From sequence record PQ671645.1: a stretch of DNA of 64,000 nucleotides; one strand, 5' to 3'. Both the position numbers and the translations under genes were made by a program. Positions 1-64,000 of this stretch are shown piece by piece. Origin of the DNA: Escherichia phage DCP548. The stretch's first letter is position 1, and every line of letters begins with the position of its first letter. A model generated the notes under the pieces. The model was not told the DNA's origin and ran no database searches. It saw nothing but the letters and a program-made list of their open reading frames with translations.

Positions 1-764
1 ACATCTAAATCTATTGAGCCGCCTGTAATAGCGATTGCATTGGGTATGAATAAACTATCAATAGGGCCTTCCATTACCCAGACGTCCCCTTCCTTAACAC
101 GTTCAACACCATAAATTTTTGTTGCAGACTCAAACGCTTTAATAGTGATATATTTCTGAGGAGCATCTTTACGAAGTGCACGTCCTTGGAATGACTCGGC
201 CTTCCCATCTTTATTAAAAATAGGAATCACTAAACGTGGTTCGGGAATCTCTTTCTTATACGTACCAGGTTGAATCTTGTTGACCAATTTAGGCCATTCT
301 AATGTGAACCATAATCTGTTCCATGATTCTTTAGGAATACATCGAGACTTAACATATTTCACAATAGGATGCTCTTCAGGCAGCTTGTCCAGACGAGAAC
401 AAGACGGCAAAGAATTTATAGTCTTTTTCTCCGGTTCTGGTTTATGTTCAGGAACCTTTTCAATCTTTGGTTCCATTCTAGCTTTTTCTTTACGAACTTC
501 CATTAGATATTCGCGATAAAGCTCTTCATCATACTCTTTTAAGTACCCGGAAATTGTATTATGATATTGACAGTTATAGCAATGCACATTACCTGGAGTA
601 CCGCCATAATACCATCCGCGAGCTTTCATTGCATCTGTCTGGGAGTCGCCACAAACTGGACAACGAAATGTTAATTTAAATGTGCTTGAATTATTGATTT
701 GTCTAAAACGAGGTAGGTGAGAAAACGCACGATAAGCAAATTCATTATCTATCCATTCAGCCAT
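1..764 (-). CDS. 61: DNA primase gp61, N-terminal ~254 codons; 3' end lies beyond the window start
   Basis: Hand translation from ATG at 764: MAEWIDNEFAYRAF...FRCPVCGDS...CYNC zinc ribbon, colinear with remembered T4 gp61; absent from ORF track because no stop in window. Confidence 0.85.
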   Translation of the reverse strand, partial: MAEWIDNEFAYRAFSHLPRFRQINNSSTFKLTFRCPVCGDSQTDAMKARGWYYGGTPGNVHCYNCQYHNTISGYLKEYDEELYREYLMEVRKEKARMEPKIEKVPEHKPEPEKKTINSLPSCSRLDKLPEEHPIVKYVKSRCIPKESWNRLWFTLEWPKLVNKIQPGTYKKEIPEPRLVIPIFNKDGKAESFQGRALRKDAPQKYITIKAFESATKIYGVERVKEGDVWVMEGPIDSLFIPNAIAITGGSIDLD

Positions 765-803
765 AGTATTCTCCAGAGGCCTTAAATTAATAAGGCCATC
801 ATA

Positions 804-1298
804 TCACAACTTATTAATATTTACTTTAATTCGCTTTCTTTTCTTGGAAGGAATTTGTTCTGGACCTTTATTTACGACTGCACCTGTAGTTGTTCCTGAT
901 GCAATAGCTTGAGGACTACCGCCTGAATCACCAGCAACCATATCCTCAAATAAAGGGAGTTCTTTAAATATTTCTTTCTGTTGTTCTTCAGTAATGTTAT
1001 AGCGTGAAGCTACAGCACTCCAGGCAGACATCATTGAGGCCATTCCATTAAGACCTGGAACGGTGCTCATCATTCGCTTCATTGAACGAACTGAAGCATG
1101 AAAAGGTGTATACGCAGCTTTCTCTTCGGGAGTAGAAGGACGTTTAAGAACACTTCCACGTTCATCGATGATTTTGGCTTCGTATGCTTTCCATTCGGTA
1201 AAAGGTTTTTGCATTAGTCGAATAAACTTATATGCATAAACAGAATCTATTGCAGTGTTAATAATACCCATAGGTACCTCCTGAGTATATTTAATCAA
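804..1298 (-). CDS. hypothetical protein (61.1-position ORF)
   Basis: 164-aa minus ORF in the 61-41 interval; start uncertain. Confidence 0.5.
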   Translation of the reverse strand: MIKYTQEVPMGIINTAIDSVYAYKFIRLMQKPFTEWKAYEAKIIDERGSVLKRPSTPEEKAAYTPFHASVRSMKRMMSTVPGLNGMASMMSAWSAVASRYNITEEQQKEIFKELPLFEDMVAGDSGGSPQAIASGTTTGAVVNKGPEQIPSKKRKRIKVNINKL

Positions 1299-1488
1299 TT
1301 ACAAAGATTGCTTTGTCACCATTTATATCTGTGACTTCATATGTAGTGCCTTCATACTGTGGAATATTCCAAATTACGCCATCATTAGCTTTTACGCTAA
1401 TATGGTATTGGTGTTTTGAAACAACTTCATAATCTTCAAAACTTGTAAAAACACTAATTTTAGAACCAGTGCAAATTGCAGTAGTCAT
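1291..1488 (-). CDS. hypothetical small protein
   Basis: 65-aa minus ORF packed between neighbours. Confidence 0.4.
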   Translation of the reverse strand: MTTAICTGSKISVFTSFEDYEVVSKHQYHISVKANDGVIWNIPQYEGTTYEVTDINGDKAIFVID

Positions 1489-1489
1489 T

Positions 1490-2149
1490 TTAACCTCGAT
1501 TCATAAATGCATTAAATATTTGGTCATCAACAGAAATTTCTAATTCGACTTCAATTGCTTCAGCCTTTTCTTCAGGTGGTAATTCGTATCCACATACTAC
1601 AATTTTTTCATCAATATCAAAATATACAGAAGCAATATGATTAATGTTATTTTCGGTTAAGTCTAAATCAACATCAACATCTTTTTGACCTACACTTAAA
1701 GGATAACTAATACGGGTTATTTTATTATCTTTAACAAAGAGTCCACCGACATACTCTGTACTACGTTTGAAGTTTACACGTTTCCGAAATGAAAGATATG
1801 ATGCATCTTTACCGTGAGCTCGGCTCATAGGACATAATGAATAGCTAGAATAAGAGATGTCAAATCCTACACCTTCAATATGAGCCAACGTGTCATGAGT
1901 AAACCAATTATAATCATATGCCAAATCCATTAAATTATAATATGTGAAAGGCACCGGATTAACATCATATGTTGTACCTTTAAAATCTGCCCAGGCAACG
2001 ATTTCGTTATCTTTAACAATTACAAAAATTACACCAATATGATATCCTTTATTATTTTCATTCGGCGTTATATTATAACATTGTGCATTAGGAAATTTAC
2101 CATATTTAAATGGCGCATTTTTGTGCATATAATAAATCATATTATTCAC
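1490..2149 (-). CDS. hypothetical protein
   Basis: 219-aa minus ORF; no motif recognised. Confidence 0.5.
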   Translation of the reverse strand: MNNMIYYMHKNAPFKYGKFPNAQCYNITPNENNKGYHIGVIFVIVKDNEIVAWADFKGTTYDVNPVPFTYYNLMDLAYDYNWFTHDTLAHIEGVGFDISYSSYSLCPMSRAHGKDASYLSFRKRVNFKRSTEYVGGLFVKDNKITRISYPLSVGQKDVDVDLDLTENNINHIASVYFDIDEKIVVCGYELPPEEKAEAIEVELEISVDDQIFNAFMNRG

Positions 2150-2435
2150 CTGTGATTTCGGTTACGATATCTTTGTTATCGAAATTAGGGTCACAATACA
2201 AAACATAATTGTACTGCATGATACCACCGGACTTAAGTTGTTCAACAACTTTATTAACCATATTAGGACGGTCTCGTTTAGTGATGTTCATGATATCAGA
2301 GAAGATTTGTTGTTCAACATCTTCTTGATTTGCAGTCATTGACCACTCACAGAGGTCTTTATCATAACCTGCCGTAACTGGAGCTGGTGCACATGATACT
2401 GCAAGTAAGATTGCTGCCAATGATAACTTTTTCAT
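2142..2435 (-). CDS. sp: Spackle-like periplasmic superinfection-exclusion protein
   Basis: 97 aa with signal peptide MKKLSLAAILLAVSCAPAPVTA then GYDKDLCEWSMTA, matching remembered T4 Sp (61.3); same position between 61 and 41. Confidence 0.7.
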   Translation of the reverse strand: MKKLSLAAILLAVSCAPAPVTAGYDKDLCEWSMTANQEDVEQQIFSDIMNITKRDRPNMVNKVVEQLKSGGIMQYNYVLYCDPNFDNKDIVTEITGE

Positions 2436-2459
2436 TTTAACTCCTTAGTTGATTTGATA

Positions 2460-2494
2460 GGACTACTATACTATAGTCCATCTATAATGTAAAC
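2460..2494 (-). promoter_or_regulatory. early promoter with flanking inverted repeat, upstream of sp
   Basis: Minus GTTTAC, about 18 nt, TATAGT; inverted repeat GGACTA/TAGTCC around the -10. Confidence 0.5.
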
Positions 2495-2498
2495 AAGT

Positions 2499-2747
2499 TT
2501 ATTCTTTTTCGCGAATAATAATTACTTGTTGAGGCTGCTGAGCAGATTTCTTTTCGGCAACGATAGACCAAATTAAAGTTCCAATCCAACCAATCATCGT
2601 CCAGTTAAAGAGTAAAGATACAAAGAAGATTGCTGTTGTGCTTTTTGTGCCACGAATAAGCGCGATTACCCAAGGCAGCATGTAAATGATGATTGAACCA
2701 ATACCTGCGATTAAAACCGCTACTGAACTAGCTACGAATAATTCCAT
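2499..2747 (-). CDS. Imm-family superinfection immunity membrane protein
   Basis: 82 aa, two TM segments, YMLPWVIALIRG...NWTMIGWIGTLIWS resembles the Imm_superinfect family consensus. Confidence 0.55.
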   Translation of the reverse strand: MELFVASSVAVLIAGIGSIIIYMLPWVIALIRGTKSTTAIFFVSLLFNWTMIGWIGTLIWSIVAEKKSAQQPQQVIIIREKE

Positions 2748-2808
2748 GTTAATTTCCTCTTGATTTGTTATGTTTATAGTATCTTATTTTAACTTTGGTG
2801 TAAACCAA

Positions 2809-3177
2809 TTAATTAAATTTGTTTAAACGTTCAATACACTGGACGTAGTTATTTGCGATTTGTTTCTGGGTAGGCTCTTTACCAGTTGTTTCAACATAGC
2901 GAATGAATGCGATTTCAGTAGCCTGTAGACAATGTTCTTTAACGCGTTGTTCTTTTGACAATGCTACAGTATCAGAATCACGATAACGTTGAGCATGAGC
3001 ATCAGCTTGAATCATTCGATTACCTACAGTAACCGGGTCTTCCACTTCAACTTTAGGTTGGTTGTACTGTTTAACATTCGGGTTATAAATCAATTGGCCA
3101 ACATTATTAGGGATAAAGCCATGGGCACCACATCCGGTTAATCCAAATACCATTGCTAAAGCGATTAATTTTTTCAT
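2809..3177 (-). CDS. putative lipoprotein
   Basis: 122 aa; N-terminal MKKLIALAMVFGLTGC lipobox. Confidence 0.5.
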   Translation of the reverse strand: MKKLIALAMVFGLTGCGAHGFIPNNVGQLIYNPNVKQYNQPKVEVEDPVTVGNRMIQADAHAQRYRDSDTVALSKEQRVKEHCLQATEIAFIRYVETTGKEPTQKQIANNYVQCIERLNKFN

Positions 3178-3198
3178 TTCAATTTCCTCTGTAGTTGA

Positions 3199-3235
3199 TA
3201 GAAAGATAGTAACACATTATGTAGTGCTTGTAAAC
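3199..3235 (-). promoter_or_regulatory. early promoter upstream of lipoprotein gene
   Basis: Minus GTTTAC, about 18 nt, TACTAT. Confidence 0.4.
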
Positions 3236-3237
3236 AG

Positions 3238-3450
3238 CTATTTTAAACTTTTGCGAAATTTGCGTTTTTCTTGACGAATCTGTCGTTTAGTCGGACGTAC
3301 AGCAAATTTAACGAAGTCCACTTTGCCGTGTGGAAACTTTTCAGATGCTTCACAGTCCATCATTAGTTCCCATCCTTCCAGAATAAGAGCTTTCCATTGC
3401 GTAGTTGATGCAAATTCGTATGTCGATGGTTTAAACACAGTTGAATACAT
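3238..3450 (-). CDS. small basic protein, member of a three-copy paralog family
   Basis: 70 aa ending ...FAVRPTKRQIRQEKRKFRKSLK; same C-terminal motif as ORFs at 31248..31427 and 31852..32049. Confidence 0.5.
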   Translation of the reverse strand: MYSTVFKPSTYEFASTTQWKALILEGWELMMDCEASEKFPHGKVDFVKFAVRPTKRQIRQEKRKFRKSLK

Positions 3451-3451
3451 A

Positions 3452-3643
3452 TTATCCTCTTAAATCGGCTTCAAAAACTTTCTCGTCATTAACAAATGCT
3501 TTAACTAATGCTTTGTTCACTTCAGCAAGTTGTACCGCAACCCACTCGATTTCTTCGCGATCACCTGATAACATGATATCTTTAGTGAACATCTCGCCGC
3601 TTTTAAACCAACCGATAAAAGTAACTTTAGTTAATTTGCTCAT
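3452..3643 (-). CDS. dmd: Dmd-like antitoxin (discriminator of mRNA degradation)
   Basis: 63 aa, VTFIGWFK...AEVNKALVKAF resembles remembered T4 Dmd (61.5); position upstream of 61. Confidence 0.6.
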   Translation of the reverse strand: MSKLTKVTFIGWFKSGEMFTKDIMLSGDREEIEWVAVQLAEVNKALVKAFVNDEKVFEADLRG

Positions 3644-3957
3644 ATTTCCTCACAGAATGCCCATTCAGCATGATAAACTGTAGCACCTTTAGTATCATTC
3701 ATTTGAACTACATCTACCGGAGAAATTACTCGATAGAGTCGTGGTTCACCTCCATAAGAGCGTGCTGCTCGTCCTGCATAAATCTTTGCTAAACCGATAT
3801 CTTCAGTAAAGAATACACGATCCAAGTTTTTCTTACGTCCAGTTTCGGACAGAACTCCTGTTTCTTCAGGAGGACAAAGCATGTTTTCGATGTTAGCTGA
3901 ACTACTTGAACCGTGATAAAAAATCTTAAATTCTGCTTTACAATCGATGGTTTTCAT
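3640..3957 (-). CDS. Arr-like ADP-ribosyltransferase-fold protein
   Basis: 105 aa; FYHGS...RVFFT...YAGRAARSYGGEPRLYRV parallels rifampin-ADP-ribosyltransferase motifs (FYHGT ... IYFS ... YIYIVEP); own early promoter upstream. Confidence 0.45.
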   Translation of the reverse strand: MKTIDCKAEFKIFYHGSSSSANIENMLCPPEETGVLSETGRKKNLDRVFFTEDIGLAKIYAGRAARSYGGEPRLYRVISPVDVVQMNDTKGATVYHAEWAFCEEI

Positions 3958-3963
3958 TTTGTT

Positions 3964-4012
3964 CTCCAGTAGTTGATAGGTCTATAATAACACAACTACT
4001 GGAGAAGTAAAC
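3964..4012 (-). promoter_or_regulatory. early promoter with 12-bp inverted repeat, upstream of Arr-like gene
   Basis: Minus GTTTAC, 17 nt, TATTAT; perfect inverted repeat CTCCAGTAGTTG / CAACTACTGGAG flanks the -10. Confidence 0.55.
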
Positions 4013-4387
4013 TTAAAAATGTAATTTAGATACATCTGCGTTGATTTCACTTTGGTTTGCGTCATATGCAATTAAACGAACCGCTTTAGATGGGTCATTC
4101 AATGCATAGAAATGATGGAACATTGCTCGAACGATATCACCATTTACGAGTTCTACCTGGATAGGAGAACCTTTTTCGAGTTGGAAATGTTCATAAGCTT
4201 TGATGGTTCGCAGATAATCAAGTTTTTGATTTCCGGCTCCAACGATTTGTACGATACGTTTGCCCATGTTTTCCATACGAGATACAATAGTTTTAGGAGC
4301 AAGAATAACGTAGGTTGCCAGCGGAGAAACTACTTCAACAGTTGTGTTTTCGGTGATTGCAGTAAAAATTGCTTGAGACATATTCAT
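4013..4387 (-). CDS. hypothetical protein
   Basis: 124-aa minus ORF, ATG at 4387 with GAGAGG RBS; early promoter upstream. Confidence 0.5.
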   Translation of the reverse strand: MNMSQAIFTAITENTTVEVVSPLATYVILAPKTIVSRMENMGKRIVQIVGAGNQKLDYLRTIKAYEHFQLEKGSPIQVELVNGDIVRAMFHHFYALNDPSKAVRLIAYDANQSEINADVSKLHF

Positions 4388-4416
4388 AATGTTTTCCTCT
4401 CGGTTAGTGTAAGTAC

Positions 4417-4446
4417 ATCATATCATGCCTAGAGGGAGATGTAAAC
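4417..4446 (-). promoter_or_regulatory. early promoter upstream of ORF 4013..4387
   Basis: Minus GTTTAC, spacer, TGaTATGAT extended -10. Confidence 0.5.
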
Positions 4447-4453
4447 CCCGAAA

Positions 4454-4469
4454 GGAGACCGAAGTCTCC
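4454..4469 (-). other. intercistronic RNA hairpin with UUCG tetraloop
   Basis: GGAGAC-UUCG-GUCUCC on minus-strand RNA just after the gene 41 stop, directly upstream of an early promoter. Confidence 0.5.
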
Positions 4470-4475
4470 TTTTTA

Positions 4476-5918
4476 TTAAAATTTTAACTCATTGGCTAAG
4501 CTATCTAGGTCAGCACGTGTTGCTTTGGCTTTACCTACGCGTTCCGTACGATTCACCTCTGCCTGACGCATCTGAGCACCTGCGTTTTCATTTACTGTGT
4601 TAGGTGTGTTCATGCCTTCTTGCTCAATCTCAACCCATTTCTGATTGCCTTTACGTACACCCATCAGGAATTTATTCCACTTATTCTTATCACCATATCG
4701 TGATTTGATTTGTTTGATAAGTTGTTGTTCAGCTTGTGCAAGTTCTTCGGTTTCAATTACGGCCAACATGAAATCTGCCGTTGCTGGTAAACCTGCTGAT
4801 TCTGCAATATCGCTCATGTTCATATCCGAAGCATCCCATGCTGCACGTCCTACTTGAGCTGCAGTCCATAGAACTGTTTCAGATTCTACTGCTAATGCAC
4901 GAAGTTCTTCTGCGATAGCTTTAACTAATGTGTAACTATTTTCAGTGTAAACTCTGATGCGACAAGACCCACAAATACCTAAGTAATCAACCATGATTAC
5001 AGATGGCACAAAGTTCTTCTTGAGTTTCAATTCATTAAGCAATGCACGGAATGTATTAGCATTAGCTCCGCCAGTAGGATACTGTTTAACTACTAAACGT
5101 CCTAATGTGGATTTTGAACGCCATTTTTCCATCTTGGCTTTATATTCAGCATAAGATACGTTACCATCATCGATATCATCGAGCGATACGTCAAGCATAT
5201 TTGCATCTATACGCTTAGCACAAACTTCTTCAGCCATTTCCATGGAAATATAAAGAACATTATGTCCTGTTTGAAGATAATCTGCAGCAAGTGAACAAAG
5301 GCCTAAAGATTTACCAACGTTAACACCGGCCATTAAAACATTCAGTGTACCGGTTTCAGCACCACCTTTAGTGATTTTATTCAGAATGTTTAATTTGAAC
5401 GGGACCTTACGTGCTTTGTTCAGATAAGAAAGCCAGCGTGCTTCGTAGTCTTCCATCCAGTCGTGTCCAACATAACTATCAAACGAAATTGAAAGTGCTT
5501 GACGCATAATATCAGGAATAGCTCCTACGTCAGGCATTTTCTTGTTACGTTGTTCTGGAGGTAGTTCAGCATTAGACTGAATCTCAATGATTTTGGATGT
5601 AGCATTATACATCGCTTTTTGCTGGACATATTTCTCAGTTTCTTTAACCAACCATTCGTGGTCTTCAGGAGTATCAGCCAATTTTTCAATTAGGTCTGAA
5701 GTTCCTTTATATTCGGCTTCAGTTAAAGAACTGTTATCTAAAGCCACCTTTAATGCATTTATAGATGGCATTGCATTATATTCGTTAACGTGGCTCTTTA
5801 TAATTTTAAATACATTTTTTGCCGGTCCACGCTCAAAATACTCAGAATCCATATAAGGCCAGACCTTAGAAAAATAAGCCTGGTCATATACTAGATGAGA
5901 CAAAATAATTTCTACCAC
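4476..5918 (-). CDS. 41: replicative DNA helicase (DnaB-like) gp41
   Basis: 480 aa; Walker A GVNVGKS; size and synteny match T4 gp41. Confidence 0.93.
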   Translation of the reverse strand: MVEIILSHLVYDQAYFSKVWPYMDSEYFERGPAKNVFKIIKSHVNEYNAMPSINALKVALDNSSLTEAEYKGTSDLIEKLADTPEDHEWLVKETEKYVQQKAMYNATSKIIEIQSNAELPPEQRNKKMPDVGAIPDIMRQALSISFDSYVGHDWMEDYEARWLSYLNKARKVPFKLNILNKITKGGAETGTLNVLMAGVNVGKSLGLCSLAADYLQTGHNVLYISMEMAEEVCAKRIDANMLDVSLDDIDDGNVSYAEYKAKMEKWRSKSTLGRLVVKQYPTGGANANTFRALLNELKLKKNFVPSVIMVDYLGICGSCRIRVYTENSYTLVKAIAEELRALAVESETVLWTAAQVGRAAWDASDMNMSDIAESAGLPATADFMLAVIETEELAQAEQQLIKQIKSRYGDKNKWNKFLMGVRKGNQKWVEIEQEGMNTPNTVNENAGAQMRQAEVNRTERVGKAKATRADLDSLANELKF

Positions 5919-5927
5919 GATAACTCC

Positions 5928-6269
5928 TTAAAAGAATTTAAATTTTTTCTTGGTCCGTTCATTAAAAGCTTGTTGTACTTGCATTGTAACACATTTTTCA
6001 ACATGTGGTGCAAGTTCTGCTTTTCTGTCCTGGTCAAGAACTGCAAAGTCCATTACGATTTTACCATCAACCCAGTCTAGTTTTGTAATATAGACTATAT
6101 GATGAGAACCATCTTCAAGTGTAATCAGAATCTCTTGAATGACATTTTCCATTGCTGAACGGATAATTTTAAGAGATTCATTAAACACTCGTTCTTTGCG
6201 AATGTCTTCCCCTTCCGAAGAAGGGGATTCATCAACGATTTCTAGATTTAAATCATCGAGATTATTCAT
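5928..6269 (-). CDS. 40: gp40-like head vertex assembly chaperone
   Basis: ORF-track frame 5928..6413 trimmed to the ATG at 6269 (MNNLDDLN...), overlapping the uvsX stop by 8 nt; call is by synteny between uvsX and 41. Confidence 0.55.
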   Translation of the reverse strand: MNNLDDLNLEIVDESPSSEGEDIRKERVFNESLKIIRSAMENVIQEILITLEDGSHHIVYITKLDWVDGKIVMDFAVLDQDRKAELAPHVEKCVTMQVQQAFNERTKKKFKFF

Positions 6270-7434
6270 CGAAATCTTCCATTTCGTCAAGGTCGTTTTC
6301 AATATCTGCTGCAGACGGAGCATCAGAAGCTTTAACAGGAACTTTAGTTGTTGCTTTGCAATTAATAAGGTCGTTAACAGCGTCATCAACTTCTTTAATA
6401 GAAGAGATAGCACCTAGTTTATATTTAGCTTCAATTGCATCTCGGAAAGGTTTGTGTTTAAACAACGGTCCCCAGAATTCTACACAATCAGTAGCTTTAG
6501 CACGCCATGATTTTTCTTCACGAATCATTTCACCTGTTTCTTCGTCAAGGAATTCACGAGCATACCAACCGGCTTTAGGCTTAACAACAAATCCAATTTC
6601 AGTTGCCATTTCTAACAAGCCACTGAATGGATCGATACCGCCGTCAAAATTAACCGTGATTGGGAAAGTAGATTTCTCTTTAACTGTACGAGATTTTTCT
6701 GCTTTCAACGTGAAGTCATAACCGGTCAATTCTGTACCTTCTTTAACCTGACGTTTAGAGATAAAGAATACAGTGTTAGCAGAGTAAAGAATACCTGTAC
6801 CACCACCCATAATCTCTTTAGGATATAGTCCGCCGATTTCCATTGCTGTATGGTTGATTGCAACACACGGAATATCTTTAATAGTCAGATAAGGAGTCAC
6901 AATACGGAACAGAGATTTAAGTGCCTTAGCACGAGACATATCACCTACGACTTTCTCGTTCAATGCATCTTCGGTTTCTTTCTTAGATGCAGTATTACCG
7001 ATTGAATCGATAAAGATAATAACTTTATCACCGCGTTCAATAGCGTCAAGCTGATTAGTCATATCAACTTTAAGTTGTTCGACAGACTGAATTGGTGTAT
7101 GAACTACGCGGTCCAAATCAACACCCATTGAACGGAAGTAAGATTCCGAAGCACCAAATTCCGAGTCATAAAACAAACAGATTGCATCTTTATATTTCTT
7201 CATATACGCTGCAACCATGGTCAGTCCAAACAACGTTTTAAAGTGTTTAGAAGGAGCAGCAAAAATAGTTAAGCCTGATTGCAACCCGGCATTCAGTGCA
7301 CCACCTAATGCAATATTCAACATCGGAATACGAGTAGGGACTTCATCACGATTATTAAACAGCTTAGACTTAGTCAAGTCTGCAGTCATTTTAGAAGTAG
7401 AAGCTTTAATCAGACGAGATTTTAAATCAGACAT
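6262..7434 (-). CDS. uvsX: UvsX RecA-like recombinase
   Basis: 390 aa, MSDLKSRLIKASTSK... near-identical in outline to remembered T4 UvsX. Confidence 0.93.
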   Translation of the reverse strand: MSDLKSRLIKASTSKMTADLTKSKLFNNRDEVPTRIPMLNIALGGALNAGLQSGLTIFAAPSKHFKTLFGLTMVAAYMKKYKDAICLFYDSEFGASESYFRSMGVDLDRVVHTPIQSVEQLKVDMTNQLDAIERGDKVIIFIDSIGNTASKKETEDALNEKVVGDMSRAKALKSLFRIVTPYLTIKDIPCVAINHTAMEIGGLYPKEIMGGGTGILYSANTVFFISKRQVKEGTELTGYDFTLKAEKSRTVKEKSTFPITVNFDGGIDPFSGLLEMATEIGFVVKPKAGWYAREFLDEETGEMIREEKSWRAKATDCVEFWGPLFKHKPFRDAIEAKYKLGAISSIKEVDDAVNDLINCKATTKVPVKASDAPSAADIENDLDEMEDFDE

Positions 7435-7487
7435 TGTATTTTTCCATAGGCATCATTATATTTTACTCATGTTTAAAAGATAAGACG

Positions 7488-7514
7488 ATTATATACTAAG
7501 GGTTATACAGCATT
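7488..7514 (-). promoter_or_regulatory. middle-type promoter candidate upstream of uvsX
   Basis: Minus strand aaTGCTgtA, 12 nt, TATAAT; MotA-box-like with one mismatch. Confidence 0.4.
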
Positions 7515-7533
7515 TAAAACTTTAAACAGGCTC

Positions 7534-8082
7534 TTAACGAGCCCATTTGATAATTTCTGTAATCAAATTATTACGTTCGCTTGCATTAAATCCTATAACT
7601 TTGTTAGCACCATCATGATTAAGTAATTGATACGTTTGGATTTCGTTATGAATTGCAAACTCTTCAAAATATGAAATGACTGTATTAAAACCGAACGAAG
7701 ACAAAGTAATAAGGTCGTCTTCAAAACTTTCAGTCATTTCGTTACGTGTTAAAATAATTGTGAACACATCATGGTTTTGGCAAAGACGAACATAATCCTG
7801 TTCATAAACGTCAAGAACCGAGTCCGCATCTTGTCGAATACGTCCATAAACCCAGTTACTAATATATCCACGGTCTAACAGATAAATCTTAGTAGGGTCT
7901 AAATAATTCAACATCGTTTCGAAACAGCCAACTTCATTTCGAGACTTAACATCGAAACGTCCATCAACTGTTCGTTTAGGGAAATCAATCTTTACATATC
8001 TTTCACTAATTTCCATTATGTCATTAATGAAAGTTGTTTTACCAGCATTATCCGGGCCATCTACTAAAATAATTTTAGCCAT
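7534..8082 (-). CDS. P-loop kinase-like protein (dNMP/thymidylate-kinase-like fold)
   Basis: 182 aa; Walker A ILVDGPDNAGKTT and LLDRGYIS (DRY-like) motif; sits where T4 has beta-gt. Confidence 0.55.
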   Translation of the reverse strand: MAKIILVDGPDNAGKTTFINDIMEISERYVKIDFPKRTVDGRFDVKSRNEVGCFETMLNYLDPTKIYLLDRGYISNWVYGRIRQDADSVLDVYEQDYVRLCQNHDVFTIILTRNEMTESFEDDLITLSSFGFNTVISYFEEFAIHNEIQTYQLLNHDGANKVIGFNASERNNLITEIIKWAR

Positions 8083-8083
8083 T

Positions 8084-8983
8084 TTATTCCTCGATTACGA
8101 CATCTTCGTATTTAGGTATATTATACGGTGAAGAAATTAAAGCATTAAAGTAGATGAACTCACCAAGACCTGGATGGAATACTTCTTCAGGATTTTCGAA
8201 ATATTGAATCTTCGGACGTCCTTTAAGAATTTGATAGTACTCAGTTTTAGTTGGATTAAAAATTCGAATCAGCGCTTCTTCAGGATACTTATTTCTGTCG
8301 AAACTATTATTTGGATCAGTTATATAAAGCGGTTGACCTAATTGAATTGCGCATTCAACCACTTGTTCAAAACGATAGCATGGGTCACTAATTCGAAATG
8401 GATGAAAAATACCATCTAGATGAATAGGAGCCAAATCACCTACAAGACGCTGCATGACGGAAGGACGTATAACTTTCTGTGTTACGATAATCTTATTACC
8501 ATCCGCACCAGCGTTAACCAGCACTTCTTTTTGACGTTCATTCAACACAGTTGTTTGAAGTGAACGATTAACCGACAACATATCGGTTTTTAAGAATTCG
8601 TCAATATAAAAACGTGGTTTATTAGGGTCTGCGGTGATATTGAAATTGAATTCTACGTCAAAAGTGCCGTCATATCCAGTGATATCTGTGATTAGAAAAT
8701 CACAATCATAATAAGCAATTAATGAATCAACCACAAATTCATTTTCAGACCAGAAATATTTACGAGTGTTATACGCGTTATCTTTATACCATAATGGAAC
8801 AAACTTAAATTCCGGAAAAAGACGTTCACATTCTTTAATATCAGATGCATTACGTGGATATGTAATCACATCACCTGGATTAGCACGGTGCAAATGAAGT
8901 TGGAAGTTGCCATCCTTAAGGATAGCATACTGTCCAGTTTCATAAGACCGCATACTCAAGATAGGTACGCGGAAAATAGCCAT
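8084..8983 (-). CDS. hypothetical protein, candidate DNA sugar transferase (unsupported by motif)
   Basis: 299-aa ORF tightly coupled to gene 42 stop; no motif recognised; candidate role only by position in the glucosyltransferase slot. Confidence 0.45.
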   Translation of the reverse strand: MAIFRVPILSMRSYETGQYAILKDGNFQLHLHRANPGDVITYPRNASDIKECERLFPEFKFVPLWYKDNAYNTRKYFWSENEFVVDSLIAYYDCDFLITDITGYDGTFDVEFNFNITADPNKPRFYIDEFLKTDMLSVNRSLQTTVLNERQKEVLVNAGADGNKIIVTQKVIRPSVMQRLVGDLAPIHLDGIFHPFRISDPCYRFEQVVECAIQLGQPLYITDPNNSFDRNKYPEEALIRIFNPTKTEYYQILKGRPKIQYFENPEEVFHPGLGEFIYFNALISSPYNIPKYEDVVIEE

Positions 8984-9699
8984 TAGTCAAGGAATCCTTT
9001 AACATAATCAAAATCACGTTCAAACACATGGGCACTTACCATGGTATGAGTATAATCACCAACTTCTACACCGCATTCGTTAGCGATATAATGAAGTAAT
9101 TTTCCTTGGAGATAAAAATCCAACTGCATAACAACAGCACAGTTCTGAGAACGCATATGACAGTGGGTATAAAGCTTACCATCACGAATATAATAAGTCA
9201 CTGAGTCAGTACATGGATATTCAAGCGTTTCATCCGAATCAAGCAAAGCCTGATCTGAACTTTCAAGAATTTGAAACACAACTCTTCGTGAATTAGGTTT
9301 CTCTTTAAGTTCTTTGAGAAGAGCTGGTAACTGGGCCGCAATTCGTGGACCATAGAAAGTGTTGAAGTTCGCCGGCAAAACATCTGATTTTGGTTTAGAA
9401 ATAAATTTAGCGACATTAGGATACGCCTTAAACGCTTCTTCTGCGTTGGTACCACCAGAAATCATAAACTTCCAGAAATCTTCAGCATATTCATAAGAGA
9501 TGCGATTAATACGTGGGTCGGTCATTTTGAATGATGAAGGGGTATCAACAACTACTGTCATAGACCCAATTTCATTACAACGTCCAATACGAGAATCAGT
9601 TACGAATTCCGGGTTTTCTAAAATTTCACGATTGACAGCTTTAAATGCGGATTGAAAATCTGCGGCTTTAATATATTTCATTGTGTTATGTTTTCCCAT
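8983..9699 (-). CDS. 42: deoxycytidylate 5-hydroxymethyltransferase gp42 (thymidylate-synthase family)
   Basis: 238 aa; TS-family core RRVVFQ and catalytic Cys context YPCTDSVTYY; synteny. Confidence 0.8.
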   Translation of the reverse strand: MGKHNTMKYIKAADFQSAFKAVNREILENPEFVTDSRIGRCNEIGSMTVVVDTPSSFKMTDPRINRISYEYAEDFWKFMISGGTNAEEAFKAYPNVAKFISKPKSDVLPANFNTFYGPRIAAQLPALLKELKEKPNSRRVVFQILESSDQALLDSDETLEYPCTDSVTYYIRDGKLYTHCHMRSQNCAVVMQLDFYLQGKLLHYIANECGVEVGDYTHTMVSAHVFERDFDYVKGFLD

Positions 9700-9717
9700 G
9701 TTTACCTCAATACAGTT

Positions 9718-9741
9718 ATTATATACTCAATTCATAAAGCT
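9718..9741 (-). promoter_or_regulatory. middle-type promoter candidate upstream of gene 42
   Basis: Minus strand aAGCTTTA, 11 nt, TATAAT. Confidence 0.4.
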
Positions 9742-9880
9742 TATTTGAATTTCTTAGCGATGTTGATATAACGTAAAGCTTCAGCATCGATACTTCCAAG
9801 AACACTATGAAGAAATGCATCAGCGTAGTATTCTAGTTGAACAGGTTTCTTTAATCACTTTAGCCGCTTTAGTTTCAAAC

Positions 9881-9900
9881 AGGCCCATAAGGGCCTTTTT
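9881..9900 (+). terminator. terminator-like hairpin in plus-strand orientation (possibly bidirectional)
   Basis: AGGCCC-ATAA-GGGCCT followed by TTTTT on the plus strand, inside a 278-bp gap without a convincing ORF. Confidence 0.4.
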
Positions 9901-9977
9901 AAGAATTTGTTCGTTGCTGTTAATTTTCGTAGTCAAAATCTCTTCGTTAAGTTGGTGGTTAAAAGTTTTTCTAGAAA

Positions 9978-11138
9978 TCATTCTGGGTACCTCAAAGCGT
10001 CGTCAGAGTTAGTTATATCAATAATAGATATAGAATTTTCTGATAACCCATTTTTAGATAACTGACGTTTATAATATCTTTCACAATATGTACACGTCGT
10101 CCCGCAGATTTCATTAGCACAATCGAAATCTGGATGTTTGAACCACCTTTTTTCTAAAAAGCCATCTAACAAAGAGGTTTCAATATTTACCGTATGTGAA
10201 AACTCGGTCTCATTTTCAAGAGTGAAAATGGTCTCTAAAGGCTTCCACAATTCCAACAAATTACCTTCAAATTTTTCAGAAGCATAAGCTTCAAGAACTT
10301 TCAAAATGTAGTCTGTGCTACCTGTACGTCCTGAAACTTTGAATTGAGTGATACCAATATCATTATAAAGTTTCAAATCTTGAGGACGAACAAAACGAGT
10401 TCTCAACCAGTTAAATGGGTCTGTATCACGAGCTTTAATACAGTGCTGCATAGGATATCCGTTTAAGGATTTAGCATCATCAGCTGTAACATCAGTACTA
10501 TGGAAAATATAGCAAGAGTCACGATAGCTACAATGTGTTGTATACCCTTTACCAGCATTAGAACAGAACTCATTTACAAGAACTTCAAATATTATATTGT
10601 TCTTATTACAAAACTCTGCTGCACGCTTCAGGAAAGAAACTGAACGGTTCTTATGAATTCCACAGCAGACCTTTTTGATATTATATTGGTCGTGCAAGTA
10701 TTTGATTTGAGTTACAGCATCGACATGTAGAATTGTTGAAACTTCAATCTCAATGTCTTTATTGACTTCACGAACAATTTCCATAACAACAGGGTTAGCG
10801 ATAGTAATACGCCATACGCCTATTGACCAAAGATACTGAACATAATCCTGAATAGCTTTCTTCTTCCACTCAACTAGTTCTCTTTTTGAACCAGGATTTA
10901 TCGTGTTGAGTGTATAGTTAAAGCAAATACCTAATTCGTTACAACGTTTAACGTAATCTTCTAACATCTTTTTGTCAACGTCAGGAAGCCTAAAATCAGG
11001 TCTGGCTGCTACAAAAGCCATTTCTCTTGTAGAGCCGTATACTTCATTTATCAAGCTATTAGGATAAGTTTTATTGAGCTCTACGATTTTATCAAGAAGA
11101 GCTAAATCAAAATTCGTTCCGATTTTAAAGGTATTCAT
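9978..11138 (-). CDS. Cys-rich enzyme of unknown function (possible Fe-S protein)
   Basis: 386 aa; C-terminal FDCANEICGTTCTYC (C-x4-C-x3-C-x2-C) plus EFCSNAGKGYTTHCSYRDSC; first gene downstream of the sugar-pathway genes. Confidence 0.5.
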   Translation of the reverse strand: MNTFKIGTNFDLALLDKIVELNKTYPNSLINEVYGSTREMAFVAARPDFRLPDVDKKMLEDYVKRCNELGICFNYTLNTINPGSKRELVEWKKKAIQDYVQYLWSIGVWRITIANPVVMEIVREVNKDIEIEVSTILHVDAVTQIKYLHDQYNIKKVCCGIHKNRSVSFLKRAAEFCNKNNIIFEVLVNEFCSNAGKGYTTHCSYRDSCYIFHSTDVTADDAKSLNGYPMQHCIKARDTDPFNWLRTRFVRPQDLKLYNDIGITQFKVSGRTGSTDYILKVLEAYASEKFEGNLLELWKPLETIFTLENETEFSHTVNIETSLLDGFLEKRWFKHPDFDCANEICGTTCTYCERYYKRQLSKNGLSENSISIIDITNSDDALRYPE

Positions 11139-11192
11139 TTTTGCATCTCGCGTTAATTGTTGCGATGGTTTTTGCAGGTCTTACTTAAATTA

Positions 11193-11594
11193 TTATAGAT
11201 TCGGTTTATATGATTTAAATGTTTCGAATTCGCCTTTATTCATAAGAGCTTTGAATTCGTCAGGACGCATAGCTTTGTCGTCGATAATCCAATCATATAC
11301 TGGTTTATGTGTTAGCAAATTATGGTACTTCAAGCCAATGTTTGCCAAGTTCTGAATCAGACTTGGGAGAATGTCAATTGCTATACGGCCAGGACCTACT
11401 GACTTCATACCGCGAGCAGTGTAAAGCGTTATTGTATGCCCTGCATCATACAGGGCATTAATGGCAGACACCATTTCGACGTCTGGTTTGAAGTTCACGT
11501 AATCACGATTGTTATTCCACTCTGTTATACAATCATCGACATCAAAACAAAGATTAAGCATGTTTTCTACACGGTGCATTAGATTCGTTCCCAT
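11193..11594 (-). CDS. HAD-superfamily phosphatase, KdsC-like
   Basis: 133 aa; motif I FDVDDCI, later TARG and K...DD motifs. Confidence 0.6.
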   Translation of the reverse strand: MGTNLMHRVENMLNLCFDVDDCITEWNNNRDYVNFKPDVEMVSAINALYDAGHTITLYTARGMKSVGPGRIAIDILPSLIQNLANIGLKYHNLLTHKPVYDWIIDDKAMRPDEFKALMNKGEFETFKSYKPNL

Positions 11595-13264
11595 TGATGA
11601 GTGATATCGCCACCGATTGGACGATAGGAAACACCAGTTTCTTTATCAGTTAGTACCCATTTACCAGGATTTTTTGTAATCAGAGTAGCCGTTACAGGTT
11701 CTGCTACGTCATAACTAATAGAGCCGTCCTGAAGTACACGGCCCATGTTACGTAATTGCTTAGTCAGAAGTTCCATACCTTTATAATATGCGGCTACCGC
11801 TTTAAGTGGATTATTCTTGAAATAACCACCTAATGCAATCCAGATAATTGCCACTGCCAAATGATGATACTCGTTAAACGAACTCATCTTTCCATATTTG
11901 TAAACTAATGGATTGATGTTAATAGTCACATTACAAGTTGTTTCATCAATAGTAAATTGCCCCCAGGTCGGATTAGCATTGAATTCATCATAACCTGAAA
12001 CAGCATAAAGCACTTTAGCTTCATCATACAATTTTGGCCCATAAATCTTGGTTTCGCCAAAATATCCACGAGGGTCGATAAACTTGACTTCACCATTATC
12101 AGTAATCATAGTATTACTAAAGTTCGGGTCACCATGAATAACAGAGTACTGTCCCTGAGAACGGTTATGATAACGAATAAGGTGTTCTAAAGCTTGTTTC
12201 AGCATTGGCTTCAGACGCCCAATCTTAGTGTAGTTCACATGTGTGATTTTACCAAATGAATCAATCAATGGTTGAATACTTTCACAACGATCAATAACTT
12301 TCGTATAGAACTCTTTAGTGAAATCACGACGAACAGTTTCAGGACTTACAAAATAAGTGTCTGTGCTGAATTTCAGTGCGTCTAAAATTGCATCAACAAT
12401 TTGTGGACGAGCAAGACTTGATTTGGATTTAATATATTCAAATGCCGGCTTACCTTTAATGCGTTCCATTTCAAAGTTATTTTCATTAACAGAAACTAAC
12501 TGAGGAACTGAATCTGATTTCACTTTAAGATACCATGAAATCTCATCTTTCTGAAGAGCTCGGCCCTGTTCGGTTAATGCGAATTTAGTTACAGTTTCTT
12601 CACCGATTTCAACTGCATTAAAACTACGATTAAGTTCACGAACTTCATGAGCCTTTTCAAGTTTAGGCATATCACCTAAATCAATTAGATTCATAAGCTC
12701 TGATTTATTGAATGCGCTGCCGTAAAGGAATTCTACGAAATCACGTCCTTTGCAGTATTCATGAATTTCCTCATCAGTAGAACCCATATAGAATTCCCAG
12801 TCTTTGAACTGATAAATTCCTACAACATTACCACCTGTTGAACCTACGTTAGTGATATTTTCACCGTCGAAATTATATCGACATTCGTCACCCTTAACAT
12901 AGATTGCGTTAACATTCCAAGACCATGAACCAAAATCGGGAATAATATCACACCAGTTAACAATTACATTATGGCCGTCTAAATCTTTGTGCAATTTAGC
13001 AAGAGCATAAGCAGAACCATATGCTTCATCAACTGTACGAATAGTCACATTGAACCCTTCTTGCTCACAATAAGCTCGAACAGTTTCAGCAAATTTTGAA
13101 TGAACTACTACAATAATTTCGTCTGCGCCAAGGTCAGAATAAATTGTATACAAATTGCTCAGAATAGTGTCTTGTTTATAGTTAACAAGCACCTTAGGAA
13201 TATGATGCGTTATTGGATACAAACGAGTTGCCAGTCCAGCACCAAGAATAACAGCTTTTTTCAT
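11579..13264 (-). CDS. bifunctional sugar-1-phosphate nucleotidyltransferase / kinase (LicC-LicA-like fusion)
   Basis: 561 aa; N-terminal ILGAGLATRLYPIT...PK (GxGxRL nucleotidyltransferase signature); C-terminal HGDPNFSN and FIDPRG (Brenner and DFG-like kinase motifs). Confidence 0.65.
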   Translation of the reverse strand: MKKAVILGAGLATRLYPITHHIPKVLVNYKQDTILSNLYTIYSDLGADEIIVVVHSKFAETVRAYCEQEGFNVTIRTVDEAYGSAYALAKLHKDLDGHNVIVNWCDIIPDFGSWSWNVNAIYVKGDECRYNFDGENITNVGSTGGNVVGIYQFKDWEFYMGSTDEEIHEYCKGRDFVEFLYGSAFNKSELMNLIDLGDMPKLEKAHEVRELNRSFNAVEIGEETVTKFALTEQGRALQKDEISWYLKVKSDSVPQLVSVNENNFEMERIKGKPAFEYIKSKSSLARPQIVDAILDALKFSTDTYFVSPETVRRDFTKEFYTKVIDRCESIQPLIDSFGKITHVNYTKIGRLKPMLKQALEHLIRYHNRSQGQYSVIHGDPNFSNTMITDNGEVKFIDPRGYFGETKIYGPKLYDEAKVLYAVSGYDEFNANPTWGQFTIDETTCNVTININPLVYKYGKMSSFNEYHHLAVAIIWIALGGYFKNNPLKAVAAYYKGMELLTKQLRNMGRVLQDGSISYDVAEPVTATLITKNPGKWVLTDKETGVSYRPIGGDITHQWERI

Positions 13265-13305
13265 GTTGTGGTCCTCATTGGTAAGTAGGAGTATTGTACA
13301 CTATT

Positions 13306-13449
13306 CTAGTTAAAGCATTCATACTTTGCTTGTAGTCCAATCATAATCCATCCAATTACAAGTGTTGGAATCATTACCGGAGCCGTTAAGCTCCAGTAGA
13401 TAGTCATGACAAGCATCAATAGTAAAAGTCCTATTGTTATTGCTTTCAT
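13306..13449 (-). CDS. small hydrophobic peptide (47 aa)
   Basis: Hand-found: ATG overlaps the isomerase stop (ATGA); MKAITIGLLLLMLVMTIYWSLTAPVMIPTLVIGWIMIGLQ...; below ORF-track size cut-off. Confidence 0.35.
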   Translation of the reverse strand: MKAITIGLLLLMLVMTIYWSLTAPVMIPTLVIGWIMIGLQAKYECFN

Positions 13450-14081
13450 TGTTCGCCTCGTAACATGGCACCTAGTGCACCGCCAGGGTGGAACTTAAGG
13501 AAATCATTAGAGGTAAATCCACGTTCAGACGAAAGGTTGATAGCAAACGTATCGATAAGCGCTAACAACAATGTAGTGGACATTGTCGGAGCTAAAGAGT
13601 TCTCGTCAACTTCTACAGCGATACCGGTACAGAACGTATAATCAAAAAGAGCTTCGTATTCTTGTGGAATGTCAGGGTTACAATGCAACAGAATCTGTTT
13701 GACGTTCGGACGAATCATTTTAAGATGCTTAGCCACGCCTATCATTTCTTCAGTTTTACCAGAACGACTAATATGAATCAACACATCATTAGGCGCAATG
13801 AATCCTGCATCACCGTGAGAATAATGCCCGGTGTTCAAGTACATACTCGGGATACCGAGTGAAGCAAATGTCTCAGAAGCTTTAGTTGCGATATTAGCGT
13901 TCTTACCAACACCTGTAATAATTACACGACTTTCATAATTACTAAGTCCAGGGCGTCGAAGAGTTTCTAGAATAGCATTATAACGAGCAGGGTTTTGACT
14001 AATTACTTTGGCCATAGCGGCCAAAGAAGAAGCTTGTTTTATGATTGCGTCAATAGCGATAGTAATAGGAGTAGTTTTCAT
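13446..14081 (-). CDS. SIS-domain sugar-phosphate isomerase, arabinose-5-phosphate isomerase-like (KdsD/GutQ)
   Basis: 211 aa; GVGKNANIATK SIS motif and C-terminal FHPGGALG characteristic of KdsD/GutQ. Confidence 0.7.
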   Translation of the reverse strand: MKTTPITIAIDAIIKQASSLAAMAKVISQNPARYNAILETLRRPGLSNYESRVIITGVGKNANIATKASETFASLGIPSMYLNTGHYSHGDAGFIAPNDVLIHISRSGKTEEMIGVAKHLKMIRPNVKQILLHCNPDIPQEYEALFDYTFCTGIAVEVDENSLAPTMSTTLLLALIDTFAINLSSERGFTSNDFLKFHPGGALGAMLRGEQ

Positions 14082-14121
14082 ATTTCTCTCATTTAATTAG
14101 TTTACCGTCCATGTCATTATA

Positions 14122-16833
14122 TCAAAAATCGAACATATCGAATAGAGATGCTTTCTTCTCGTAATCGAGTTTCGCTGCTGATGTGAATCCTTCAAGTGGT
14201 TTAATAAATGTCTTCTCAAGGAGAACAGTGTAGTCCATCCAATGAAGTACGTCGTCTTTAATTAAATCTGTGATTTCAGTACCAGAAGGCCATGCGATAC
14301 ATTTATCACCGAATGGGTTTCCTTCGCGTAAAGGCAGAACATATACTTTTTCACCTTCTACAACTTGCGGTGCATCGATATTACCTTTGATAGCCCGGTT
14401 ATACGTCAGAATTCCACGAATATGGAACGGGCATTTGGGACCAGGGAATCCACCTACATCATATTTAGCAATGTTATTCGCAGAAGATACCGACGCGATG
14501 CTAATATAATTCAATTGACGGAATTCTTTTTCAAACTCTTTAAAATATTCTTGTAATGATTCTTCACCTTCTTGAAGCATACGACGAATACATTCTTTAA
14601 GAGCTTTCTGTACTGCTTTAGGAGTCGAAGATTTCTGAGTCTCTAGACCCATGATTTTGAGTTTAGGCTCAGCGTAACGAGTACCTTCCATATCCCACAC
14701 GTTTAATGCATAACGTTTCTTACCAGTCCAGAATCCACCAATACCTTTAGAACCGAGTGGAGGACCAGCGATAGCTTCTCGGTCCATGAACATTAAGTGT
14801 TGTTTATTGTTCATGTATTCACACATTTCACGGAAACCTCTATCAATAGCTGGTTCCATACGTTCACGTGCAAACTTATCTAAGAAGTCTACCCAATGGT
14901 TGGTATCACGGAATTTAGATTCACCAACCTTATCGATAATTTTATCAGCAGATACGTAAATAGAGTCTGTATCACCATAAAGAACGAAAGCTTCACCTTC
15001 TGTGCCACAAACTTCATTCAGATATTCATTAACTTTACGTTCAATCCACTGTAAAGCCATTTGACCAAATGTTGTGATTGCAGTAGCATTACGCAAATCA
15101 TAATAACGAAACCAAACGTTGCCAAGTGCACCATAAAGTGAGTTGATAAGCAATTTACGGTTAATTTGGGCAGTCATACCTGCAACTTCAGTACGTTGAG
15201 CTCTAAACAACATTTCATTAAGAGATTTAGCAGACAACTTTTTAATCTTTTCTTTAATCTCATCGCTGAAGTCGAAACGATAATCAACATCTAATGGTTC
15301 GTCAACAGAAAGATTAGGATTATGCAATGCCTCTTTAATTATTTCACCATTACGTTGAGCTGCAAGCATGTAACCTTTATGTTCTTTACGTTGATTAAAG
15401 ACCTTAGTGATTTCAGTTGGAACTACACCATCACGGTCTTTATAATACATCATGCCGTTAGGAGAACAACTGTACACATCAGAAGGACGTTCAGCAACAG
15501 CGTTAATATAATCATGCAATGGAGCTACTTTAAACGTTCCTGCTATTGTTTCTGGGCTAATATTCACTTGGCGAATAATACTTGGATACAGAGATGTAAG
15601 GTCGAAACTCATTACATATTTGTATCGATTTGGAATAGGTTCCTTAACAAAAGCGCCGGGATAAGGTTGAACCGGGTGAGAACGACCTTGTGGAATCACC
15701 TTGTTCTGCTCTTTAAGGCTATTAAAAATAATAGCATCCCATGTTTTAATTGGGCTAAACACAGATTGAATCTGTATCTTAGCATAATAACCCATGTCCA
15801 AACTCAAGTTGATGAACTGACGCTTAGCATCAATTTGCAATACACGATACACATCGATAATGTTATAAGAAATATATCGTTGGTGATTGCTTTCACGAAG
15901 CTTAGAAATAGGGCCGTCATATTTCAGTTTACCAACGTTCAATTCAAATTCTGAAATGTAATCCAGAGAATATGACGGCTGATTGGTAAAAGAGAATTTT
16001 TTGTAAAGGTCAATGTAATCAAGAACAGAGATACCGAATAATGTAATGATTTCACGAGAACCATACATGTTTTCGATAACTTTAACACGAGTTTTACGAT
16101 GTGGTGATAAACGTTTCGCAGTAGATTCGCCAAAAATATTCTTGATTCGGTTATACACATATGGAATATCAAATGACTCAACGTTCCATCCAGTCAAAAT
16201 GACAGGAGTTTTCTGTTGCCAGAAGTTGAGATATTCCATCAACAATTCTTTTTCGTTATCGAACGGCATATAAATGATTTTATCGATAATTTCGGATGGA
16301 ACTTCATCACCGCCTTGTTCTTGAAGCTTAGCAGCGATTTCAATAGACCATTCTTCTACATTACCATATGGAGAATTCAATAGATCAAATACGTAGAACC
16401 TGTCGTCAATTGAGTCATAATGGGTGATAGCATCAATCGGATGTTTTGCTTGTGACGGCTCAGGGAACCCATCTGGAGATGTTACTTCGATGTCGAAGTT
16501 AGCCACACGAATTTTTGTATGGTCGTATTTGATTTCATAGTTATAAGTGTCAGACAAATACGCCAATTTGAAATCGTCCATGCCAAGTGCTTCAAGTCCG
16601 ATATCTTCCATGCGTTTAATCCATTGTGAGGCATCACGCATATTGGCGAACAACTTACGAGTACACGGCTTACCGTAGATATCGAAATATTTCGTAGCCT
16701 GACTTTCTGGACAATGAGCAAACAGTGATGGTTTATATTCTACTTCACGAGTACGTTCACGGCCGTTAGAATCGATGTAACGTTCAAAAATTGAATCACC
16801 AATCTGTTCAACCGTTAAGTAAAATTCTTTCAT
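14122..16833 (-). CDS. 43: DNA polymerase gp43 (family B)
   Basis: 903 aa; MKEFYLTVEQIGDSIFERYIDSNGRE..., exo motif FDIEV, pol motifs YGDTDS and SLYPS; matches remembered RB69 gp43. Confidence 0.97.
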   Translation of the reverse strand: MKEFYLTVEQIGDSIFERYIDSNGRERTREVEYKPSLFAHCPESQATKYFDIYGKPCTRKLFANMRDASQWIKRMEDIGLEALGMDDFKLAYLSDTYNYEIKYDHTKIRVANFDIEVTSPDGFPEPSQAKHPIDAITHYDSIDDRFYVFDLLNSPYGNVEEWSIEIAAKLQEQGGDEVPSEIIDKIIYMPFDNEKELLMEYLNFWQQKTPVILTGWNVESFDIPYVYNRIKNIFGESTAKRLSPHRKTRVKVIENMYGSREIITLFGISVLDYIDLYKKFSFTNQPSYSLDYISEFELNVGKLKYDGPISKLRESNHQRYISYNIIDVYRVLQIDAKRQFINLSLDMGYYAKIQIQSVFSPIKTWDAIIFNSLKEQNKVIPQGRSHPVQPYPGAFVKEPIPNRYKYVMSFDLTSLYPSIIRQVNISPETIAGTFKVAPLHDYINAVAERPSDVYSCSPNGMMYYKDRDGVVPTEITKVFNQRKEHKGYMLAAQRNGEIIKEALHNPNLSVDEPLDVDYRFDFSDEIKEKIKKLSAKSLNEMLFRAQRTEVAGMTAQINRKLLINSLYGALGNVWFRYYDLRNATAITTFGQMALQWIERKVNEYLNEVCGTEGEAFVLYGDTDSIYVSADKIIDKVGESKFRDTNHWVDFLDKFARERMEPAIDRGFREMCEYMNNKQHLMFMDREAIAGPPLGSKGIGGFWTGKKRYALNVWDMEGTRYAEPKLKIMGLETQKSSTPKAVQKALKECIRRMLQEGEESLQEYFKEFEKEFRQLNYISIASVSSANNIAKYDVGGFPGPKCPFHIRGILTYNRAIKGNIDAPQVVEGEKVYVLPLREGNPFGDKCIAWPSGTEITDLIKDDVLHWMDYTVLLEKTFIKPLEGFTSAAKLDYEKKASLFDMFDF

Positions 16834-16845
16834 TTAATTTCCTTT

Positions 16846-16861
16846 AGACGAGTTATTGTCT
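16846..16861 (-). promoter_or_regulatory. candidate gene 43 translational operator hairpin
   Basis: AGAC-AAUAACUC-GUCU (4-bp stem, 8-nt loop) directly 5' of the AGGAA RBS of gene 43; resembles the remembered T4 gp43 autoregulatory operator. Confidence 0.4.
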
Positions 16862-16892
16862 TTTGTTTGTTGATGAACTTATTATACTCCAA

Positions 16893-16910
16893 ATGGGACC
16901 GAAGTCCCAT
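16893..16910 (-). other. intercistronic RNA hairpin with UUCG tetraloop
   Basis: AUGGGAC-UUCG-GUCCCAU 5 nt after the regA stop, followed by a TATAAT. Confidence 0.5.
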
Positions 16911-16914
16911 TGCT

Positions 16915-17292
16915 TTAATTACCAATTGTATATTTTGCTTTCAAAGTCCAGTCATCTTTCTGTTTAAAAGAGATAACACGGAAGTTATTAGTCAGGCCAA
17001 ACAGATCTTCACGAGCAGAGTCTTCAATAACAATCAATCCCCAGTCTTCAAGCAACTGAGCAATCGAATCACGTCGCTGATAGTCTTCACCATCAATATC
17101 AACCTGACGTCCGTCCATACGCAGCATTTCTTTAAAGTGGACGATATAGTACTTACCTTGCTTTTGGAGGATATGACAAGACTGGTAAAGGACTTTATCC
17201 TTGTTATTAGCGATGCCCATACGGGTCAAAGTCTCTTTGACTTTTAGAAAATCTTCAGGGTTCTTCAATTTAATTTCAATCATTTTTACCAT
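16915..17292 (-). CDS. regA: RegA translational repressor
   Basis: 125 aa; [29 protein letters not shown] and [11 protein letters not shown] match remembered T4 RegA. Confidence 0.9.
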
Positions 17293-17849
17293 TCCAATGC
17301 TAATTTTTTAAATTGTTTTTGTTCTTTCACATTTTTTGTAACTTCTTTGAGAAACTCATCAGTGACCATGGCCTTCAGTTCTTTAAGGACTATTGGCAAC
17401 TTGTTATTTTTTTCAAGGAGCCGCTTATACTCGGTAGCATCATTCATGTTGATTGTGTAATGTTTCATCAACAGTTTGATAACTAGTAACTCTGAAGTGT
17501 CTTCGACTAGTTTAGCCCATTTAGAGAATCGACGACCACGCGGAATTGCCGCCATCATATAGTTGAAGTGCGCTTCATCACTTAATTCAGAACCGACTAA
17601 GTTCATCATGTAAACAGCTGGCATACATTCTGGGAACTGGGATAATGAGTTCTCAACCATAAATTTTGAGTAGTCAACCTGAGCAATTGACATAGATTTC
17701 TTTTCATTAATAGCATTAATGATTTTAAAGAATTCATTCTCAGGTTTTTCTTTAAACATATCAGCACATTTTTGAATCGCATCAGCGTCATTAGACTTCC
17801 ATGCAATTTGGTGCTCGTTAAGCTGGACGTCATCATCGAATAAGTTCAT
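17286..17849 (-). CDS. 62: clamp loader subunit gp62
   Basis: 187 aa; synteny between regA and 44. Confidence 0.85.
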
Positions 17850-17850
17850 A

Positions 17851-18813
17851 TTATTTCCAAGTCAGTTCGCAGGTCAGTTGAAGAAGCATATACATAACAT
17901 GTAATTCAATATTACTTGCTAATCCATGAAACTTATTGTTTTCGCCTGCAATTTCATAAAGCGAAATAATACTTTTACCAGGTGCAACTTGGTCATAACA
18001 TTCTGAAACTAATTTATCGATGAACCATGAATAATCTGCGGCATATTTTGGAGCTAATGCACGAAGCTGTTTGATATCTTTGTTCTTCATTGCTTCTATG
18101 ACATCAGAGACTGTGCCACGGTCATTAGTTACGATAGACAAAATACCCGCATCAAGAACACCTTTAGACGAGTACTGGTCTAATTGACCGATTGTGCGAC
18201 GAAAGTCCGGGAAGTTCTTTTTAACAAGAGCTGCAACAACTTTCATATCAACGATTTCGATATTTTCGTTCTTACAGATTTCAACCATACGATGAATCAT
18301 TTTCTTCATCATCGAGATTTTATCTTCTTCGGTTGGACGTCCGAATTCGATAACTCGACAACGACTACGTAATGGTTCAATAATTCCATCGATGTTGTTA
18401 GCAGTAATAACAATAGAGCAGTTACTAGAGAATTCTTCCATAAACGTACGAAGGTGACGTTGTGATTCGGCGAGGCCACTACGGTCAAATTCATCAATAA
18501 CAATAACTTTAGGCTTGCCTTCCATTGAGACTGAACGAGCGAATGCGGTTAACGGACCACGCACAAAATCAATCTTACAATCAGAACCGTTGACAAACAT
18601 CATTTCGGCATTGATATCATTACATAATGCTTTTGCTACTGTTGTTTTACCTGTGCCAGGAGAAGGAGAGTGCAAAATAATATGAGGAAGTTTTCCTTTA
18701 GATACTAAAGACTTGAATGTTTCATGGTCATACGCAGGCAGAATACATTCGTCAATGGAAGAAGGACGATATTTCTGTTCTAGAATGTGTTCTTTGGAAT
18801 TGATAGTAATCAT
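17851..18813 (-). CDS. 44: clamp loader AAA+ ATPase gp44
   Basis: 320 aa; Walker [11 protein letters not shown], Walker [12 protein letters not shown] motif. Confidence 0.93.
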
Positions 18814-18839
18814 GTAATTTTCCTCATTATCATTAAACT

Positions 18840-18855
18840 GGAGGATTTCTCCTCC
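18840..18855 (-). other. RNA hairpin in the 45-44 intercistronic region
   Basis: GGAGGA-GAAA-UCCUCC on minus RNA, upstream of the gene 44 RBS. Confidence 0.4.
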
Positions 18856-18888
18856 ATAATAGTACTACATTAAACGTAAAGCTTTGAC

Positions 18889-19575
18889 TTAGAAGTCGTG
18901 AGTAGAATCGGCTTCCATCGCAATAACATAACTTACTTGAGGGCTTTCAAACTTGGCTGCAACTTTATCACCAGCTCCCCACAACATTACTTTATAGTTA
19001 CCTGGCTGGATTTTCATATTAGCCATATTGATTACGAAGTTAAAATTGTTAGAACCGTCATAATCGGTAAGAGTCAAAGAATACTTAGGACGGGTTAGTC
19101 CAGAATCTTCAACTTTATTATAGCCATTGATAACAATTTTACCATCTTTATTTGTAATAGCAATTGTATCAATCTGAAGACCACGTGAAACTCGAAGCAA
19201 TTGTTGAAGGTCTTCGGCTTTAATTTCAGTAATCACAGAAGCCACTGGGAATTGAATTGGCTTATTAGGAAAAACAATGGTGCTCTTGTCAGCGGCAGGC
19301 CAATAAACCGTGGAACGTGTATCTGCAATTTTAATATTGCCATCGGTGTGCATTGAAATTTCGGCATCATCAGACACTAGACTCAAAATGCTTAAGAAGC
19401 TATTCAAATCATAAAGTGCTACGTCAAAATCAATTTCATCAGAGATATTTGCTTCCGCATAAGTGGTGCCATTAACTGCACGAGTCATAATAAATTTACC
19501 TTGACTCAGCAGAATGCCGGAGTTAATAGAGGCAAAGTTTTTCAGAATAGCGATAGTATCTTTAGACAGTTTCAT
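18889..19575 (-). CDS. 45: sliding clamp gp45
   Basis: Track ORF begins at a TTG; trimmed to ATG at 19575 (MKLSKDT...) with AGGAA RBS, giving 228 aa as in T4 gp45. Confidence 0.9.
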   Translation of the reverse strand: MKLSKDTIAILKNFASINSGILLSQGKFIMTRAVNGTTYAEANISDEIDFDVALYDLNSFLSILSLVSDDAEISMHTDGNIKIADTRSTVYWPAADKSTIVFPNKPIQFPVASVITEIKAEDLQQLLRVSRGLQIDTIAITNKDGKIVINGYNKVEDSGLTRPKYSLTLTDYDGSNNFNFVINMANMKIQPGNYKVMLWGAGDKVAAKFESPQVSYVIAMEADSTHDF

Positions 19576-19617
19576 TTTATTTCCTTTCAAGACAATTCAA
19601 AGTTTATAACAAATTTA

Positions 19618-20034
19618 TTATGCAGCAACCATTTGCTTTTTAATAGCTTCAGGCAGTGATTCAATATATTCTGGAATTTTAGAAGCAACAATTTCGCCAG
19701 CTGCAATTAGCTGTTCGTCGGCATCAACACAGTAGAAATCTTCCAGACGCTCAGAACCATCTTTATCAAGAACGATTTTTCCGCCGGCTTCAATAGAATC
19801 TTTATAGTGCTTACGCATCAGATGAATCCACATAACAGATACATCGTTATCAATAAAACCATAAATCATAAAACGAGTTTCTTGTGGCAAAGATTGGAGT
19901 TTTTTAGCACTTACGTCATCACAATGCAGGACCCATGCTTTACGAACACGATTATGGTTATGTGGGTTAGCGTCAGTACGGATAGAAGTAACTTTCAGAT
20001 CAGCAGCAGTGAAACCTTTAGCAGTAGTAAACAT
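19618..20034 (-). CDS. rpbA: RpbA-like RNA polymerase-binding protein (by position)
   Basis: 138-aa ORF immediately downstream of gene 45 as in T4; sequence not independently recognised. Confidence 0.45.
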   Translation of the reverse strand: MFTTAKGFTAADLKVTSIRTDANPHNHNRVRKAWVLHCDDVSAKKLQSLPQETRFMIYGFIDNDVSVMWIHLMRKHYKDSIEAGGKIVLDKDGSERLEDFYCVDADEQLIAAGEIVASKIPEYIESLPEAIKKQMVAA

Positions 20035-20046
20035 ATTATTTCTCTC

Positions 20047-20247
20047 TTATTCGTAGAAGTCGGTAACTGTCCATGCGGAATTGCGATTAGACATTATTTT
20101 ATTATACTCATCTTTAAAAGCAGATTTGAGCATTTGTTCAGTAACAATATGTTCTTCACCTGAAAACGTATTGGTCAAAACATATTTTTTAATTTCAGGG
20201 ACAACGAGAAGATGTTGGCCAGTTGAATACTCCATGTTGTTCTCCAT
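20047..20247 (-). CDS. hypothetical small protein
   Basis: 66-aa minus ORF. Confidence 0.4.
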   Translation of the reverse strand: MENNMEYSTGQHLLVVPEIKKYVLTNTFSGEEHIVTEQMLKSAFKDEYNKIMSNRNSAWTVTDFYE

Positions 20248-20289
20248 TTAATTTGATGTGGTCATTATAACCACATCGTGTTAAAGCGT

Positions 20290-21978
20290 TTATGAAACAG
20301 TCATTACCGTAAATCGTCCAACTTTGCTCATTTGAAGATGTTGTCCATAAGCTTGTGGGTCATGGTCTCTATGACTAATTATAAACACGTTTGCATCGGT
20401 TAGAGAGTTAAGAATTGTTGAAATAGCTTTAATACCTTCAGAATCAGTCGCGGAATCCATGACTTCGTCCATAATTAATGTATTGATTCTAACACCAGAG
20501 ACCTTTTCAGCAATATCTCGCCATGTAAACAACAATGCGATATCGATACGTGCCTTTTCACCTTGACTAAATGAAGCATAACTGAACTCTTCACGGCCAC
20601 GTGATTTTATAGATTCATTGAATTCTTCGTCAATAGAAAACACGTAATCAGCTTCCATGATTTTAAGATAATGGTTAATCTGCTTGTTGAACAGAGGCAC
20701 ATATTTTTTAATGATAGCACCTTTAATACCAGAATCTTTTAACATATCTGTGATAATACCACGATGGTATTTTTCAAGAACGATATCAGATTTTGTTTTA
20801 ATGATTTTATCAAGTTCTTTTTGAAGCAAAGCTATCTCATCAGCATGGTCGATAAATTCAGCTGAGGCTTGTTCTATTGCAGCTTTAACTTTCTTAGCTT
20901 TATCAATAGTGGCAATCATTGCTTGTTTCTTGGTACGAATATCAGATGCAAGGTCCTGTTTAGTCTTAACATTAGCTCTATATTCGTCCACTAGGACACT
21001 CAGATTATCTCTGTGACATGTAAGTTGCTCGAATGAGTGATTACATTCATGAAGCTTATCGGTAATCTTAGAGACAATAGGATCACCCTGGTGCAACTGC
21101 GATGCACAAGTAGGACATGTACCACCATCATGATACATCTTAATAACTTTGTTATACGAGTCGATTTTAGATTTAATCAAGAATGCTTCTTGTCCTATCT
21201 TGTTGAATGCCTCAGTAGGGTCTTCGTCAAGAACGATATTAAGTAGTCGCTCATTAGCTTCTTCGATTTCTGCTTTTAATGAACGAGCTTCTTTGGCTAG
21301 GTCGTCATACATATTCTGTAGACGCGCTACATTATCACCAGATAATTTCTTTTGACGTTCGATATTCTCGTTATAAATCTTAATTTGTTGGATAACACCA
21401 TCTTTCTTGGCATCGAGAACTTGTCCCTGTGAATTAAGTTCTCGAACTTGAGACTTATTGATTTTATCCATTTCAGCGAGTGTGCCAACTTCTAAAAGGT
21501 CTTCGACAAGTTTTCTGCGAGCAGGGGTGCTAAGAGCCATGAAAGGGGTATACCCTGCCGTCCCAAGCACAACGATTTGTTTAAAAGACGCGTATGACAT
21601 TCCGATGCTACGTTCAAATTCTTCTTGGAAGTCACGACTGCTGGCAGATTCATCAAGACGAACACCGTCAACGGAGATTTCGAAAATATTGGGCTTTTGG
21701 CCACGTTTAATGAAGTATTTTTTACCATCGAATTCCATCCAAAGCTCAACTAAGAGCTCTTTCTTGTTCGTGCTATTAATGATTTGCCCTTTCTTAACAT
21801 CACGAAATGGTTTACCGAAAAGTCCGAAAGTAATGGCTTCTAACATCGTAGATTTACCACCACCATTTTTACCAGTGATTAATGTCTTTTGGACTTTATC
21901 TAATTGGATGTCAATAGGATTCCCACCTACCGACATGATGTTTTGATAACGAACACGATTTAATTTAAATGATTTCAT
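20290..21978 (-). CDS. 46: recombination nuclease subunit gp46 (Rad50/SbcC-like ATPase)
   Basis: 562 aa; Walker A GKNGGGKST, central coiled coil with CPTC zinc hook, C-terminal ABC signature/Walker B. Confidence 0.93.
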   Translation of the reverse strand: MKSFKLNRVRYQNIMSVGGNPIDIQLDKVQKTLITGKNGGGKSTMLEAITFGLFGKPFRDVKKGQIINSTNKKELLVELWMEFDGKKYFIKRGQKPNIFEISVDGVRLDESASSRDFQEEFERSIGMSYASFKQIVVLGTAGYTPFMALSTPARRKLVEDLLEVGTLAEMDKINKSQVRELNSQGQVLDAKKDGVIQQIKIYNENIERQKKLSGDNVARLQNMYDDLAKEARSLKAEIEEANERLLNIVLDEDPTEAFNKIGQEAFLIKSKIDSYNKVIKMYHDGGTCPTCASQLHQGDPIVSKITDKLHECNHSFEQLTCHRDNLSVLVDEYRANVKTKQDLASDIRTKKQAMIATIDKAKKVKAAIEQASAEFIDHADEIALLQKELDKIIKTKSDIVLEKYHRGIITDMLKDSGIKGAIIKKYVPLFNKQINHYLKIMEADYVFSIDEEFNESIKSRGREEFSYASFSQGEKARIDIALLFTWRDIAEKVSGVRINTLIMDEVMDSATDSEGIKAISTILNSLTDANVFIISHRDHDPQAYGQHLQMSKVGRFTVMTVS

Positions 21979-22241
21979 ATGTATTCTCTTCGAATGAAGT
22001 CCTCTACATATTTTAACATGTCATCTCTATCAGCAAAATATTCATCTAGTTCTGCATACATAACAACACCTGGTGCGTACTCACAGGTAACATACATTGT
22101 TCCAAAGAAACGAGGAGTTGATTCCTCGTAATTCTCAGTCCATTCAACGACACCAATATAACCGTCACCAATACTAAATTCATGACGATGGATTTCATAA
22201 TCAGTTTTCGTCATTATACGCATCCTTGATACATGCTTCAA
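21975..22241 (-). CDS. hypothetical protein
   Basis: 88-aa minus ORF; start may be internal. Confidence 0.4.
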   Translation of the reverse strand: MKHVSRMRIMTKTDYEIHRHEFSIGDGYIGVVEWTENYEESTPRFFGTMYVTCEYAPGVVMYAELDEYFADRDDMLKYVEDFIRREYI

Positions 22242-22458
22242 CCATTTTAAGAATAGAGCCAGGAGTATCGTTGTCCATTATATTAAAGCTAAATTCAATA
22301 GCCCAGTCGGTGCAGACATGAACTGCTTTAACTTCATTGCCTTCAACGCGTAATGGCTCAATCCAATACTTGATAGTGTTCTCGAATCCATCATCATCTT
22401 TAACGTCCATTTCAACTTCAAGCCTGAGTCCAGCATTGTTAAATTCATCTAAAGTCAT
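22201..22458 (-). CDS. hypothetical protein
   Basis: 85-aa minus ORF. Confidence 0.4.
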   Translation of the reverse strand: MTLDEFNNAGLRLEVEMDVKDDDGFENTIKYWIEPLRVEGNEVKAVHVCTDWAIEFSFNIMDNDTPGSILKMVEACIKDAYNDEN

Positions 22459-23474
22459 TGTGTTGCCTCAATATAAAGTTCGTTGGAATATTTGACCAGC
22501 GCTTCTCTGTCTTCGTCTGAGATATCTGGAATCGCGTCAATATATTCTTTAATGATATCTTGAAGTGATTTAATCTCGATTTCCTGGTCGTCATCAGATT
22601 CAACACTGTTATCAACTTTAGAAACCATACGAAGAGAGTGAACTACTTTTTCAAGTTCAGATTCAAACTTAGTCAACTCTGAATCAATTTCTGATACTAT
22701 AACACGTACGGCTAGATTAGTATAATCAGAATAATTGATTTTGCCTTTAAACGGATAAGTGATTCGTCGATGCCATGTTGTTTCATTAGGAATAAATTCC
22801 ATACGTTCAACATCGGTGTCAAATACCCAGAATCCGCGCGGGTCGTTTTCATCACCTGCAGTAAGGGTCCATGGTGTCCCAATATATTTGACGTTAGCAG
22901 CTTCAGAGATTGTGTGGAAGTGGCCAGACCAGACTTGTTTATAGGTCTTTAAGAAATCAGGTTCAAGCCCATGAGACTTCATTCCTTTATAGAAATAAAA
23001 ACCATTCAGTTCCCAGTGCCCAACACAAAAAGAAGCAGATGAAGTTTTGATATGTTCAAGAATTTCACCAGTATTTTCTTCGCACATCCAAGGAATTAAA
23101 TCAATCAAACATCCGTCAAAATCTACTGTAGTAGGCTTATCGTATACTTTAACATTAGGATATTTAGCTAAAAGCTCAGTAGAAGCGTTTGGAGTTAAAG
23201 TATTTTTAAAGTGCATATCATGGTTTCCTACAACAGTATGTAGGGTAATACCAGCATCATCAAGCATTTGAACTATTTCACGTGCGAACTCCATAGTTTT
23301 ATGCGTGATTGCTTTTCGCACATCAAAAATATCGCCGTATTGAATCCATGTAGTAATTCCATTTTTCTTAGAATATTCTATCGCCTGCTTAATTCCATCC
23401 AACTGAATGGATTGAACCCACTCATCATCGGCTTTAACACCTAAATGCCAATCACCTAAATTTAAAATTTTCAT
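22455..23474 (-). CDS. 47: recombination nuclease subunit gp47 (Mre11/SbcD-like)
   Basis: 339 aa; phosphoesterase motifs LGDWHLG, GDIFD, GNHD. Confidence 0.92.
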   Translation of the reverse strand: MKILNLGDWHLGVKADDEWVQSIQLDGIKQAIEYSKKNGITTWIQYGDIFDVRKAITHKTMEFAREIVQMLDDAGITLHTVVGNHDMHFKNTLTPNASTELLAKYPNVKVYDKPTTVDFDGCLIDLIPWMCEENTGEILEHIKTSSASFCVGHWELNGFYFYKGMKSHGLEPDFLKTYKQVWSGHFHTISEAANVKYIGTPWTLTAGDENDPRGFWVFDTDVERMEFIPNETTWHRRITYPFKGKINYSDYTNLAVRVIVSEIDSELTKFESELEKVVHSLRMVSKVDNSVESDDDQEIEIKSLQDIIKEYIDAIPDISDEDREALVKYSNELYIEATQ

Positions 23475-23520
23475 ATTATTTCCTCATTAGTTAATTCATT
23501 CTATCATCCGTTTATAAAGC

Positions 23521-23546
23521 AAAAAAAGGAACTCCGAAGAGTTCCT
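23521..23546 (-). terminator. rho-independent terminator
   Basis: Minus-strand RNA: AGGAACUC-UUCG-GAGUUCCU followed by UUUUUUU. Confidence 0.7.
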
Positions 23547-23718
23547 ATCCACATAGTACACCGTACAGAGGCTCATTTGAACTTTTAAATCGAATGGGCT
23601 TGTATGTAATAGTTCCTTCGGCTTTAGCTTTATCATAAGACTCTTTAAAACGTCTCATTCTTTCTGCTTTGCCTTTACGGATTTTATCGAAATTTTCAGA
23701 AGTCGGGATGTTCGTCAT
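23545..23718 (-). CDS. small basic ORF (57 aa)
   Basis: Hand-found; MTNIPTSENFDKIRKGKAERMRRF...; stop overlaps terminator stem. Confidence 0.3.
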   Translation of the reverse strand: MTNIPTSENFDKIRKGKAERMRRFKESYDKAKAEGTITYKPIRFKSSNEPLYGVLCG

Positions 23719-23757
23719 GCATAAGCACCTCTCAGAAAATGCCTAAATCGATTTCTC

Positions 23758-23979
23758 TCATCGTTTCCACCATTTCTTAACTTGAAATGAATCGACCCAC
23801 ACGAGTTGTTTTGGGTCTGCCTTTACAATAGGCGGACAAATTTCTGTAATAGAACCGTCGTGATATTCCTTTTCGGAAATTTTAACACAAAGAGGACCTC
23901 CCAATTTAAGGGTGAATCCTGCGTTCAGATTAAGACGTTTAAACTTTGTTTGAACTAGCGCCATTAATGATGTCCTCAA
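23758..23979 (-). CDS. hypothetical protein
   Basis: 73-aa minus ORF. Confidence 0.4.
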   Translation of the reverse strand: MRTSLMALVQTKFKRLNLNAGFTLKLGGPLCVKISEKEYHDGSITEICPPIVKADPKQLVWVDSFQVKKWWKR

Positions 23980-24262
23980 TAGCCTGACGAGTAGTAACCC
24001 ACTGGATTTTAATTAACTTGTCATTATATGGTTGTCGTAGAATATCCCGAGATTTCTTAATAGCATATTCGTAAGCTTCGAAGTTGTTTTGAATTGCTGC
24101 TTCTTGAGCATGAGCATAAAGACGGTTTAGCTCAAAACGATTCTTTTTAAGAATCTTTTCGGATTTTTTACGTGCTTCAGCTTCATTTTTCTTTTGGATT
24201 TCTTGTAGCATTTTAGCTACTGCATCTTCTGCTTCTTTATTTTCAATAATCTCGGTAGTCAT
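23939..24262 (-). CDS. hypothetical protein
   Basis: 107-aa minus ORF, charged/helical. Confidence 0.45.
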   Translation of the reverse strand: MTTEIIENKEAEDAVAKMLQEIQKKNEAEARKKSEKILKKNRFELNRLYAHAQEAAIQNNFEAYEYAIKKSRDILRQPYNDKLIKIQWVTTRQAIEDIINGASSNKV

Positions 24263-24263
24263 A

Positions 24264-24557
24264 TTATCTCATTAAATTAAAATAAAAACGTCCATCCTCT
24301 TCAATACAGAACTCATACTCAACCGGAGTCCCATTTATCGAAAATGACACGTCATGTGGGTTCAAAGGGTCGATGTCAAAATTAATTTTAAATTCACGAC
24401 CCAACAGTTTTACCAAATAAGGGATTGCTTCGTCAAAAGGTTCTTCTAAGTAGTTAGAGATGTCAATTGTCATCCTCATATAAAAAATCCAAACTAGGCG
24501 AATCGCTAACAACTTCCTTCTTTTCAGCCCCAGGAGCTTTATAAGCGGATTCTTCAT
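24264..24557 (-). CDS. hypothetical protein (start uncertain, probably internal near 24473)
   Basis: 97-aa track ORF overlaps the 3' end of gene 55. Confidence 0.4.
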
Positions 24558-25020
24558 AATGCGTCATTTTATCGTAGATGTCTTGAATAAACGTTTCATC
24601 TACCAACGCTACCATATCATCGTCATGACTGTCGTAGACGTTATGAACGAAGTAACTATATTTCTTTGCAACTTCCTTACGCTCTTTTTTGATACGTTGG
24701 ACAAAAGCATTAAAACAAGCTCGAGTTATGTATGCATGTGGGTTATTGTACTTAGTTTCGTCGAAATTATGAAGTCCCTTAATAGAGGCTTCAATCCCAT
24801 CTGCAATCATCTCCTGCTTCCAAGACTGGGTATATCCTGAAAAGTTGAAACGTTTGGACAGGCCTTCGGCGATAAGCATAATTGCTAAACCGATGGTATC
24901 ATTCTGACGAATAATTTTGTTTGGGTCTTTATTATTTAAGAGCTCCTTTTTCCACTCGATTATAGCGGCGAGAAGCTCTTTATTATTCACATAGTTATTT
25001 TTAGGTTTTTGTTCAGTCAT
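24463..25020 (-). CDS. 55: late sigma factor gp55
   Basis: 185 aa; [16 protein letters not shown] matches remembered T4 gp55. Confidence 0.9.
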
Positions 25021-25092
25021 AAGTACCTCTTAGCTCAATTCATAGGTCTATTATATCATAATATTTAGAGACCTATCTTAAAGCACGAGATA

Positions 25093-25362
25093 CTATCGGA
25101 GCAAACAATAAGCCTGAAACACTTTTTCCATTAAACGTTTGAACTCATGGATATCGATATAAAGCTCAGTAAGACCGGCATTATAAAGAAAATCTAAAAA
25201 GTTCTCATGTGTTTCGTTATAGTCGCCTTCGTTTAATTGAGATACATGAGTTTCCCAAAAACCAACACCTTTAACGAATGGAAAATACGTGACTTTCATA
25301 TATTCGTCAACATAAAATTCGCCCAGCTTTTCTTCAGTTATACTGATTCGAGTTAATTTCAT
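25093..25362 (-). CDS. hypothetical protein
   Basis: 89-aa minus ORF. Confidence 0.45.
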   Translation of the reverse strand: MKLTRISITEEKLGEFYVDEYMKVTYFPFVKGVGFWETHVSQLNEGDYNETHENFLDFLYNAGLTELYIDIHEFKRLMEKVFQAYCLLR

Positions 25363-25586
25363 TCTAGTTCCTTTGCTGCTTCAAGAGCATCATCCAACGA
25401 ATCAAATTGGTCAACGAAATCGATATTCAACGCATCGTCAGCCGTAGCATATAGCCACCATTGTTTGAATTCATATTCTAGGATAAATCCAAGCCCTTCA
25501 ATCTGAGAAAGACCTAGACTATTTGTACCAACTTCATAACCAGCTAGACGCAGGTCATTAATCAAAGTTTCTGTTAATACGCTCAT
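25359..25586 (-). CDS. hypothetical protein
   Basis: 75-aa acidic minus ORF. Confidence 0.45.
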   Translation of the reverse strand: MSVLTETLINDLRLAGYEVGTNSLGLSQIEGLGFILEYEFKQWWLYATADDALNIDFVDQFDSLDDALEAAKELE

Positions 25587-25915
25587 TTTACCGCCTTAAC
25601 AATTTTCAGGTCAACGAATTTTTTCTTACGTTGATTTTTCATACGACGGATAGTCTTTTCAGAGATTTCATGTTTCTGATAAGCTTTAGATTCAACACCA
25701 AATGCAGCAACGTCAAATTCAGAAAGAATATATTGTACTAGAATTTCACGAATAGAATTACGTCCAATTTTCTGGTCGTGTTTTTGCATAATTTCATAAA
25801 GACGGAATTCCCACGCGTCAAGGACTTGAGGAGTAACAATATTGCCGGATTCCAGAAGAGCAACAACTTTATCGAAAGCGAAAGAATTAACTACGTTTTT
25901 GATTTTAGTAGACAT
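25583..25915 (-). CDS. hypothetical protein
   Basis: Track ORF trimmed to ATG at 25915 (MSTKIKN...) with GAGGA RBS; upstream part overlaps the promoter cassette. Confidence 0.45.
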   Translation of the reverse strand: MSTKIKNVVNSFAFDKVVALLESGNIVTPQVLDAWEFRLYEIMQKHDQKIGRNSIREILVQYILSEFDVAAFGVESKAYQKHEISEKTIRRMKNQRKKKFVDLKIVKAVK

Positions 25916-25930
25916 ATTATTTTCCTCGGT

Positions 25931-25980
25931 TATTTTATTATCCAATGAGAGAATTATACTCTGCTCTCAAGAGTTTATAT
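25931..25980 (-). repeat. promoter cassette copy A (about 46 bp, near-identical to 56637..56684)
   Basis: ttattatccaatgagagaattatactctgctctcaagagttt; contains minus-strand TATAAT. Confidence 0.6.
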
Positions 25981-25981
25981 A

Positions 25982-26221
25982 CTATTTTTTAAGCATGAAA
26001 AGTAAGTAATTTGTATCACGTGGAGTAATATCAACACCCATATCAAAGATGCCTTTATAGATTGGGTATTTATTTTCGGTTGTATCGAAGCTGAAACTAT
26101 TTCCATCACAACTAACAGTAATAGCATCTGTTAAAATGTCATACTCAATCCTAACAATTGAATCCCCAATTTTAACGTCGAGGTGTTTTTTGAATTTGAT
26201 AAAATCTAATTCTTGGGCCAT
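25982..26221 (-). CDS. hypothetical protein
   Basis: 79-aa minus ORF. Confidence 0.45.
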   Translation of the reverse strand: MAQELDFIKFKKHLDVKIGDSIVRIEYDILTDAITVSCDGNSFSFDTTENKYPIYKGIFDMGVDITPRDTNYLLFMLKK

Positions 26222-26286
26222 GATATTTTCCTCATTTTAAGACGATAGGAAGATAATAACATTCGTCTTCCTATCGTTGTATATTA

Positions 26287-26499
26287 TTAACCGAACTTTT
26301 TAGCGCCTTTCCAGCCTTCGTACATAGTTGCGCAAGTCAATAGCACAGCATGTTGACATTCTTTGTATTTGTAAATCCAGAACCAACGTAAAAAGTCTTC
26401 ATCCTCAACGCCGTTGAGTTTCATATTGGCAAAGAATTCGGCACGTTCTTCACGAAGTTGCCATGACACAATATTTTCAGGATTCATTTTGTGTTCCAC
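26287..26499 (-). CDS. hypothetical protein
   Basis: 70-aa minus ORF. Confidence 0.4.
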   Translation of the reverse strand: MEHKMNPENIVSWQLREERAEFFANMKLNGVEDEDFLRWFWIYKYKECQHAVLLTCATMYEGWKGAKKFG

Positions 26500-26711
26500 G
26501 TCCCATTTTCATCGATGAACTTAATCCAGTCATTTACAGACCATTTAGTTGTATCACCCTTTGGATTAACATTTAAAGTATATAATCCCTGCTTAAAAAG
26601 CATTCGTTTGATATTCATAATTTCCTCAACTGTAACGATAACATTCGTTAGCTTTACGTTTGGCTTCAGTATGAGAAGTATTATAATCATAATCTTCTTT
26701 ACTGTAAACAT
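26484..26711 (-). CDS. hypothetical protein
   Basis: 75-aa minus ORF. Confidence 0.4.
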   Translation of the reverse strand: MFTVKKIMIIILLILKPNVKLTNVIVTVEEIMNIKRMLFKQGLYTLNVNPKGDTTKWSVNDWIKFIDENGTWNTK

Positions 26712-26946
26712 CTTTTTTCAACTTACGAACTTCTTTGCGAAGTTGTCGATTCATTTCGTTCTTGACTTCGGAATCAACGCCTTTCATACGTTTCCATTTA
26801 TCTGAGCGGAAAATGTTTTCAACCATGTCTTTGTGGCTAACACCGTCAGGAGCTTTACGTTTACCAAAATAGTCGTAATCACGAACTTTCAAATCTTTAC
26901 GACGATACGTTTTACCCATAAGTACCTCAGAGGTTGATTGATACAA
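26626..26946 (-). CDS. hypothetical basic protein
   Basis: 106-aa Lys/Arg-rich minus ORF; start uncertain. Confidence 0.4.
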   Translation of the reverse strand: MYQSTSEVLMGKTYRRKDLKVRDYDYFGKRKAPDGVSHKDMVENIFRSDKWKRMKGVDSEVKNEMNRQLRKEVRKLKKDVYSKEDYDYNTSHTEAKRKANECYRYS

Positions 26947-27175
26947 TGCGTTTGATAAAATTCACTTCACTTACTGAAAGGTCTTTAAGACCGATTGATT
27001 CTAAACGCTGAGTAAGCGTCAACATTGGGATATAGTCCCAATGTGTTTTAGACGTTTGATAAGTATGGACGCCATTAGCAATTTCAACATGCAAATCGGA
27101 AATGGTAACGAATACTGGACGCTCATCATTAACTTTAAGGGTTAGAACAACTTTCTTTGAATCTAAACTAATCAT
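26927..27175 (-). CDS. hypothetical protein
   Basis: 82-aa minus ORF. Confidence 0.4.
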   Translation of the reverse strand: MISLDSKKVVLTLKVNDERPVFVTISDLHVEIANGVHTYQTSKTHWDYIPMLTLTQRLESIGLKDLSVSEVNFIKRIVSINL

Positions 27176-27474
27176 GGCTTAATTTCCTTCGCAATTGAAC
27201 AGAAGATACCACGGTCACAAAGCATTTCACCAATTTCTGGATATTTGATCGAACGGTACCAAACATCCAGGCTTGAAACTCTGGTTATCTGTACTGCATT
27301 ACCATTGACAGAATAGTACTGGTCAACCTTAATTTCTTTATCTTCAATTGTCATTTTATTTTCCTCTATAGTGGATGGTTTAATCTTAACACATCTATTG
27401 AGGATGTAAACTGTTTTATGAAAATATTTTCGATTTGAGAGGGGCACAAGGAGATAGTGAAGTGAAGATTCCAA
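27172..27474 (-). CDS. hypothetical protein
   Basis: 100-aa minus ORF. Confidence 0.4.
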   Translation of the reverse strand: MESSLHYLLVPLSNRKYFHKTVYILNRCVKIKPSTIEENKMTIEDKEIKVDQYYSVNGNAVQITRVSSLDVWYRSIKYPEIGEMLCDRGIFCSIAKEIKP

Positions 27475-27519
27475 TGGATTATATTAGAAATGAGATAAAG
27501 AAGACCAGGCGGCACCTGG

Positions 27520-27972
27520 TCAATCTTCTATGATATCGGAGTCATATCCTAATGAAATCAAGGACTTTTTAAACTCTGCAATATTCTTTTGTTTCTTATC
27601 ATTTAAAAATATGACAGGATAACGAATATTAAGTGAAGTGAATCCTGCACGTTTAGCAAGAGATACGATTAAAGGACGGTCATATTCAATCTTACCATTA
27701 TTAGTGAGGACTTTATAAAATGTATAAGGAGCATTGAGCTCCTTTAAAAGTTTTGTAACAGTATAACATCCCGGACAACGTCCTACTTCTTCAGGGATGC
27801 CATAAATTTCAATCTTGTTCTTTAAGTTCGAGTTTTGTTCCACGAGAAATAATTCCTTGGTAAGCCCAATAAGGAGGATTAACAGAATCCTCGCCAGAGT
27901 TTTCTTCAGGAAAATAAACCTGGATAACAAATCCAGATTCATCAAAGGTAAAATAAACTGTAGGCAGTTCAC
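27520..27972 (-). CDS. nrdH: NrdH-like glutaredoxin; true start unresolved
   Basis: Glutaredoxin core IEIYGIPEEVGRCPGCY is in the 3' two-thirds; N-terminal 50 codons of the track ORF overlap the upstream gene and no ATG/GTG/TTG lies just before the redoxin core. Confidence 0.5.
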   Translation of the reverse strand: MNCLQFILPLMNLDLLSRFIFLKKTLARILLILLIGLTKELFLVEQNSNLKNKIEIYGIPEEVGRCPGCYTVTKLLKELNAPYTFYKVLTNNGKIEYDRPLIVSLAKRAGFTSLNIRYPVIFLNDKKQKNIAEFKKSLISLGYDSDIIED

Positions 27973-28126
27973 CTAACAATTCGGCACGAGCATTAATTTC
28001 TTCGAGATCTCGTTCACGTCCAGCCCAAAAACTAGGATTTAGATTACATTCGTAAAAATAATAGTCATTACCGAACATATCAAAACCTTTCCAACTCTCT
28101 ACCACATACCGCTCAAAACTAATCAT
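27809..28126 (-). CDS. hypothetical protein
   Basis: 105-aa minus ORF overlapping the nrdH-like frame. Confidence 0.45.
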   Translation of the reverse strand: MISFERYVVESWKGFDMFGNDYYFYECNLNPSFWAGRERDLEEINARAELLGELPTVYFTFDESGFVIQVYFPEENSGEDSVNPPYWAYQGIISRGTKLELKEQD

Positions 28127-28128
28127 AA

Positions 28129-28344
28129 TTAAGCCTTTTTATCAAGAACAGAATTCAGTTTATTAGTAATTTTGTCCAAACGTTCATTGAATTCGCTGGA
28201 GGATAAACCCTTTTCCGGAGAAATTAAACTAATCAAGAAAAATACAACAGTAAAAGGAATAAGAAAAATAGCTCCAACTGCCATAAACAAAAAGAACGTT
28301 ACAGTTGTAAGAAAATCAGCTAAACCTTTACGAAATTTATACAT
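28129..28344 (-). CDS. small membrane protein
   Basis: 71 aa with a long hydrophobic segment. Confidence 0.45.
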   Translation of the reverse strand: MYKFRKGLADFLTTVTFFLFMAVGAIFLIPFTVVFFLISLISPEKGLSSSEFNERLDKITNKLNSVLDKKA

Positions 28345-28454
28345 ATTTACCCTTAATTAACTAAGCATTGATAAACACCAAACTATACTGCGAATAAAAT
28401 TCTGGACCAAAACGAAAAATCATATCATTTATAGTATCCATAATGTAATTCAAT

Positions 28455-28925
28455 TTAATCATGTTTCCACACCCCATCGGTATTTGACCAAAGTCGCTGA
28501 TTATCTGATCCTCGCCACAGTTTTTTGGTCGGAAGATTTTTCTCATACTTCCCATCAATAATAACATCAACATATTTAAGCATTTCTAGTTGTTTAATAT
28601 CTTCAAACTTATATCCTGTCCACAACCAAATGCTTTTATTGGGATAAAGATTTTTTACTGTTTGAGCAATGCAATGAACAACATCTCTGTTATCGGGATA
28701 GAGAGGGTCTCCTCCAGTTATAGTTAATCCTTCTATATAATCATTATTCAAACATTCAATTAATTGCTCTAGTGTTTCACCCGTGAATGGAATACCATTT
28801 CTAGCGTTCCATGTTGATTTATTATAACACCCTTCGCATTTATGCAAACAACCTGTAACGAAAAGAACGACCCTGCAACCAGGGCCATTCACAAAATCGC
28901 AAGGATAAAATCTATCATAATTCAT
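28455..28925 (-). CDS. nrdG: anaerobic ribonucleotide reductase activating protein NrdG (radical SAM)
   Basis: 156 aa; CDFVNGPGCR...GCLHKCEGCYN cysteine motifs. Confidence 0.9.
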   Translation of the reverse strand: MNYDRFYPCDFVNGPGCRVVLFVTGCLHKCEGCYNKSTWNARNGIPFTGETLEQLIECLNNDYIEGLTITGGDPLYPDNRDVVHCIAQTVKNLYPNKSIWLWTGYKFEDIKQLEMLKYVDVIIDGKYEKNLPTKKLWRGSDNQRLWSNTDGVWKHD

Positions 28926-30739
28926 TGGTGTTTAACCCTATGCATGATTTCTTTATTTTTGCCGAGATTAAATCCGCGTTCGTTAGGATTTCCAAGATAA
29001 CCGCATGTTCTTCTTATGGTGTTCATCTTTTTAGGGTCAGTTTCTCCACAAATAGAACAAACAAATCCGGTTTCAGTAGGAGTCATTTCATGAGTACTTC
29101 CACATGTAAAACATTTATCTACTGGCATATTAACACCAAAATAATCTAAATGTTGTGCAGCATAATCCCATACAGCCTCAAGACCTTTTAGGTTATTTTT
29201 CATATCAGGAAGTTCAACATAAGAAATATGTCCGCCAGTCGCAATGAAATGATATGGGGCTTCGCGAGAAATCTTTTCAAACGGAGTGATATTTTCTTCT
29301 ACTGAAACATGGAAACTATTAGTGTACCAGCCTTTATCAGTAACATCTTTTACACTTCCATATTTCTCGGTATCAAGTTTACAGAAGCGATAGCACAGGT
29401 TTTCAGCAGGAGTAGAATACAAGCTAAAAGCAAAACCGGTTCTTTCAGTCCACTGCTTAAGACGAGCATTCATTTTGGTCAAAATTTCCTGTCCAATATC
29501 ACGTCCGACAAGAATATTCAATTCGTGAATACCAATGTATCCTAAAGACACTGAACTTCTACCGTTTTTAAATAACTCAATTATATCGTCATCAGGTTTA
29601 AGACGAACCCCAAATGCACCTTCTTGGTAAAGAATAGGAGCAACTGTTGCTTTAACACCTTTTAAAGAACTAATTCTACACATCAAGGCTTCAAAACACA
29701 GATCCATTCGTTCATTAAATAGCTCATCAAATTTCTGTTCATTGAATTGTGTTCCAATATAAGAATCTAACGCAATACGAGGAAGATTCAGTGTTACAAC
29801 ACCAAGATTATTACGTCCATCAAGAATTTCATTTCCAGTCGAATCTTTCCATACACTCAAGAAACTACGACAACCCATTGGAGAAACAGGAATAGATGAA
29901 CCAGTGATAGCTTTATTGTTCTTAACTGAAATAATATCAGGATACATTCTTTTGCTTGCACACTCTAGAGCAAGCTGCTTAATATCATAGTTCGGGTCGT
30001 CTTTATAAAGATTGACACCCTCTTCAATGAACATAACAAGTTTAGGGAAAATAGGAGTTATTCCATCACGACCAAGGCCTTTAATGCGGTTTTTAAGAAT
30101 TGCTTTCTGAATAATTCGTTCAGTCCAGTCAGTTCCAGTACCAAATGTAATTGTTACAAAAGGCGTTTGACCGTTTGAGCTAAAAAGAGTATTTACTTCA
30201 TACTCATAAGCTTGAAATGCATCGTATACGTCTTTTTCTGTTTTAGATTGGGCGTAATTCAACGCATCAGCGATTTGCCATTTTTCTGCATCCTCAATAT
30301 GTTTTGCATAGGTGCGTTTAACATAAGGAGAAAGTACTTTATCTACATTAGCAAAAGTCGTTCCGCCGTACTGATGTGAAGCAACCTGTGCGGTAATTTG
30401 TGCCATAATTGCAGTAGCAACACCAATCGATTTAGGCGTTTCAATTTGAGCATTGCCTAATTTAAATCCATTCTCAAGCATCCCCTTTAAATCGACTAAA
30501 CAGCAATTAGTAAATGGAAGAGCAGGGGAATAATCAATATCATGGAAATGGATAATTCCGCTTTCATGTGCTTTCATAATAAAAGACGGGACCATATTTT
30601 TGGCAATGTGCTTAGACACAATACCAGCCATAAGGTCCCGTTGAGTTGGAAAAACACGAGAATCTTTATTAGCATTCTCGTTCAAAAGATCTTTATTAGT
30701 TTTATGAATTAATCCTTCAATTTCTTTTTCAATTTTCAT
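28922..30739 (-). CDS. nrdD: anaerobic ribonucleoside-triphosphate reductase NrdD
   Basis: 605 aa; C-terminal zinc site CFTCGS...CSICG and glycyl-radical motif RRTCGYLG; uninterrupted. Confidence 0.93.
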   Translation of the reverse strand: MKIEKEIEGLIHKTNKDLLNENANKDSRVFPTQRDLMAGIVSKHIAKNMVPSFIMKAHESGIIHFHDIDYSPALPFTNCCLVDLKGMLENGFKLGNAQIETPKSIGVATAIMAQITAQVASHQYGGTTFANVDKVLSPYVKRTYAKHIEDAEKWQIADALNYAQSKTEKDVYDAFQAYEYEVNTLFSSNGQTPFVTITFGTGTDWTERIIQKAILKNRIKGLGRDGITPIFPKLVMFIEEGVNLYKDDPNYDIKQLALECASKRMYPDIISVKNNKAITGSSIPVSPMGCRSFLSVWKDSTGNEILDGRNNLGVVTLNLPRIALDSYIGTQFNEQKFDELFNERMDLCFEALMCRISSLKGVKATVAPILYQEGAFGVRLKPDDDIIELFKNGRSSVSLGYIGIHELNILVGRDIGQEILTKMNARLKQWTERTGFAFSLYSTPAENLCYRFCKLDTEKYGSVKDVTDKGWYTNSFHVSVEENITPFEKISREAPYHFIATGGHISYVELPDMKNNLKGLEAVWDYAAQHLDYFGVNMPVDKCFTCGSTHEMTPTETGFVCSICGETDPKKMNTIRRTCGYLGNPNERGFNLGKNKEIMHRVKHQ

Positions 30740-31209
30740 TTTAAACTCTTTCTAAGCTGCTTTTTGAATGAAGCTATTAATTGTGTTTTGGTATCAGATT
30801 CATTATATTCAAATCCTCTTTGAAGCATCTCAGCCATCATTTCCTCTTTACCTAGTCTTGAGAACTCTTTAGTTTTGTCTGGAACAAAATTAGGATGGAT
30901 ATTATTATCAGAATAATCTTGTTTCAAATAAGCAAGAAGAGCTTCAAGCCATTCGAGGTAGTCGACATCACGTCCTTTAAGACCGGAACGGTTGAACTTA
31001 TGCTTCATTTGGCCTTCTGCTGCGTTGCACAGATTACAGAGTAATCCACGAACTCTACCGGCTTTTGGCCCGTTTAATTCATGGTCGTGGTCAAGATGGT
31101 TACCTTGAACATCAGGGTCTAATTCACGGTGGCAAATAGGACACTTACCATTCTGTGCATCATAAAATTTTTGTTTTTCTTCTTTGTATAATTTGCCAGA
31201 TAATAACAT
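30736..31209 (-). CDS. 49: endonuclease VII (Holliday-junction resolvase) gp49
   Basis: 157 aa; MLLSGKLYKEEKQKFYDAQNGKCPIC...HLDHDHELNGPKAG matches remembered T4 endo VII. Confidence 0.93.
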   Translation of the reverse strand: MLLSGKLYKEEKQKFYDAQNGKCPICHRELDPDVQGNHLDHDHELNGPKAGRVRGLLCNLCNAAEGQMKHKFNRSGLKGRDVDYLEWLEALLAYLKQDYSDNNIHPNFVPDKTKEFSRLGKEEMMAEMLQRGFEYNESDTKTQLIASFKKQLRKSLK

Positions 31210-31215
31210 AATAAA

Positions 31216-31245
31216 CCCTTACCATATTAGATAAGGGTATTTATA
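31216..31245 (-). promoter_or_regulatory. gene 49 leader hairpin overlapping a late-promoter-like TATAAATA
   Basis: Stem CCCTTA...TAAGGG at 31216..31237 next to the RBS; minus-strand TATAAATA at 31245..31238. Confidence 0.5.
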
Positions 31246-31247
31246 AT

Positions 31248-31427
31248 TTAATAAATGTTATAAAAGTCACGATGGAAACGTTTGTATTGGCGAATCATTC
31301 TTTTAGTAGGACGTGTTACCGAAATGATTGAAGTCCTCATGTTCGGATTGTTTGGAGCACCAATTATAACAAATTTCCAAGATTTTTGACCGTTTGTTCT
31401 TTCGCCAAAAAATAATGCAGTTTTCAT
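31248..31427 (-). CDS. small basic protein, paralog-family member (59 aa)
   Basis: Hand-found; ...VTRPTKRMIRQYKRFHRDFYNIY; below track cut-off. Confidence 0.4.
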   Translation of the reverse strand: MKTALFFGERTNGQKSWKFVIIGAPNNPNMRTSIISVTRPTKRMIRQYKRFHRDFYNIY

Positions 31428-31436
31428 AATAAGCCC

Positions 31437-31850
31437 TTAACTTAAACGTCTTTCTAAATATTCAATGTATTCCGCTGCGGCTTGCATCAGATTACCTTCA
31501 TAACCGTCATTATTTTCTTGGGCGGCTAATTTAGCTAAAGCATAAGAAATACGTTCACCTTCGAATTCGCCAAGTCCACCATCACAAACTACTTGGTCAA
31601 TTTCTTCGAGTTCATCTATTGAATGGGATTCCCAGAAGCACCAAAGAGAAGTATCACGGTCATAGATGCAAAGTTTCTCACCTGTGTTCAACATCACTTC
31701 GATAATGCCATGGTCGCCATAACCATCTTCGGTAGTAGTACCAATTACCTTGATGATCGTATCTTTCTTTAATTCAGGAAACTTATCTTGGAGTTCTTCG
31801 TCTTCTTTAACAATCTTGAACCATTTACCGCGAGTTTCAGAAATATTCAT
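31437..31850 (-). CDS. hypothetical acidic protein
   Basis: Track ORF trimmed to ATG at 31850 (MNISETRGKW...) because the upstream part overlaps ORF 31852..32049. Confidence 0.45.
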   Translation of the reverse strand: MNISETRGKWFKIVKEDEELQDKFPELKKDTIIKVIGTTTEDGYGDHGIIEVMLNTGEKLCIYDRDTSLWCFWESHSIDELEEIDQVVCDGGLGEFEGERISYALAKLAAQENNDGYEGNLMQAAAEYIEYLERRLS

Positions 31851-31851
31851 A

Positions 31852-32049
31852 TCAATATTCTCTATAAAAGTTACGATGGGAACGTTTAGCTTTGCGAAGC
31901 TGACGTTTAGTAGGACGAACTGTAAATGGTTGTCCAGAGAAAAAATTCGGATCGGTTTTAATAAGCAAATACCAATCATGCTTGCCATTTTTTAATAAAC
32001 GGTACAATAATTTAACTTGCATAATAATCTCTTCCCATTTCCATATCAA
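31852..32049 (-). CDS. small basic protein, paralog-family member
   Basis: 65 aa ending ...FTVRPTKRQLRKAKRSHRNFYREY. Confidence 0.45.
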   Translation of the reverse strand: MIWKWEEIIMQVKLLYRLLKNGKHDWYLLIKTDPNFFSGQPFTVRPTKRQLRKAKRSHRNFYREY

Positions 32050-32150
32050 TTAATTCATTTATTGAAGGTTCATCATAACACGTTTCTTCGTCATTGTAAA
32101 CTGTTTCGACGTCTGGCTCGACTGTCTCCCATCGAGCCGAATACCACGGT

Positions 32151-32507
32151 TTAACCCCGGAGTTTATTGAGCTCTTCATAATCAATCCAGGATTCTAGTC
32201 CGGATGGCAGGTCACATTCAATGTTCCACAGAAGCTCTTCAATGGCTTGCAGGCGATTATATTCTTCAACGGTAATGGTAACCATTGGTGCAACCGGTTC
32301 TGCCTTTTTAACCATCATATCGTTCATCAGGACGTAAAGGTCATCACGAACGACAGTGTCGTTCCAACCCCATGATTTGGCTTCGTAAGCTAATGATGAA
32401 GGGAGCACATTTAAAACTTCAATAATAGTTGGAGCATCAGGACCAAGTTCATTGGCACAAACTTCGTATACATCTTGGAAATCTTTAAGATTTAATGAAT
32501 ATGTCAT
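32151..32507 (-). CDS. hypothetical acidic protein
   Basis: 118-aa minus ORF. Confidence 0.45.
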   Translation of the reverse strand: MTYSLNLKDFQDVYEVCANELGPDAPTIIEVLNVLPSSLAYEAKSWGWNDTVVRDDLYVLMNDMMVKKAEPVAPMVTITVEEYNRLQAIEELLWNIECDLPSGLESWIDYEELNKLRG

Positions 32508-32782
32508 TTAAAATATTCTCGTAGTTGGTCAAATCCACCAATGTGACTTCCGTCAGGAGCAAACACTTGAGGCATAGTCAATCCGACTTGTGATTCACGT
32601 CCAAGCTTAACCAGAAGCTCAGCAATTTTCTCATCGTCAAACACACCTTTTTCTGGCATAACATTAATGAATTCAAATGGCTGTTTCTTAACAGTCAGCA
32701 ATCGTTTCGCATTATCACAATAAATGCATTTATGAATAGTAGAGTCATACCCGTACACTTTAAACATTATTTTTCCTTTCAT
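32504..32782 (-). CDS. nrdC: thioredoxin/glutaredoxin NrdC
   Basis: FKVYGYDSTIHKCIYCDNAKRLL...GGFDQLREYFK matches remembered T4 NrdC; track start likely a few codons too long. Confidence 0.88.
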   Translation of the reverse strand: MKGKIMFKVYGYDSTIHKCIYCDNAKRLLTVKKQPFEFINVMPEKGVFDDEKIAELLVKLGRESQVGLTMPQVFAPDGSHIGGFDQLREYFK

Positions 32783-33173
32783 CGATTAAATATGCAACGC
32801 CAAATACAATACATGTAATAAAACCTGTGATACAGATAGAAACCAACAACACTGTACCAAAGAACCAAATCAAGTTATCTTTAGTAGTTTGTTTGATATC
32901 CATCTCACGAATTTCTATAGCTATCGTATCACCTTTATTCAGAAGCGTATAAAACGATGGCGATACACGCCTGTCAAAAACTCGTCCTTGCTCATCTTTA
33001 TAGACTGCAATAAATTCTAATTTAGAATATTTTCCTGTAGATTGGCCTGAGATTAATTCCACTACCTCCACAGGAATTACTTTAGTTTCCATGTAAGTAT
33101 TCTGGCTGTTCCAAATGAATGGAATAATAGTAAAAACTAAAGCTGCGATAAAACAACGAAGGCTATATCTCAT
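32760..33173 (-). CDS. membrane protein
   Basis: 137 aa with N- and C-terminal TM segments. Confidence 0.45.
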   Translation of the reverse strand: MRYSLRCFIAALVFTIIPFIWNSQNTYMETKVIPVEVVELISGQSTGKYSKLEFIAVYKDEQGRVFDRRVSPSFYTLLNKGDTIAIEIREMDIKQTTKDNLIWFFGTVLLVSICITGFITCIVFGVAYLIDERKNNV

Positions 33174-33478
33174 TATAATGTTCTCTCAAATTTGTGGAAG
33201 CATTTACGGCATTTCAATTTCAAGTTATCAGTGGTCCAGTTAACCAGTTGGACTTGGATAGTTCCACATTCCGGGCACGGATGTTTTGCTGCCGATTTGG
33301 CAGCATTTTCACGTCGTTCAACCATTTTCATTATTTCGTTCCATGCCGGAGGAACGAACTCTTCTTCAACGTGGATTTTATCTCGCTGAACAAATTCAAT
33401 CTTTGAACTATCGTCAATAAACTTAACCAAACCGTGATTAGTGTTCATATCAATATCCTCTAAAAGACGTAGTTTCAT
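33173..33478 (-). CDS. putative zinc-ribbon protein
   Basis: 101 aa; CPECG...CRKC pair. Confidence 0.45.
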   Translation of the reverse strand: MKLRLLEDIDMNTNHGLVKFIDDSSKIEFVQRDKIHVEEEFVPPAWNEIMKMVERRENAAKSAAKHPCPECGTIQVQLVNWTTDNLKLKCRKCFHKFERTL

Positions 33479-34422
33479 TATAAAACCTCAATGGCATTTC
33501 GTAAACCATCAGCTTTTGCATTCAGAGCTTTTAATGATTTAGTTTGTTCTGCAATCTGGGCTTCGACTTCTTTCAGGCGAGATTTGAGATATTCGCGTTC
33601 TTCTCTTAAGTTATCAACTTTTTCTGCTTTAGGCTCTTTAATAGGCTTATACTCGTTAGGGTTCTTCAACTTAATTTGAATGCGAGAACTGTATAACATT
33701 GAACCATTATCTTCGGTTTCATCATACATTTCTACCACGTCCATGATTCTTAACATCATGCGAAGTTTATAAGACAGCGAACGAATGGTTTTGTTGTGCT
33801 TATTAATTTCTTCGGCTTTCATGGTACCGAGATTACGTGAGTAGTAATAAGGAACCTGGATATCAATTGATAACGATGCGGTACCATTACCTGTTGGTTT
33901 GAACACTGCAGTAACCCAATCTTTAGCATGAACTGTATTTGTACGATCATCGCCACCTGTGAATAATTTACGTGAATGTTTAAAAAGCATATTCACTTGG
34001 TTATTGAATTCACAAGCAAATTTATCAGCAAATTTAGTTTCAGGAATGGTAGATAACCAATCAGCCAAATGAGTCTTTTTAACATCATTAACAATAGTGA
34101 ATTCAACCAAATCGGTTTTAGATGTCACAGATTTAATAAAGCTCGGCTTCATAAAGTTTTTAATGTTATCGCGAGCTACAGTAGAAGATAATAAACGAGA
34201 ACGTTTGAACCATTGAAGCAGTGTCCCTAATGAATGAGAATATGCATTCTGAGTATCTTTACAGATATGATTTTCTTGGCCTGTGTATGTACCAAAATCG
34301 CGAAGAATACCACTTACTACAACTCGGTGTGGAACATCAAATCCTAATGAACCAGAAGCACGTTGGGCATGAACGTTAGCGATAAGACCTGCAAAATAAT
34401 CAATGTAATGTGAACGTGTCAT
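33478..34422 (-). CDS. hypothetical protein with C-terminal coiled coil
   Basis: 314 aa; heptad-rich C-terminus; own promoter upstream. Confidence 0.5.
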   Translation of the reverse strand: MTRSHYIDYFAGLIANVHAQRASGSLGFDVPHRVVVSGILRDFGTYTGQENHICKDTQNAYSHSLGTLLQWFKRSRLLSSTVARDNIKNFMKPSFIKSVTSKTDLVEFTIVNDVKKTHLADWLSTIPETKFADKFACEFNNQVNMLFKHSRKLFTGGDDRTNTVHAKDWVTAVFKPTGNGTASLSIDIQVPYYYSRNLGTMKAEEINKHNKTIRSLSYKLRMMLRIMDVVEMYDETEDNGSMLYSSRIQIKLKNPNEYKPIKEPKAEKVDNLREEREYLKSRLKEVEAQIAEQTKSLKALNAKADGLRNAIEVL

Positions 34423-34450
34423 AATATTTTCCTCTCGTTAAGATAGAAAG

Positions 34451-34480
34451 ATTATACTCCAACCATCCTTGGTTGTAAAC
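34451..34480 (-). promoter_or_regulatory. early promoter with palindromic spacer
   Basis: Minus GTTTAC, aaCCAAGGATGGTTGGag, TATAAT. Confidence 0.55.
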
Positions 34481-34484
34481 TGAT

Positions 34485-35420
34485 TTATGATTTTAATGCA
34501 TTCATTGCGTTAAAAAGTTTAGAGTACTGCAACTGGAGCTTGGTAACTACTTGTTGAGCATCACGAAGCTTAGCTTGTGCTTTGTCAAGTTCAACAGACA
34601 GTTGGTCCACAGTGGCTTTGATTTGATTATAATAGTAATCTTCGGCAGGAAGAAGACCGTTAGAGATTTCCAGTTTAGTCGACGGTGAAGTGTATATAGA
34701 TGGAGCAGTAAAATATGCACCTTGAACTTCAGCATTGCCAATTGGGGTTGTAGTAATTGACGCTTCGAACGTTGCATTTTCCTTTTTAAGATTTTGATAG
34801 TATTCAGAGTCTTTGTGCCACCATGGCGCAGGAACCTTTTTACCAATAGATACACGAGCCTGGATAGCGATATGACCCTTATTCTTGATAGGGTTGATAA
34901 TATTAAGCTCACGAGAATAAATTGCTTTAATCTGGTGGATATTATCACCTAACACTTCCAACGCTTGGTGGAATACACGAGCAACGTTATCATTCTTAGG
35001 TTTATACGTAAGAGTGAACTCGTTCTCACTGATAACCATGATTTCTAACTTATCGTAAGTATATTTCAAATGTTTCATGTTAATTGCTTGAGGACGAATA
35101 CGAGAAGCAATGGCCATCAGATTGTTAAGGTTATTCCTGAACTGCTTAGCGAAATATTGTCCTTCACCGCCAATACAAAAATTACGAAGTTTCTGTTTGG
35201 CTAATAAACGGCTGAACTCACCATTTTTAATGAACTCTTTAACGGGTGTGTTAGTAACGCATTCAAATTGAGTAAACTTACGAGAATTAATCCCATAATA
35301 TGAACAGATTTCCTCAATCTCTTCAGGAGTCTTTACAGGCATACGGATAGGATTAGGTCCTGGGGTATATGCGTTCGAGGTAAATTCTTTGATAAGTTCT
35401 CTACGTGTAATAGAAGCCAT
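34485..35420 (-). CDS. hypothetical protein with C-terminal coiled coil
   Basis: 311 aa; own promoter upstream. Confidence 0.5.
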   Translation of the reverse strand: MASITRRELIKEFTSNAYTPGPNPIRMPVKTPEEIEEICSYYGINSRKFTQFECVTNTPVKEFIKNGEFSRLLAKQKLRNFCIGGEGQYFAKQFRNNLNNLMAIASRIRPQAINMKHLKYTYDKLEIMVISENEFTLTYKPKNDNVARVFHQALEVLGDNIHQIKAIYSRELNIINPIKNKGHIAIQARVSIGKKVPAPWWHKDSEYYQNLKKENATFEASITTTPIGNAEVQGAYFTAPSIYTSPSTKLEISNGLLPAEDYYYNQIKATVDQLSVELDKAQAKLRDAQQVVTKLQLQYSKLFNAMNALKS

Positions 35421-35446
35421 TTTATATTCCTCATGTTGAAAAATTT

Positions 35447-35476
35447 ATTATACTCCAACCATCCTTGGTTGTACAT
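35447..35476 (-). promoter_or_regulatory. early promoter with palindromic spacer
   Basis: Minus ATGTAC, aaCCAAGGATGGTTGGag, TATAAT; near-copy of the 34451..34480 element. Confidence 0.5.
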
Positions 35477-36471
35477 CATTCCTTAAGAAGTTTTACTACC
35501 TGAATAAGATTAGCTCGTTCTGTTTTATTTTTACTGTTTAAGCCTGCTAATCGTGAGATTTCATCGTCAGTCTGTTGAATAGTTACATTAAGTTCGTTAA
35601 TCAAAGCTTCAAAGTATTTGATTTGCTCAGCATGTTTTGATTCGAATTTCTGAACCGGAATAACGTCTTGGTTTAGTTCATCAATAAGGTCTTTAAGAGC
35701 ATCTTCTTGGTTGATATCATATTCAACTTCTTTTATTTCTTCAACGAGCTCGTCTTTATATCTAACGTCTTTTAGTCCTGGTGCTGGTCCTGAAATCTCT
35801 TCTTTAAGAGTACAAACATATCCAATACGGTATCCAATGCTGTCTCGCTTGATATCAACTTCGTCAATAAATCCACAATGTTTAAGACCAGAGCCGATTA
35901 GGTCAAAATATCCTTGACGTCGTCCTTCAAACGTTACACGAACTACTAAGACAGTTTTACCTGCGACCTTTTGAAGCTCACATTTATAAAAGTCTGTTGA
36001 ACCTGAATAACGTGGATGAGTTTTAAAGTTCATCTGACGATCTAGGCCCATTTGTAAGCGTGCTGATACGGCCATAAAACGTGTTTGATTCTCGTTAAGA
36101 TGAGCAACAATCCATTTCAAAGGCATTTTACACTGTTCACGACCGAACAAATCAGTACGTCCTAGATTACGCAGGATGTTGTTAGAGTTAATCATCGACA
36201 GAACGTTAAGTTTATTCAGCGCGCTGAAGATTCCATCGGCCATTGATTTTCCGTAACCTTTACACGCTTTAATAAGCGCTCGTGGTAGGTTAGTATAGAT
36301 TTCAGACGGCATATGAAAATCAAATTTACTAGTCAGTAATTGATGAACTTGGATAGCAATTTGCTCATAATTAAGTGCTCTGCGATCATTATGGTCTTTA
36401 AACCACACTTTAATCTGTGAAGCACATAAACCGTTAATTTCATGTTTTACCGCATCAGATGTAATGCTCAT
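35476..36471 (-). CDS. hypothetical protein with C-terminal coiled coil
   Basis: 331 aa; own promoter-like element upstream. Confidence 0.5.
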   Translation of the reverse strand: MSITSDAVKHEINGLCASQIKVWFKDHNDRRALNYEQIAIQVHQLLTSKFDFHMPSEIYTNLPRALIKACKGYGKSMADGIFSALNKLNVLSMINSNNILRNLGRTDLFGREQCKMPLKWIVAHLNENQTRFMAVSARLQMGLDRQMNFKTHPRYSGSTDFYKCELQKVAGKTVLVVRVTFEGRRQGYFDLIGSGLKHCGFIDEVDIKRDSIGYRIGYVCTLKEEISGPAPGLKDVRYKDELVEEIKEVEYDINQEDALKDLIDELNQDVIPVQKFESKHAEQIKYFEALINELNVTIQQTDDEISRLAGLNSKNKTERANLIQVVKLLKE

Positions 36472-36533
36472 AACTATTTCCTCAGATTGAATTGGAACTC
36501 AAAACCATTATAACCCGTCCTTGGGTAAAGCGT

Positions 36534-37061
36534 TTATGCGTGAACCGTCTTTAAACGTTCTTCAAATTTCCGAAGAGTACTAATACGTTCTGCTTTCTGT
36601 TTTGTATAGTTTGCAATACGTTCTGAAGTGAGAGCGTATCGTTCATTTACTGTTTCTTTCATGAAGTCAGGGATTTCACGAGAAGCTTTAATTTCGTCAA
36701 ACTTGTCGAGTACTGCCTGGTCTTCAGCGATTAAATTTTCGTACATCTCGATATCTTTCTTGATAAACTCGATATCTTCCTGGGTTACTTTGGATAAACG
36801 AGATGCTTTATCCTTTTTGTACTGCTCGTTAGTTTCACGAGACCAGAATAATGTACGTTTTTTGTTAGTGTTTTTGTAGACTTCCACAATTCCAACTGAA
36901 TCGATGATAGCAATCCAATTCCAGCGAGATTTGAAAATCTGACCTCCGTCCACGGTAATCTCGTTACCATAAGCAACGTCATTAAAGAACTTGCTTTGTG
37001 CTTCAGATTTAAATTTACCGTCGTTATAATTTACCAGGTTGAAAATATCTTTAGCGTTCAT
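36534..37061 (-). CDS. hypothetical protein
   Basis: 175-aa minus ORF; early promoter upstream. Confidence 0.5.
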   Translation of the reverse strand: MNAKDIFNLVNYNDGKFKSEAQSKFFNDVAYGNEITVDGGQIFKSRWNWIAIIDSVGIVEVYKNTNKKRTLFWSRETNEQYKKDKASRLSKVTQEDIEFIKKDIEMYENLIAEDQAVLDKFDEIKASREIPDFMKETVNERYALTSERIANYTKQKAERISTLRKFEERLKTVHA

Positions 37062-37084
37062 GTTTTACCTCCAGTAGTTGATAG

Positions 37085-37117
37085 GTCTATAATAACATAA
37101 CTATAGACCTTGTAAAC
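37085..37117 (-). promoter_or_regulatory. early promoter with inverted repeat
   Basis: Minus GTTTAC, spacer, TATTAT; inverted repeat GGTCTATA/TATAGACC. Confidence 0.5.
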
Positions 37118-37119
37118 AA

Positions 37120-37407
37120 CTAAAAGAAACTTTTTTCGGTATTTTTTCCACTGAACCAAACAGACTTCGGGATTTTTTGTAATTTTTCAGATTTAAGTTT
37201 CTCTTCCTGTTCTTTCTTATATACACCCTTGTCGTACTGGAGCATCTCTATGGCATTCTTTTGCAAATGATCTAAGGTAATTAAGGCTTTAGTTTTTCCT
37301 TTCAAGGAAGAGTCCTGGCGAACCTCCTCGCTATATTGCATCGTAGAACTAATCATACGATGAGCATAGAGTTCAACTGCGGCTTTAATTTTTTGCATAA
37401 AATCCAT
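37120..37407 (-). CDS. hypothetical protein
   Basis: 95-aa Lys/Glu-rich minus ORF. Confidence 0.4.
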   Translation of the reverse strand: MDFMQKIKAAVELYAHRMISSTMQYSEEVRQDSSLKGKTKALITLDHLQKNAIEMLQYDKGVYKKEQEEKLKSEKLQKIPKSVWFSGKNTEKSFF

Positions 37408-37545
37408 AACATATCCTCTTTGATTTGTACATCATTATTTTTAAATATTTCTATGCCCTCAGTAGGTTCCTAGTGTCCTTCTTTGAGGTAAGCCATATGA
37501 TTATTCATCTTTATGGCTTTTGTTACCTCAGAACTTCCTATAAGC

Positions 37546-38547
37546 TTATTTCAGTAAAGTTACTTCAGAGATTTCCTCCCAACCATCTTTATCAGTTGAA
37601 ATAAAATCTGCTACATAAAGAGCCGTACGTAATGATACATTGCGAAGACGAGATACGTTAGCCTTCATCCAGGACAATGCTTTATACGTTTCTGCATCCG
37701 TCAGACCACGTTTCTGCATCATGTCAGTAGATAATATTACGTCTTCAACTCGAACCATAATCTCTTCATTAGAGTGTACTCCAAGATCGAGATACACTGA
37801 ACGAGATACTAAAGCTTGAAGGTGTGGGGCAAGTTTCGAACCGCGTTCTAACTCTTTATCGATATCAACGTTTGTAATGAAAACGATAGTACCTTCAAAC
37901 TCAAATTCTTTATCAATACCCTTATCATCGAGATAAGATGACGCAGTGCTCCAACAAACTTTGCGTTTATCTCCAGTATCTAATGCTGCTTTAAGAAGGT
38001 TCAAGATGTCCATATCTGAGAATACGTCAACGTCGTCGATTAAGAGAACGCTGTCTGCATCACGGTTGAGCCAAAGTTGTTCGTAAAGGCCAATACCAGA
38101 GATTTTACCATTAATGCTTTTGTATTTGATGAAACCATTATCATTAGCATTATTAAGTGCTTTATCCAGAGAATACGTCTTACCAATACCAGCTGCACCT
38201 GAAATAATGAGTGAACGAATTTTGCCATCGATAATGCCATTCGTCATCATGTTCATTACTTTAAAGCGTTTGTTGATACGAGTTTTCATATCTTCAGTGC
38301 TTTCAACAACTGCAACTGGTGACGTCTCAACTCCTTCCATTACGATGTCTGATTTGAAGACCCATACTCCACGTTCAGAACCATCAATCATAACGAAAAT
38401 TTTACCATCACCTAAGTGGGAACATTCAGGATTAAGCTTTGCCGGGAACCAGGTCTTTGTGGCAACATAAGAACCAGAGATTTCGTTATTACGATAGATA
38501 CCTTTTTTGATTTGAACGTTGAACATTTTATTCTCCAATTTACTCAT
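37546..38547 (-). CDS. P-loop ATPase (AAA-like)
   Basis: 333 aa; Walker A GAAGIGKT, Walker B LLIDDVD. Confidence 0.6.
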   Translation of the reverse strand: MSKLENKMFNVQIKKGIYRNNEISGSYVATKTWFPAKLNPECSHLGDGKIFVMIDGSERGVWVFKSDIVMEGVETSPVAVVESTEDMKTRINKRFKVMNMMTNGIIDGKIRSLIISGAAGIGKTYSLDKALNNANDNGFIKYKSINGKISGIGLYEQLWLNRDADSVLLIDDVDVFSDMDILNLLKAALDTGDKRKVCWSTASSYLDDKGIDKEFEFEGTIVFITNVDIDKELERGSKLAPHLQALVSRSVYLDLGVHSNEEIMVRVEDVILSTDMMQKRGLTDAETYKALSWMKANVSRLRNVSLRTALYVADFISTDKDGWEEISEVTLLK

Positions 38548-38564
38548 TTCGTTTCGATAGGTCT

Positions 38565-38593
38565 ATAATAACATATCCTAAAAGCATGTACAC
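38565..38593 (-). promoter_or_regulatory. early promoter upstream of ATPase gene
   Basis: Minus GTGTAC, 17 nt, TATTAT. Confidence 0.45.
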
Positions 38594-38623
38594 CACTTTT
38601 TTAAATATTTTAACCCCCTAAAG

Positions 38624-38639
38624 GGACCCGAAGGTCCCC
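38624..38639 (-). other. intercistronic RNA hairpin with UUCG tetraloop
   Basis: GGGACC-UUCG-GGUCCC 4 nt after the stop of ORF 38644..38910, upstream of an early promoter. Confidence 0.5.
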
Positions 38640-38643
38640 ACAT

Positions 38644-38910
38644 TTACTTATCGCACTTAGCAACATAATTAGGCATATCACAGAATACGGAGCGAGTAAC
38701 TACTCGGCCCTTTGACCATGCTTCAGTTGCTTGTCCGGCGGTGCTATTAATATAGCTTGATCTAATGTTCTCAATACCCTGAGAATGTGATGCATTTACC
38801 GAACCATTAGAAGGCCCAGAAGACTGGTTACCACCAGCTCCTGCACCCGTGGTAGCACCAACAGAGAATGCCATCATTACTGCGAATAAACCAATTACTA
38901 ATTTTTTCAT
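38644..38910 (-). CDS. secreted small protein
   Basis: 88 aa; signal peptide then Gly/Ser/Asn-rich region, two C-terminal Cys. Confidence 0.45.
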   Translation of the reverse strand: MKKLVIGLFAVMMAFSVGATTGAGAGGNQSSGPSNGSVNASHSQGIENIRSSYINSTAGQATEAWSKGRVVTRSVFCDMPNYVAKCDK

Positions 38911-38941
38911 ATTTACCTCAAGTTAATGGTTATTTATCTAC

Positions 38942-39931
38942 TTATTTATAGTAAGAATTATGATTTTCGAGATAGACTTGTTCAAGGAAATCATCCCAGA
39001 AACTCATATCTACTTTTTGTTGCATACCGTTCTTGGCAGCTTGTTCTGACGCATGTTCAACTTGGTCGACGATATCTTCTAGGAATTCTTGTACAGTTTT
39101 AAACGTATGTTTACCGAGCTTAACATCGAGAATAAATGGAGCATCCTGAAGTGGGTAAACCAGGTCGCCGGTTTTATAAATTTCTAATAGTTGAAGTCCA
39201 CCACGACATGCATGACTCAATGCTTTCCAATCAATACCTTCGTTAGCTTCTGCCTTACGAGCACGTTCGCCATAGTTCTCTTCTAGTTTAACCAGGATGG
39301 CATTGAACTCTTTATTGGTTAATGTGTCTTGGAATTTACGGTCTAACAGATTATAGAATGTTTGCTTACCTGTTTTCTCGTTTTCGGTTTCAACCCATGA
39401 AGCAAATTCACCTACAGGCAGAACATTCTTCATATGTGATAAACGAATTACTGCACCATTATCAAAGTATTGTCCCCATTCATTAGAACGTTTAAGGGCT
39501 TGACGAAGAACAGCCAGTCGAGAACCCTTGACACCGTATTTAGAAGCTTGCTTACGGACATACCCTAAATAAGATTTCATGTTAGTGGTATAGAAACGAG
39601 ACCTGTTATCTTGAATATACTTCCATACATCAGGCAAATCAGATTTAACTACTAAACTTGGTGGAGTGTGAAGCATATCTAATGCGACGGTTTCACCATC
39701 TGCAGCTAATTTAAAGAAATATTTGAGACTATACAACTCGTGGTCCACGTCGTCTTTTGTATTCTTAGAAGATGTGTTATTCGTGTTCTTGCTCATATGT
39801 TCTTTAACGTTACCGGTCAAAATATCACGAGCATGAGGGACATAAATTTCTTTAAAATCGACGTCAGATTCAGGAGTAGACGTTCCATAAAGGTGGCTAC
39901 CAAAGTAGCCTTTCATAATTGTTTTCATCAT
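38942..39931 (-). CDS. pol-beta-superfamily nucleotidyltransferase-fold protein
   Basis: 329 aa; N-terminal GYFGSHLYGTSTPESDVDF (GS ... DxD signature). Confidence 0.5.
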   Translation of the reverse strand: MMKTIMKGYFGSHLYGTSTPESDVDFKEIYVPHARDILTGNVKEHMSKNTNNTSSKNTKDDVDHELYSLKYFFKLAADGETVALDMLHTPPSLVVKSDLPDVWKYIQDNRSRFYTTNMKSYLGYVRKQASKYGVKGSRLAVLRQALKRSNEWGQYFDNGAVIRLSHMKNVLPVGEFASWVETENEKTGKQTFYNLLDRKFQDTLTNKEFNAILVKLEENYGERARKAEANEGIDWKALSHACRGGLQLLEIYKTGDLVYPLQDAPFILDVKLGKHTFKTVQEFLEDIVDQVEHASEQAAKNGMQQKVDMSFWDDFLEQVYLENHNSYYK

Positions 39932-40401
39932 TTAGCCTTATATTCAAGAGTAGGACAGACTTTTTCTTTACGAGCTTTAAGGTATTCGCCTATTAATGAT
40001 TTCTTACGTTCAATAGGTTCAAGTCCATTTTTAATTCGTTCTTGGTTTTGTGCAATGAGCTCAATTTCTTTATAATATTTTCTGTCGTTATATTTGTCTA
40101 ACAACCAAGACGGACCAATTACCAACCCGGTAGCAATAAAAGCCATGACTGCTACCATTAAAATGCCTACGCCAATTGAGGCCGGAACTAATGTCCATAG
40201 ACTACTAAAAACAAAGAATTTAGTTAAAATTTCCTGGCCAATGATTGTGACTGCTGCTAAAATCGCAAATCCAATAATTGAAACAGCCAATACCGGGATT
40301 AGCGTTTTCCAAAAATAAGCACACAACGTTTTCGGACGATTCCATGTACTATTGAACGCGGCATAAATTTTAAAGTGCCAAGAGTTTTCATTGATAATCA
40401 T
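39928..40401 (-). CDS. membrane protein
   Basis: 157 aa with three to four TM segments. Confidence 0.45.
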   Translation of the reverse strand: MIINENSWHFKIYAAFNSTWNRPKTLCAYFWKTLIPVLAVSIIGFAILAAVTIIGQEILTKFFVFSSLWTLVPASIGVGILMVAVMAFIATGLVIGPSWLLDKYNDRKYYKEIELIAQNQERIKNGLEPIERKKSLIGEYLKARKEKVCPTLEYKAK

Positions 40402-40410
40402 AATAATTCC

Positions 40411-40941
40411 TTATTTCAAAGTCGGGATAATAGAATCAAGATAAGCTTTAAGAGCAACTGCTTCATCTTTGTCTAATGTAACGATATGTTGACGAAGGTC
40501 ATCAATTTGACGAATAACTACGACATCACCATCTTCATAAGAAGGATTAACGCCTAGGACTGTTGTATAGTTAGGGCGGTCCTGATTTGTAATAAAAGCA
40601 TTACGGCATTTAGCCCATTGAAGTTTGGCCTTTTTGGCTGTTTCAGATTCCATTAATTCTTTCACCTTAGTGACGAATGTTTTCCAATTATTAATAGAAA
40701 AACATTCGTCTTCAGTTTCGATATTAACCCCACTATAAAGTCCATGATAAAAACGAACTTGAAGGTCTTCGTTAATGTTAATTACAGATGCATGACCCGG
40801 TGGATTGAGTTTCAAAATCTTGTCCAGTTCCATAGGAAGAATAGTAGCAGCATCATCTTCTTGTGTCAGAACATACACATAACCACGTTTTTCAATACAT
40901 AAATCACCAAACAACTCGGTTGTTTCAATTACAGTTTTCAT
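40411..40941 (-). CDS. hypothetical protein
   Basis: Track ORF starts at TTG; trimmed to ATG at 40941 (MKTVIETTEL...). Confidence 0.45.
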   Translation of the reverse strand: MKTVIETTELFGDLCIEKRGYVYVLTQEDDAATILPMELDKILKLNPPGHASVININEDLQVRFYHGLYSGVNIETEDECFSINNWKTFVTKVKELMESETAKKAKLQWAKCRNAFITNQDRPNYTTVLGVNPSYEDGDVVVIRQIDDLRQHIVTLDKDEAVALKAYLDSIIPTLK

Positions 40942-40942
40942 A

Positions 40943-41122
40943 TTATTCACCAATTAAAGTTTCAACAAAATTCACCAAAGCATTCTGGCAAGCATCAACC
41001 TGATTTTCATAAAAGTCTTCGTTATCATTTACCGCATGATAAGCTACATCATTCAAATCTGAATCGGCTTCACGTAAGTCACGGATAAGGTCCATCAATT
41101 TATTAGCTTGTTCACGGGTCAT
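40943..41122 (-). CDS. small acidic ORF (59 aa)
   Basis: Hand-found; start overlaps the stop of the upstream peptide (ATGA). Confidence 0.3.
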   Translation of the reverse strand: MTREQANKLMDLIRDLREADSDLNDVAYHAVNDNEDFYENQVDACQNALVNFVETLIGE

Positions 41123-41229
41123 TTTACCATACTCGTTTCAATAAGATTCACTATGCCGTTTACCATGTTATAAGTAAACATCGGATAATTGTATTGTACT
41201 ACAACATAAGCGATAAGCAAAAGTTTCAT
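41119..41229 (-). CDS. small hydrophobic peptide (36 aa)
   Basis: Hand-found; GGAGAA RBS before ATG at 41229; early promoter upstream. Confidence 0.3.
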   Translation of the reverse strand: MKLLLIAYVVVQYNYPMFTYNMVNGIVNLIETSMVK

Positions 41230-41248
41230 TTTGTTCTCCATTTGTTTT

Positions 41249-41287
41249 GGTAGGATTACTATATCATAGTCCTACCAAGACGTAAAC
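41249..41287 (-). promoter_or_regulatory. early promoter with inverted repeat
   Basis: Minus GTTTAC, 18 nt, TATAGT; inverted repeat GGTAGGA/TCCTACC. Confidence 0.5.
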
Positions 41288-41577
41288 TACCGATTATGTT
41301 TTAAAATACTATAAAGAGCTTCTACTTGGCTTGCATCCAGGTAAATAACATCATCATCTTGCTCAATGGAAATTCCGCCAGTATTACCTTCAACGAAATT
41401 ACATTCGCATACTTCAACGGTGCGATATACATCACCAACTGGATGCTCAGGCTCCAGAACAATCACACCATCTTCAGAACAACCGCTTGGGTCATATAAC
41501 ATTACAGTTTCCTCGCCAACCATGAAAAGAATAAACCAATTAAAACAGGTCCTACAGCCATTGTTAACCAAGCCCAA
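41287..41577 (-). CDS. small Cys-containing protein, paralog of 41594..41812
   Basis: Shared MLYD..G.SEDGV..L.PE motif and CxxC pairs. Confidence 0.4.
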   Translation of the reverse strand: MGLVNNGCRTCFNWFILFMVGEETVMLYDPSGCSEDGVIVLEPEHPVGDVYRTVEVCECNFVEGNTGGISIEQDDDVIYLDASQVEALYSILKHNR

Positions 41578-41593
41578 GGTTCAAGATAATAAA

Positions 41594-41812
41594 TCATCTC
41601 ATGCTCCTGTGCCAACAGTTTCTTGGTTCACGTTTAAAAATTTCATCATGCATTGATTGACAACCAACACAATATATCACCACCATATCATCATCTTCAG
41701 CGCTTTCAGGTAAAAGTTCAAGTACACCGTCTTCAGATTTTCCAGTATAATCGTAAAGCATAATATCCTCACATAATCTCGTTAACATACATTTGCAATT
41801 CGGTGTGGGCAT
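41594..41812 (-). CDS. small Cys-containing protein, paralog of 41287..41577
   Basis: 72 aa; MLYDYTGKSEDGVLELLPE..., CVGC. Confidence 0.4.
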   Translation of the reverse strand: MPTPNCKCMLTRLCEDIMLYDYTGKSEDGVLELLPESAEDDDMVVIYCVGCQSMHDEIFKREPRNCWHRSMR

Positions 41813-41948
41813 CTGCCATCTTTTTCATAGCTCTGTTAATGTCGATGTCTCCATCTTCGCAACCATGAGCATTTTCCCAATCAGATACCGCATTAGCGTA
41901 CTCTTCAATCAAAAACATTAACTTAGAAATTTTTTCTTTACGTGACAT
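41769..41948 (-). CDS. hypothetical small protein
   Basis: Trimmed to ATG at 41948 (MSRKEKISKL...) with GAGGAG RBS; the longer track frame runs into the terminator. Confidence 0.4.
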   Translation of the reverse strand: MSRKEKISKLMFLIEEYANAVSDWENAHGCEDGDIDINRAMKKMADAHTELQMYVNEIM

Positions 41949-42015
41949 AACGTTCTCCTCTAGTAAGTAAGGACTACTATAACACAACCTAAGGAAAAGT
42001 AAACTGATAGATGCC

Positions 42016-42043
42016 AAAAAGCCCCAACCTTTCGGAAGGGGCT
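42016..42043 (-). terminator. rho-independent terminator
   Basis: Minus-strand GC-rich stem (GCCCC...GGGGC) with GAAA loop then UUUUU; downstream of ORF 42050..42352. Confidence 0.6.
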
Positions 42044-42049
42044 AGTAAA

Positions 42050-42352
42050 TTAGATAGATGTAGGCTCTAATTTTATTTTCATGAACTCGGCAAATTGTCT
42101 GGCAGTTTTTATGCCTTGTTCATGACATTCAAATGCATCATCACAGGGGCTATTTTTGTAATGCTTTGCCATATACTTATAGAATTTTTCAGAATTCTCT
42201 ACATTTTGAATTTCAAACAAAGTATATACGTTTTTAATCCCTGATTCCATAAAGTTATCAAAATATGGGTCGGTGTACGCAGTACCAACGATAGGAGTTG
42301 TTGCTGCAAAAAACCCCAGCATCGCCATGACAGCTATCGCTCTTAAGGCCAT
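42050..42352 (-). CDS. secreted protein
   Basis: 100 aa with N-terminal signal peptide. Confidence 0.45.
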   Translation of the reverse strand: MALRAIAVMAMLGFFAATTPIVGTAYTDPYFDNFMESGIKNVYTLFEIQNVENSEKFYKYMAKHYKNSPCDDAFECHEQGIKTARQFAEFMKIKLEPTSI

Positions 42353-42364
42353 ATAGGCCTCCTG

Positions 42365-42577
42365 TTAATTTTGGCCAGTATTTATTTTTCGCCTTTGGAC
42401 GGCCTTAACATCTGTGAGGTATTTTTCCAGCTTGCGCTTGCGTGTATAATCAGCTTTAGAACCAGTTTGACGGATATCCTCGTTTAAATGAGAAATAGAA
42501 TGTCCTAATTCTCTTCGGATTTCATCCAATTGGGCTACAGTAAGATTACGAAGTTGTCTTTCGTTTAATTGCTGCAT
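42365..42577 (-). CDS. hypothetical basic protein
   Basis: 70-aa minus ORF. Confidence 0.4.
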
Positions 42578-42604
42578 ATATACCTCTTGGTTAGATATTA
42601 GTAT

Positions 42605-43186
42605 TTATAACAACCCTGTCAAATCATTCCAATGCTTCCGGCATAATGACACATATCTATCAGTATCACCAATTTCAATTTGACTGCCATCTGTAATTGG
42701 AAGTCCGTCTTCCGTGACTCTAGCTACCATTGTGGCCTTTTTACCACAATGACAGACACCTTTAAGTTCAACAAGCTTATCGGCAATAGCCATTAATGCT
42801 TGAGAACCTTCAAATAGATTACCTTTAAAATCTGTTCGTAGTCCATATGCCATTACCGGCACATTGTATACGTCAACAATACGACTAAGTTGATACACCT
42901 TTTCAGTAGTTAAGAATTGAGCTTCGTCAACAAATACACAATGAATATCCTTTTGTGCTGCAGCCCATTTATAGAATTCAAAGATATCCATGTCTTTTGT
43001 AATTATATTGGCGTCCTGACGAATACCAATACGAGAGACTATTTCACCTTTTGAATCGCGAGTATCAATAGCCGGTTTAAGAACTAATACACCCATGCCA
43101 CGTTCTTTATAGTTATGTGCGGCAGTAAGTAATGAAGCAGACTTACCAGCGTTCATAGCGGCATATGTAAAAATTAAACTAGCCAT
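42605..43186 (-). CDS. tk: thymidine kinase
   Basis: 193 aa; MASLIFTYAAMNAGKSASLL..., VFVDEAQF, CHCGKKA zinc motif; matches remembered T4 Tk. Confidence 0.93.
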   Translation of the reverse strand: MASLIFTYAAMNAGKSASLLTAAHNYKERGMGVLVLKPAIDTRDSKGEIVSRIGIRQDANIITKDMDIFEFYKWAAAQKDIHCVFVDEAQFLTTEKVYQLSRIVDVYNVPVMAYGLRTDFKGNLFEGSQALMAIADKLVELKGVCHCGKKATMVARVTEDGLPITDGSQIEIGDTDRYVSLCRKHWNDLTGLL

Positions 43187-43195
43187 AAGAGTCCC

Positions 43196-43378
43196 TTATA
43201 GTGAATTCACGTAGTCAATGAGTTCTTGTTCTTTCCTGTCAAATGATTCCAACAATGTTTGATATTCTTCATCCGTCAAAGGAGCATATTCATCGTACGC
43301 ATTGGTGGCTGCTTGCTCATCCAATAGGTCATGGATAAGTTCGAACAGTTTAGCTTTCTCTTCTTTAGTTAATTTCAT
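43196..43378 (-). CDS. hypothetical small acidic protein
   Basis: 60-aa minus ORF. Confidence 0.4.
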   Translation of the reverse strand: MKLTKEEKAKLFELIHDLLDEQAATNAYDEYAPLTDEEYQTLLESFDRKEQELIDYVNSL

Positions 43379-43587
43379 TTAGGTTCACCTTCTTTAACGA
43401 AATCCGGGTAAGGGTAAAATCCTGAGTAAAACCCTTCACCTTTATGATTGCTACAACCTTTGTTCGAACAGTAACACCAATAATCAAAATCACAAGCCAT
43501 TTCGTCATTGCATAAAGCAAAAACTACAGGCCATTCGCATTTTTCGCATTTAGCACCTGTAAGAATTTTTGTTTGACTCATAACCAT
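43375..43587 (-). CDS. small Cys-rich protein
   Basis: 70 aa with 8 Cys. Confidence 0.4.
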   Translation of the reverse strand: MVMSQTKILTGAKCEKCEWPVVFALCNDEMACDFDYWCYCSNKGCSNHKGEGFYSGFYPYPDFVKEGEPK

Positions 43588-43805
43588 GTCACCTTTAAGC
43601 AGTATTCTTCTACATGCTGTTTACGACCTTTCTTATCAATAAAGGTATATTCAACGAATGTTCCGATGTAGTCTTTATCTACATCATGTGGACTATTAAT
43701 TGGACATTTGGTACGACAAATGCGTTCCCATTGACGAATAATTACTACCTTATTCTTTGGGTCATATGGATGTGGATAATGTATATTCATAATAACGGTT
43801 CCCAA
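43578..43805 (-). CDS. hypothetical protein
   Basis: 75-aa minus ORF. Confidence 0.4.
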   Translation of the reverse strand: MGTVIMNIHYPHPYDPKNKVVIIRQWERICRTKCPINSPHDVDKDYIGTFVEYTFIDKKGRKQHVEEYCLKVTWL

Positions 43806-44284
43806 TCAACAATCACAATTTCTAGTTTAGTGGAATACGTATCTAAAATCTCTTCGATGACATCCCAGTTTCCACCACCGATACCTGCACCAATTCTTGG
43901 CATATAAATTACAGGCTTTGTTATCTTATTCTTTCCGAATTCATTTAATTCTATTATACAATTCATTAAAGCAGAGTACTCAAAATTAGGTCCCGGCTCA
44001 AACTGCGTATAAAGATTAAAGCAATAAGCTTTATGGGTCTTAAAATATTTTTCATAAACCGAATAAGTCCCGAGTTTAGACTTGTCTCCGAATTCGGTTT
44101 GAAGTTTATCGGCTTCTAAAATTTTTGGATAAGCCTTTGCTAATTGTCCTGCCACACCAGCGCCCATTGTATGAAAACAATTACACCCATGAGCAATATT
44201 ATTACCTTTAGAAAACAGGGCGACAATATCGCCCTTGATATAGTTTTTAATCACTTGCTGCAAGTCCTCTATTATAAGAGTCAA
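43787..44284 (-). CDS. macro-domain protein (ADP-ribose binding/processing fold)
   Basis: 165 aa; NIAHGCNCFHTMGAGVAGQLAKAY and IGAGIGGGNW glycine-rich loops. Confidence 0.6.
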   Translation of the reverse strand: MTLIIEDLQQVIKNYIKGDIVALFSKGNNIAHGCNCFHTMGAGVAGQLAKAYPKILEADKLQTEFGDKSKLGTYSVYEKYFKTHKAYCFNLYTQFEPGPNFEYSALMNCIIELNEFGKNKITKPVIYMPRIGAGIGGGNWDVIEEILDTYSTKLEIVIVDWEPLL

Positions 44285-44594
44285 CTAGACGGTCCACCAT
44301 AGAATTGCATGCTGCCTTATCTTTAGGTTCCGCCACCGAGCATTCTAATATTTGCCATTTTTTATAGTATCTTTTAATTAAGGTAGACGCCTTGAACCTA
44401 CTAGACGCCCCATCTTTTTCTCCGTCTTTATACGCATATAACAATTTTTGTGAAAAATCTACTTTACACTCTTGACTTTTACCACAATAATCAGACGCCG
44501 TTCTGTTTGTATACTCCGTTACATCAGTATATGTAGTATTAGCAAGAGCGTTAAATGAAACCAAGCTAACTATTAAAGCCAACATTTTGGTCAT
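44247..44594 (-). CDS. secreted protein
   Basis: 115 aa with signal peptide MTKMLALIVSLVSFNALA. Confidence 0.45.
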   Translation of the reverse strand: MTKMLALIVSLVSFNALANTTYTDVTEYTNRTASDYCGKSQECKVDFSQKLLYAYKDGEKDGASSRFKASTLIKRYYKKWQILECSVAEPKDKAACNSMVDRLVDSYNRGLAASD

Positions 44595-45133
44595 TCTTTT
44601 ATTTCCAGTAGTTTATTTGATTTAAGGTAATTAGCCTTTTCTAGGACTTCAGAAGCATATTTACTTCCAGCACTTGTCTTCCATCCCGCATTATATGAGG
44701 ATATAGCTTTTCTTATATCCCCGTTATGTATATTTAACCAATAAGAAAATTCGATATAAGCCCATCTGGCTGAATTAGACCGCTTAGATAGCATTTTCTT
44801 AATTTGGGCATCAGTCATATTGTAACCAAGCTGGTTAATTCTTGCCCTCATTGTTGGTAGATAATTTTGGAACATTCCATACGCATGGTGACCTTTCTTA
44901 TCTTTAAGATTAATACCGGCAGATGATTCTTGCCATAGTATTGCGGCCATTATGTATCCAAGTCCTTTCTTATGCATATTTTCATGCGTTTTAAATTTTC
45001 CATCCTTAGAAAACTGTTCCCCAAACTGATAAGCATAATTCAAGTTATCGAGTTGGACATTACTAAAAGTATGCTCGGAGCTATGTGCTGATAATGAAAG
45101 AGCAAATAGACCAGCGAGTAGTGCTTTTCTCAT
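44591..45133 (-). CDS. secreted lysozyme-like / lytic transglycosylase-like protein
   Basis: 180 aa; signal peptide then ...ILWQESSAG... (SLT-type E-S motif). Confidence 0.45.
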   Translation of the reverse strand: MRKALLAGLFALSLSAHSSEHTFSNVQLDNLNYAYQFGEQFSKDGKFKTHENMHKKGLGYIMAAILWQESSAGINLKDKKGHHAYGMFQNYLPTMRARINQLGYNMTDAQIKKMLSKRSNSARWAYIEFSYWLNIHNGDIRKAISSYNAGWKTSAGSKYASEVLEKANYLKSNKLLEIKE

Positions 45134-45141
45134 GTTTACCT

Positions 45142-45600
45142 CTAGATTTTAATCACTGCTTTAGAAGCTTTTCCGGGTAGTCGTTTACTGTTAATAATAG
45201 CCATTCTGCATTGAAGAGTCTTCATTTTGAATGCTGGATTTTCGCGACAAACTGTAAGTCCTAACCAAAGATTTCCATCAGTTATTTCTAAACGGCCTGG
45301 GCGATATTCGACACCTTCGACAAAATCTTCATCAACATCTGGACGTGCTGGCATTGATAAAAATTCTGCAACTTCTTTAACATGATTTTTTACTTTACGA
45401 AATAATTCAAAAACGTAATTCTCATCTATTTCTCTCTGGATGGCACGATCTAAGAGATGTTGAGAATACTTGATATGAAAGCCTGGTAGTCCAAGAGACT
45501 TTGCAGCATCTTTTATACTGGCATTTATTTTGCGGAACTCCGTTTCAAAGATTCGACGGAGTTTATTACGGCGGATAAAAACGTCTGAATTGATAGTCAT
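45142..45600 (-). CDS. regB: RegB endoribonuclease
   Basis: 152 aa; MTINSDVFIRRNKLRR...GVEYRPGRLEITDGNLWLG...QCRMAIINSKRLPGKASKAVIK matches remembered T4 RegB. Confidence 0.85.
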   Translation of the reverse strand: MTINSDVFIRRNKLRRIFETEFRKINASIKDAAKSLGLPGFHIKYSQHLLDRAIQREIDENYVFELFRKVKNHVKEVAEFLSMPARPDVDEDFVEGVEYRPGRLEITDGNLWLGLTVCRENPAFKMKTLQCRMAIINSKRLPGKASKAVIKI

Positions 45601-45608
45601 TTTGATTT

Positions 45609-45657
45609 CTCCTCTAGTTGACAGGTCTATAGTAACACAACTAGAGGAGAAGTAAAC
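45609..45657 (-). promoter_or_regulatory. early promoter with 12-bp inverted repeat, upstream of regB
   Basis: Minus GTTTAC then -10 region; perfect inverted repeat CTCCTCTAGTTG / CAACTAGAGGAG. Confidence 0.55.
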
Positions 45658-45956
45658 TACTCTTTGAAAGGAATTAACTTTTTAACTGCTTTAGATACTT
45701 CGTCACGAACCTGATGGAAGTTCTTGAGCTGTTCAAGGCGTTGTTCGTAATACGCAATCTCATCTTCTTCAAGACAATCGTCAGCGTCTTCTTTCAGATA
45801 TGCCTTGTACTCATTAAAGAGGGCCCATAGGCGGTTCTCAAAGTCATCAAGGCTTTGAATTTTCTTGTGCTTCGGAACAAGGCCAAAAGGATTGCTTTCA
45901 GTTATGCGTCTAGATGATTCATAATGAGTTCCAAAGCCTGATAGGATTTGAGCCAT
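45657..45956 (-). CDS. hypothetical protein
   Basis: 99-aa minus ORF. Confidence 0.45.
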
Positions 45957-46222
45957 TAGTATTTTTCCTCAGGTCGAAATACTGCACGACAGGCCCACAT
46001 GCTGGCTTCTTTTAGATGTTGCTTAGCATACTTAAGAGCCTGCACTGCATCCATATCTTCTTTGGTTTGTTGCTCTGATTCATTTTCTTTCAAGATATAT
46101 GCTTCTTCAATCAGAGCATCAAACATCAATCCAAGACGGACTTCTGCGTCTTTAATAGCGTTCACTTTACTGATTTTATCATCGGTATGTGGCTTGTAGC
46201 CTTTGATGTCTTCAATCGACAT
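45956..46222 (-). CDS. hypothetical protein
   Basis: Track ORF trimmed to ATG at 46222 ([10 protein letters not shown]...) with GAGGAA RBS. Confidence 0.4.
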
Positions 46223-46436
46223 AAGGAATTTCCTCATAGGTGGCAAGGTCATATTCGACCAATTGGATAGGCTCATTAATACCATATCCGCGTACAGTGA
46301 TATCGGTTGACGGATATTTTCCAGTAATATCACCCGTTCTAAATGCTTCAATGAATGATTGCTCGCCTGAGCAACCAAACCAGGCGGCAAAACATTTTAA
46401 AACATCTTCAGACCCTTCTATAATCAATTTAGCCAT
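46212..46436 (-). CDS. hypothetical protein
   Basis: 74-aa minus ORF. Confidence 0.4.
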   Translation of the reverse strand: MAKLIIEGSEDVLKCFAAWFGCSGEQSFIEAFRTGDITGKYPSTDITVRGYGINEPIQLVEYDLATYEEIPYVD

Positions 46437-46798
46437 TATAGACTCTCAGTAAAGGTACGAGCGATAACGTCGCGCTGCTGTTCCGGAGTCAGAGAGTTAA
46501 AGCGAACTGCATAACCGGATACACGGATGGTCAGCTGCGGATATTTTTCCGGATGCTTAACTGCATCTTCCAGAGTTTCGCGACGCAGAACGTTAACGTT
46601 CAGGTGTTGACCACCTTCAATTTTAACTTTAGGTTGATGTTCAATTTCAATTTCACGAGCATGCAAACCGTAGAAAATTTCCGGGTCTACAATAGCATCT
46701 TCTTTAAAAGTCTTAGAGACAATAATCCGGGCTTGAGTACCGTCTTCAAAATAAATAGTGCCTTTATGTGCACCTTCAAGAATTTGATATGCTTTCAT
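46436..46798 (-). CDS. autonomous glycyl-radical cofactor (GrcA/YfiD-like)
   Basis: 120 aa; C-terminal RVSGYAVRF glycyl-radical motif. Confidence 0.8.
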
Positions 46799-46804
46799 AT
46801 AACC

Positions 46805-47176
46805 TCAATTAGAAAATAAATTTATCCAAGATTTTTCTTTAATCAAAAATGGGTCGGAATTAAACGCCATTAAACTTTGAGTGATTAATCCCTTAAATGG
46901 CCCATCAATAAATTCCATTTTGAAATGCGGAATACTAGTCATCAACTGTGCATTAGGAGCGGTACAAAGAACCTGCTGCCCTGCGAACGGACCTTTAGTC
47001 AAACGATATCGTTTAGGTTTAAAATGGTAAATCTCATAATTTTCTACAAGAGCCCTTTTATTGCATACTGGGCTGCTATAACAATACTCAAAAACTTCAA
47101 TAGTTGTCATCATTGCATTCCAATCACAAAAAATTGAGGACGAGCAATACCACCGATGCAATATTTGCTTTTGCAA
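46805..47176 (-). CDS. hypothetical protein (start probably internal near 47113)
   Basis: 123-aa track ORF overlaps the upstream gene by 67 nt. Confidence 0.4.
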   Translation of the reverse strand: MQKQILHRWYCSSSIFCDWNAMMTTIEVFEYCYSSPVCNKRALVENYEIYHFKPKRYRLTKGPFAGQQVLCTAPNAQLMTSIPHFKMEFIDGPFKGLITQSLMAFNSDPFLIKEKSWINLFSN

Positions 47177-47685
47177 CAGTGTTGGACTGTTTTAATATGG
47201 ATGTCGTAAATCTTATCCATATCAGGAGCTTTAATAGGCTCGTCAATTATGTACAGAATACGAGAAAGTGTTAATCCACGGAATTTATGTCCTTCATTAC
47301 CAATAAAACTACGGACAGAATCAGTAAATAAACGGAATCGAATATCATCGCTAGAATATCGAGAAAATTCTTTTTCAATGTTGCCAGCAGAAATTTTAGC
47401 ATAAGCTGAAGTATTAGAAAGAACAATAACCGTTCCGCCATCATACAACCAATTAGCAGCAAAATTAGTCACAGCAATTGATTTACCGGATTGTCTGCCA
47501 CCGTCTAAACGAAGTGTACAGTACTGCTTGAGTACGTCTTCAAATGGTGGGGCATAACCGTTCTTACAAATTTCTTCTACTCTAGCATCAGAATGGTGTG
47601 TAAAAGCATTCATCAGGGATAGATAAGGTCCAGTTAAAAATGTTCTCATATTATTTCTCTTAAGGTTTGGGCCATTCCGTGGCAC
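47110..47685 (-). CDS. P-loop NTPase-like protein
   Basis: 191 aa; Walker A LDGGRQSGKS, Walker B-like YIIDEP. Confidence 0.5.
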   Translation of the reverse strand: MPRNGPNLKRNNMRTFLTGPYLSLMNAFTHHSDARVEEICKNGYAPPFEDVLKQYCTLRLDGGRQSGKSIAVTNFAANWLYDGGTVIVLSNTSAYAKISAGNIEKEFSRYSSDDIRFRLFTDSVRSFIGNEGHKFRGLTLSRILYIIDEPIKAPDMDKIYDIHIKTVQHCCKSKYCIGGIARPQFFVIGMQ

Positions 47686-47821
47686 ATGTTAGGTCCTTCG
47701 ACTCGCTATGTAAACCCATTACCGCATTGCGCTCGACCTTATTACAGGTTGGAAAAGGTACATCACTCAGAGGACTCGACGTTCATAAGGAGAGGTTGCG
47801 TTTCCCTTTATTAGGCAAGAA

Positions 47822-48151
47822 TTATACTCTAGGCTTTTGAGCTTGTTTGGTATTGGATTCCCATGCGGCTTTGGTAATTTTGTTAGCGGCATAACCAAAG
47901 GCATTAGATAGAACACCTTTAGAGTTGAATACATCCAATCCAATAAGTACACCGGCCGCGTTAAATTTAGGAGCAAAGTATGCATTAGTTTTAGAAAGAG
48001 CTTTTTTCAATTCAGGGTCTTGAACCAAACCATCAAAAACGCCTTTACTATTTACTTTATATGTTACTTTGGGATTTTTACCTTCTTCGATAGCAGCTTT
48101 CTGTTCCGCAGATAATGTAACTTCAGTGATAAACTCTTGATACGTTTTCAT
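47822..48151 (-). CDS. internal head protein (capsid-targeted)
   Basis: N-terminal MKTYQEFITE capsid-targeting leader. Confidence 0.7.
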   Translation of the reverse strand: MKTYQEFITEVTLSAEQKAAIEEGKNPKVTYKVNSKGVFDGLVQDPELKKALSKTNAYFAPKFNAAGVLIGLDVFNSKGVLSNAFGYAANKITKAAWESNTKQAQKPRV

Positions 48152-48176
48152 TTTGTTCCTATTGTTTTAATTTATG

Positions 48177-48491
48177 TTATTCTTTAGGGAAGTTTTTAGA
48201 GTATGCATCATAAAGTTTATTACCAATACGGCGGAAGACTTTAGCTGCAAAACGGTTTTCAGGGTTTTTAATCATGATTTGCATCATGTAAGTTCCTGCA
48301 TCCGAAAGAGCTTCTTCATAGTACCCATTAATTTCTTTAAGAGTCCTACGTTTACCACCAGGACCATCAACAGTAATTTTCCATTTACCTGTAGAAGTGC
48401 GGCTCGGTGGCTCAACTTGTTCAATCCAAATATAACCACCTTCAACGCGTTGGTTGGCGGATTCTGCAATAAATTCTTTATACGTTTTCAT
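48177..48491 (-). CDS. internal head protein (capsid-targeted)
   Basis: N-terminal MKTYKEFIAE leader. Confidence 0.7.
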   Translation of the reverse strand: MKTYKEFIAESANQRVEGGYIWIEQVEPPSRTSTGKWKITVDGPGGKRRTLKEINGYYEEALSDAGTYMMQIMIKNPENRFAAKVFRRIGNKLYDAYSKNFPKE

Positions 48492-48555
48492 TTTTTGTTT
48501 CCTTGTTTGTTTTGATAGAGTAATTATACCATATTAATACTTAAGCGTAAACAAT

Positions 48556-48816
48556 TTAAGCTTTACCGCCAGAAATAATTCCGAAGTTGTTAAAATCGTA
48601 TCCAATATCGTCAACATCTACTTTAGGACTTACTACAACATAAGCAATTTCACTACGTTTTGCATAGGTGTTGATTTCTTTACCATCGCCACCTAAGAAA
48701 GAATACCCATTACGTTTTAATGAGCCAAAGTCTTCCGCATCACCAATGAAAGCTTTAACTTTAAATTTGGGGTCTTTGGCATCTGCTTCAGTGATAAATT
48801 CTTGATACATTTTCAT
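48556..48816 (-). CDS. internal head protein (capsid-targeted)
   Basis: N-terminal MKMYQEFITE leader. Confidence 0.65.
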   Translation of the reverse strand: MKMYQEFITEADAKDPKFKVKAFIGDAEDFGSLKRNGYSFLGGDGKEINTYAKRSEIAYVVVSPKVDVDDIGYDFNNFGIISGGKA

Positions 48817-48822
48817 TTTTCC

Positions 48823-49236
48823 TTAGTAAATTGATTTACCATAGTATTTGTACCAAGTCGGACGTTGAGCAATTTTTTCGTCTAAGCGTGCTTGACTTAT
48901 CGCAATGGACGCTTCGGACGGGACATAATTATTACGAAATTCGGCAGGGATGTCGGAAATATCCTGGACAGTCGTGTCCTTGATTTTGAAACCACGTTTC
49001 AAGCATTCGGCGATTAGCTCGATTTGACGTAAACGTAAAAATTCGAGTTTGTCGTAAAAGAATGTTACGTGACCTGTGCCTAAGATAAATGTTGGAGAGA
49101 TTTTAAAATCCTTGACACGTTTACCATTTTGAACATGTTTACGGACTGCACCAAATACGCGTGGTAATTCACGATACTCGGCCATAAGATGTTGGTCAGT
49201 CAGTTCAGAAACAAGTGTTAAATTGATACGAGTCAT
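48823..49236 (-). CDS. denV: endonuclease V (pyrimidine-dimer DNA glycosylase) DenV
   Basis: Trimmed to ATG at 49236 ([12 protein letters not shown]...[19 protein letters not shown]) with GGAGGA RBS; matches remembered T4 DenV. Confidence 0.92.
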
Positions 49237-49242
49237 AATTTC

Positions 49243-49293
49243 CTCCAAGTAGTTGATGAATGTATAGTATCAAAACCCTTGGAGGAAGTAAAC
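49243..49293 (-). promoter_or_regulatory. early promoter with inverted repeat, upstream of denV
   Basis: Minus GTTTAC at 49293..49288; inverted repeat CTCCAAG/CTTGGAG. Confidence 0.5.
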
Positions 49294-49294
49294 A

Positions 49295-49576
49295 CTATTT
49301 TTCTGAAGCGCCTGAAATATATTTTTCAAGACGTTGTTTCATCAGCGAGCCGTTCTTAGCGATTTCTTCCGGTTTATCGCACATACGTAACAAGGCTTCA
49401 AGCTTAGCGATATCGCTGGTACGTTCAAATTTGCGAGTATCTATCTTACTAGCAAGTTCAGAAATACGTGCTAATAGACTTTCGGCTTCAACCAAAGCTG
49501 CACCTAACTTAGTTGCAAATGTGTCAGTAGCTTCGTTAAGAATAGATTCTGATAAAAATTCACTATATGTTTTCAT
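49295..49576 (-). CDS. internal head protein (capsid-targeted)
   Basis: Trimmed to ATG at 49576 giving [10 protein letters not shown] leader; start overlaps the lysozyme stop. Confidence 0.6.
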
Positions 49577-50061
49577 ATATACGCTTTCCAAGTTCCTGTT
49601 TTAAATGTTGAGATTACGCGTTTCGCGCGATTAGGTGTCTGACGATACCATTTAGATTGTGCTAGATTTACTGCCGCTTCATCCCAACGTTTCTGTTGAA
49701 GCATACGAAGAGAATTAGTAAAACCAGCGACGCCTGCTACACCCATTTGGAAGACCATATTGACCAATGCACATCGACGAACCGCATCTAAAGAATCATA
49801 TACCGGTTTAAGTTTAACATTACCCAAGATTCCGCGAACAGCTTTATCAACGTCTTCGTTAAATAACTTTTCAGCCTCATCAAGGGTAATTGTACCGTTG
49901 CATTTACGCCCGATCATTCTGTCAAGTTCAGCTTTAGCTACAGCTAAAGACGGGTTCTTTGTTACTAAATGACCTATGCCAATTGTCCAAAAGCCTTCAG
50001 TGTCTTTGTATAAAGTCAGTCTAAGACCTTCGTCATTACGAAGCATTTCAAATATATTCAT
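49573..50061 (-). CDS. e: lysozyme (endolysin), T4 e-type
   Basis: Trimmed to ATG at 50061 ([31 protein letters not shown]...) with GGGAGG RBS; matches remembered T4 lysozyme. Confidence 0.95.
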
Positions 50062-50095
50062 AATACCTCCCACGTTTATAGGAGGTATTTATTAC

Positions 50096-50554
50096 TTATA
50101 GGATGGTAGTGAGCACCTTATATAATGATTTGCCCATTACATATTCCCACTGAGAAGGTTTAATTAAAGCGAATGCATCAAATTCAGGAATCTGTCGTCC
50201 GTCTGGGAACGTATGATAGGAATTACAAACACTGTTTCTGAATTGCTCGTGCTCTACAGGGATGGTATATAGGAACAGATGAATATTCTTATTGTCTGAG
50301 TAATGATGTTCACCTAGGTCTTTCAGGAAGGCGGGGTCATATTGTGTAAACCCAGTTTCTTCTTCGCATTCACGAATAGCGGCTTCGATAGGAGATTCAC
50401 CGGGCTCGACACGACCTTTAGGAATATCCCAGCGATGAGCTAATGCACCTTTAGGACGAGAACCAGTTACACGCCCCATGAATAATTCTTTATCTTCGGT
50501 AAGGAAAATAATACCAGCTGATAATTCTTTCACTTTATTTTTCTTACTCATCAT
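50096..50554 (-). CDS. nudE: Nudix hydrolase
   Basis: 152 aa; Nudix box GRVEPGESPIEAAIRECEEETGF. Confidence 0.85.
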   Translation of the reverse strand: MMSKKNKVKELSAGIIFLTEDKELFMGRVTGSRPKGALAHRWDIPKGRVEPGESPIEAAIRECEEETGFTQYDPAFLKDLGEHHYSDNKNIHLFLYTIPVEHEQFRNSVCNSYHTFPDGRQIPEFDAFALIKPSQWEYVMGKSLYKVLTTIL

Positions 50555-50795
50555 CTCGGTCCCATGATTTGGCCATTAATTCGGACATAAATTCTTCAAT
50601 GCGCGTTTCTTTAGATGGACTTTCACTATTAGAGACCGCAAGTTTGTAATCTGCAATAGGACAGAACATATCAAGGTCCATATTAAGGTCGTCTTTGATT
50701 TTTTCTTCTGACACATCTTTATCGTATGTGTACAGATAACTATCACATGATTCTGATTTAATGTAAATTGCTATACTCATCTCAAATTCCTGCAT
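50544..50795 (-). CDS. hypothetical acidic protein
   Basis: 83-aa minus ORF. Confidence 0.4.
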   Translation of the reverse strand: MQEFEMSIAIYIKSESCDSYLYTYDKDVSEEKIKDDLNMDLDMFCPIADYKLAVSNSESPSKETRIEEFMSELMAKSWDRDDE

Positions 50796-51268
50796 TCGGT
50801 AATAAAACGTTCAACTTCATTATTCTTGGCTTTTATCTTGTCTTTATGTTCTTGTAAACTACTTTTAATAAGATTAATAATGATGCCTACAGTACCTCCA
50901 CCAATTATACCGCCAATTATACTTACGATAGTAGATGCTAATAAGATAGCAATAATATCAACAAAACCGAAAGAACTCACCTTAGTACTAAAAAACCACA
51001 CTGATGGTACAAATATAATCCATCCTGTTATCCATTGACACTTATTGAAAAACTTTTCAAGCTCAGCTTGAGTTGTTCGTATTACTTCATCGATAGGTTG
51101 ATAACCATTAATATGTCTGTTCACGATAATACCTGCTGGCTGGTCGATTTTAAATTCTTGGCAAATACGTTTCACTAAGTAGGATGGACATCCTGTCCAA
51201 TCCACTGAATAGTACGAAATACCTTCATTGCCGTCGTCAATATTAGACCAATATGTTTTGTTAATCAT
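50777..51268 (-). CDS. membrane protein
   Basis: 163 aa; Gly/Ile-rich TM segments near C-terminus. Confidence 0.45.
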   Translation of the reverse strand: MINKTYWSNIDDGNEGISYYSVDWTGCPSYLVKRICQEFKIDQPAGIIVNRHINGYQPIDEVIRTTQAELEKFFNKCQWITGWIIFVPSVWFFSTKVSSFGFVDIIAILLASTIVSIIGGIIGGGTVGIIINLIKSSLQEHKDKIKAKNNEVERFITECRNLR

Positions 51269-51981
51269 TACCAGCCTTCCATAGGGAATTCCAGATAAAC
51301 TTGAGCGTTGACACGAATTTCGTTGGTAATCTTTTTAACTCGGTCTGTATTACGAGATACACGTCCGAACCAACGCCATCCATTACTAATTGCACGAGAA
51401 CCAGTGTGCCATGTTTGCCAATCAAACTGAAGAAGAGTACGGTCTGGAGCTTCCCATTTCTCTAGTTCGCCTTTTTCGATTTTTTCGAGGACTTCTTTGT
51501 GCCACTGGCGATAGATAAGTTCGCCATCAGGAATCTGACTGAACTCTGCAGTTCCTGTTGCAAAATGAGTAGGACACACATCAGCGTTAACAAGACCAAG
51601 AATATGTTCAGAATGGTAACGAGGGTTGTCATAATCAGGTTGTCCTGCAGTAATAAAGTGTTGACCAACCGGAATATCCGGGCGTGGTACATCATCATGG
51701 TGATAACCTGGGATAGCAGGGTACCAACCGGGCATCAGCATGTGGACTCGTGAATCAAATACAACCTGGTCGGTGTTCCAATCATCAGGCAAGTTCATGA
51801 TGAAGCTGCGAGTAATAGGACCACCGTTATTATAAGCAAATTCTAAACTACAGTTGAAGAACATAGGCTCGTTTTTAATCTGGTCATTTTTAATCGCATG
51901 AGCAAAACCACCTACTGCACGAGCTTGACTATTAAACACTTTAGAACTATTCATATTATTTTCCTCGACATTCTTTAACAA
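51268..51981 (-). CDS. hypothetical protein
   Basis: 237-aa minus ORF; His/Asp-rich stretch GYHHDDVP. Confidence 0.45.
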   Translation of the reverse strand: MLKNVEENNMNSSKVFNSQARAVGGFAHAIKNDQIKNEPMFFNCSLEFAYNNGGPITRSFIMNLPDDWNTDQVVFDSRVHMLMPGWYPAIPGYHHDDVPRPDIPVGQHFITAGQPDYDNPRYHSEHILGLVNADVCPTHFATGTAEFSQIPDGELIYRQWHKEVLEKIEKGELEKWEAPDRTLLQFDWQTWHTGSRAISNGWRWFGRVSRNTDRVKKITNEIRVNAQVYLEFPMEGW

Positions 51982-52261
51982 AATTTTCTAAATCTGTTGA
52001 TTCAATAGCTTTTTTACGAGCTTCAGCGTGTTCTTCTTCAGTTAATCTACGTTTAAACTTGACCCAAACATTATGGTCGAAACCTGTTGTCGCGTATAAT
52101 AACAGAGCACCAACGAATAACAAAAACGGTGATAAAAATACACAACCAGGAACACCGTCCATGCCATAGGCCTTTTGTAATACTGCAACAGAAAGCACAG
52201 CATAAAAAGGTGATGTAAGTATCGTTAAAAGGCCAATTCGGTTGGTTTCGGATAATTTCAT
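51956..52261 (-). CDS. membrane protein
   Basis: Track ORF starts at GTG inside the promoter; trimmed to ATG at 52261 (MKLSETNRIG...) with GGAG RBS. Confidence 0.45.
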   Translation of the reverse strand: MKLSETNRIGLLTILTSPFYAVLSVAVLQKAYGMDGVPGCVFLSPFLLFVGALLLYATTGFDHNVWVKFKRRLTEEEHAEARKKAIESTDLENFVKECRGK

Positions 52262-52280
52262 AATATTCTCCTCATGTTTA

Positions 52281-52318
52281 ATAGGACTACTATAACATAG
52301 TCCTATCAGTTTGTACAC
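52281..52318 (-). promoter_or_regulatory. early promoter with inverted repeat
   Basis: Minus GTGTAC, spacer, TATAGT; inverted repeat ATAGGACTA/TAGTCCTAT. Confidence 0.5.
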
Positions 52319-52519
52319 TTATTTTGACATTTCTTCGATGTCACGACGATACCCATCACGAACTTCACGAAGAGCTTCAAGGCCACACATAGGCTCGATA
52401 CCAGTAATGTGAACTTGATTAATCTGATACTCTACATCTTCTAACTGAGCGAAAACATAACGACGTTCTGCTTCACAACCAGGTTTAGCTTTACCGAAAC
52501 GTTTATTCAAAGTAGTCAT
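52319..52519 (-). CDS. hypothetical small protein
   Basis: Track ORF starts at GTG; trimmed to ATG at 52519 (MTTLNKRF...) with GGAG RBS. Confidence 0.4.
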   Translation of the reverse strand: MTTLNKRFGKAKPGCEAERRYVFAQLEDVEYQINQVHITGIEPMCGLEALREVRDGYRRDIEEMSK

Positions 52520-52547
52520 TTTTATATCTCCATTCACTCATTTGTTT

Positions 52548-52587
52548 TGATAGGTCTATAGTATCAACAACTACAGACCTTGTAAAC
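52548..52587 (-). promoter_or_regulatory. early promoter with inverted repeat
   Basis: Minus GTTTAC at 52587..52582; inverted repeat GGTCTATAGT/ACTACAGACC. Confidence 0.5.
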
Positions 52588-52599
52588 TGTTTTGTGAAA

Positions 52600-53556
52600 T
52601 TATTTGAAAGGTTTTACCATATGAAAGTTTTGTTTGAAACGCTTGACGTAATCGTCGTGTCCTAAGCTTTGGTACATACTTACTACTTTGCTATAATTTT
52701 CCCAAGCGAACTCACGGAACCATCCTGATGTGATTGATGTACAGACCTTTTCAAGGGCCATCATAAAACTATCACGTGGATGGATTTTAAAGTCGTTAGG
52801 AATCTGTGAACGTTCAAGAGCTAATACACAAGCTTCTTCATATACACCGGCTAATTTGACCATTTCTGGTAACGATTCGAACTTCTCGCGTGAGGTCATG
52901 ACTTCAGAACCGTCTTTCATATAAAATGTATACGCTGGACGGTCTGTTAGTGCAATGGCTTCATGAATAGTATCATGGTCATACGTATAGATGTCATCTT
53001 TAAAGAACGCACTTTTAGAAGTGTCAAGAACTGGGTGAGCATAGTTCAAGGTTTCTTTCTGGCGTTTTAGCATAATTTCAGTAAGTTCATCGTTCAGTGT
53101 AACACCTTTACCACGAAGATACTGAATATGGTTCATAGTCTTTAAAAAGAATGGATTATTTTTCTTGAAACGATGAGACATCTTAATTGCAAGACATATC
53201 TCAGGAGTTGCCCAATAAAACCCGTTCAAACGGTCTTTAGACAAATTTTTCTTGGCGTATTTTAAAAGGTCATAAGAAGACGTGAAATCTTCAGGAGTGA
53301 GTTCACCGACTAATTCACGGACATTAGTGATTGCCGGAACAATATATGCTTCAAAATGAGTTTCGCGTCCATTATGGAAGCATTTGAAAACTTGGACATC
53401 AGGGTTATCTTGATGAACATATACACCCATCATTTGATTTTTGAATGCATTCCAAGAACCTTGGTCCGCAATAAAGTCCCAATCGCTATTTTTGATAGCG
53501 CTAGAATCAATAAGACCATGATAGTGAAGTGCACGAGAACCAATAACTAACATCAT
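52600..53556 (-). CDS. hypothetical protein, possible nucleotidyltransferase fold
   Basis: 318 aa; N-terminal LVIGSRALHYHG...SDWDF resembles GS ... DxD. Confidence 0.4.
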   Translation of the reverse strand: MMLVIGSRALHYHGLIDSSAIKNSDWDFIADQGSWNAFKNQMMGVYVHQDNPDVQVFKCFHNGRETHFEAYIVPAITNVRELVGELTPEDFTSSYDLLKYAKKNLSKDRLNGFYWATPEICLAIKMSHRFKKNNPFFLKTMNHIQYLRGKGVTLNDELTEIMLKRQKETLNYAHPVLDTSKSAFFKDDIYTYDHDTIHEAIALTDRPAYTFYMKDGSEVMTSREKFESLPEMVKLAGVYEEACVLALERSQIPNDFKIHPRDSFMMALEKVCTSITSGWFREFAWENYSKVVSMYQSLGHDDYVKRFKQNFHMVKPFK

Positions 53557-53580
53557 AATATTTTCCTCGGATTAATTAAC

Positions 53581-53832
53581 TTAAATTTCACGACATGCGA
53601 TATTATATTCATCCCAGAGGTCGTCATGTGAAGCCTCTACCAATGGAACGATTGTACCGTTTATGTCTTCATTATAAGGGCAAATTGTACAGTGCGCATC
53701 TTCGAATCGGATGCCTTTGTGTTCAGATTTTTTATAACGCATATCAAATATCTTTGCAAACTTTTCACGAGTAATAGTTTTAGCAACTACTTCGGTTCCG
53801 ATACTTTCGTAATAAATCATTGTAGACTCCAT
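53581..53832 (-). CDS. hypothetical protein
   Basis: 83-aa minus ORF; early promoter upstream. Confidence 0.45.
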   Translation of the reverse strand: MESTMIYYESIGTEVVAKTITREKFAKIFDMRYKKSEHKGIRFEDAHCTICPYNEDINGTIVPLVEASHDDLWDEYNIACREI

Positions 53833-53842
53833 TTAATTTGAT

Positions 53843-53878
53843 AGGGCTACTATAACATAGCCCTATCTTGTTGTAAAC
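53843..53878 (-). promoter_or_regulatory. early promoter with inverted repeat
   Basis: Minus GTTTAC at 53878..53873; inverted repeat ATAGGGCT/AGCCCTAT. Confidence 0.5.
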
Positions 53879-53882
53879 TGTT

Positions 53883-54080
53883 TTAGCAAGAATAACTAGA
53901 TGATACCCAGCCTTGAACAGTAATACTATTATTTGATAACGAGATTGCGTCCTGGAGATTCAGACCCGCATTATCTTCAATCCACAATGTAACTTCTTCA
54001 CGCTCTTCGGTTGCAATCTGGAACAGGTTTTCCAGGGCAGCTACTGCCGTACGTACAGCACAATCTAATTCACGAGACAT
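53883..54080 (-). CDS. small protein, WVSSSxxC-terminus family
   Basis: 65 aa ending ...QGWVSSSYSC. Confidence 0.45.
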   Translation of the reverse strand: MSRELDCAVRTAVAALENLFQIATEEREEVTLWIEDNAGLNLQDAISLSNNSITVQGWVSSSYSC

Positions 54081-54089
54081 ATGATTTCC

Positions 54090-54362
54090 TTAACAAGTGT
54101 GAGAAGATGCAACCCAACCACCATCTTCAAGGCTCAAGTTGTAGTCGTATTGGTAAACGTCAGCCCATTCAGCATAACCGTTTTTTGTACAACGTTCAAG
54201 ATCGGCTTTAAGATGTCCTGGTGAATGATAGGTTCCACCCATGCCATAAGCTGGATACAAGTCGAATGTTGTGTTTTGTTTATCAGCAATTTCTTTGGCA
54301 GCCTCAATAGCTGCATAGATTTTTGCTACGGCTTCAGCCAGTTCGGTTTGTTCTTTAGACAT
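54090..54362 (-). CDS. small protein, WVSSSxxC-terminus family
   Basis: 90 aa ending ...DGGWVASSHTC. Confidence 0.45.
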   Translation of the reverse strand: MSKEQTELAEAVAKIYAAIEAAKEIADKQNTTFDLYPAYGMGGTYHSPGHLKADLERCTKNGYAEWADVYQYDYNLSLEDGGWVASSHTC

Positions 54363-54371
54363 AATGATTCC

Positions 54372-54677
54372 TTAGCACAACGCAGAAGACGAAACCCAAG
54401 CACCTTCAGTAATAATGTAACCATTACCTTCACGCTTAACATCGCCACCATTATTTTCAATTTCATCTTTCATCCACTGGGATACGATTTCACCCTTAGG
54501 ATAATAAGTACGACCACTACCATAATCACCTACAGAAAATGATACGGCATATTGGTCTGCGATCTTTGTTGCTTCTTCTTCGATACGTTCAGCTTGATTC
54601 AGAAGTTTATAAATTGCATCTGAAGCGGATTTGGCATCATTAAACTCTGGTACTTTAATTTCAATAATCTTACTCAT
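54372..54677 (-). CDS. small protein, WVSSSxxC-terminus family
   Basis: Ends ...EGAWVSSSALC; trimmed to ATG at 54677 (MSKIIEIK...), matching the MS(K/R) starts of its two paralogs. Confidence 0.45.
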   Translation of the reverse strand: MSKIIEIKVPEFNDAKSASDAIYKLLNQAERIEEEATKIADQYAVSFSVGDYGSGRTYYPKGEIVSQWMKDEIENNGGDVKREGNGYIITEGAWVSSSALC

Positions 54678-55032
54678 TTCTACATTCCTTAATAAAGTTT
54701 TCGATTGTTTCATTTTCACGTCTAGCTAGGAGTTCATTATAACTAATCATTTGAGAAGCGTAAACCTTTTTATTTTTCTTGTTATGGTTTATAAAATCGT
54801 AGTAAAAATAGACTACAGTACAAAAGGATGCGATGGATGCAAAGGCTTGGGTATACCTTAAGTCCTGCCATTGGTCTGTGAATCCACCAGTGTTCCCTAT
54901 AAATCCTAACACAACGCCGTCAATAAGAAATCCAACTAATCCAAAGGCAAATCCCATGCCAATACTCATAATAAAAATTAGAATGTTCTCACCAAGAGAA
55001 GGCCATACGGTTAAGAGTTGAGGCTTTTGCAT
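54670..55032 (-). CDS. membrane protein
   Basis: 120 aa; two TM segments; C-terminal ...FIKECRNE. Confidence 0.45.
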   Translation of the reverse strand: MQKPQLLTVWPSLGENILIFIMSIGMGFAFGLVGFLIDGVVLGFIGNTGGFTDQWQDLRYTQAFASIASFCTVVYFYYDFINHNKKNKKVYASQMISYNELLARRENETIENFIKECRNE

Positions 55033-55436
55033 CTTATTTCCTTAACAAATTCCATAGCTTCTTCATATTCATACTTTTTAACAGCTTCATCATACTGAGC
55101 TTGGGCTTTTGCGCACTGAACTTTCCATTCTCTTAATCGGGCTCTGTGATGACGTCCTTGGTACCAATATCCCACCCAGTTAATAGGCATTAATAAAAAC
55201 GGTACAATAAGTGGTGCGACGAACATTAATGAAAATGCTGCATCAGACGATATAACTTTATTGGAATCTAAAATAGCTCCTATAATCATAAAGATTAAAA
55301 ATGCTAAAGCTAAAATAGGACCAAACAACACTTCATTAGGAATTAATTTACGTTTGTATTCGTATGCCCAGGGCTTAATTGGCATGTATAGGGTTGGCTT
55401 TGACATATTCTCTACATTCCATAATAAATTGCTCAA
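55011..55436 (-). CDS. membrane protein (start uncertain)
   Basis: 141-aa track ORF; N-terminus overlaps upstream gene; C-terminal ...FVKEIRCKS resembles neighbours ending FIKECRNE and FVKECRGK. Confidence 0.4.
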   Translation of the reverse strand: MSNLLWNVENMSKPTLYMPIKPWAYEYKRKLIPNEVLFGPILALAFLIFMIIGAILDSNKVISSDAAFSLMFVAPLIVPFLLMPINWVGYWYQGRHHRARLREWKVQCAKAQAQYDEAVKKYEYEEAMEFVKEIRCKSLNS

Positions 55437-55992
55437 GGATTAAATTGTTAGTGAAATTAGGACTAACAACCATGGTTTCATAAAGCGCATCAATAGCACT
55501 TAAAGCATCAACTCTCTTAAGCAAAGGCTTGCCTTCATACATAGTTTCAGAATCGACGATTAAAGTGAAGTAGTATTTTTTATTATTGACCAGAACTTCT
55601 GTATCAATATAAAACATGTTAGACCTTAAAAGCTTGTCTCTAAAGCCTACGTAATCATCTGAACGTTCACTGATATAGTCCCATTCAGTGTTTAAACAAC
55701 AAACAGACCATGTAGGAGCAACGAAATCAGTGAATCTAATATCATGGTCTGCAACTAGTTTAGCAATAGCTCCGATATCATGAATCATAATACCTGGGGC
55801 TAATAAAGATTTTCGGTTATTTGCATATTCAGTTGTCTCATAAGAAGACGACCAGTACCATTTACGTCCAGTTGCAACATATCGTAATGAATCAACTAAA
55901 GACGTAGGTGGATTTACCTTATCTCGGAACTCTTCGAACATTGAGTCAATATCATTATTTTGGTTTCGCATGTTAACTCCTTTATTATCCAA
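55375..55992 (-). CDS. hypothetical protein
   Basis: 205-aa minus ORF ending ...FIMECREY. Confidence 0.45.
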   Translation of the reverse strand: MDNKGVNMRNQNNDIDSMFEEFRDKVNPPTSLVDSLRYVATGRKWYWSSSYETTEYANNRKSLLAPGIMIHDIGAIAKLVADHDIRFTDFVAPTWSVCCLNTEWDYISERSDDYVGFRDKLLRSNMFYIDTEVLVNNKKYYFTLIVDSETMYEGKPLLKRVDALSAIDALYETMVVSPNFTNNLILEQFIMECREYVKANPIHAN

Positions 55993-56020
55993 AAGGAGGA
56001 CCGGAGTCCTCCGTATTATT

Positions 56021-56614
56021 TTATTTCAAAGAGTTAATATATTCTTGTACATCAGCAGAAGTGGTTTCGACACCAGCCGGAGTGCCATTGAACGTTTCAA
56101 CACGAGTCAGAGTGTCTTCGATATCAACCTTAGTCAGTGCAGCGATTTCAATTACATCATCAGCCGTAGAGATACCAAGGGCATTGGCTGCTCGAGTTTC
56201 ACGAATGTATTCGAGTTTGATTGCCAGATTCTGACGAGCATCATCAAGTTCAACCACCTTACGAGCAATTTCAATTCGCATAGCGGCATACCCGTCAGCT
56301 TTTGTATTAAGTTGTTCGGCAGTTCGACGATACAGAAGACCAAGCTTAGCATGCATGGTAACATCTTGTCCTTCAGCCAGGAGCTTACGAATTTCACGTT
56401 CCTTAGAAGCGGCTTGCTTGTTCTTTTCATTAACAAGTTCGCGAATACGTTTTTCTTCATTAATAGATTTAACAGAAGCCGTTTTTAGTTCTTTGATTTG
56501 GGTAATCAACTTATCTGCAGCTGCGTTATACTGTTCTTCGACAGTCAGATTTTTAGCCATAGCAGTACCCAGTTTAGTGCGGATGAATTCAACAAGTTTT
56601 TTCAGTGTGTTCAT
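56021..56614 (-). CDS. hypothetical coiled-coil protein
   Basis: Track ORF trimmed to ATG at 56614 ([10 protein letters not shown]...); promoter cassette copy B upstream. Confidence 0.45.
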
Positions 56615-56636
56615 ATTATTACCTTTCAATTGGTGG

Positions 56637-56684
56637 TTTATTATCCAATGAGAGCATTATACTCTGCTCTCAAGAGTTTGTAAA
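56637..56684 (-). repeat. promoter cassette copy B (about 46 bp, near-identical to 25931..25980)
   Basis: ttattatccaatgagagcattatactctgctctcaagagttt; minus ATTTAC, 18 nt, TATAAT. Confidence 0.6.
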
Positions 56685-56912
56685 TTATTTTTTAATCAAA
56701 TTGACATAAAACTCGGCGTCTTCCGGGTGCATGCCTTCACAGTATTCTTCAACCATGAACTTCTTAACAGCTTCATAAGGACCACTCAGATTAAGCTCAG
56801 TTGTCCAGAACTTGGAATCTTGGACTGAATCGATACGAACTTCAGGGTGTCGGTTGCGAATAACTTCTTCGGTGTATTCATAATCAACGACATCAATACT
56901 AACTTTAGCCAT
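56685..56912 (-). CDS. hypothetical protein
   Basis: 75-aa minus ORF. Confidence 0.45.
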   Translation of the reverse strand: MAKVSIDVVDYEYTEEVIRNRHPEVRIDSVQDSKFWTTELNLSGPYEAVKKFMVEEYCEGMHPEDAEFYVNLIKK

Positions 56913-56924
56913 TTTGTTTTCCTC

Positions 56925-56970
56925 TTGATTTGATAGGACTACTATAACATAAACTTACTTAGATGTAAAT
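56925..56970 (-). promoter_or_regulatory. early promoter
   Basis: Minus ATTTAC, 18 nt, TATAGT. Confidence 0.4.
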
Positions 56971-57123
56971 TATTTCAACGTCACCTTTAGCTGCTTTATA
57001 ACCTTCAGCCCAAGATACAACAGAGTTTTTATCTGAGGATTCAAATTCAGGCATTGGACTTTCACCAATATTCACACAGTATGTTTCTTCATTTTCATCG
57101 AACCAAATAATTAAAGTAGTCAT
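56959..57123 (-). CDS. hypothetical small protein
   Basis: Track ORF trimmed to ATG at 57123 (MTTLIIWFDENEE...) with GGAG RBS; upstream part of the track frame covers the promoter. Confidence 0.4.
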   Translation of the reverse strand: MTTLIIWFDENEETYCVNIGESPMPEFESSDKNSVVSWAEGYKAAKGDVEIIYI

Positions 57124-57140
57124 TTTGTTTACTCCTCTGT

Positions 57141-57180
57141 AGTTGATAAGTCTATAGTAACACCGTCCTTGGCGTTTGTA
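57141..57180 (-). promoter_or_regulatory. early promoter variant
   Basis: Minus ATGTAC, spacer, TACTAT; shares CCTTGG core with the 34451 and 35447 elements. Confidence 0.4.
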
Positions 57181-57182
57181 CA

Positions 57183-57686
57183 TCATTTATTTTTAATTTT
57201 GCAAATTTTTTCTGCTTCAGCAATTGCAGCGTCAATGATGCTTTGTGCAATTTTATTACTAGTTGACCTGGCAATCACACTAAGAACAATTTCTTTTTCT
57301 TCACCACCCCAACCCCAAGTCCTTTGTTCGTGGGTACCTTTAACTACAGCTGAAACTTCAACAGAACGTCCACCATCAGAAGTTTTAACATCTACAACCC
57401 AATCACCATCTTTCTCTTCTACCCTTGATTTATCCCAAGAAATACTAATATATGATTCACTGTCAATAGAAGTCGCCGGGTTTTTCTCTACCGTAAGACC
57501 TTCACTTTCCAGCCATTCAATAGTATTTGCGCATAAATCAGAAGAACACCTCATCGGAAACCGGCAAGATTTTTCACCTTTAGATGCTGCATCGTACATC
57601 TTTTCTAAAATACGCTTTTGCACGTTTTTAAAAATAGTTTCAGCGGATTCTTCGGATTTTTTATTCAGTTCAGTATAAAGACTCAT
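57183..57686 (-). CDS. hypothetical protein
   Basis: 167-aa minus ORF; early promoter upstream. Confidence 0.45.
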   Translation of the reverse strand: MSLYTELNKKSEESAETIFKNVQKRILEKMYDAASKGEKSCRFPMRCSSDLCANTIEWLESEGLTVEKNPATSIDSESYISISWDKSRVEEKDGDWVVDVKTSDGGRSVEVSAVVKGTHEQRTWGWGGEEKEIVLSVIARSTSNKIAQSIIDAAIAEAEKICKIKNK

Positions 57687-57700
57687 AACATTTTCCTCTG

Positions 57701-57743
57701 TGGTTGATAAGTCTATAGTATCATGTTCTTAGAAGAAGTAAAC
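57701..57743 (-). promoter_or_regulatory. early promoter
   Basis: Minus GTTTAC at 57743..57738 with TATAGA/TACTAT -10 region. Confidence 0.45.
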
Positions 57744-57776
57744 ATCTTTATGAAATATTTTTATGCCCTAGATACC

Positions 57777-57803
57777 AAAAAGCCCCAACCGTAAGGAAGG
57801 GGC
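57777..57803 (-). terminator. rho-independent terminator
   Basis: Minus-strand GCCCCUUCC-UUAC-GGUUGGGGC then UUUUU; downstream of internal-protein gene 57810..58274. Confidence 0.6.
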
Positions 57804-57809
57804 ATTCTA

Positions 57810-58274
57810 TTATTTAATTTGTTTAGCAGACCAGATACGGTCTTTAATAAGTTTTTGGATATCTTCAACATACTCAAGGCTATGAGCGTGAGGATTATCT
57901 TTGAAGCTATGTGCTCGGGCCAGTTTCTGGCCTTCTGTTTTGATTACTAAAAGCTCTTTAAGAATTGCTTCATACTTAGAAATAATTCCTTTGGCGATAT
58001 TTTTTTCTTGAGCGGCTTTAGGGTCCGCTTTTGGCGCAGGTGCTTTACCTGTAGCTTTCTGGAACAATTCACCTGATGCAGCTAGGCTTTTAAAAACTCG
58101 GCTAACAGTATTAGCATTAGTAAAACCTTCGGCTTTAAAATCTCTAATAAAACGGAAACGTTCTTCATCAGAGGCGTCTTTGTAAGAATATTTACCTGCT
58201 TGAATTGCTGCAATCGCAGCGGCTTTTACATCTGAACTAGATTGTTCAGTCAAAAATTCAGCGTATGATTTCAT
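57810..58274 (-). CDS. internal head protein (capsid-targeted)
   Basis: N-terminal MKSYAEFLTE leader; terminator just downstream. Confidence 0.6.
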   Translation of the reverse strand: MKSYAEFLTEQSSSDVKAAAIAAIQAGKYSYKDASDEERFRFIRDFKAEGFTNANTVSRVFKSLAASGELFQKATGKAPAPKADPKAAQEKNIAKGIISKYEAILKELLVIKTEGQKLARAHSFKDNPHAHSLEYVEDIQKLIKDRIWSAKQIK

Positions 58275-58320
58275 GTTGCTTTTCCTAAGTTAATTAACTT
58301 ATCTATTTATTATTATGCAA

Positions 58321-58348
58321 AAAAAGCCCCAACCTTTCGGAAGGGGCT
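58321..58348 (-). terminator. rho-independent terminator
   Basis: Minus-strand AGCCCCUUCC-GAAA-GGUUGGGGCU then UUUUU; closes the 58349..58659 non-coding region. Confidence 0.65.
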
Positions 58349-58659
58349 ATGCCTTGCGGCAACCTTGTCGGGGTTCCACCTGCTAAGGCAAGTGTTTGTA
58401 CGAAACGCCGGGATTCGAACCCGGTTATTAAGCAGTTGACGCTACTCAATATTTTTAAAAGGCCATATCTCGACCATATCCGAACGTTCCGTCAAAAACG
58501 CTACTCGGCTTACGGCAAAGATATTTCCTCGAATCGATAATTCTGTGCGCCGTTTCTGCTGTGATGTAAGGGGATATTAACAAATCGTAAAGATTTATTA
58601 AGACCAGTCCTTACGCAGGGAACATCAGTCCGACGACTTACCGGTAGCGACCCGGCTTC
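58349..58659 (-). ncRNA. candidate structured RNA region with a tRNA-like T-arm and acceptor
   Basis: 310 bp with no ORF, bracketed by a CDS stop and a terminator; minus strand contains CCGGG-TTCGAAT-CCCGG plus a 7-bp acceptor pairing (plus-strand 58400..58491), but I could not fold a canonical D arm or anticodon arm. Confidence 0.3.
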
Positions 58660-59052
58660 TTATTTTGGCATATCATCAATTTGCTCTCGACGCCGACGCC
58701 ATAGATTAATCGCTTCATAAACACATTCTGCGTTTGGTATATGACGGCAATAATATAATGATTCGCGTTTCTGGAACCGATGTTGTAATGGAATTTCGTT
58801 TAAAAGGTCTTTACGATCAAAGTATTCAAAACTAGTTAACCCAGAACGATTTTTAAGGAACTTCCAATGGCCAAATTCATTTTGGAAATAAACGTAATCA
58901 GCGTGTTGATATAACGAATTAATCAACCGGTCGGAAATAACTGTATCCTGTTCATTAAAATAAAACGTTAAATCATGAACTACCAGATAAATATTACCTT
59001 TCATATTTTCCTCACTTAAAGTTGGTCGAGACAGAAGGATTCTAACCTTCAC
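58660..59052 (-). CDS. hypothetical protein
   Basis: 130-aa minus ORF next to the homing-endonuclease-like gene. Confidence 0.4.
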   Translation of the reverse strand: MKVRILLSRPTLSEENMKGNIYLVVHDLTFYFNEQDTVISDRLINSLYQHADYVYFQNEFGHWKFLKNRSGLTSFEYFDRKDLLNEIPLQHRFQKRESLYYCRHIPNAECVYEAINLWRRRREQIDDMPK

Positions 59053-59083
59053 CTTTAACCTTAGAATGATTATATGCTATCCA

Positions 59084-59752
59084 TTACACTATAGAAGCAA
59101 TTAAATTGTTTACTTTATCATCTTTATAAACTTCAGAATAGTGGAGTTCATAAATTTCCCAGCCCAGGGATTTTATAATATCATGTCTTTCCTGATAATA
59201 TGGGGCCAGAATTTTCTTGTTATGATCGGAGTAATGTTGGTTACCGTTAACTTCAATAATTATTTTCTTATCCATCAAAGCAATGTCACAGGAATATGCT
59301 CTATTTTTAACAGGTTGATATTCCTCAACAAATTGTATATTTGCTTCTATTAATTTATTTTTCAAAAATTCGCACGGAACAGATTTGAATTTTGAATTCT
59401 TTTTCCAAGGGTGTTTATCTGGATTTTCCTTTAACCAGGTCTTCCGGGCTGCTGATATCTTTTGTTTGGATTCAGACGAATGCTTTCGTCCTGTGCCTGC
59501 AGCAGACAATTTTTCTCTTGTTTCTTCAGAAACAACTAAAGAAATGCCCTTCTTTTTGGCAACCATGAATTGATTTAAATTACCAGATTCTTTGCGTGCT
59601 TTATTCATAGCAGCGACTGCATTTTTAGAACCCTCTTTATAAGAGGCGAGTTTTGGATTTTCAGAACACCATCTGGTATGACTTGCCATCCATCCCTTTG
59701 GTTTATCAGAAATATCAAATTCTTTATTGCAGTGTTTGCAGATGCTCATCAA
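59084..59752 (-). CDS. homing-endonuclease-like protein (zinc finger + NUMOD3-like repeats + DUF559/PD-(D/E)xK-like C-terminus)
   Basis: 222 aa; N-terminal CKHC...HTRWC; SEETREKLSAAGTGRK and SESKQKISAARK NUMOD3-like repeats; C-terminal YSCDIALMDKKIIIEVNGNQHY. Confidence 0.5.
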   Translation of the reverse strand: MMSICKHCNKEFDISDKPKGWMASHTRWCSENPKLASYKEGSKNAVAAMNKARKESGNLNQFMVAKKKGISLVVSEETREKLSAAGTGRKHSSESKQKISAARKTWLKENPDKHPWKKNSKFKSVPCEFLKNKLIEANIQFVEEYQPVKNRAYSCDIALMDKKIIIEVNGNQHYSDHNKKILAPYYQERHDIIKSLGWEIYELHYSEVYKDDKVNNLIASIV

Positions 59753-59776
59753 AATACTCCTATTATATTATAAGAG

Positions 59777-59784
59777 TATTTATA
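59777..59784 (-). promoter_or_regulatory. late-promoter-like TATAAATA
   Basis: Exact TATAAATA on minus strand about 25 nt upstream of the homing-endonuclease-like ORF. Confidence 0.35.
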
Positions 59785-59808
59785 ATTGAATAGAGCACCG
59801 TTCTAAGT

Positions 59809-59883
59809 TGGTGACCCTGGCTGGTTTCGATCCAGCTACCTATCAGTTATGAGCTGACAGCTCTCCCATTGAGCTACAGGGCC
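59809..59883 (-). tRNA. tRNA, anticodon CAU (Met or Ile2), with encoded CCA
   Basis: Hand-folded cloverleaf on minus strand: acceptor GGCCCTG/CAGGGTC, D-arm GCTC-AATGGGA-GAGC, anticodon loop CTCATAA, T-arm GCTGG-ATCGAAA-CCAGC, 3' ACCA. Confidence 0.7.
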
Positions 59884-59962
59884 TAAATAACTTTCTATTA
59901 TGAAAGGCACTTTAGAGCACCTTTGGTAATAGAGGGTATGAATTAATAATAACACATAATTC

Positions 59963-60478
59963 TTAAAGCAAATCAATCATTTTAACAGTTGGCAAAACGA
60001 TTTCTTCTTCAATATAAGCAAATTCAACACGTTCAACTACACGCAAGAAATCATAATCATAATATTCAGAAGCATGGCCGAGAATATCAATAAGGCCTTG
60101 GGATACCTCATCACCTTTCACAAAGAACAGGTCGAATACGCGGGCTTCGTCTTCTTCGGATTTATTACCGAGGTCGACTTCAATATCAAAGACCTTTTTA
60201 ATGAATTCTGGATAAAGCTGGTCTGAGAACAGCCCTTCAACCAAGTATTCATAGATTAAAAGCGAGCAATCACTGAATGGTGTATTACCACAATAACGTT
60301 CGGCTTTGGTGCTAGAATGACGGCTCTTAAATTTCTTCAAGAGATATTTAAACTGTTGGAGCTCATGCTCTTCCACTTCAAACAATGTTTTGGTTTTATA
60401 GTTGTCACCATCATTTTCATAGGTAGTGACATCAATTACGTAGCCCTTAGGAATTGTACTGCCTAAACGAATATTCAT
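59963..60478 (-). CDS. hypothetical acidic protein
   Basis: 171-aa minus ORF. Confidence 0.45.
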   Translation of the reverse strand: MNIRLGSTIPKGYVIDVTTYENDGDNYKTKTLFEVEEHELQQFKYLLKKFKSRHSSTKAERYCGNTPFSDCSLLIYEYLVEGLFSDQLYPEFIKKVFDIEVDLGNKSEEDEARVFDLFFVKGDEVSQGLIDILGHASEYYDYDFLRVVERVEFAYIEEEIVLPTVKMIDLL

Positions 60479-60482
60479 TTAC

Positions 60483-60773
60483 TCACCGTACCATATTAAT
60501 GTAGTTATATTCAATGCAACGTAATTTCAAAGGGTTCTTGAAAATATCATATTCAAGAGGACCTTTTTCTGTTTCAATAAAGAAATCAAAGTTCACACTA
60601 TTAAATTTGCGGTCTTCCCAAAGTAATTTAACCTGTGAAGATGAACGGTCGACGTAAACCTTTTCAACTTCAAAGTGGGTCAAAATACCATAGTAATCGA
60701 CTAGTGCTTTAGCTGCAGCTCGGTCGCTTTCATATCCATTCTCAACGGATTTTACCTTAGCATAAAGAATCAT
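60483..60773 (-). CDS. hypothetical protein
   Basis: 96-aa minus ORF. Confidence 0.45.
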   Translation of the reverse strand: MILYAKVKSVENGYESDRAAAKALVDYYGILTHFEVEKVYVDRSSSQVKLLWEDRKFNSVNFDFFIETEKGPLEYDIFKNPLKLRCIEYNYINMVR

Positions 60774-61150
60774 GAATGTTCCACCATTTCAAAGGTATGA
60801 GCATCAACAATATGATACCAGTCAAAATTTTCTTCTGCGTTTTTATAAATTTCGCGAAGAGCCTCAACAGTTTTTCCTGTAGCAACAAGGTCGTCAATAC
60901 CACCAAGAGGATAACAGTCATAACCAGCAAACAGAAGGAAATTAATAGTTTCTGTAGGTTCTGGATGCAGAACTCCGTTATCGTCTACCACTTCAAAGAA
61001 AGTGTAAGAAGGAGTACAAGTTTTAATCCAGGCCCATGCTTGAGCTGCTGAATCAAATGGCCTGCGTATCAAACGACAATCAGGGTCTTTAGAAGGATTT
61101 GCTTCAAAATCAGCATATACGTGATATTTCATTTTACTCACCTTTTGCAA
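60770..61150 (-). CDS. hypothetical protein
   Basis: 126-aa minus ORF. Confidence 0.45.
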   Translation of the reverse strand: MQKVSKMKYHVYADFEANPSKDPDCRLIRRPFDSAAQAWAWIKTCTPSYTFFEVVDDNGVLHPEPTETINFLLFAGYDCYPLGGIDDLVATGKTVEALREIYKNAEENFDWYHIVDAHTFEMVEHS

Positions 61151-61319
61151 TTTTATCCATAACGATAGCGATTAAGCCGATTAGAAATGCTACTACCAAT
61201 GAGATAGAGTTTTCAGTTGTTGTCAGTAGTCCACAAATGAATCCTACAAACATCGAAAAACTAAAAGCCATTGAAGCAATTACTACAGCAACATTACGAA
61301 TCAGTTCAGCGCGTTTCAT
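61134..61319 (-). CDS. small membrane protein
   Basis: Track ORF trimmed to ATG at 61319 (MKRAEL...) with GGAG RBS; two TM segments. Confidence 0.4.
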   Translation of the reverse strand: MKRAELIRNVAVVIASMAFSFSMFVGFICGLLTTTENSISLVVAFLIGLIAIVMDKIAKGE

Positions 61320-61339
61320 TTTATTCTCCATTTACTCAT

Positions 61340-61385
61340 TTGTTTTGATAGGACTACTATAACATAGTCCTATCATCATGTAAAC
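61340..61385 (-). promoter_or_regulatory. early promoter with inverted repeat
   Basis: Minus GTTTAC at 61385..61380; inverted repeat GATAGGACTA/TAGTCCTATC. Confidence 0.5.
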
Positions 61386-61387
61386 TA

Positions 61388-61651
61388 TTAAATACCAGCT
61401 TCGCGTTTAACATAATCGACGTAAGCTTGGATAGCTTTCTTGCTGGTAATTTTTACCTGACCACGACCATTGCCTTCTTTAGAGTTTTTCTTAACAACTA
61501 CATTACCATCTTTAACACCCCATACATGGACGTAAGTACCGATGTTTCGGTCGTAGAACATTGCATGGTCGTTGTTGTAAGAGAATGATTCGTAGTTCTC
61601 TGTCAGAGTAGAAGATTGAGATTCGGCGATAAATTCTTTATAGGTTTTCAT
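61388..61651 (-). CDS. internal head protein (capsid-targeted), ipI-position
   Basis: N-terminal MKTYKEFIAE leader; sits next to 57B where T4 has ipI. Confidence 0.65.
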   Translation of the reverse strand: MKTYKEFIAESQSSTLTENYESFSYNNDHAMFYDRNIGTYVHVWGVKDGNVVVKKNSKEGNGRGQVKITSKKAIQAYVDYVKREAGI

Positions 61652-61676
61652 TTTATTTCCTTGAGGCTGTTTATTT

Positions 61677-61715
61677 GATAGGATGATAGTAACACACCAT
61701 CATCCTTATGTAAAC
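61677..61715 (-). promoter_or_regulatory. early promoter with inverted repeat, upstream of ipI-position gene
   Basis: Minus GTTTAC at 61715..61710; inverted repeat AGGATGAT/ATCATCCT. Confidence 0.5.
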
Positions 61716-61728
61716 TGTTTTGTGAAAA

Positions 61729-62414
<686 letters not shown>

Positions 62415-62418
62415 TTTA

Positions 62419-63153
62419 TTACCTTAAGATTGTTTCAATTTTAGAATAAAGCTCTTCTAAAGAGCCGTCGTTTGTAATAACTAAATCGCCTTCTTCAATA
62501 GGCAACCCAGCTTCTGTAATATGTTTATCAACGGATTCCGTACCAGAGCGAACCACATGAATAACTGTAGCACCCATCGCTCTAGCGGTTTCCATTTCAT
62601 GGACTTGGCGTGTATCGGTTACAACATAGTAATCGAAATCACTTCCAATATAATCCATATAGTTTAATGCAAAAAGTTTAACCCAATACATACGGTCAAA
62701 TAAATTAACGACAACATCCGTACCGAGGGCTTGCATAAGACGGCGGATTGACCATGTGTCGTTGATATTATTTATAGCTTCACGCAGGGCTTCGTATGGT
62801 TTAATATCTAGATATGAATATCCACCTTCTAACGATGATAATACTTTAACATTATTAATTGGTAAATATTGACTTTGTAAATAAATTAGCGCTTCTTCCA
62901 ATAATTCAATAACATCCAACTTATTGAGATTTAATGGCGTTTCACGGTCGTATCCAATGCCTTCAAAGTATTCGTATTTCAACTCTGTGAATACATCAGG
63001 ATTTTCAGCATGCCTACGTCCCCAGGCTATTGCTAGAGCGTCTTTAATTGGATATGCTAATTGGTATTTTACGGATTTAAAGTTTGAATTGATGTAATCA
63101 GCAGTAGTGTCTTTACCACTACGTTTGATGCCACTTAAAAAGATTAGCTCCAT
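62419..63153 (-). CDS. 1: deoxynucleoside monophosphate kinase gp1
   Basis: 244 aa; MELIFLSGIKRSGKDTTADY..., RRLMQALGTD, VIHVVR, LVITNDGSLEEL match remembered T4 gp1. Confidence 0.93.
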   Translation of the reverse strand: MELIFLSGIKRSGKDTTADYINSNFKSVKYQLAYPIKDALAIAWGRRHAENPDVFTELKYEYFEGIGYDRETPLNLNKLDVIELLEEALIYLQSQYLPINNVKVLSSLEGGYSYLDIKPYEALREAINNINDTWSIRRLMQALGTDVVVNLFDRMYWVKLFALNYMDYIGSDFDYYVVTDTRQVHEMETARAMGATVIHVVRSGTESVDKHITEAGLPIEEGDLVITNDGSLEELYSKIETILR

Positions 63154-63206
63154 AGGTTTTCCTCATATAATTTATGAGTGATTATAACATACGGAGCTAG
63201 AAGCGA

Positions 63207-63791
63207 TTAACGCAAGGAAGGGTGTCTAGAAATGGATTTAGATTCGACCGCTTGACGTGGTTGTTGAGATACAATGACTTCACCATCCTTTTCTATCGTC
63301 ATATACGCGTAGTGAATAGTTGCTACGCACGTAACGGCAGGGTCAGAGTCTTCGGTGTAACTAAATTCGATTTCACTCAAATCAGAAATCCATGGTTTAT
63401 AGAAATTCGCCGTCAAAACTACTTCTGTCTTATTGTTGTTTAAAATGTGCAAAGTAACAAACTCAGGACCATCGGAGTGGGCCGTATTATGTCCGGTTAT
63501 ATAGTTATTAGTGCTGAGCATCCATTTATACATGTTCATCCAGGACGTCATGTCTTCATCAACTATAAATCGTACAACAAAAGGGTCGTATTCAAATGTG
63601 GTGCCTGCACGCATTGCACGTCCTAACCCCATTGTGCCTGTCACAGTTTCAACAACAGGAATTCTCACACCTGGCAATGGAGCCGTTTGGGCATTGAGCA
63701 CAAAACCTGACGTTCGTGTACTATCCGGGATATCCACAACAAAGTTTGTTATATTTGTTTGGTTAAAAATCTGTCTCGCTGGACGAGTCAT
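63207..63791 (-). CDS. 3: gp3-like tail completion / sheath stabiliser protein (by synteny)
   Basis: Track ORF trimmed to ATG at 63791 (MTRPARQ...) with GAGGT RBS; position upstream of gene 1 as in T4. Confidence 0.6.
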   Translation of the reverse strand: MTRPARQIFNQTNITNFVVDIPDSTRTSGFVLNAQTAPLPGVRIPVVETVTGTMGLGRAMRAGTTFEYDPFVVRFIVDEDMTSWMNMYKWMLSTNNYITGHNTAHSDGPEFVTLHILNNNKTEVVLTANFYKPWISDLSEIEFSYTEDSDPAVTCVATIHYAYMTIEKDGEVIVSQQPRQAVESKSISRHPSLR

Positions 63792-63893
63792 AAGCACCTC
63801 AAAAACGCTTTAATAAAAATGCAGTATAATGGTTTTAGGTCTCTTCCATTAATCTGGTTCAACAGAATATCAGAAGAACGGAAGAGAATAGAA

Positions 63894-64000
63894 TTAAGAT
63901 TTCCAAACAGTATTCGCAGAGAAACGTTTTCCTTTTGACATAAACTGCTGAGTAGGTAACATGATTATGTTAGCCCAGTCTTTAGGAGCTATTTCTGTTA
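63894..64000 (-). CDS. 3' end of an upstream late gene (gp2-position), truncated by window end
   Basis: Open minus frame running into the window end and stopping at 63894; gp2 assignment is by synteny only. Confidence 0.3.

Follow-up and report, generated by a model that had tools for sequence, protein, structure and literature searches.

The stretch of DNA analysed here (the window) comprises 64,000 nucleotides of Escherichia phage DCP548 (sequence record PQ671645.1), an RB69-like member of the T4-like genus Mosigvirus. Over the 3.2-kb piece around the gene of interest, identity reaches 98.9% with E. coli O157 typing phages 3, 6, and 13 and 98.7% with phage mogra. In annotated relatives, tk.4 comes after regB, vs.1, and vs and is itself followed by tk.3, two small genes, and tk. 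A Pfam scan of the window confirmed RegB, thymidine kinase, and small DUF genes, and the neighbours of tk.4 are vs, vs.1, regB, tk.3, a small Zn-binding protein, and tk. The relatives’ copies of the gene carry the labels ‘macro domain protein’, ‘phosphatase’, and ‘Tk.4 conserved hypothetical protein’. The encoded protein is 83.9% identical to T4 Tk.4, and given this identity together with the same gene position between vs and tk.3, the gene is, as judged by sequence, the Mosigvirus ortholog of T4 tk.4 (adfM, for anti-DarT factor, macrodomain). The two products have the same length, and every conserved residue is kept; 25 of the 155 residues are substituted, however, such as G127, which is K in T4, and the DCP548 protein comes from an RB69-like Mosigvirus.

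On the minus strand, an uninterrupted ORF extends across 43787-44284, equal to 165 codons when counted from a TTG at 44284, and an earlier note on this DNA had assigned the whole of it to a macro-domain gene. The gene is real and conserved and not a chance ORF, but this extent is 30 nt too long at the 5′ end. When the DNA of the window, mogra, T4, and RB9 was aligned, the GTG at 44254 fell at the exact position of an ATG in T4 and RB9, and the position of the TTG was occupied in T4 by an in-frame TAG; the N-terminus ‘MI..(Y)IKGD’ of 39 out of 39 aligned homologs likewise begins at the position of this GTG. On these grounds we place the coding sequence at 43787-44254, encoding 155 aa, and rule out the TTG as a start, given the stop found there in T4 and the downstream GTG/ATG at which the homologs all begin. 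The 5′ remainder of the ORF probably does not contribute to the Tk.4 protein and is the 3′ end of vs in another reading frame. There is an 8-nt overlap with the stop of vs and a 4-nt one with the start of tk.3; the T4 gene differs in having an ATG and a 4-nt overlap with vs.

The same alignment showed GAGGA upstream of the GTG to be invariant in the window, mogra, T4, and RB9, and the hexamer that contains it is a putative Shine-Dalgarno sequence for this start (Table 1). A scan for terminator-like structures returned an RNA hairpin within the 5′ part of the coding sequence that is identical in the window, T4, and RB9 and has a fold of approximately −14 kcal/mol in a 66-nt context. A promoter scan of the region from 42.4 to 47.3 kb was uninformative, with 16 sigma-70-like sites found versus 17.1 expected.

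Table 1 Features of the tk.4 locus, in coordinates of the window.
Feature	Coordinates	Strand	Description and basis
tk.4/adfM coding sequence	43787..44254	-	Stand-alone macrodomain protein of 155 aa, from the GTG to a TAA at 43789-43787
5′ extension of the maximal ORF	44255..44284	-	TAG in T4 at the TTG; 468-nt gene in annotated relatives
Putative Shine-Dalgarno AGAGGA	44265..44270	-	Read from the sequence; 11 nt from GAGG to GTG
RNA hairpin AGGGCGAUAUUGUCGCCCU	44217..44235	-	8 bp with 3-nt loop, inside codons 7-13, U-rich tract after; terminator-like scan
Codons H22-G23-C24-N25	44180..44191	-	Align with SCO6735 H24-V25-C26-N27, DarG N22, and PhiKZ AdfM N23
Codons G31-A32-G33	44156..44164	-	GxG motif after strand 2, lining the ADP-ribose cleft; alignment
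Codons N80-L-Y-T-Q84	44003..44017	-	Q84 at catalytic position; profile alignment to TARG1/BT1257 and MAFFT
Codons P119-R-I-G-A-G-I-G-G-G-N-W130	43865..43900	-	Phosphate-binding loop; alignments

Fold and active-site residues of Tk.4

The earlier note had called the protein a macrodomain, and this proved right. Residues 32-146 of the 165-aa ORF match positions 2-117 of the 118 in the Pfam Macro profile (PF01661) with a score of 28.2 bits (E 1.9e-6; gathering cut-off, 22), and the protein matches PHROG 335 at 1e-66. An AlphaFold2 model based on 39 homologs has a mean pLDDT of 94.7 and a pTM of 0.90 and contains the three-layer alpha/beta/alpha macro fold. Two predicted ADP-ribose-binding loops, G31-A-G33 and G122-A-G124-I-G-G-G128, align with those of TARG1, DarG, SCO6735, and BT1257 and are invariant across the 39 homologs of the family. 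The top Foldseek match is human TARG1/OARD1 (E 4e-10), to which Tk.4 is also similar in profile comparison (E 6e-16). PDB sequence searches with the single protein and with the family profile returned the same neighbours, and on the basis of these searches Tk.4 is a member of the ALC1-like class (TARG1, DarG, SCO6735, Poa1p), nearer to it than to MacroD, viral, or PARG-type macrodomains.

We aligned SCO6735, BT1257, TARG1, two DarG macrodomains, and PhiKZ gp104 with twelve members of the Tk.4 family using MAFFT, with reference sequences taken from PDB alignments and that of gp104 from its paper. Residues H22, N25, Q84, and G124 of Tk.4 occupy the columns of SCO6735 His24, Asn27, Gln85, and Gly128. 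SCO6735 removes ADP-ribose attached to thymidine in DNA and confers protection against DarT; its Gln85 is the equivalent of the catalytic lysines of other enzymes, the Q85A variant is inactive, and Asn27, His24, and Gly128 also matter, with activity lost in G128E (PMC9411070). The N25 column would correspond to the Asn by which the catalytic residue is positioned in the active site, and the N23A variant of PhiKZ AdfM has reduced activity (PMC13309987). N25 and G23 are invariant among the 39 homologs, and H22 and C24 are conserved in at least 90% of them. The GxG macrodomain motif has been described previously (PMC9503650), and its two glycines, G31 and G33, are invariant throughout the Tk.4 family, SCO6735, BT1257, TARG1, DarG, and PhiKZ AdfM. 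In the phosphate-binding loop, P119, I121, G122, G124, and W130 are invariant in the 39 homologs; G124 aligns with SCO6735 G128 and TARG1 G123, and G126 with the catalytic Asp125 of TARG1.

The catalytic position itself is held by Q84, which aligns with SCO6735 Gln85, TARG1 Lys84, DarG Lys80 (in the F-P-T-K motif of the T. aquaticus and M. tuberculosis proteins), and a Lys of gp104; SCO6735 and BT1257 both have Gln in this column, within the motif N-M-I-G-Q. A pairwise phmmer alignment had placed SCO6735 Gln85 opposite Cys78 in a low-confidence stretch, but the BT1257 profile and MAFFT alignments both give Q84. The invariance of N25, Q84, and G124 in 39 diverse homologs, the conservation of H22 in at least 90% of them, and the presence of the motif N-x-[YFI]-[TSG]-Q in each of the 120 homologs retrieved together indicate, at the level of sequence, an active enzyme of the Gln type. 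The earlier note had proposed that absence of catalytic or binding residues on alignment with characterised macrodomains would count against its reading, and here the outcome was divided: the Lys84 and Asp125 of TARG1 and the Lys80 of DarG are absent, and the SCO6735 set is present. As this set (His24, Asn27, Gln85, Gly128) is conserved, the residue comparison does not refute activity.

The loss of the classical catalytic Lys and Asp is also what might be expected if Tk.4 neutralised DarT2 mainly by binding, either sequestering the toxin or shielding ADP-ribosylated sites as a non-catalytic reader, with hydrolysis dispensable. Catalytically dead variants of SCO6735 (Q85A), DarG (K80A), and TARG1 (K84A) do still inhibit DarT in vitro via interaction (PMC9411070). 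We nevertheless regard this explanation as very unlikely, given that Q84, N25, H22, and G124 show little or no variation among widely diverged homologs, some of them from bacterial loci in which no neighbouring DarT was found, a pattern that fits an active site, and that Tk.4 has no DarG-like C-terminal toxin-binding domain.

A second alternative is raised by Poa1p, whose His23 and Ser30 align with H22 and T29 of Tk.4, and by the database labels ‘phosphatase’ and ‘Poa1p_like’: the protein might be a small-molecule enzyme, an Appr-1''-p phosphatase or O-acetyl-ADP-ribose deacetylase, that clears NAD-derived metabolites or immune signals and does not act on DNA adducts. The column of Gln84 argues otherwise, as it holds Ser in Poa1p and an invariant Gln in the Tk.4 family and in the DNA-acting SCO6735. 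Neither a KptA/Tpt1 nor a sirtuin partner was found near tk.4 in the window scans or in the annotation of the closest relative, and the one phenotype known for the ortholog concerns specifically DarTG2, which modifies DNA (bioRxiv 10.1101/2025.11.20.689424). A metabolite-directed role is therefore improbable in our estimation.

Relatives, distribution, and allele diversity

SCO6735 and BT1257 share with Tk.4 the Gln at the catalytic position, and SCO6735 also the matching Asn, His, and Gly support residues, but both are only 23-29% identical to it, with SCO6735 itself at 23%. SCO6735 further differs in having Val25 where Tk.4 has Gly23, and in a mobile loop that is 5-6 residues longer and carries Lys89 and Lys94, which aid DNA binding; the corresponding loop of Tk.4 is the short QFEPGPNFEY, with no Lys. 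The two also differ in setting, as SCO6735 is a DNA-damage-inducible bacterial gene and Tk.4 a phage early gene. Given the 23% identity, Gly23, and the short loop lacking Lys, we treat Tk.4 as a separate subfamily and not as an ortholog of SCO6735. The difference from human TARG1/OARD1 lies in the catalytic dyad, Lys84/Asp125 in that enzyme and Gln84/Gly126 in Tk.4; TARG1 also hydrolyses T-ADPr on DNA (PMC12879935).

The possibility that Tk.4 is a DarG was ruled out by score, length, the missing catalytic Lys, and the lack of a toxin partner. Against the NCBIfam DarG equivalog (NF048014) it scores 31.3 bits, compared with a cut-off of 250, and covers only profile positions 4-146 of 338; the match to the PADLOC DarG model spans positions 4-145 of 329. 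DarG (DarG2 of T. aquaticus and M. tuberculosis) has the catalytic Lys80 in place of Gln, as well as a C-terminal DarT-binding domain and an adjacent toxin, both of which Tk.4 lacks.

Gp104 of the chimallivirus PhiKZ (Cell Rep 2026) is, like Tk.4, a phage-encoded stand-alone macrodomain countering DarTG2, and the name AdfM was given independently to both proteins. The two belong to different lineages, however: BLASTP aligns only 23 residues between them, and gp104 is a DarG-like, Lys-type enzyme with the F-P-T-K motif (E 9e-25 to M. tuberculosis DarG). It also differs from Tk.4 in the in-vitro proof of its activity, the removal of DarT2-made ADP-ribose from DNA, and in its import into the phage nucleus (PMC13309987). 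T-even phages also counter DarT toxins with other orphan factors, T4 AdfN (gp30.3, NADAR) and AdfA (gp61.2), which are functional analogues of Tk.4 but have unrelated folds and target DarT1 (guanosine-ADPr) instead of DarT2 (PMC11825919).

Homologs of Tk.4 are widespread among phages. Using tblastn, we recovered them in 2846 of 50,697 phage records, from Straboviridae and many other large myoviruses with hosts in Escherichia, Klebsiella, Salmonella, Pseudomonas, Vibrio, Acinetobacter, and Aeromonas. A phmmer search of a 1.84-billion-protein library returned 5363 cluster representatives at E<=1e-3 and 1577 at E<=1e-10; among the best 150 of the 5363 matches, nearly all are stand-alone proteins of approximately 150 aa. 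A 1314-aa match with 23 matched stretches (P0133) was discarded as a tandem-repeat artefact. In a bacterial scan using one genome per species, we identified 237 relatives with 32-45% identity in Rhodobacterales, Verrucomicrobiota, Planctomycetota, Desulfobacterales, and Bacteroidota, and of the 80 loci retained for analysis, 63 have an ORF of 150-174 aa. DarT2 was not found at these 80 loci by tblastn with a P. aeruginosa DarT2 as query, and no DarT family is among the 25 commonest Pfam families of the 137 neighbouring ORFs, the most frequent being Exo_endo_phos (12 of 137). As the bacterial relatives are unlinked to DarT, the ancestral role of the family may differ.

Within the T-even phages, tk.4 alleles are strongly dimorphic. 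The T4 and RB9 proteins share 59% identity, and their genes 40-68% nucleotide identity internally, between flanks that are 97-100% identical. Given this dimorphism, specificity could differ among alleles.

A proposed role against DarTG2

Both the macrodomain annotation and the anti-DarTG2 function of the T4 ortholog are already known. In T4 transposon mapping by HIDEN-SEQ, reported in a November 2025 preprint, tk.4 was the single significant hit under DarTG2; a clean deletion rendered T4 sensitive to this system, and the gene was renamed adfM (bioRxiv 10.1101/2025.11.20.689424). These results lend experimental backing, through an 83.9%-identical ortholog, to the suggestion in the earlier note that the protein might counter host ADP-ribosylating defences. 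The phenotype fits the observation that T4 and T2 devoid of adfN (anti-DarT1 factor) are still resistant to DarTG2 (PMC11825919). The authors of the HIDEN-SEQ study inferred, without an assay, that AdfM removes ADP-ribose from DNA (bioRxiv 10.1101/2025.11.20.689424). In a panel of hydrolases, robust activity against T-ADPr was found for DarG, SCO6735, and TARG1 homologs, and low activity for ARH3 and MACROD2 (PMC12879935), and we count the in-vitro activity of PhiKZ gp104 in support, as a precedent for a phage macrodomain that erases DarT2 marks (PMC13309987).

We consider it likely that Tk.4 is an orphan antitoxin-like glycohydrolase that strips DarT2-derived ADP-ribose from thymidines in phage ssDNA, and that the DCP548 allele would act as that of T4 does. 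Under this scenario, Tk.4 would be made early in infection as an orphan antitoxin-like ADP-ribosyl-glycohydrolase. In a host with DarTG2, DarT2 would ADP-ribosylate the N3 of thymidine at TNTC motifs in phage ssDNA, and replication would be blocked; the GxG and G-rich loops of Tk.4 would then bind the ADP-ribose, and hydrolysis of the bond between ribose and thymine would restore the template. Catalysis would probably follow the scheme of SCO6735 and not the lysine scheme of DarG and TARG1, with Q84 kept in place by Asn25 and touching the distal ribose while the attack comes from an activated water. Inhibition of DarT2 through interaction with Tk.4 may also contribute. This interpretation should be made cautiously, however: the support from T4 is genetic and comes from a preprint, and the allele studied here differs from that of T4 at 25 of 155 residues. 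Tk.4 also lacks the DarG Lys, the C-terminal DarT-binding domain, and the Lys-bearing mobile loop of SCO6735, and in sequence it resembles the Appr-1''-p phosphatase Poa1p about as much as it resembles DarG.

One may postulate instead that Tk.4 erases or reads marks made by the phage’s own ARTs, the leading idea of the earlier note; with Alt, ModA, and ModB as these enzymes, it would in this way tune host takeover. In the closest relative, two ‘RNA polymerase ADP-ribosylase’ genes (ModA/ModB) lie approximately 3 kb past the low end of the window, and the two domain types, Macro and ART, are frequently found together in large phages (PMC9503650). No ART family was detected by Pfam and PHROG scans among approximately 40 ORFs examined in the window, nor among the genes that RefSeq annotates in the corresponding part of the closest relative, and none is encoded beside tk.4; the proposed link to an ART of the phage thus finds no support here. 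The target of Alt and ModA is arginine (RNAP alpha Arg265), and ModA and ModB make Arg-linked ADP-ribose. Such Arg-N-glycosidic ADP-ribose is removed by ARH/DraG-type enzymes, and the substrates of TARG1-class macrodomains are Asp/Glu esters and nucleic-acid adducts; Arg-linked ADP-ribose is not known to be a substrate of any macrodomain. In the T4 transposon screen, moreover, tk.4 was dispensable in the absence of DarTG2 (bioRxiv 10.1101/2025.11.20.689424). A role in editing the phage’s own marks is accordingly one to which we give almost no weight.

The breadth of the family bears on another alternative, in which Tk.4 is a broader nucleic-acid eraser that acts on RNA, on adducts linked to phosphate ends, or on protein Asp/Glu-ADPr, DarT2 being one of several defences it counters. 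Its homologs occur in 2846 phage records from many genera, including hosts in which DarTG2 is not known to be common; the bacterial relatives are unlinked to DarT; and SCO6735 and TARG1 act on DNA as well as protein substrates (PMC9411070). On the other side, the T4 screen covered only a few systems (bioRxiv 10.1101/2025.11.20.689424), and the mRNA ADP-ribosyltransferase CmdTAC is reported to restrict T-even phages even though they carry tk.4. On balance, a broader range of this kind seems to us unlikely.

The preferred reading, removal of DarT2 marks from thymidine, places the gene in an arms race between DarT toxins, which ADP-ribosylate phage DNA, and the orphan erasers and inhibitors of T-even-like phages. 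Beyond the existing literature, our comparison suggests that the catalytic residue of T4-type AdfM is an SCO6735-like Gln and not DarG-like. A Gln-type site has bearing on the prediction of which phages resist DarTG2, on naming, and on the choice of catalytically dead controls, which would be Q84A or N25A and not a Lys mutant. More speculatively, and with a low expectation that it holds, Tk.4-type AdfM proteins might constitute a large, phage-dominated Gln-type branch of TARG1/DarG enzymes with a lysine-independent, SCO6735-like mechanism and perhaps a wider scope (DNA, RNA, protein) than DarG, and their dimorphism might reflect an ongoing arms race with variants of DarT2 or a host factor by which the macrodomain is sensed or inhibited.

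In addition to the Gln-type, SCO6735-like active site, the analysis adds the separation of Tk.4 from its PhiKZ namesake, the strong mosaicism of tk.4 alleles, and the co-occurrence of tk.4 with an AdfA allele that bears the activating His164. The AdfA allele lies in the window as well, which therefore holds two factors of this arms race, Tk.4/AdfM against DarT2 and AdfA against DarT1.

Sequence exchange within tk.4

The genes around tk.4 are nearly identical in the T4-type phages T4 and RB9, with 97–100% nucleotide identity between the two across regB, vs.1, vs, tk.3 and tk, whereas codons ~35–155 of tk.4 itself retain just 40–68% nucleotide identity and the encoded proteins are 59% identical. 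When the window is compared with T4, a peak of 95–98% nucleotide identity covers the 3′ end of tk.4 together with tk.3, against a background of 65–85%. Taken together, this divergence within near-identical flanks and the peak shared by the window and T4 indicate that alleles have been exchanged by recombination inside tk.4.

Near the start of the gene, the sequence AGGGCGAUAUUGUCGCCCU forms an RNA hairpin with a 3-nt loop on a perfect 8-bp stem, followed by a U-rich tract, and it is unchanged across the window, T4 and RB9 despite differing flanking bases. The hairpin may serve RNA stability or attenuation, or it may simply reflect conservation of the coding sequence. In T4 and RB9, tk.3 and tk are also separated by an additional small gene of 174 nt, whose counterpart is absent from the window: between window ~42760-43200 and 2086-2265 of the T4 locus, L003, aligned identity over the stretch is 0%.

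Features of the window and of comparison loci (L004, RB9 locus)
Feature	Location	Strand	Basis
AdfA (anti-DarT factor A)	window 1490-2128	-	Pfam PF23813, E 2e-121
KpsF, GlmU-like and phosphoheptose isomerase genes	window ~11579-14081	-	closest relative's annotation
Five consecutive genes, ~310-330 aa each	window 33478-39931	-	Pfam/PHROG scans
tk.4 allelic hot spot	window 43787-44150 (-); L003 1306-1725; equivalent stretch of L004		identity contrast with flanks
Hairpin, tk.4 codons 7-13	window 44217-44235	-	
222-aa ORF	window 59084-59752	-	NUMOD3 motif; DUF559/RAP-like endonuclease-domain matches
Example bacterial loci	L027 5027-6001; L034 4932-5933; L056 5021-5995		

Predicted counter-measures to DarT1 and DarT2

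AdfA of the window is identical to RB69 gp61.2 at 206 of 212 positions, and its residue 164 is His. Wild-type RB69 AdfA has Arg at this position and shows no activity; the escape substitution R164H enables it to neutralise DarT1 (PMC11825919). With both a His164-bearing AdfA and tk.4, the window is predicted to encode counter-measures to DarT1 and DarT2 alike.

Adjoining the DNA polymerase gene, the closest relative's annotation places an arabinose-5-phosphate isomerase (KpsF), a 561-aa GlmU-like bifunctional protein and a phosphoheptose isomerase, which look like a sugar-nucleotide module for the hypermodified hydroxymethyl-cytosine of RB69-like phages. If the window DNA is hypermodified in this way, the C in the TNTC motif of DarT2 would carry the modification.

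Bacterial relatives and other window genes

Tk.4-type macrodomain genes in bacteria are stand-alone (loci L008-L087), and no DarT was found around them by tblastn with DarT2 across the 80 loci or by Pfam among the 25 commonest neighbour families. Exo_endo_phos (PF03372) occurs in 12 of 137 adjoining ORFs, a count pooled over loci, and in several Rhodobacterales loci the end of an upstream ORF of ~325 aa abuts the macro start. There are hints here of a DNA-repair pairing.

Elsewhere in the window, the five consecutive genes comprise one DUF7235 gene, one with weak AAA/STAND and HTH matches, one RlaP-type nucleotidyltransferase ('RNA repair pathway DNA polymerase beta family', E 8e-13) and two matching solely PHROGs of unknown function. 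The 222-aa ORF, near the tRNA region, is probably a homing endonuclease.

Follow-up and report, generated by a model that had tools for sequence, protein, structure and literature searches.

Six genes with a capsid-targeting leader in an RB69-like phage: probable internal head proteins and candidate anti-defence effectors

Tagged genes and their setting

The window, by which is meant the whole 64-kb stretch of DNA that was analysed, is a Mosigvirus and 97% identical to RB69, a T4-type member of the Straboviridae. A six-frame scan of the window for the pattern MK.Y.EF..E returns six matches, all of them at the first ATG of minus-strand open reading frames, against a chance expectation of ~0.0004 per window calculated analytically and 0 matches in 200 shuffles; a looser version of the leader pattern yields no additional match in the same 64 kb. 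The six genes that the first-pass annotation had singled out for this leader are thereby recovered in number, position and strand, as follows.

47822..48151, minus strand: ipA, 109 aa, leader MKTYQEFITE; mature part 99 aa, pI 9.7
48177..48491, minus strand: ipB, identified as Ip10, 104 aa, leader MKTYKEFIAE; mature part 94 aa, pI 9.6
48556..48816, minus strand: ipC, 86 aa, leader MKMYQEFITE; mature part 76 aa, acidic, pI 5.2
49295..49576, minus strand: ipD, 93 aa, Ip5 family; second L-N-E site at residue 15
57810..58274, minus strand: ipE, 154 aa, leader MKSYAEFLTE; mature part 144 aa, pI 9.6
61388..61651, minus strand: ipF, 87 aa, leader MKTYKEFIAE; second L-T-E site at residue 18

The span 47822-49576 accordingly holds four tagged genes and denV (48823-49248), which separates ipC from ipD, and the ATG of ipD overlaps the stop codon of the lysozyme gene e (ATGA). 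In other words, ipA to ipD flank denV beside e, in one of the two classical, polymorphic ip loci (e-denV, which runs from e to vs.8). The ipF gene sits in the other (ipI-57B), between trna.4 and 57B, such that five of the six genes fall within these loci; ipE lies outside both, with the e.x genes on one side and the tRNA cluster on the other. The mature parts are basic in four cases (pI 9.2-9.7, the lower value being that of the 77-aa mature part of ipF) and acidic or neutral in ipC and ipD.

The leader as a capsid targeting sequence

Mutagenesis of the capsid targeting sequence (CTS) of T4 has established that positions 4 and 7 matter for targeting, and positions 8 and 10 for processing by gp21 (PMC9026906). 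The leaders were judged by the criteria that PMC9026906 takes from Mullaney & Black 1996, namely an aromatic residue at position 4, Phe at 7, Ile or Leu at 8 and Glu, not Asp, at 10. In this regard, Y4 and F7 are invariant across all six, as targeting demands, and each has a gp21-type site ending at residue 10 (ITE, IAE, ITE, LSE, LTE and IAE from ipA through to ipF). Every residue shown by mutagenesis to matter is thus kept in six out of six, and the proposal that this leader is the one by which T4 directs proteins into the head is upheld.

At the nucleotide level the leader codons are 78% identical, compared to 29% in the next ten codons. Since synonymous differences occur within the leader codons (ACG/ACA/ACC, TAT/TAC, GAG/GAA, ATC/ATT), the conservation acts on the protein. 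Moreover, a CTS-bearing homologue of ipA, which adjoins denV in Dhakavirus AnYang, retains nine of the ten leader residues despite a cargo identity of only 32%.

It could be argued that some of the six proteins are not packaged at all, and that their common N-terminus is either a relic or a cassette acting at the DNA level, in recombination or in translation initiation, with the proteins exerting their action after synthesis in the cell. Three promoter-like sites are relevant in this context.

48523..48551, minus strand: sigma-70/T4-early-type promoter-like site upstream of ipB, TTTACG-17-TATAAT with TG; 10/12 positions, a consensus match only
61686..61714, minus strand: sigma-70/T4-early-type promoter-like site upstream of ipF, TTTACA-17-TACTAT with TG; 9/12 positions, a consensus match only
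58304..58311, minus strand: late-promoter-like AATAAATA, 29 nt upstream of the ipE ATG; 7/8 matches to TATAAATA, weak

The two early-type sites would suit expression and action within the cell; in the sigma-70-like scan overall, sites are no commoner than in shuffled sequence. The AATAAATA element comes just after a GC-rich hairpin and then a T7 run, none of the six genes has a perfect TATAAATA beside it, and the window as a whole shows no excess of TATAAATA. Also in keeping with a dispensable leader are the RB69 reference sequences, in which open reading frames are kept with damaged leaders (E10A in ORF123c, and residues 5-12 of ORF127c altered by a compensated -1/+1 frameshift), together with the existence of leaderless relatives of ipF, described below. 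The window's own six leaders, however, are all intact, and synonymous variation inside a strictly conserved peptide argues for selection on the protein rather than on the DNA. The ipE family points the same way, as leader residues M1, K2, Y4, F7 and E10 are invariant in it (511 records). Moreover, the CTS alone is sufficient for the packaging of foreign proteins in T4 (PMC3012670; PMC9026906). That any of the six should remain outside the capsid is, on this evidence, highly improbable.

Cargo families and their loci

Beyond the leader, the mature sequences were said by the first-pass annotation to be unrelated, and both kinds of comparison agree: pairwise BLAST of the six mature parts (residues 11 to end) finds nothing better than E = 0.7, and in profile-profile comparison of leaderless family alignments (hhalign) no pair exceeds a probability of 0.6%. 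A common cargo ancestry for ipA, ipB and, weakly, ipF, all of which fall in phrog_3966, was considered and rejected, given leaderless BLAST values of E > 0.7 and hhalign probabilities <1%; the grouping is probably driven by the shared leader. In Pfam and NCBIfam none of the six has a match above threshold, and a sequence search of the PDB returns no significant match to them. Apart from the leader, the cargos have no similarity to T4 IPI, IPII or IPIII or to Ip6, such that none is tied by homology to these inhibitors, nor is any cargo homologous to RB69 IPI, ORF156c or ORF149c, or to Ip7.

The genes ipA to ipD are orthologous to RB69 ORF123c, 124c, 125c and 127c, respectively. The first, ipA, is 97% identical to RB69ORF123c and occurs in 90 phage records, where the rows listed read 'hypothetical' and, once, 'endonuclease repair enzyme'. 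The second, ipB, shares a 90%-identity cluster with 'Ip10 [Enterobacteria phage Pol]' (CAA84455), from which it differs, as compared by eye, only at residues 5, 12-14 and the C-terminus, being otherwise near-identical and hence identifiable as Ip10; in its RB69 orthologue, ORF124c, the 3' end is frameshifted. The third, ipC, is 98% identical to RB69ORF125c (RefSeq: 'internal head protein'), matches phrog_2667, also internal head protein, with E = 6e-22, and is found in 217 phage records. A cluster look-up gave no Ip name for ipC, the cluster being contaminated by DenV sequences, probably via fused gene calls. Lastly, ipD, whose orthologue RB69ORF127c is again an 'internal head protein' in RefSeq, matches phrog_3499 (internal head protein, E = 2e-46), and its cargo aligns with Ip5 (bas37_0261 / fFiEco06 ip5) over 74 residues at 47% identity (E = 1e-18), which places it in the Ip5 family. 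The two differ in setting, Ip5 being found at the ipI locus with an IPI-type leader of 15 residues, whereas ipD lies beside e with a leader of ten.

For ipA, ipE and ipF no Ip name appears in the cluster or record listings inspected. All three are widespread genes currently labelled 'hypothetical', for which 'probable internal head protein' would be a suitable annotation.

The ipE gene matches phrog_2280, of unknown function, and is widespread, with its 511 phage records spread over Mosigvirus, Tequatrovirus and T4-like phages of Klebsiella and Yersinia; every row listed is hypothetical or unannotated. Its AF2 model (pLDDT 74.8) has an N-domain of three helices, which a K/A/P-rich linker joins to a long helical hairpin. 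Fold prediction of the mature region, recommended in the first-pass annotation, thus delivers a helical architecture for ipE, but no informative fold match. In RB69 the same locus holds a CTS gene, ORF149c, and in the RB69-like sister phage vB_Eco_mar005P1 it holds MAR005P1_00015, one of only five proteins detected by mass spectrometry in CsCl-purified virions, among which is also a 'prohead core protein'. MAR005P1_00015 has a CTS-like variant leader (MYTFNEFLAE...ITE) and is longer than ipE (208 aa against 154 aa), and the two are alike in locus, helical N-domain, K/A/P-rich linker and C-terminal helices; sequence comparison of the two gives a BLAST E value of 0.009 and an hhalign probability of 21%, too weak to establish homology. 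This five-protein set, the only Mosigvirus virion proteome found, contains no orthologue of any of the six.

The ipF gene matches phrog_13302, likewise of unknown function, occurs in only 35 phage records, and is only ever 'hypothetical' in the records and cluster listings inspected. The phage has no IPI, and ipF stands in its place; at the ipI position RB69 and Shf125875 have ipI with ORF156c, or Ip7 with Ip1, instead of ipF. Among 1.8 billion representative proteins, the only relatives of ipF are leaderless proteins of 47-88 aa. Two such relatives could be located, and both are found among the replication and early-function genes of T4-like phages; that of IME08 lies between gene 52 and motA, with arn.2-arn.4 and asiA downstream. 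The placement of these two fits a protein whose action would fall early in infection, in the cytoplasm of the host.

The description of the six genes as an 'expanded set' holds in relation to T4, which has three, but not in relation to closer relatives. Given that RB69 has seven in the equivalent region, Dhakavirus AnYang has five around denV and phage pEC-M719-6WT.2 has five consecutively at the ipI locus, six is normal for the group. What varies is the identity of the cargos: none of the six is present in T4, four are present in RB69, and the occupants of the ipE and ipI loci change from one close relative to another. This polymorphism, as read from the gene content, would be typical of an arms race.

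Candidate functions and known systems

Taken as a whole, the observations are best explained by the six open reading frames being T4-type internal head proteins, and this is considered probable. The sequence of events would be as follows. The CTS would bind to the scaffolding core as the prohead assembles, after which gp21 would cut behind Glu10 (I/L-x-E), and possibly also at the second sites in ipD and ipF, thereby freeing mature cargos of 76-144 residues among the packaged DNA; the genes for gp21 and the gp22 scaffolding core fall outside the window. By analogy with IPI*, the cargos would then be ejected with the DNA, to become active in the host before phage gene expression. Some of them at least would most likely block first-line defences of the host, the prime candidate targets being type IV (modification-dependent) nucleases directed against arabinosyl-hmC DNA, the form that RB69-like phages carry. 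The diversity of the cargos would arise in two ways: whole cassettes are replaced at three hyperplastic loci (e-denV, ipI-57B and the site upstream of the tRNA cluster), and leaders are grafted onto pre-existing small proteins.

An anti-defence role of this kind is a textbook hypothesis, to be found in Rao & Black 2010 (PMC3012670) and reportedly in Repoila 1994. For the six cargos it is the standard candidate role, such gene sets and this reading of them having long been known in T-even phages. That injected internal proteins are a known route of anti-restriction, as the first-pass annotation had it, is well founded: Ip1, Ip2 and Ip3 are inhibitors of GmrSD, each of a different variant (PMC12373910), and Ip6 counters McrBC (HIDEN-SEQ preprint 10.1101/2025.11.20.689424). 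When ip4-10 were set against a panel of GmrSD systems there was no reproducible inhibition (PMC12373910); to judge by the numbers, the families of ipD and ipB, Ip5 and Ip10, should be among those in the set.

This last result is in keeping with a mainly structural function, in which the proteins are packaged as basic, Lys-rich fillers that neutralise DNA charge and aid packaging or ejection, with no specific host target. The high pI of four of the six mature parts is as expected of DNA-associated filler proteins, the K/A/P-rich linker of ipE resembles histone tails, MAR005P1_00015 is abundant enough to figure in a five-protein mass spectrometry set, and lysines of the T4 internal proteins contact DNA phosphates (PMC3012670). 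A generic filler would, however, need neither unrelated folds nor rapid replacement between close relatives; ipC and ipD are not basic; and the ipF cargo, where it occurs elsewhere without a leader, cannot be filling a capsid. Moreover, all three T4 internal proteins were long thought to be fillers and proved to be specific inhibitors. As a general account of the six it is decidedly unlikely, although ipE individually may be a bulk DNA-associated internal protein, instead of or besides having an anti-defence role.

The proteins might also be packaged and injected but directed at something other than restriction nucleases, such as takeover of host transcription or of the nucleoid, other immune systems (abortive infection and toxin-antitoxin modules, for instance) or rival phages. 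The packaged Alt protein of T4 modifies RNA polymerase and affects the Mokosh defence, the IME08 relative of ipF has motA, asiA and the arn genes for neighbours, and the lack of a GmrSD target from the ip4-10 screen is also compatible with such targets. Since every internal protein of known function targets a type IV restriction enzyme, however, these other targets are regarded as unlikely.

Returning to anti-defence as the preferred role, each injected internal protein probably marks a host barrier that has to be beaten within seconds of DNA entry. No inhibitor specific to arabinosyl-hmC nucleases is known, except for the RB69-like IPI homologue, and the present phage carries ipF where that gene would be. 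The genes ipA, ipE and ipF make up a short list of candidates to be screened against type IV restriction in wild E. coli and Shigella.

A more specific reading can be offered tentatively, and its several parts, taken jointly, are held to be somewhat less probable than their opposite. It is that the leader serves as a 'time-shift' tag, the ipF cargo having gained a CTS in Mosigvirus and displaced IPI at the ipI locus, and that there is, in addition, a third hyperplastic ip locus that has gone unrecognised. If so, the ipF effector would be delivered pre-made with the DNA, rather than synthesised after entry. The third locus, home to ipE, RB69 ORF149c and MAR005P1_00015, would be that upstream of the tRNA cluster, and would encode a major two-domain internal protein with a K/A/P linker in RB69-like and many Tequatrovirus phages. 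The class of protein, the mechanism and the hypothesis are all already established, and conceptually nothing is changed; the new points are modest, being that the ipF cargo family is otherwise leaderless and that the ipE locus is a third ip locus.

Among known systems, IPI, IPII and IPIII of T4 share with the six genes the CTS, the gp21 I/L-x-E site, both classical loci, small size, a non-essential and polymorphic character and mostly basic mature forms; indeed, IPII and IPIII begin MKTYQEFIAE. They differ in being three in number, in having proven GmrSD targets and in bearing no resemblance to the six beyond the leader. The chemistry of the DNA to be protected differs too, RB69-like phages having ara-hmC where T4 has glucosyl-hmC. 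The polymorphic Ip4-Ip13 series of T-even phages, reportedly described by Repoila et al. in 1994 and including Ip5, Ip6, Ip7 and Ip10, has the same conserved leader, swappable cargo and hyperplastic loci. Within it, Ip6 (Bas37_0260) is a small, CTS-tagged protein encoded at the ipI locus, which is the position of ipF here, and has no detectable similarity to the six cargos. The Alt ADP-ribosyltransferase also enters the prohead core, is processed by gp21 and is ejected with the DNA, but is a large enzyme without the ten-residue CTS cassette. Looser functional analogues from unrelated phages are the Dar proteins of P1 and the ejection proteins of T7 and P22, which employ other targeting signals in place of that cassette.

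The leader-bearing genes and their products

The window belongs to a T4-type Mosigvirus (RB69 group), being 97-98% identical between 47000 and 50200 to RB69, SSE1, p000y and some 100 further genomes, and keeping the gene order of RB69 and T4 (vs.8, denV, e, nudE ... tRNA, trna.2-4, 57B, 57A, 1). A first-pass annotation had placed six internal-protein genes here, a claim that a six-frame scan for the leader MK.Y.EF..E confirms in full, coordinates included, giving the following six matches and no more.

ipA, 47822-48151, minus strand, leader at the first ATG
ipB, 48177-48491, minus strand, leader at the first ATG
ipC, 48556-48816, minus strand, leader at the first ATG
ipD, 49295-49576, minus strand, leader at the first ATG
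ipE, 57810-58274, minus strand, leader at the first ATG
ipF, 61388-61651, minus strand, leader at the first ATG

By chance, about 0.0004 such matches are expected per window, and none occurred in 200 shuffles. The denV gene lies between ipC and ipD, the ATG of the latter overlapping the stop codon of the lysozyme gene e.

In T4, residues 1-10 of IPIII, the capsid targeting sequence (CTS), suffice for loading a protein into the prohead, with the targeting function in residues 4 and 7, while residues 8 and 10 direct the cut by the prohead protease gp21, a cut that is prevented if residue 10 is Asp (review of Black's work, PMC9026906). Tyr4, Phe7, Ile/Leu8 and Glu10 are present in all six ORFs and, moreover, a second L-x-E site follows within a few residues in ipD and ipF, which recalls IPI and Ip5, whose leaders have 15-19 residues. 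Codon identity between the genes is 78% in the leader as against 29% in the next ten codons, yet the leader codons differ at synonymous positions; in other words, selection acts on the peptide. Since these residues recur throughout and the two classical ip loci (e-denV and ipI-57B) account for five of the six genes, it is well supported by sequence that they encode CTS-bearing internal head proteins, for which packaging, cleavage and ejection are predicted. The mature parts, or cargos (residue 11 onwards), are unrelated, as first proposed: no pairwise BLAST match among them is better than E = 0.7, and hhalign of leaderless family alignments gives a probability of at most 0.6% for every pair.

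Orthologues of ipA-ipD and the locus of ipE

The products of ipA, ipB, ipC and ipD are orthologues of RB69 ORF123c, 124c, 125c and 127c (91-98% identity), 125c and 127c already bearing the RefSeq name 'internal head protein'. An ipA homologue also adjoins denV in Dhakavirus AnYang (32% identical, nine-tenths in the leader), and ipB shares a 90%-identity cluster with the Ip10 protein from phage Pol, a deposit accompanying Repoila et al. 1994. The ipD cargo is homologous to Ip5 (47% identity, E = 1e-18), which in Tequatrovirus phages follows an IPI-type leader and is found at the ipI locus; one cargo is thus present at two loci, each time with its own version of the leader.

In the RB69 reference (L001, NC_004928; 16501-16601, 15181-15493, 15152) three of these four orthologues are damaged: ORF127c by a -1/+1 indel pair, 22 nt apart, which scrambles leader residues 5-12 (MKTYMNFYQN), ORF124c by a frameshift close to its 3' end and ORF123c by replacement of the cleavage Glu10 with Ala. 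Either old sequencing errors or real tag decay in the laboratory strain would account for this. The 90%-identity cluster of the ipC orthologue (RB69ORF125c) also contains numerous 137-143-aa DenV sequences, presumably bridged by fused denV-ipC gene calls, and misleads if annotations are transferred from it; the ipC position is labelled 'endonuclease V' in one phage record (H132).

The ipE gene occurs in 511 phage records from several genera, annotated as hypothetical or not at all in every row among those listed, with leader positions 1, 2, 4, 7 and 10 invariant. Its AF2 model (pLDDT 74.8) predicts a domain of three helices, joined by a K/A/P-rich linker to a long helical hairpin, for which no informative structural neighbour was found. 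Some versions in the family (alignment A1, proteins P0081-P0083), for example in Shigella phage SfPhi01, are frameshifted directly after the linker and retain only the leader and N-terminal helical domain.

A third ip locus seems to exist where ipE lies, upstream of the tRNA cluster. This site is occupied in RB69 by ORF149c (MKTYAEFLTE...) and in the sister phage mar005P1 (L131, LR027390, 6284-6910) by MAR005P1_00015, which starts with a variant CTS and an ITE site, MYTFNEFLAETEVITE|A, and is recorded as 'confirmed structural protein by MS', otherwise hypothetical. Indeed, it is among only five proteins found by MS in CsCl-purified virions, together with capsid, sheath, core protein and Alt (Michniewski et al. 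2019). Its architecture resembles that of ipE, a likeness short of established homology. An IMG/VR homologue of MAR005P1_00015 (L072, 205 aa) carries the canonical MKTYNEFLNESVLNE leader.

Within the adjacent tRNA cluster, a 222-aa minus-strand ORF (59084-59752) combines a NUMOD3 motif with a DUF559/RAP-type endonuclease domain, and is flanked on one side by tRNA-Met (59809-59883) and on the other by a truncated tRNA-like remnant (59032-59093, covering Rfam model positions 6-65), where RB69 has intact tRNA-Arg and tRNA-Met. The whole (59032-59883) looks like a homing-endonuclease insertion analogous to T4 segB; a perfect TATAAATA lies directly upstream of the ORF (59777-59784).

ipF and its leaderless relatives

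The ipF gene is rare (35 phage records), its position being held by ipI and ORF156c in RB69 and by Ip7 and Ip1 in Shf125875. Among 1.8 billion representative proteins, the sole relatives of its cargo are leaderless, of 47-88 residues. In Dhakavirus (IME08, L005, NC_014260) the relative is an unannotated 73-79-aa ORF between gene 52 and motA (L005 2477-2716, record ~165974-166213), 66% identical to the ipF cargo and preceded by a hairpin, an early-type promoter-like GTTTAC-17-TATTAT and a Shine-Dalgarno site; another relative, from a metagenome, neighbours genes for a DnaB-like helicase and an Rv2179c-like exonuclease. The ipF cargo looks like a leader graft, and these relatives suggest that a CTS was joined to a small protein acting in the host cytoplasm. 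The ipF structure model was too poor for use.

Function and comparison with known internal proteins

The T-even internal proteins are described as highly diverse defence proteins in which the CTS alone is conserved (Rao and Black 2010, PMC3012670). Ip1, Ip2 and Ip3 were shown to inhibit GmrSD nucleases, a different one in each case, tests of ip4-10 giving no reproducible hits (Silas et al. 2025, PMC12373910), and Bas37_0260 counters McrBC (2025 preprint, 10.1101/2025.11.20.689424); Bas37 is phage KarlGJung, and we identify Bas37_0260 as Ip6. None of the six cargos was found to resemble IPI, IPII, IPIII or Ip6, or to have relatives in Pfam, NCBIfam or PDB, and an anti-defence role, the standard proposal already in the literature, would therefore be ascribed to them by analogy. 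Four of the cargos are basic (pI 9.2-9.7), a property that makes association with DNA a genuine alternative for them.

The description of an 'expanded set' holds against T4 only. None of the six cargos occurs in the equivalent 15 kb of T4, as against four in RB69. RB69 itself carries seven genes of CTS type in this region (123c, 124c, 125c, 127c, 149c, ipI, 156c), AnYang five around denV, and pEC-M719-6WT.2 five in succession at the ipI locus, between 57B and trna.4 (L009, 765-2286). In this last array, annotated throughout as hypothetical, three of the five leaders are variant (MNIKTYNEFLAE, MKTFNEFFNE, MQTLHEFLVE) and ipC-like, Ip5-like and Ip6-like cargos are included. An IMG/VR scan with the leader pattern gave at least 44 clean start-of-ORF matches, and at least some 25 of their cargo clusters include neither a reference protein nor any cargo of the window's six. 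A 227-aa ORF starting MKSYEEFIKE on uncultivated viral contigs (L051, L101) shows that the motif can precede much larger cargos.

The first-pass finding is real and correctly read. What is gained is that ipA, ipE and ipF can be annotated as probable internal proteins, together with two comparative points, the apparent leader graft in ipF and the apparent third ip locus at ipE. The gene set is typical for the RB69-like group, an ordinary complement of polymorphic internal-protein genes of which both the mechanism and the functional hypothesis are already in the literature.

Follow-up and report, generated by a model that had tools for sequence, protein, structure and literature searches.

The three small proteins encoded in tandem in the window analyzed here (the whole 64-kb stretch of DNA, that of an RB69-like Mosigvirus) belong to a large, phage-specific, and previously unnamed family of small acidic cytoplasmic proteins defined by a C-terminal tag, and the genes of this family show an exclusive, directional linkage to the gene for a single larger protein, ORF134c. 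This gene linkage is the new result presented here, and the partner gene, which the earlier sequence-only reading had passed over, tells more about the locus than any of its other features. As the tail family is encoded almost always just upstream of that gene, the tail proteins and ORF134c probably work together. Our preferred explanation, to which we assign about an even chance, is that the tag is a common docking or acceptor handle by which between one and six small proteins engage one enzyme, ORF134c.

The sequence-only reading of this DNA had described three tandem paralogs whose C termini are nearly identical while their upstream regions diverge. Its coordinates proved exact: the three ORFs (paralogs A, B, and C; Table 1), which correspond to ORF138c/139c, ORF137c, and ORF136c of RB69, lie on the minus strand in one common frame, are separated by spacers of 9 nt with GGA Shine-Dalgarno-like sequences (GGAATCATT, GGAAATCAT), and have homologous bodies (BLASTP E = 2e-6, 2e-4, and 6e-4). 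The divergence it had pointed out is equally real, with the tails being identical at 5 to 6 of 8 residues, whereas the bodies share only about 30% identity. Paralog A is intact here, while the RB69 reference has it frameshifted and split into ORF138c and ORF139c; its start overlaps the stop of e.3 by 8 nt. A six-frame scan of the 64-kb window with the pattern W[VIL][SAT]S[SAT]xxC gave three matches, each directly 5' of the stop of one tail ORF. Since a looser tail pattern is found in just 11 of 18,107 control ORFs from related loci, three adjacent tails are not a matter of chance. The DNA encoding the tails is identical at only 15 to 16 of 24 nt (~65%), and the codons differ among the paralogs (AGT, TCT, TCA, or TCG for Ser; TGC or TGT for Cys), so it is the protein sequence of the tail that is conserved, and neither a DNA repeat nor a gene-conversion artefact accounts for it. 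The plus-strand ORFs that overlap the array (66, 47, 105, and 34 aa) show no match to the family hidden Markov model (HMM), oppose the conserved gene direction, and were set aside.

Table 1. Features of the tail locus, with positions in the window.
Feature	Position	Strand	Description
Promoter-like site TTTACG-17-TATAAT	54736..54764	-	Inside e.3, 60-90 nt upstream of array; consensus match only
Paralog A	54372..54677	-	101 aa, ends ...EGAWVSSSALC; phrog_899 E = 3.5e-22; family HMM E = 9e-22
YGxGxTYYP-type motif, paralog A (Y52-G-S-G-R-T-Y-Y-P60)	54498..54524	-	Second conserved family motif
Tail WVSSSALC, paralog A	54375..54398	-	W94, S97, S98, C101 invariant (alignment A1)
Paralog B (RB69 ORF137c)	54090..54362	-	90 aa, ends ...DGGWVASSHTC; phrog_899 E = 4.8e-19; family HMM E = 6e-24
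YGxGxTYYP-type motif, paralog B (Y39-G-M-G-G-T-Y-H-S47)	54222..54248	-	From family alignments
Tail WVASSHTC, paralog B	54093..54116	-	From six-frame pattern scan
Paralog C (RB69 ORF136c)	53883..54080	-	65 aa, ends ...QGWVSSSYSC; phrog_4882 E = 1.1e-36; family HMM E = 1e-4
Tail WVSSSYSC, paralog C	53886..53909	-	From six-frame pattern scan
Sigma-70-like site TTTACA-17-TATAGT	53877..53849	-	Coding strand; overlaps post-array hairpin
Hairpin, 10-bp stem	53840..53867		Directly after array; annotated terminator in phage SA79RD
ORF135c	53581..53832	-	79-83 aa, between tail array and ORF134c; phrog_3723, unknown function
ORF134c	52600..53556	-	318 aa; N-terminal DUF7277 and C-terminal DUF7275 (Pfam E = 1e-79 and 1e-27)

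Exhaustive profile searches with the tail family (phrog_899/phrog_4882, defined via alignments A1 and A2) recovered 574 cluster representatives at E <= 1e-3, which puts the family at no fewer than 574 clusters at 50% identity. Among the best 146 matches, the terminal Cys is exact in 136 and penultimate in 8 more; in those 136, W(-7), S(-4), and C(0) are present in every case and S(-3) in 133. The consensus of the tag is [DE][DE]-G-G-W-x-[SAP]-S-S-x-x-C at the extreme C terminus, all three window ORFs having W-x-[SAP]-S-S-x-x-C; in divergent members, the spacing from the Ser pair to the Cys ranges from 0 to 3 residues. Each protein has one invariant Cys and no second conserved one in the chain. 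The family is built from an N-terminal helix, usually a YGxGGTYYP beta-hairpin (Y52, G53, G55, and Y58 in paralog A numbering are nearly invariant across 149 family sequences), a variable acidic stretch (median net charge of the proteins, -7.5), and the tag. In an AF2 model of paralog A (pLDDT, 89), the YGxGxTYYP-type motif falls in a predicted beta-hairpin and the tail W is placed inside a beta-strand (pLDDT, ~84), so the conservation of the tail could be partly structural. The hairpin is not obligatory, since paralog C, a shortened form, lacks the motif that is found in the 101-aa and 90-aa copies. The tail is retained both in this 65-aa copy and in ORFs that are caught by the bare tail pattern and not by the family HMM; the tag thus outlasts the rest of the protein and is the sole element common to all members.

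The condition named beforehand as refuting was a tail not conserved in orthologues from related phages; instead, orthologues were found to retain it in Dhakavirus, Karamvirus, and Aeromonas phages and also in rV5-like phages, Pseudomonas phiPsa374-like phages, Myxococcus phage Mx1, and jumbo-phage contigs. The module as a whole is widespread, therapeutic and model phages included, with about 480 to 730 GenBank phages and more than 700 sequenced large phages (T4, rV5, phiPsa374, and jumbo types), while a scan of cellular genomes (one per species; 185,579 species) yielded just five loci, all on MAG contigs. The tail family is not represented by a model in Pfam or NCBIfam; when the tail proteins and all of their neighbors were run against Pfam, NCBIfam, and PHROG, only families of unknown function came up, a BFVD search returned family members only, and no neighbor was found among solved structures. 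Our literature search likewise recovered no description of the family or of its pairing with ORF134c. The database names of exact-match sequences are all "hypothetical." Two more specific names were discounted: the UniRef cluster name "Ig-like domain-containing protein" has the look of one assigned automatically, and the "sulfurtransferase" label in phage JK45 belongs to the e.4 homologue and not to a tail gene.

The partner protein, ORF134c, is a member of phrog_2141 (E = 6e-150). In 34 to 35 of its homologues, G5, S6, D24, and D26 are invariant and are followed downstream by [FY]-E-x-x-I (h-E-h). This GS...DxD motif with a third carboxylate matches the pol-beta-type nucleotidyltransferase pattern hG[GS]-x(9-13)-Dh[DE]h, with a GS-to-DxD spacer of 17 residues in the window protein (classically 9 to 13) and of about 9 to 19 across the aligned homologues. 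The nucleotidyltransferase fold is predicted from these motifs, since AF2 without an alignment failed (single-sequence model; pLDDT, 37; unusable). The C-terminal domain has its own set of invariant polar residues: K124, H127, H193, D194, H197, E239, E240, E247, R248, C271, and R280. When 35 homologues were scanned against Pfam at E <= 5, no consistent second family emerged (one weak DUF6036 match; E = 0.053), and profile searches against PDB sequences with the full-length protein and with the N-terminal domain found nothing; these searches thus gave no profile match to a known nucleotidyltransferase. Several assignments were rejected: the likeness of DUF7275 to HD-domain phosphohydrolases is limited to the H127...H193-D194...H197/E239 array, with 0 of 35 HD matches in Pfam (E <= 5); no member of the 35 matches DUF1814, as would be expected of an AbiEii or MenT toxin; and for an MNT-HEPN pair (type VII toxin-antitoxin), neither HEPN/NTase_sub_bind matches in the 35 members nor R-x(4-6)-H in the tail proteins were found. 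Some homologues of ORF134c are labeled "putative nucleotidyltransferase" in GenBank.

The position of the tag and the residues of ORF134c bear on two readings in which the terminal Cys undergoes specialized chemistry. In the first, ORF134c would adenylate the C-terminal carboxylate of the tail as in ubiquitin-like or carrier activation, form a thioester on Cys271, and pass the protein on to a conjugation target, or the Cys would act as a persulfide or acyl carrier. The tail-family domain always reaches the C terminus of free-standing small proteins, no fusion to another domain follows it among the top 150 matches, and ORF134c proteins have an invariant Cys, all of which would suit such a carrier. 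We nonetheless judge it quite improbable, as the tail proteins lack a Gly-Gly end, eight members have one residue beyond the Cys, and known E1 enzymes have the ThiF/MoeB Rossmann fold and not GS...DxD. Membership in the ubiquitin-like or ThiS-MoaD class, with its beta-grasp fold and C-terminal Gly-Gly, was not found for the tail proteins. In the second, which we regard as barely credible, Ser(-3) would be dehydrated after activation by ORF134c and the C-terminal Cys oxidatively decarboxylated, giving an aminovinyl-cysteine (AviCys) or lanthionine ring like those of ribosomally made, posttranslationally modified peptides (RiPPs) of the epidermin type. The tail does have the S-x-x-C-COOH arrangement that yields AviCys, and several would-be precursors adjoin one enzyme gene; LanD enzymes act on a C-terminal Cys (PMC8549060). 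However, the family logo shows mainly Q, S, E, A, or H at position -2, in departure from the EpiD recognition rule ([VILMFYW]-[ASVTCIL]-Cys; PMC8549060), the Ser-to-Cys spacing varies in divergent members, eight members have a residue beyond the Cys, the conserved neighbors include no flavoprotein decarboxylase, LanB/C/M, or radical-SAM gene, and the tail proteins are folded domains of 65 to 100 aa.

The linkage itself was measured in 80 diverse IMG/VR viral loci seeded on ORF134c homologues (38 to 98% identity; contigs of 8 to 389 kb). In the window, ORF134c begins at 53556, ~300 bp downstream of the end of paralog C at 53883, on the same strand and within the 3-kb rule applied to these loci. 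A match to the tail-family HMM was found in 72 of the 80, on the same strand and upstream every time, and the bare tail pattern was positive in 78, with one to six tail ORFs in each. In one of these (L096), where the contig edge cuts off the upstream DNA, the sole match is well downstream of the enzyme gene; the two negative loci, L036 (CC31-like) and L040, have an enzyme with Cys271 and no tail ORF within 6 kb. Tail-pattern ORFs make up 204 of the 2,125 ORFs on the same strand 0 to 3 kb upstream of the enzyme gene and 11 of the 18,107 elsewhere (2/1,915 further upstream, 6/4,079 downstream, and 3/12,113 on the opposite strand), a roughly 160-fold enrichment over background. The enzyme gene follows the last tail gene after a median of ~600 nt, in some cases after 0 to 15 nt. 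All-versus-all clustering of the 80 loci placed DUF7275 in 80 and the tail family in 67; the largest other neighbor cluster (29 loci) ends in ...WYPSSC and is thus also of the tail type, and the commonest family without a tail reaches only 26 loci. Besides the tail family, no neighbor of the ORF134c homologues is conserved across the sample. In the reverse direction, with tail-seeded loci picked by a back-translated YGMGGTYYP DNA pattern, DUF7275 was found downstream on the same strand in 11 of 11 loci with enough downstream DNA. The order is kept in rV5-like phages, which are not Straboviridae (tuntematon: tail ORF, 133236-133445; DUF7275, 133557-134489), and GenBank phages gave matching genus counts (Escherichia, 252/259; Aeromonas, 59/59; Klebsiella, 34/35; Enterobacter, 34/36; Shigella, 18/18). 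As many of the loci come from related T4-type phages, some of this linkage is inherited synteny.

These figures weigh upon the view that the tail acts independently of ORF134c, with the adjacency reflecting a shared pathway or co-inheritance only and the tail serving as a thiol, metal, or disulfide site, an oligomerization element, or a short linear motif for a host protein. The lone invariant Cys suggests intermolecular chemistry, the strong acidity resembles that of many host-targeting early proteins, L036 and L040 bear the enzyme without tails, and the tail array of this phage is set off from ORF135c/134c by a hairpin and a promoter-like site. Yet the tail ORFs are restricted to the 3 kb ahead of the enzyme gene, no member of the tail family turned up apart from a DUF7275 gene where the flank is long enough, and no other gene covaries with DUF7275 homologues from 98% down to 38% identity across virus families, making independent action rather unlikely in our estimate. 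The sequence-only reading had offered modification, targeting, or metal binding for the Cys tail; the linkage to a nucleotidyltransferase-like gene speaks for a site of modification or docking rather than for a metal site standing by itself or a signal for cellular targeting.

ORF135c has no tail, is absent from the widely shared neighbor clusters, and is not conserved in distant loci, and it therefore probably lies outside the module. In T4, e.2 abuts e.3, so the block with the tail genes and ORF134c represents an insertion/deletion difference between T4 and RB69. The site in e.3 has an equivalent annotated as a T4-type middle promoter in phage SA79RD. From the gene position and the promoter-like sites, the cassette is probably expressed early or middle and probably acts on host takeover or counterdefense.

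An antitoxin-like or "cysteine-switch" role, in which the tail proteins neutralize or time a potentially harmful ORF134c, draws on the same linkage. The tail would be inserted as an inhibitory plug into the His/Asp/Glu-rich center of ORF134c, its thiolate and carboxylate binding a metal or Arg. The gene order, in which the small acidic protein precedes the larger nucleotidyltransferase-like one on a shared strand, is that of MenT/MenA1-type pairs, and the tolerance of a penultimate Cys in eight members suits a ligand better than carboxylate chemistry. Further, only three DUF7275 homologues were found without any tail ORF (in Streptomyces, Gordonia, and Vibrio phages), and in these Cys271 is replaced by Ile, and R164, H173, S276, and R280 are missing, although the K/H/HD/H/ER core persists; the candidate partner residues Cys271, H173, R164, and R280 are thus lost where tail proteins are absent, a covariation drawn from 3 very divergent sequences of 2 to 3 lineages. 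(A small neighbor family of these tail-less genes was rejected as a tail-family homologue; hhalign probability, 0.1%.) Against this, a single inhibitor would do, yet one to six long-retained paralogs with different bodies occur in conserved order; ORF134c is not basic (pI, about 6.1 to 6.7) and matches no toxin family (DUF1814, HEPN, or other); and RB69 has its 101-aa copy frameshifted with the enzyme gene still present. We consider this inhibitory role unlikely, if somewhat less so than the other alternatives.

The co-occurrence of several long-retained paralog types, in conserved order beside one enzyme gene, fits "many clients, one writer," the form that the preferred docking or acceptor reading would take. 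The covariation of ORF134c residues with the presence of tail ORFs also counts in favor of this reading. On the other side stand the 17-residue GS-to-DxD spacer, the signals and the ~600-nt median gap between tail genes and enzyme gene, and the loci L036 and L040. The tail would dock in the DUF7275 domain of ORF134c, with its invariant Ser-Ser or its terminal Cys brought to the GS...DxD active site, where ORF134c might nucleotidylylate the tail or modify it covalently in some other manner. The small proteins would then be clients of one writer or, in an equally compatible role, adaptors that bring different targets to ORF134c, with their individual functions residing in the divergent bodies. 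Of the components of this proposal, a physical interaction between the tail proteins and ORF134c is probable, catalytic nucleotidyl transfer by ORF134c is in our view evenly poised, and the tail's being an acceptor rather than a mere anchor is advanced only tentatively. Similarly, that the module is a phage "tag-writer," whose previously unrecognized nucleotidyltransferase-family enzyme (DUF7277-DUF7275) covalently modifies the C-terminal tag of an array of small effectors or recruits the tagged proteins as interchangeable adaptors, is a possibility that we put forward with more doubt than confidence.

T4-type phages have hyperplastic regions crowded with small "hypothetical" early genes, which are very difficult to investigate singly; three such genes here become part of a defined, testable two-component module, with a sharply delimited tag (four near-invariant residues at the very C terminus) and a single candidate partner enzyme. 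Should ORF134c write on the tag, it would represent a new virus-made protein modification, a new kind of posttranslational control, and a new angle from which to understand how hosts are reprogrammed or disarmed by large lytic phages; should the tail instead be an active-site plug, it would provide a phage-borne, toxin-antitoxin-like control of a nucleotidyltransferase.

In relation to known systems, the window proteins are clear members of phrog_899, phrog_4882, phrog_2141, and DUF7277 plus DUF7275, computational clusters with no function, described motif, or recorded tail/partner link. Acidic phage early proteins such as Ocr, Arn, and Dmd, which mimic DNA or block host enzymes, are comparable in being small, very acidic, and encoded in early/middle regions, with arrays in T4-type hyperplastic regions. 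They have no invariant C-terminal tag or dedicated enzyme partner, and no structural similarity of the tail proteins to Ocr, Arn, or Dmd was detected. AviCys/lanthipeptide precursors (EpiA-EpiD) share the C-terminal Cys, the Ser three residues before it, and the multiple genes beside a modifier; they are set apart by the recognition rule, the variable spacing and folded bodies of the tail proteins, and the lack of LanD/B/C/M genes here.

The MenT-type enzymes combine N-terminal pol-beta motifs I/II with a C-terminal catalytic or substrate domain and have an adjacent small controlling partner, as in the nucleotidyltransferase toxin-antitoxin pair MenT/MenA1 with its 68-aa antitoxin (PMC10435456). 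The likeness of our module to MenT-MenA and AbiEii-AbiEi lies in a bipartite nucleotidyltransferase with a small protein encoded upstream. In contrast to these, up to six partners per enzyme are present here, the module is phage-only, and neither MenA nor AbiEi has anything corresponding to the invariant C-terminal Cys tag. In MntA-HepT and GlnD-PII, a pol-beta-fold enzyme covalently attaches AMP or UMP to a hydroxyl side chain of a small partner, and GlnD couples its nucleotidyltransferase domain to a His/Asp-rich HD domain. Pfam matches to HEPN, PII, or HD were absent from the 35 ORF134c homologues, and in fold the tail protein matched neither PII nor HEPN. Whereas the acceptor in those systems is a Tyr in a loop, the candidate acceptor in the present one is a Ser-Ser/Cys tag at the C terminus.

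The three tail ORFs lie consecutively on the minus strand, all in the same reading frame, with spacers of 9 nt that each carry GGA, and the first of them (101 aa) overlaps the stop codon of e.3. The sequence-only reading had taken them for tandem paralogs with near-identical C-terminal Cys tails and diverging upstream regions, and the alignment bears this out: the tails are identical at 5 or 6 of 8 residues and the bodies at about 30%, the bodies being homologous despite their divergence and the 65-aa protein being a shortened form. The DNA encoding the tails is identical at just 15 to 16 of 24 positions, and the paralogs use different codons (AGT, TCT, TCA, and TCG for Ser; TGC and TGT for Cys), indicating that selection acts on the tail peptide. 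Translated in all six frames, the 64-kb window contains no further occurrence of the strict tail pattern. The RB69-type T4-like phages SSE1, JS09, APCEc01, and SA79RD (Mosigvirus) are ~97% identical to the window.

Features of the window discussed in the text
Feature	Position	Strand	Remarks
Tail ORF, 101 aa	54372-54677	-	Ends WVSSSALC; RB69 counterpart ORF138c + ORF139c (split)
Tail ORF, 90 aa	54090-54362	-	Ends WVASSHTC; RB69 counterpart ORF137c
Tail ORF, 65 aa	53883-54080	-	Ends WVSSSYSC; RB69 counterpart ORF136c
Sigma-70-like promoter match	53849-53877		Overlaps the 10-bp hairpin
Strong 10-bp hairpin after the array	53840-53867		No U-tract on the coding strand
ORF134c, 318 aa	52600-53556	-	~330 bp downstream of the array; Pfam DUF7277 + DUF7275
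tRNA-Met (CAT)	59809-59883	-	Sole tRNA of the window

The tail proteins belong to a family that is confined to phages and whose defining mark is an obligatory W-x-S-S-x-x-C tag at the C terminus. Word-indexed searches recovered orthologs in Dhakavirus-type phages, Aeromonas phage CC2 (...GYWMSSSDQC), and contigs of 360 to 370 kb (...GGWVASSQTC). With an HMM built from 11 sequences, an exhaustive search over 1.84 billion representatives yielded 574 matches (E <= 1e-3), in nearly all of which the matched region reaches the last residue. Among the top 146 of these, the C-terminal residue is Cys in 136, and Cys is followed by one residue in 8. All of the 136 have W(-7), S(-4), and C(0), and 133 of them have S(-3); position -5 holds S, A, or P, Gly predominates at -9 and -8, and acidic residues predominate at -11 and -10. 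The family has a second, nearly invariant motif, YGMGGTYYP, which is absent from the 65-aa copy of the window. The proteins are acidic (median net charge, -7.5; pI, ~4.5), match no Pfam or NCBIfam model, hit only PHROGs of unknown function, and are all named "hypothetical" in their source records. With tblastn, relatives turned up in 484 phage records of GenBank, rV5-like and phiPsa374-like phages among them, and one member is also present in Myxococcus phage Mx1. In members P0043, P0124, and P0149, W-x-S-S-(x)-[CG] units occur two or three times ahead of the terminal tag (e.g., ...RWESSSEGWESSSEGWVSSSSQC). Two other readings of the tail fare worse than the model that we favor below. The tail resembles the S-x-x-C-COOH arrangement of an AviCys/lanthionine-type ring, but it fails the EpiD sequence rule (PMC8549060) as well as the spacing, terminal-Cys, and gene-content requirements, and ubiquitin-like activation would call for a fold and a Gly-Gly end that the tail protein lacks.

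The tail genes show an exclusive and directional association with one nucleotidyltransferase-like gene, that of ORF134c. In 80 IMG/VR loci seeded on ORF134c homologs (38 to 98% identity; contigs of 8 to 389 kb), the family HMM detected tail ORFs in 72, always upstream and on the same strand. The bare tail pattern, which caught some tail-bearing ORFs missed by the HMM, was positive in 78, with L036 and L040 as clean negatives; in L096 the sole match lies far downstream of the enzyme gene because the contig end cuts off the upstream DNA. Counted over every stop-to-stop ORF of these loci, the pattern is present in 204/2125 same-strand ORFs within 3 kb upstream of the enzyme gene, as against 2/1915 for ORFs lying further upstream, 6/4079 for those downstream, and 3/12113 for the opposite strand. 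When same-strand ORFs were clustered by BLAST, DUF7275 was found in all 80 loci and the main tail cluster in 67 (143 ORFs), followed by a cluster in 29 loci with a likewise tail-type end (...WYPSSC). The commonest neighbor family without a tail reached only 26/80 loci, which places the linkage well above general T4-type synteny. The reverse relationship also holds, with DUF7275 downstream on the same strand in 11/11 tail-seeded loci with enough downstream DNA; the arrangement first showed in two very distant metagenomic loci, where the distance is one to three genes. In GenBank phages, the counts of the two families per genus agree closely. Tail genes and enzyme gene are separated by a median of ~600 nt, by <=15 nt in seven loci, and by 112 nt in rV5-like phages. 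HMM-detected tail copies number one in 29 loci, two in 27, three in 13, and six in 3. Loci with five or six tail-bearing ORFs or with variant endings (W-x-P-S-S-L-G-C, W-Y-S-S-H-C, W-x-G-S-S-C, or ...SSSICW) include L087 (413-3421), L089 (4362-7367), L092 (4552-7537), L051, L074, and L083; in three loci with many tail ORFs, one lies directly downstream of the enzyme gene. An independent role of the tail as a thiol, metal, or host-binding element fares worse, being hard to square with tail genes that keep to a 3-kb stretch immediately upstream of the gene for the enzyme.

Among 185,579 bacterial and archaeal species (one genome each), only five DUF7275 loci were found, all on MAG contigs and four with tail ORFs upstream; hence, the module is viral. 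In T4 (L111 67652-68319), e.2 overlaps e.3 by 4 nt, whereas in RB69-type phages (RB69, NC_004928, L109 66404-70396; window, about 51200-54700) ~3.1 kb containing ORF132c to ORF139c separates them. This block holds both the tail array and the gene for the enzyme and is a cassette-like insertion/deletion difference. The 101-aa gene, intact in the window, is split in the RB69 reference (L109 5735-6041) into ORF138c (33 aa) and ORF139c (71 aa), the latter ending in ...VSQWYEK without the tail, as the result of a frameshift or of a sequencing error; phage mar005P1 (P0018) has a 75-aa frameshifted form of the 90-aa paralog. Just upstream of the array, e.3 contains a promoter-like site of the sigma-70/MotA type, and a hairpin and a second promoter-like site lie between the array and ORF135c/ORF134c. 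The hairpin may serve RNA stability or processing instead of termination, and these predicted signals weakly suggest early or middle transcription, possibly from two units in the window phage. The nearby e.4 homolog (55011-55436) is labeled "sulfurtransferase" in phage JK45 (L001 4217-4612), a label supported by neither Pfam nor PHROG; the JK45 record is filed under Tequatrovirus, yet is 96.7% identical to the Mosigvirus window over the 4.4 kb compared.

Across 34 to 35 diverse homologs of ORF134c, G5-S6 and D24-x-D26 of the N-terminal domain do not vary, and a strand of the form hydrophobic-E-hydrophobic comes after them. Minimal nucleotidyltransferases of the pol-beta type carry this signature, and homologs have been named accordingly by some annotators in GenBank. 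The invariant polar residues of the C-terminal domain are K124, H127, H173, D192-H193-D194, H197, E239, E240, E247, R248, C271, S273, S276, and R280. The 35 homologs have no consistent Pfam match to a characterized family, and PDB profile searches with the full-length protein and the N-terminal domain gave no match, so the predicted enzymatic assignment stands at the level of motifs. In unrelated phages, RNA-repair or tRNA-related genes (Rnl1 and PNKP, an RNA ligase, a tRNA array, and a poly(A)-polymerase-like gene) lie a few kilobases from DUF7275 (L003 689-3478; L105 2064-2723; L106 5850-8011; L107 1-762), which may hint at an enzyme acting on RNA ends or be coincidental.

The arrays consist of long-retained paralogs whose tag is kept while their bodies diverge, and we infer that the tag is a common handle for the ORF134c-type enzyme. 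In the model that we favor, many clients would share one writer, the Ser-Ser/Cys tag being modified by the enzyme or, alternatively, recruiting interchangeable adaptors to it, because several distinct paralog types per enzyme are kept in conserved order. The main rival is that the tail protein would plug the enzyme active site like an antitoxin; gene order fits this, as do the known small partners of nucleotidyltransferase toxins (PMC10435456), but it leaves the multiplicity of paralogs unexplained.

No tail ORF lies near the distant DUF7275 homologs of Streptomyces, Gordonia, and Vibrio (KVP40-type) phages. Exactly these three carry Ile at the position of Cys271 and no longer have R164, H173, S276, and R280, while still keeping K124, H127, H193, D194, H197, E239, E240, E247, and R248. 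For gripping a C-terminal Cys and its carboxylate, one Cys, one His, and two Arg would be the expected set; with three very divergent sequences from two or three lineages, this co-variation is suggestive only. These tail-less DUF7275 genes are flanked by another small family (...YFKKTGYYxSWD...EVxP...; L105 4630-4968 and 5011-5322; L106 4600-4893; L108 3360-3656), which hhalign found unrelated to the tail family and which may be an alternative partner. In Bacillus phage G (L107 3106-3459 and 3494-4498), gp205 (DUF7275, Cys271 kept) is preceded by gp204, a helical protein with a very acidic C terminus (...EEEETSSSW) of tail-like composition without the Cys.

The literature searched makes no mention of the tail ORFs, DUF7277/DUF7275, or such a tag, and we regard it as possible, if rather doubtful, that the tail and ORF134c constitute a tag-writer modification system of a truly new sort. 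Pol-beta-type enzymes partnered by a small protein are already known as a general kind; the novelty lies in the C-terminal Cys tag, in the arrays of several paralogs, and in the occurrence in phages only.
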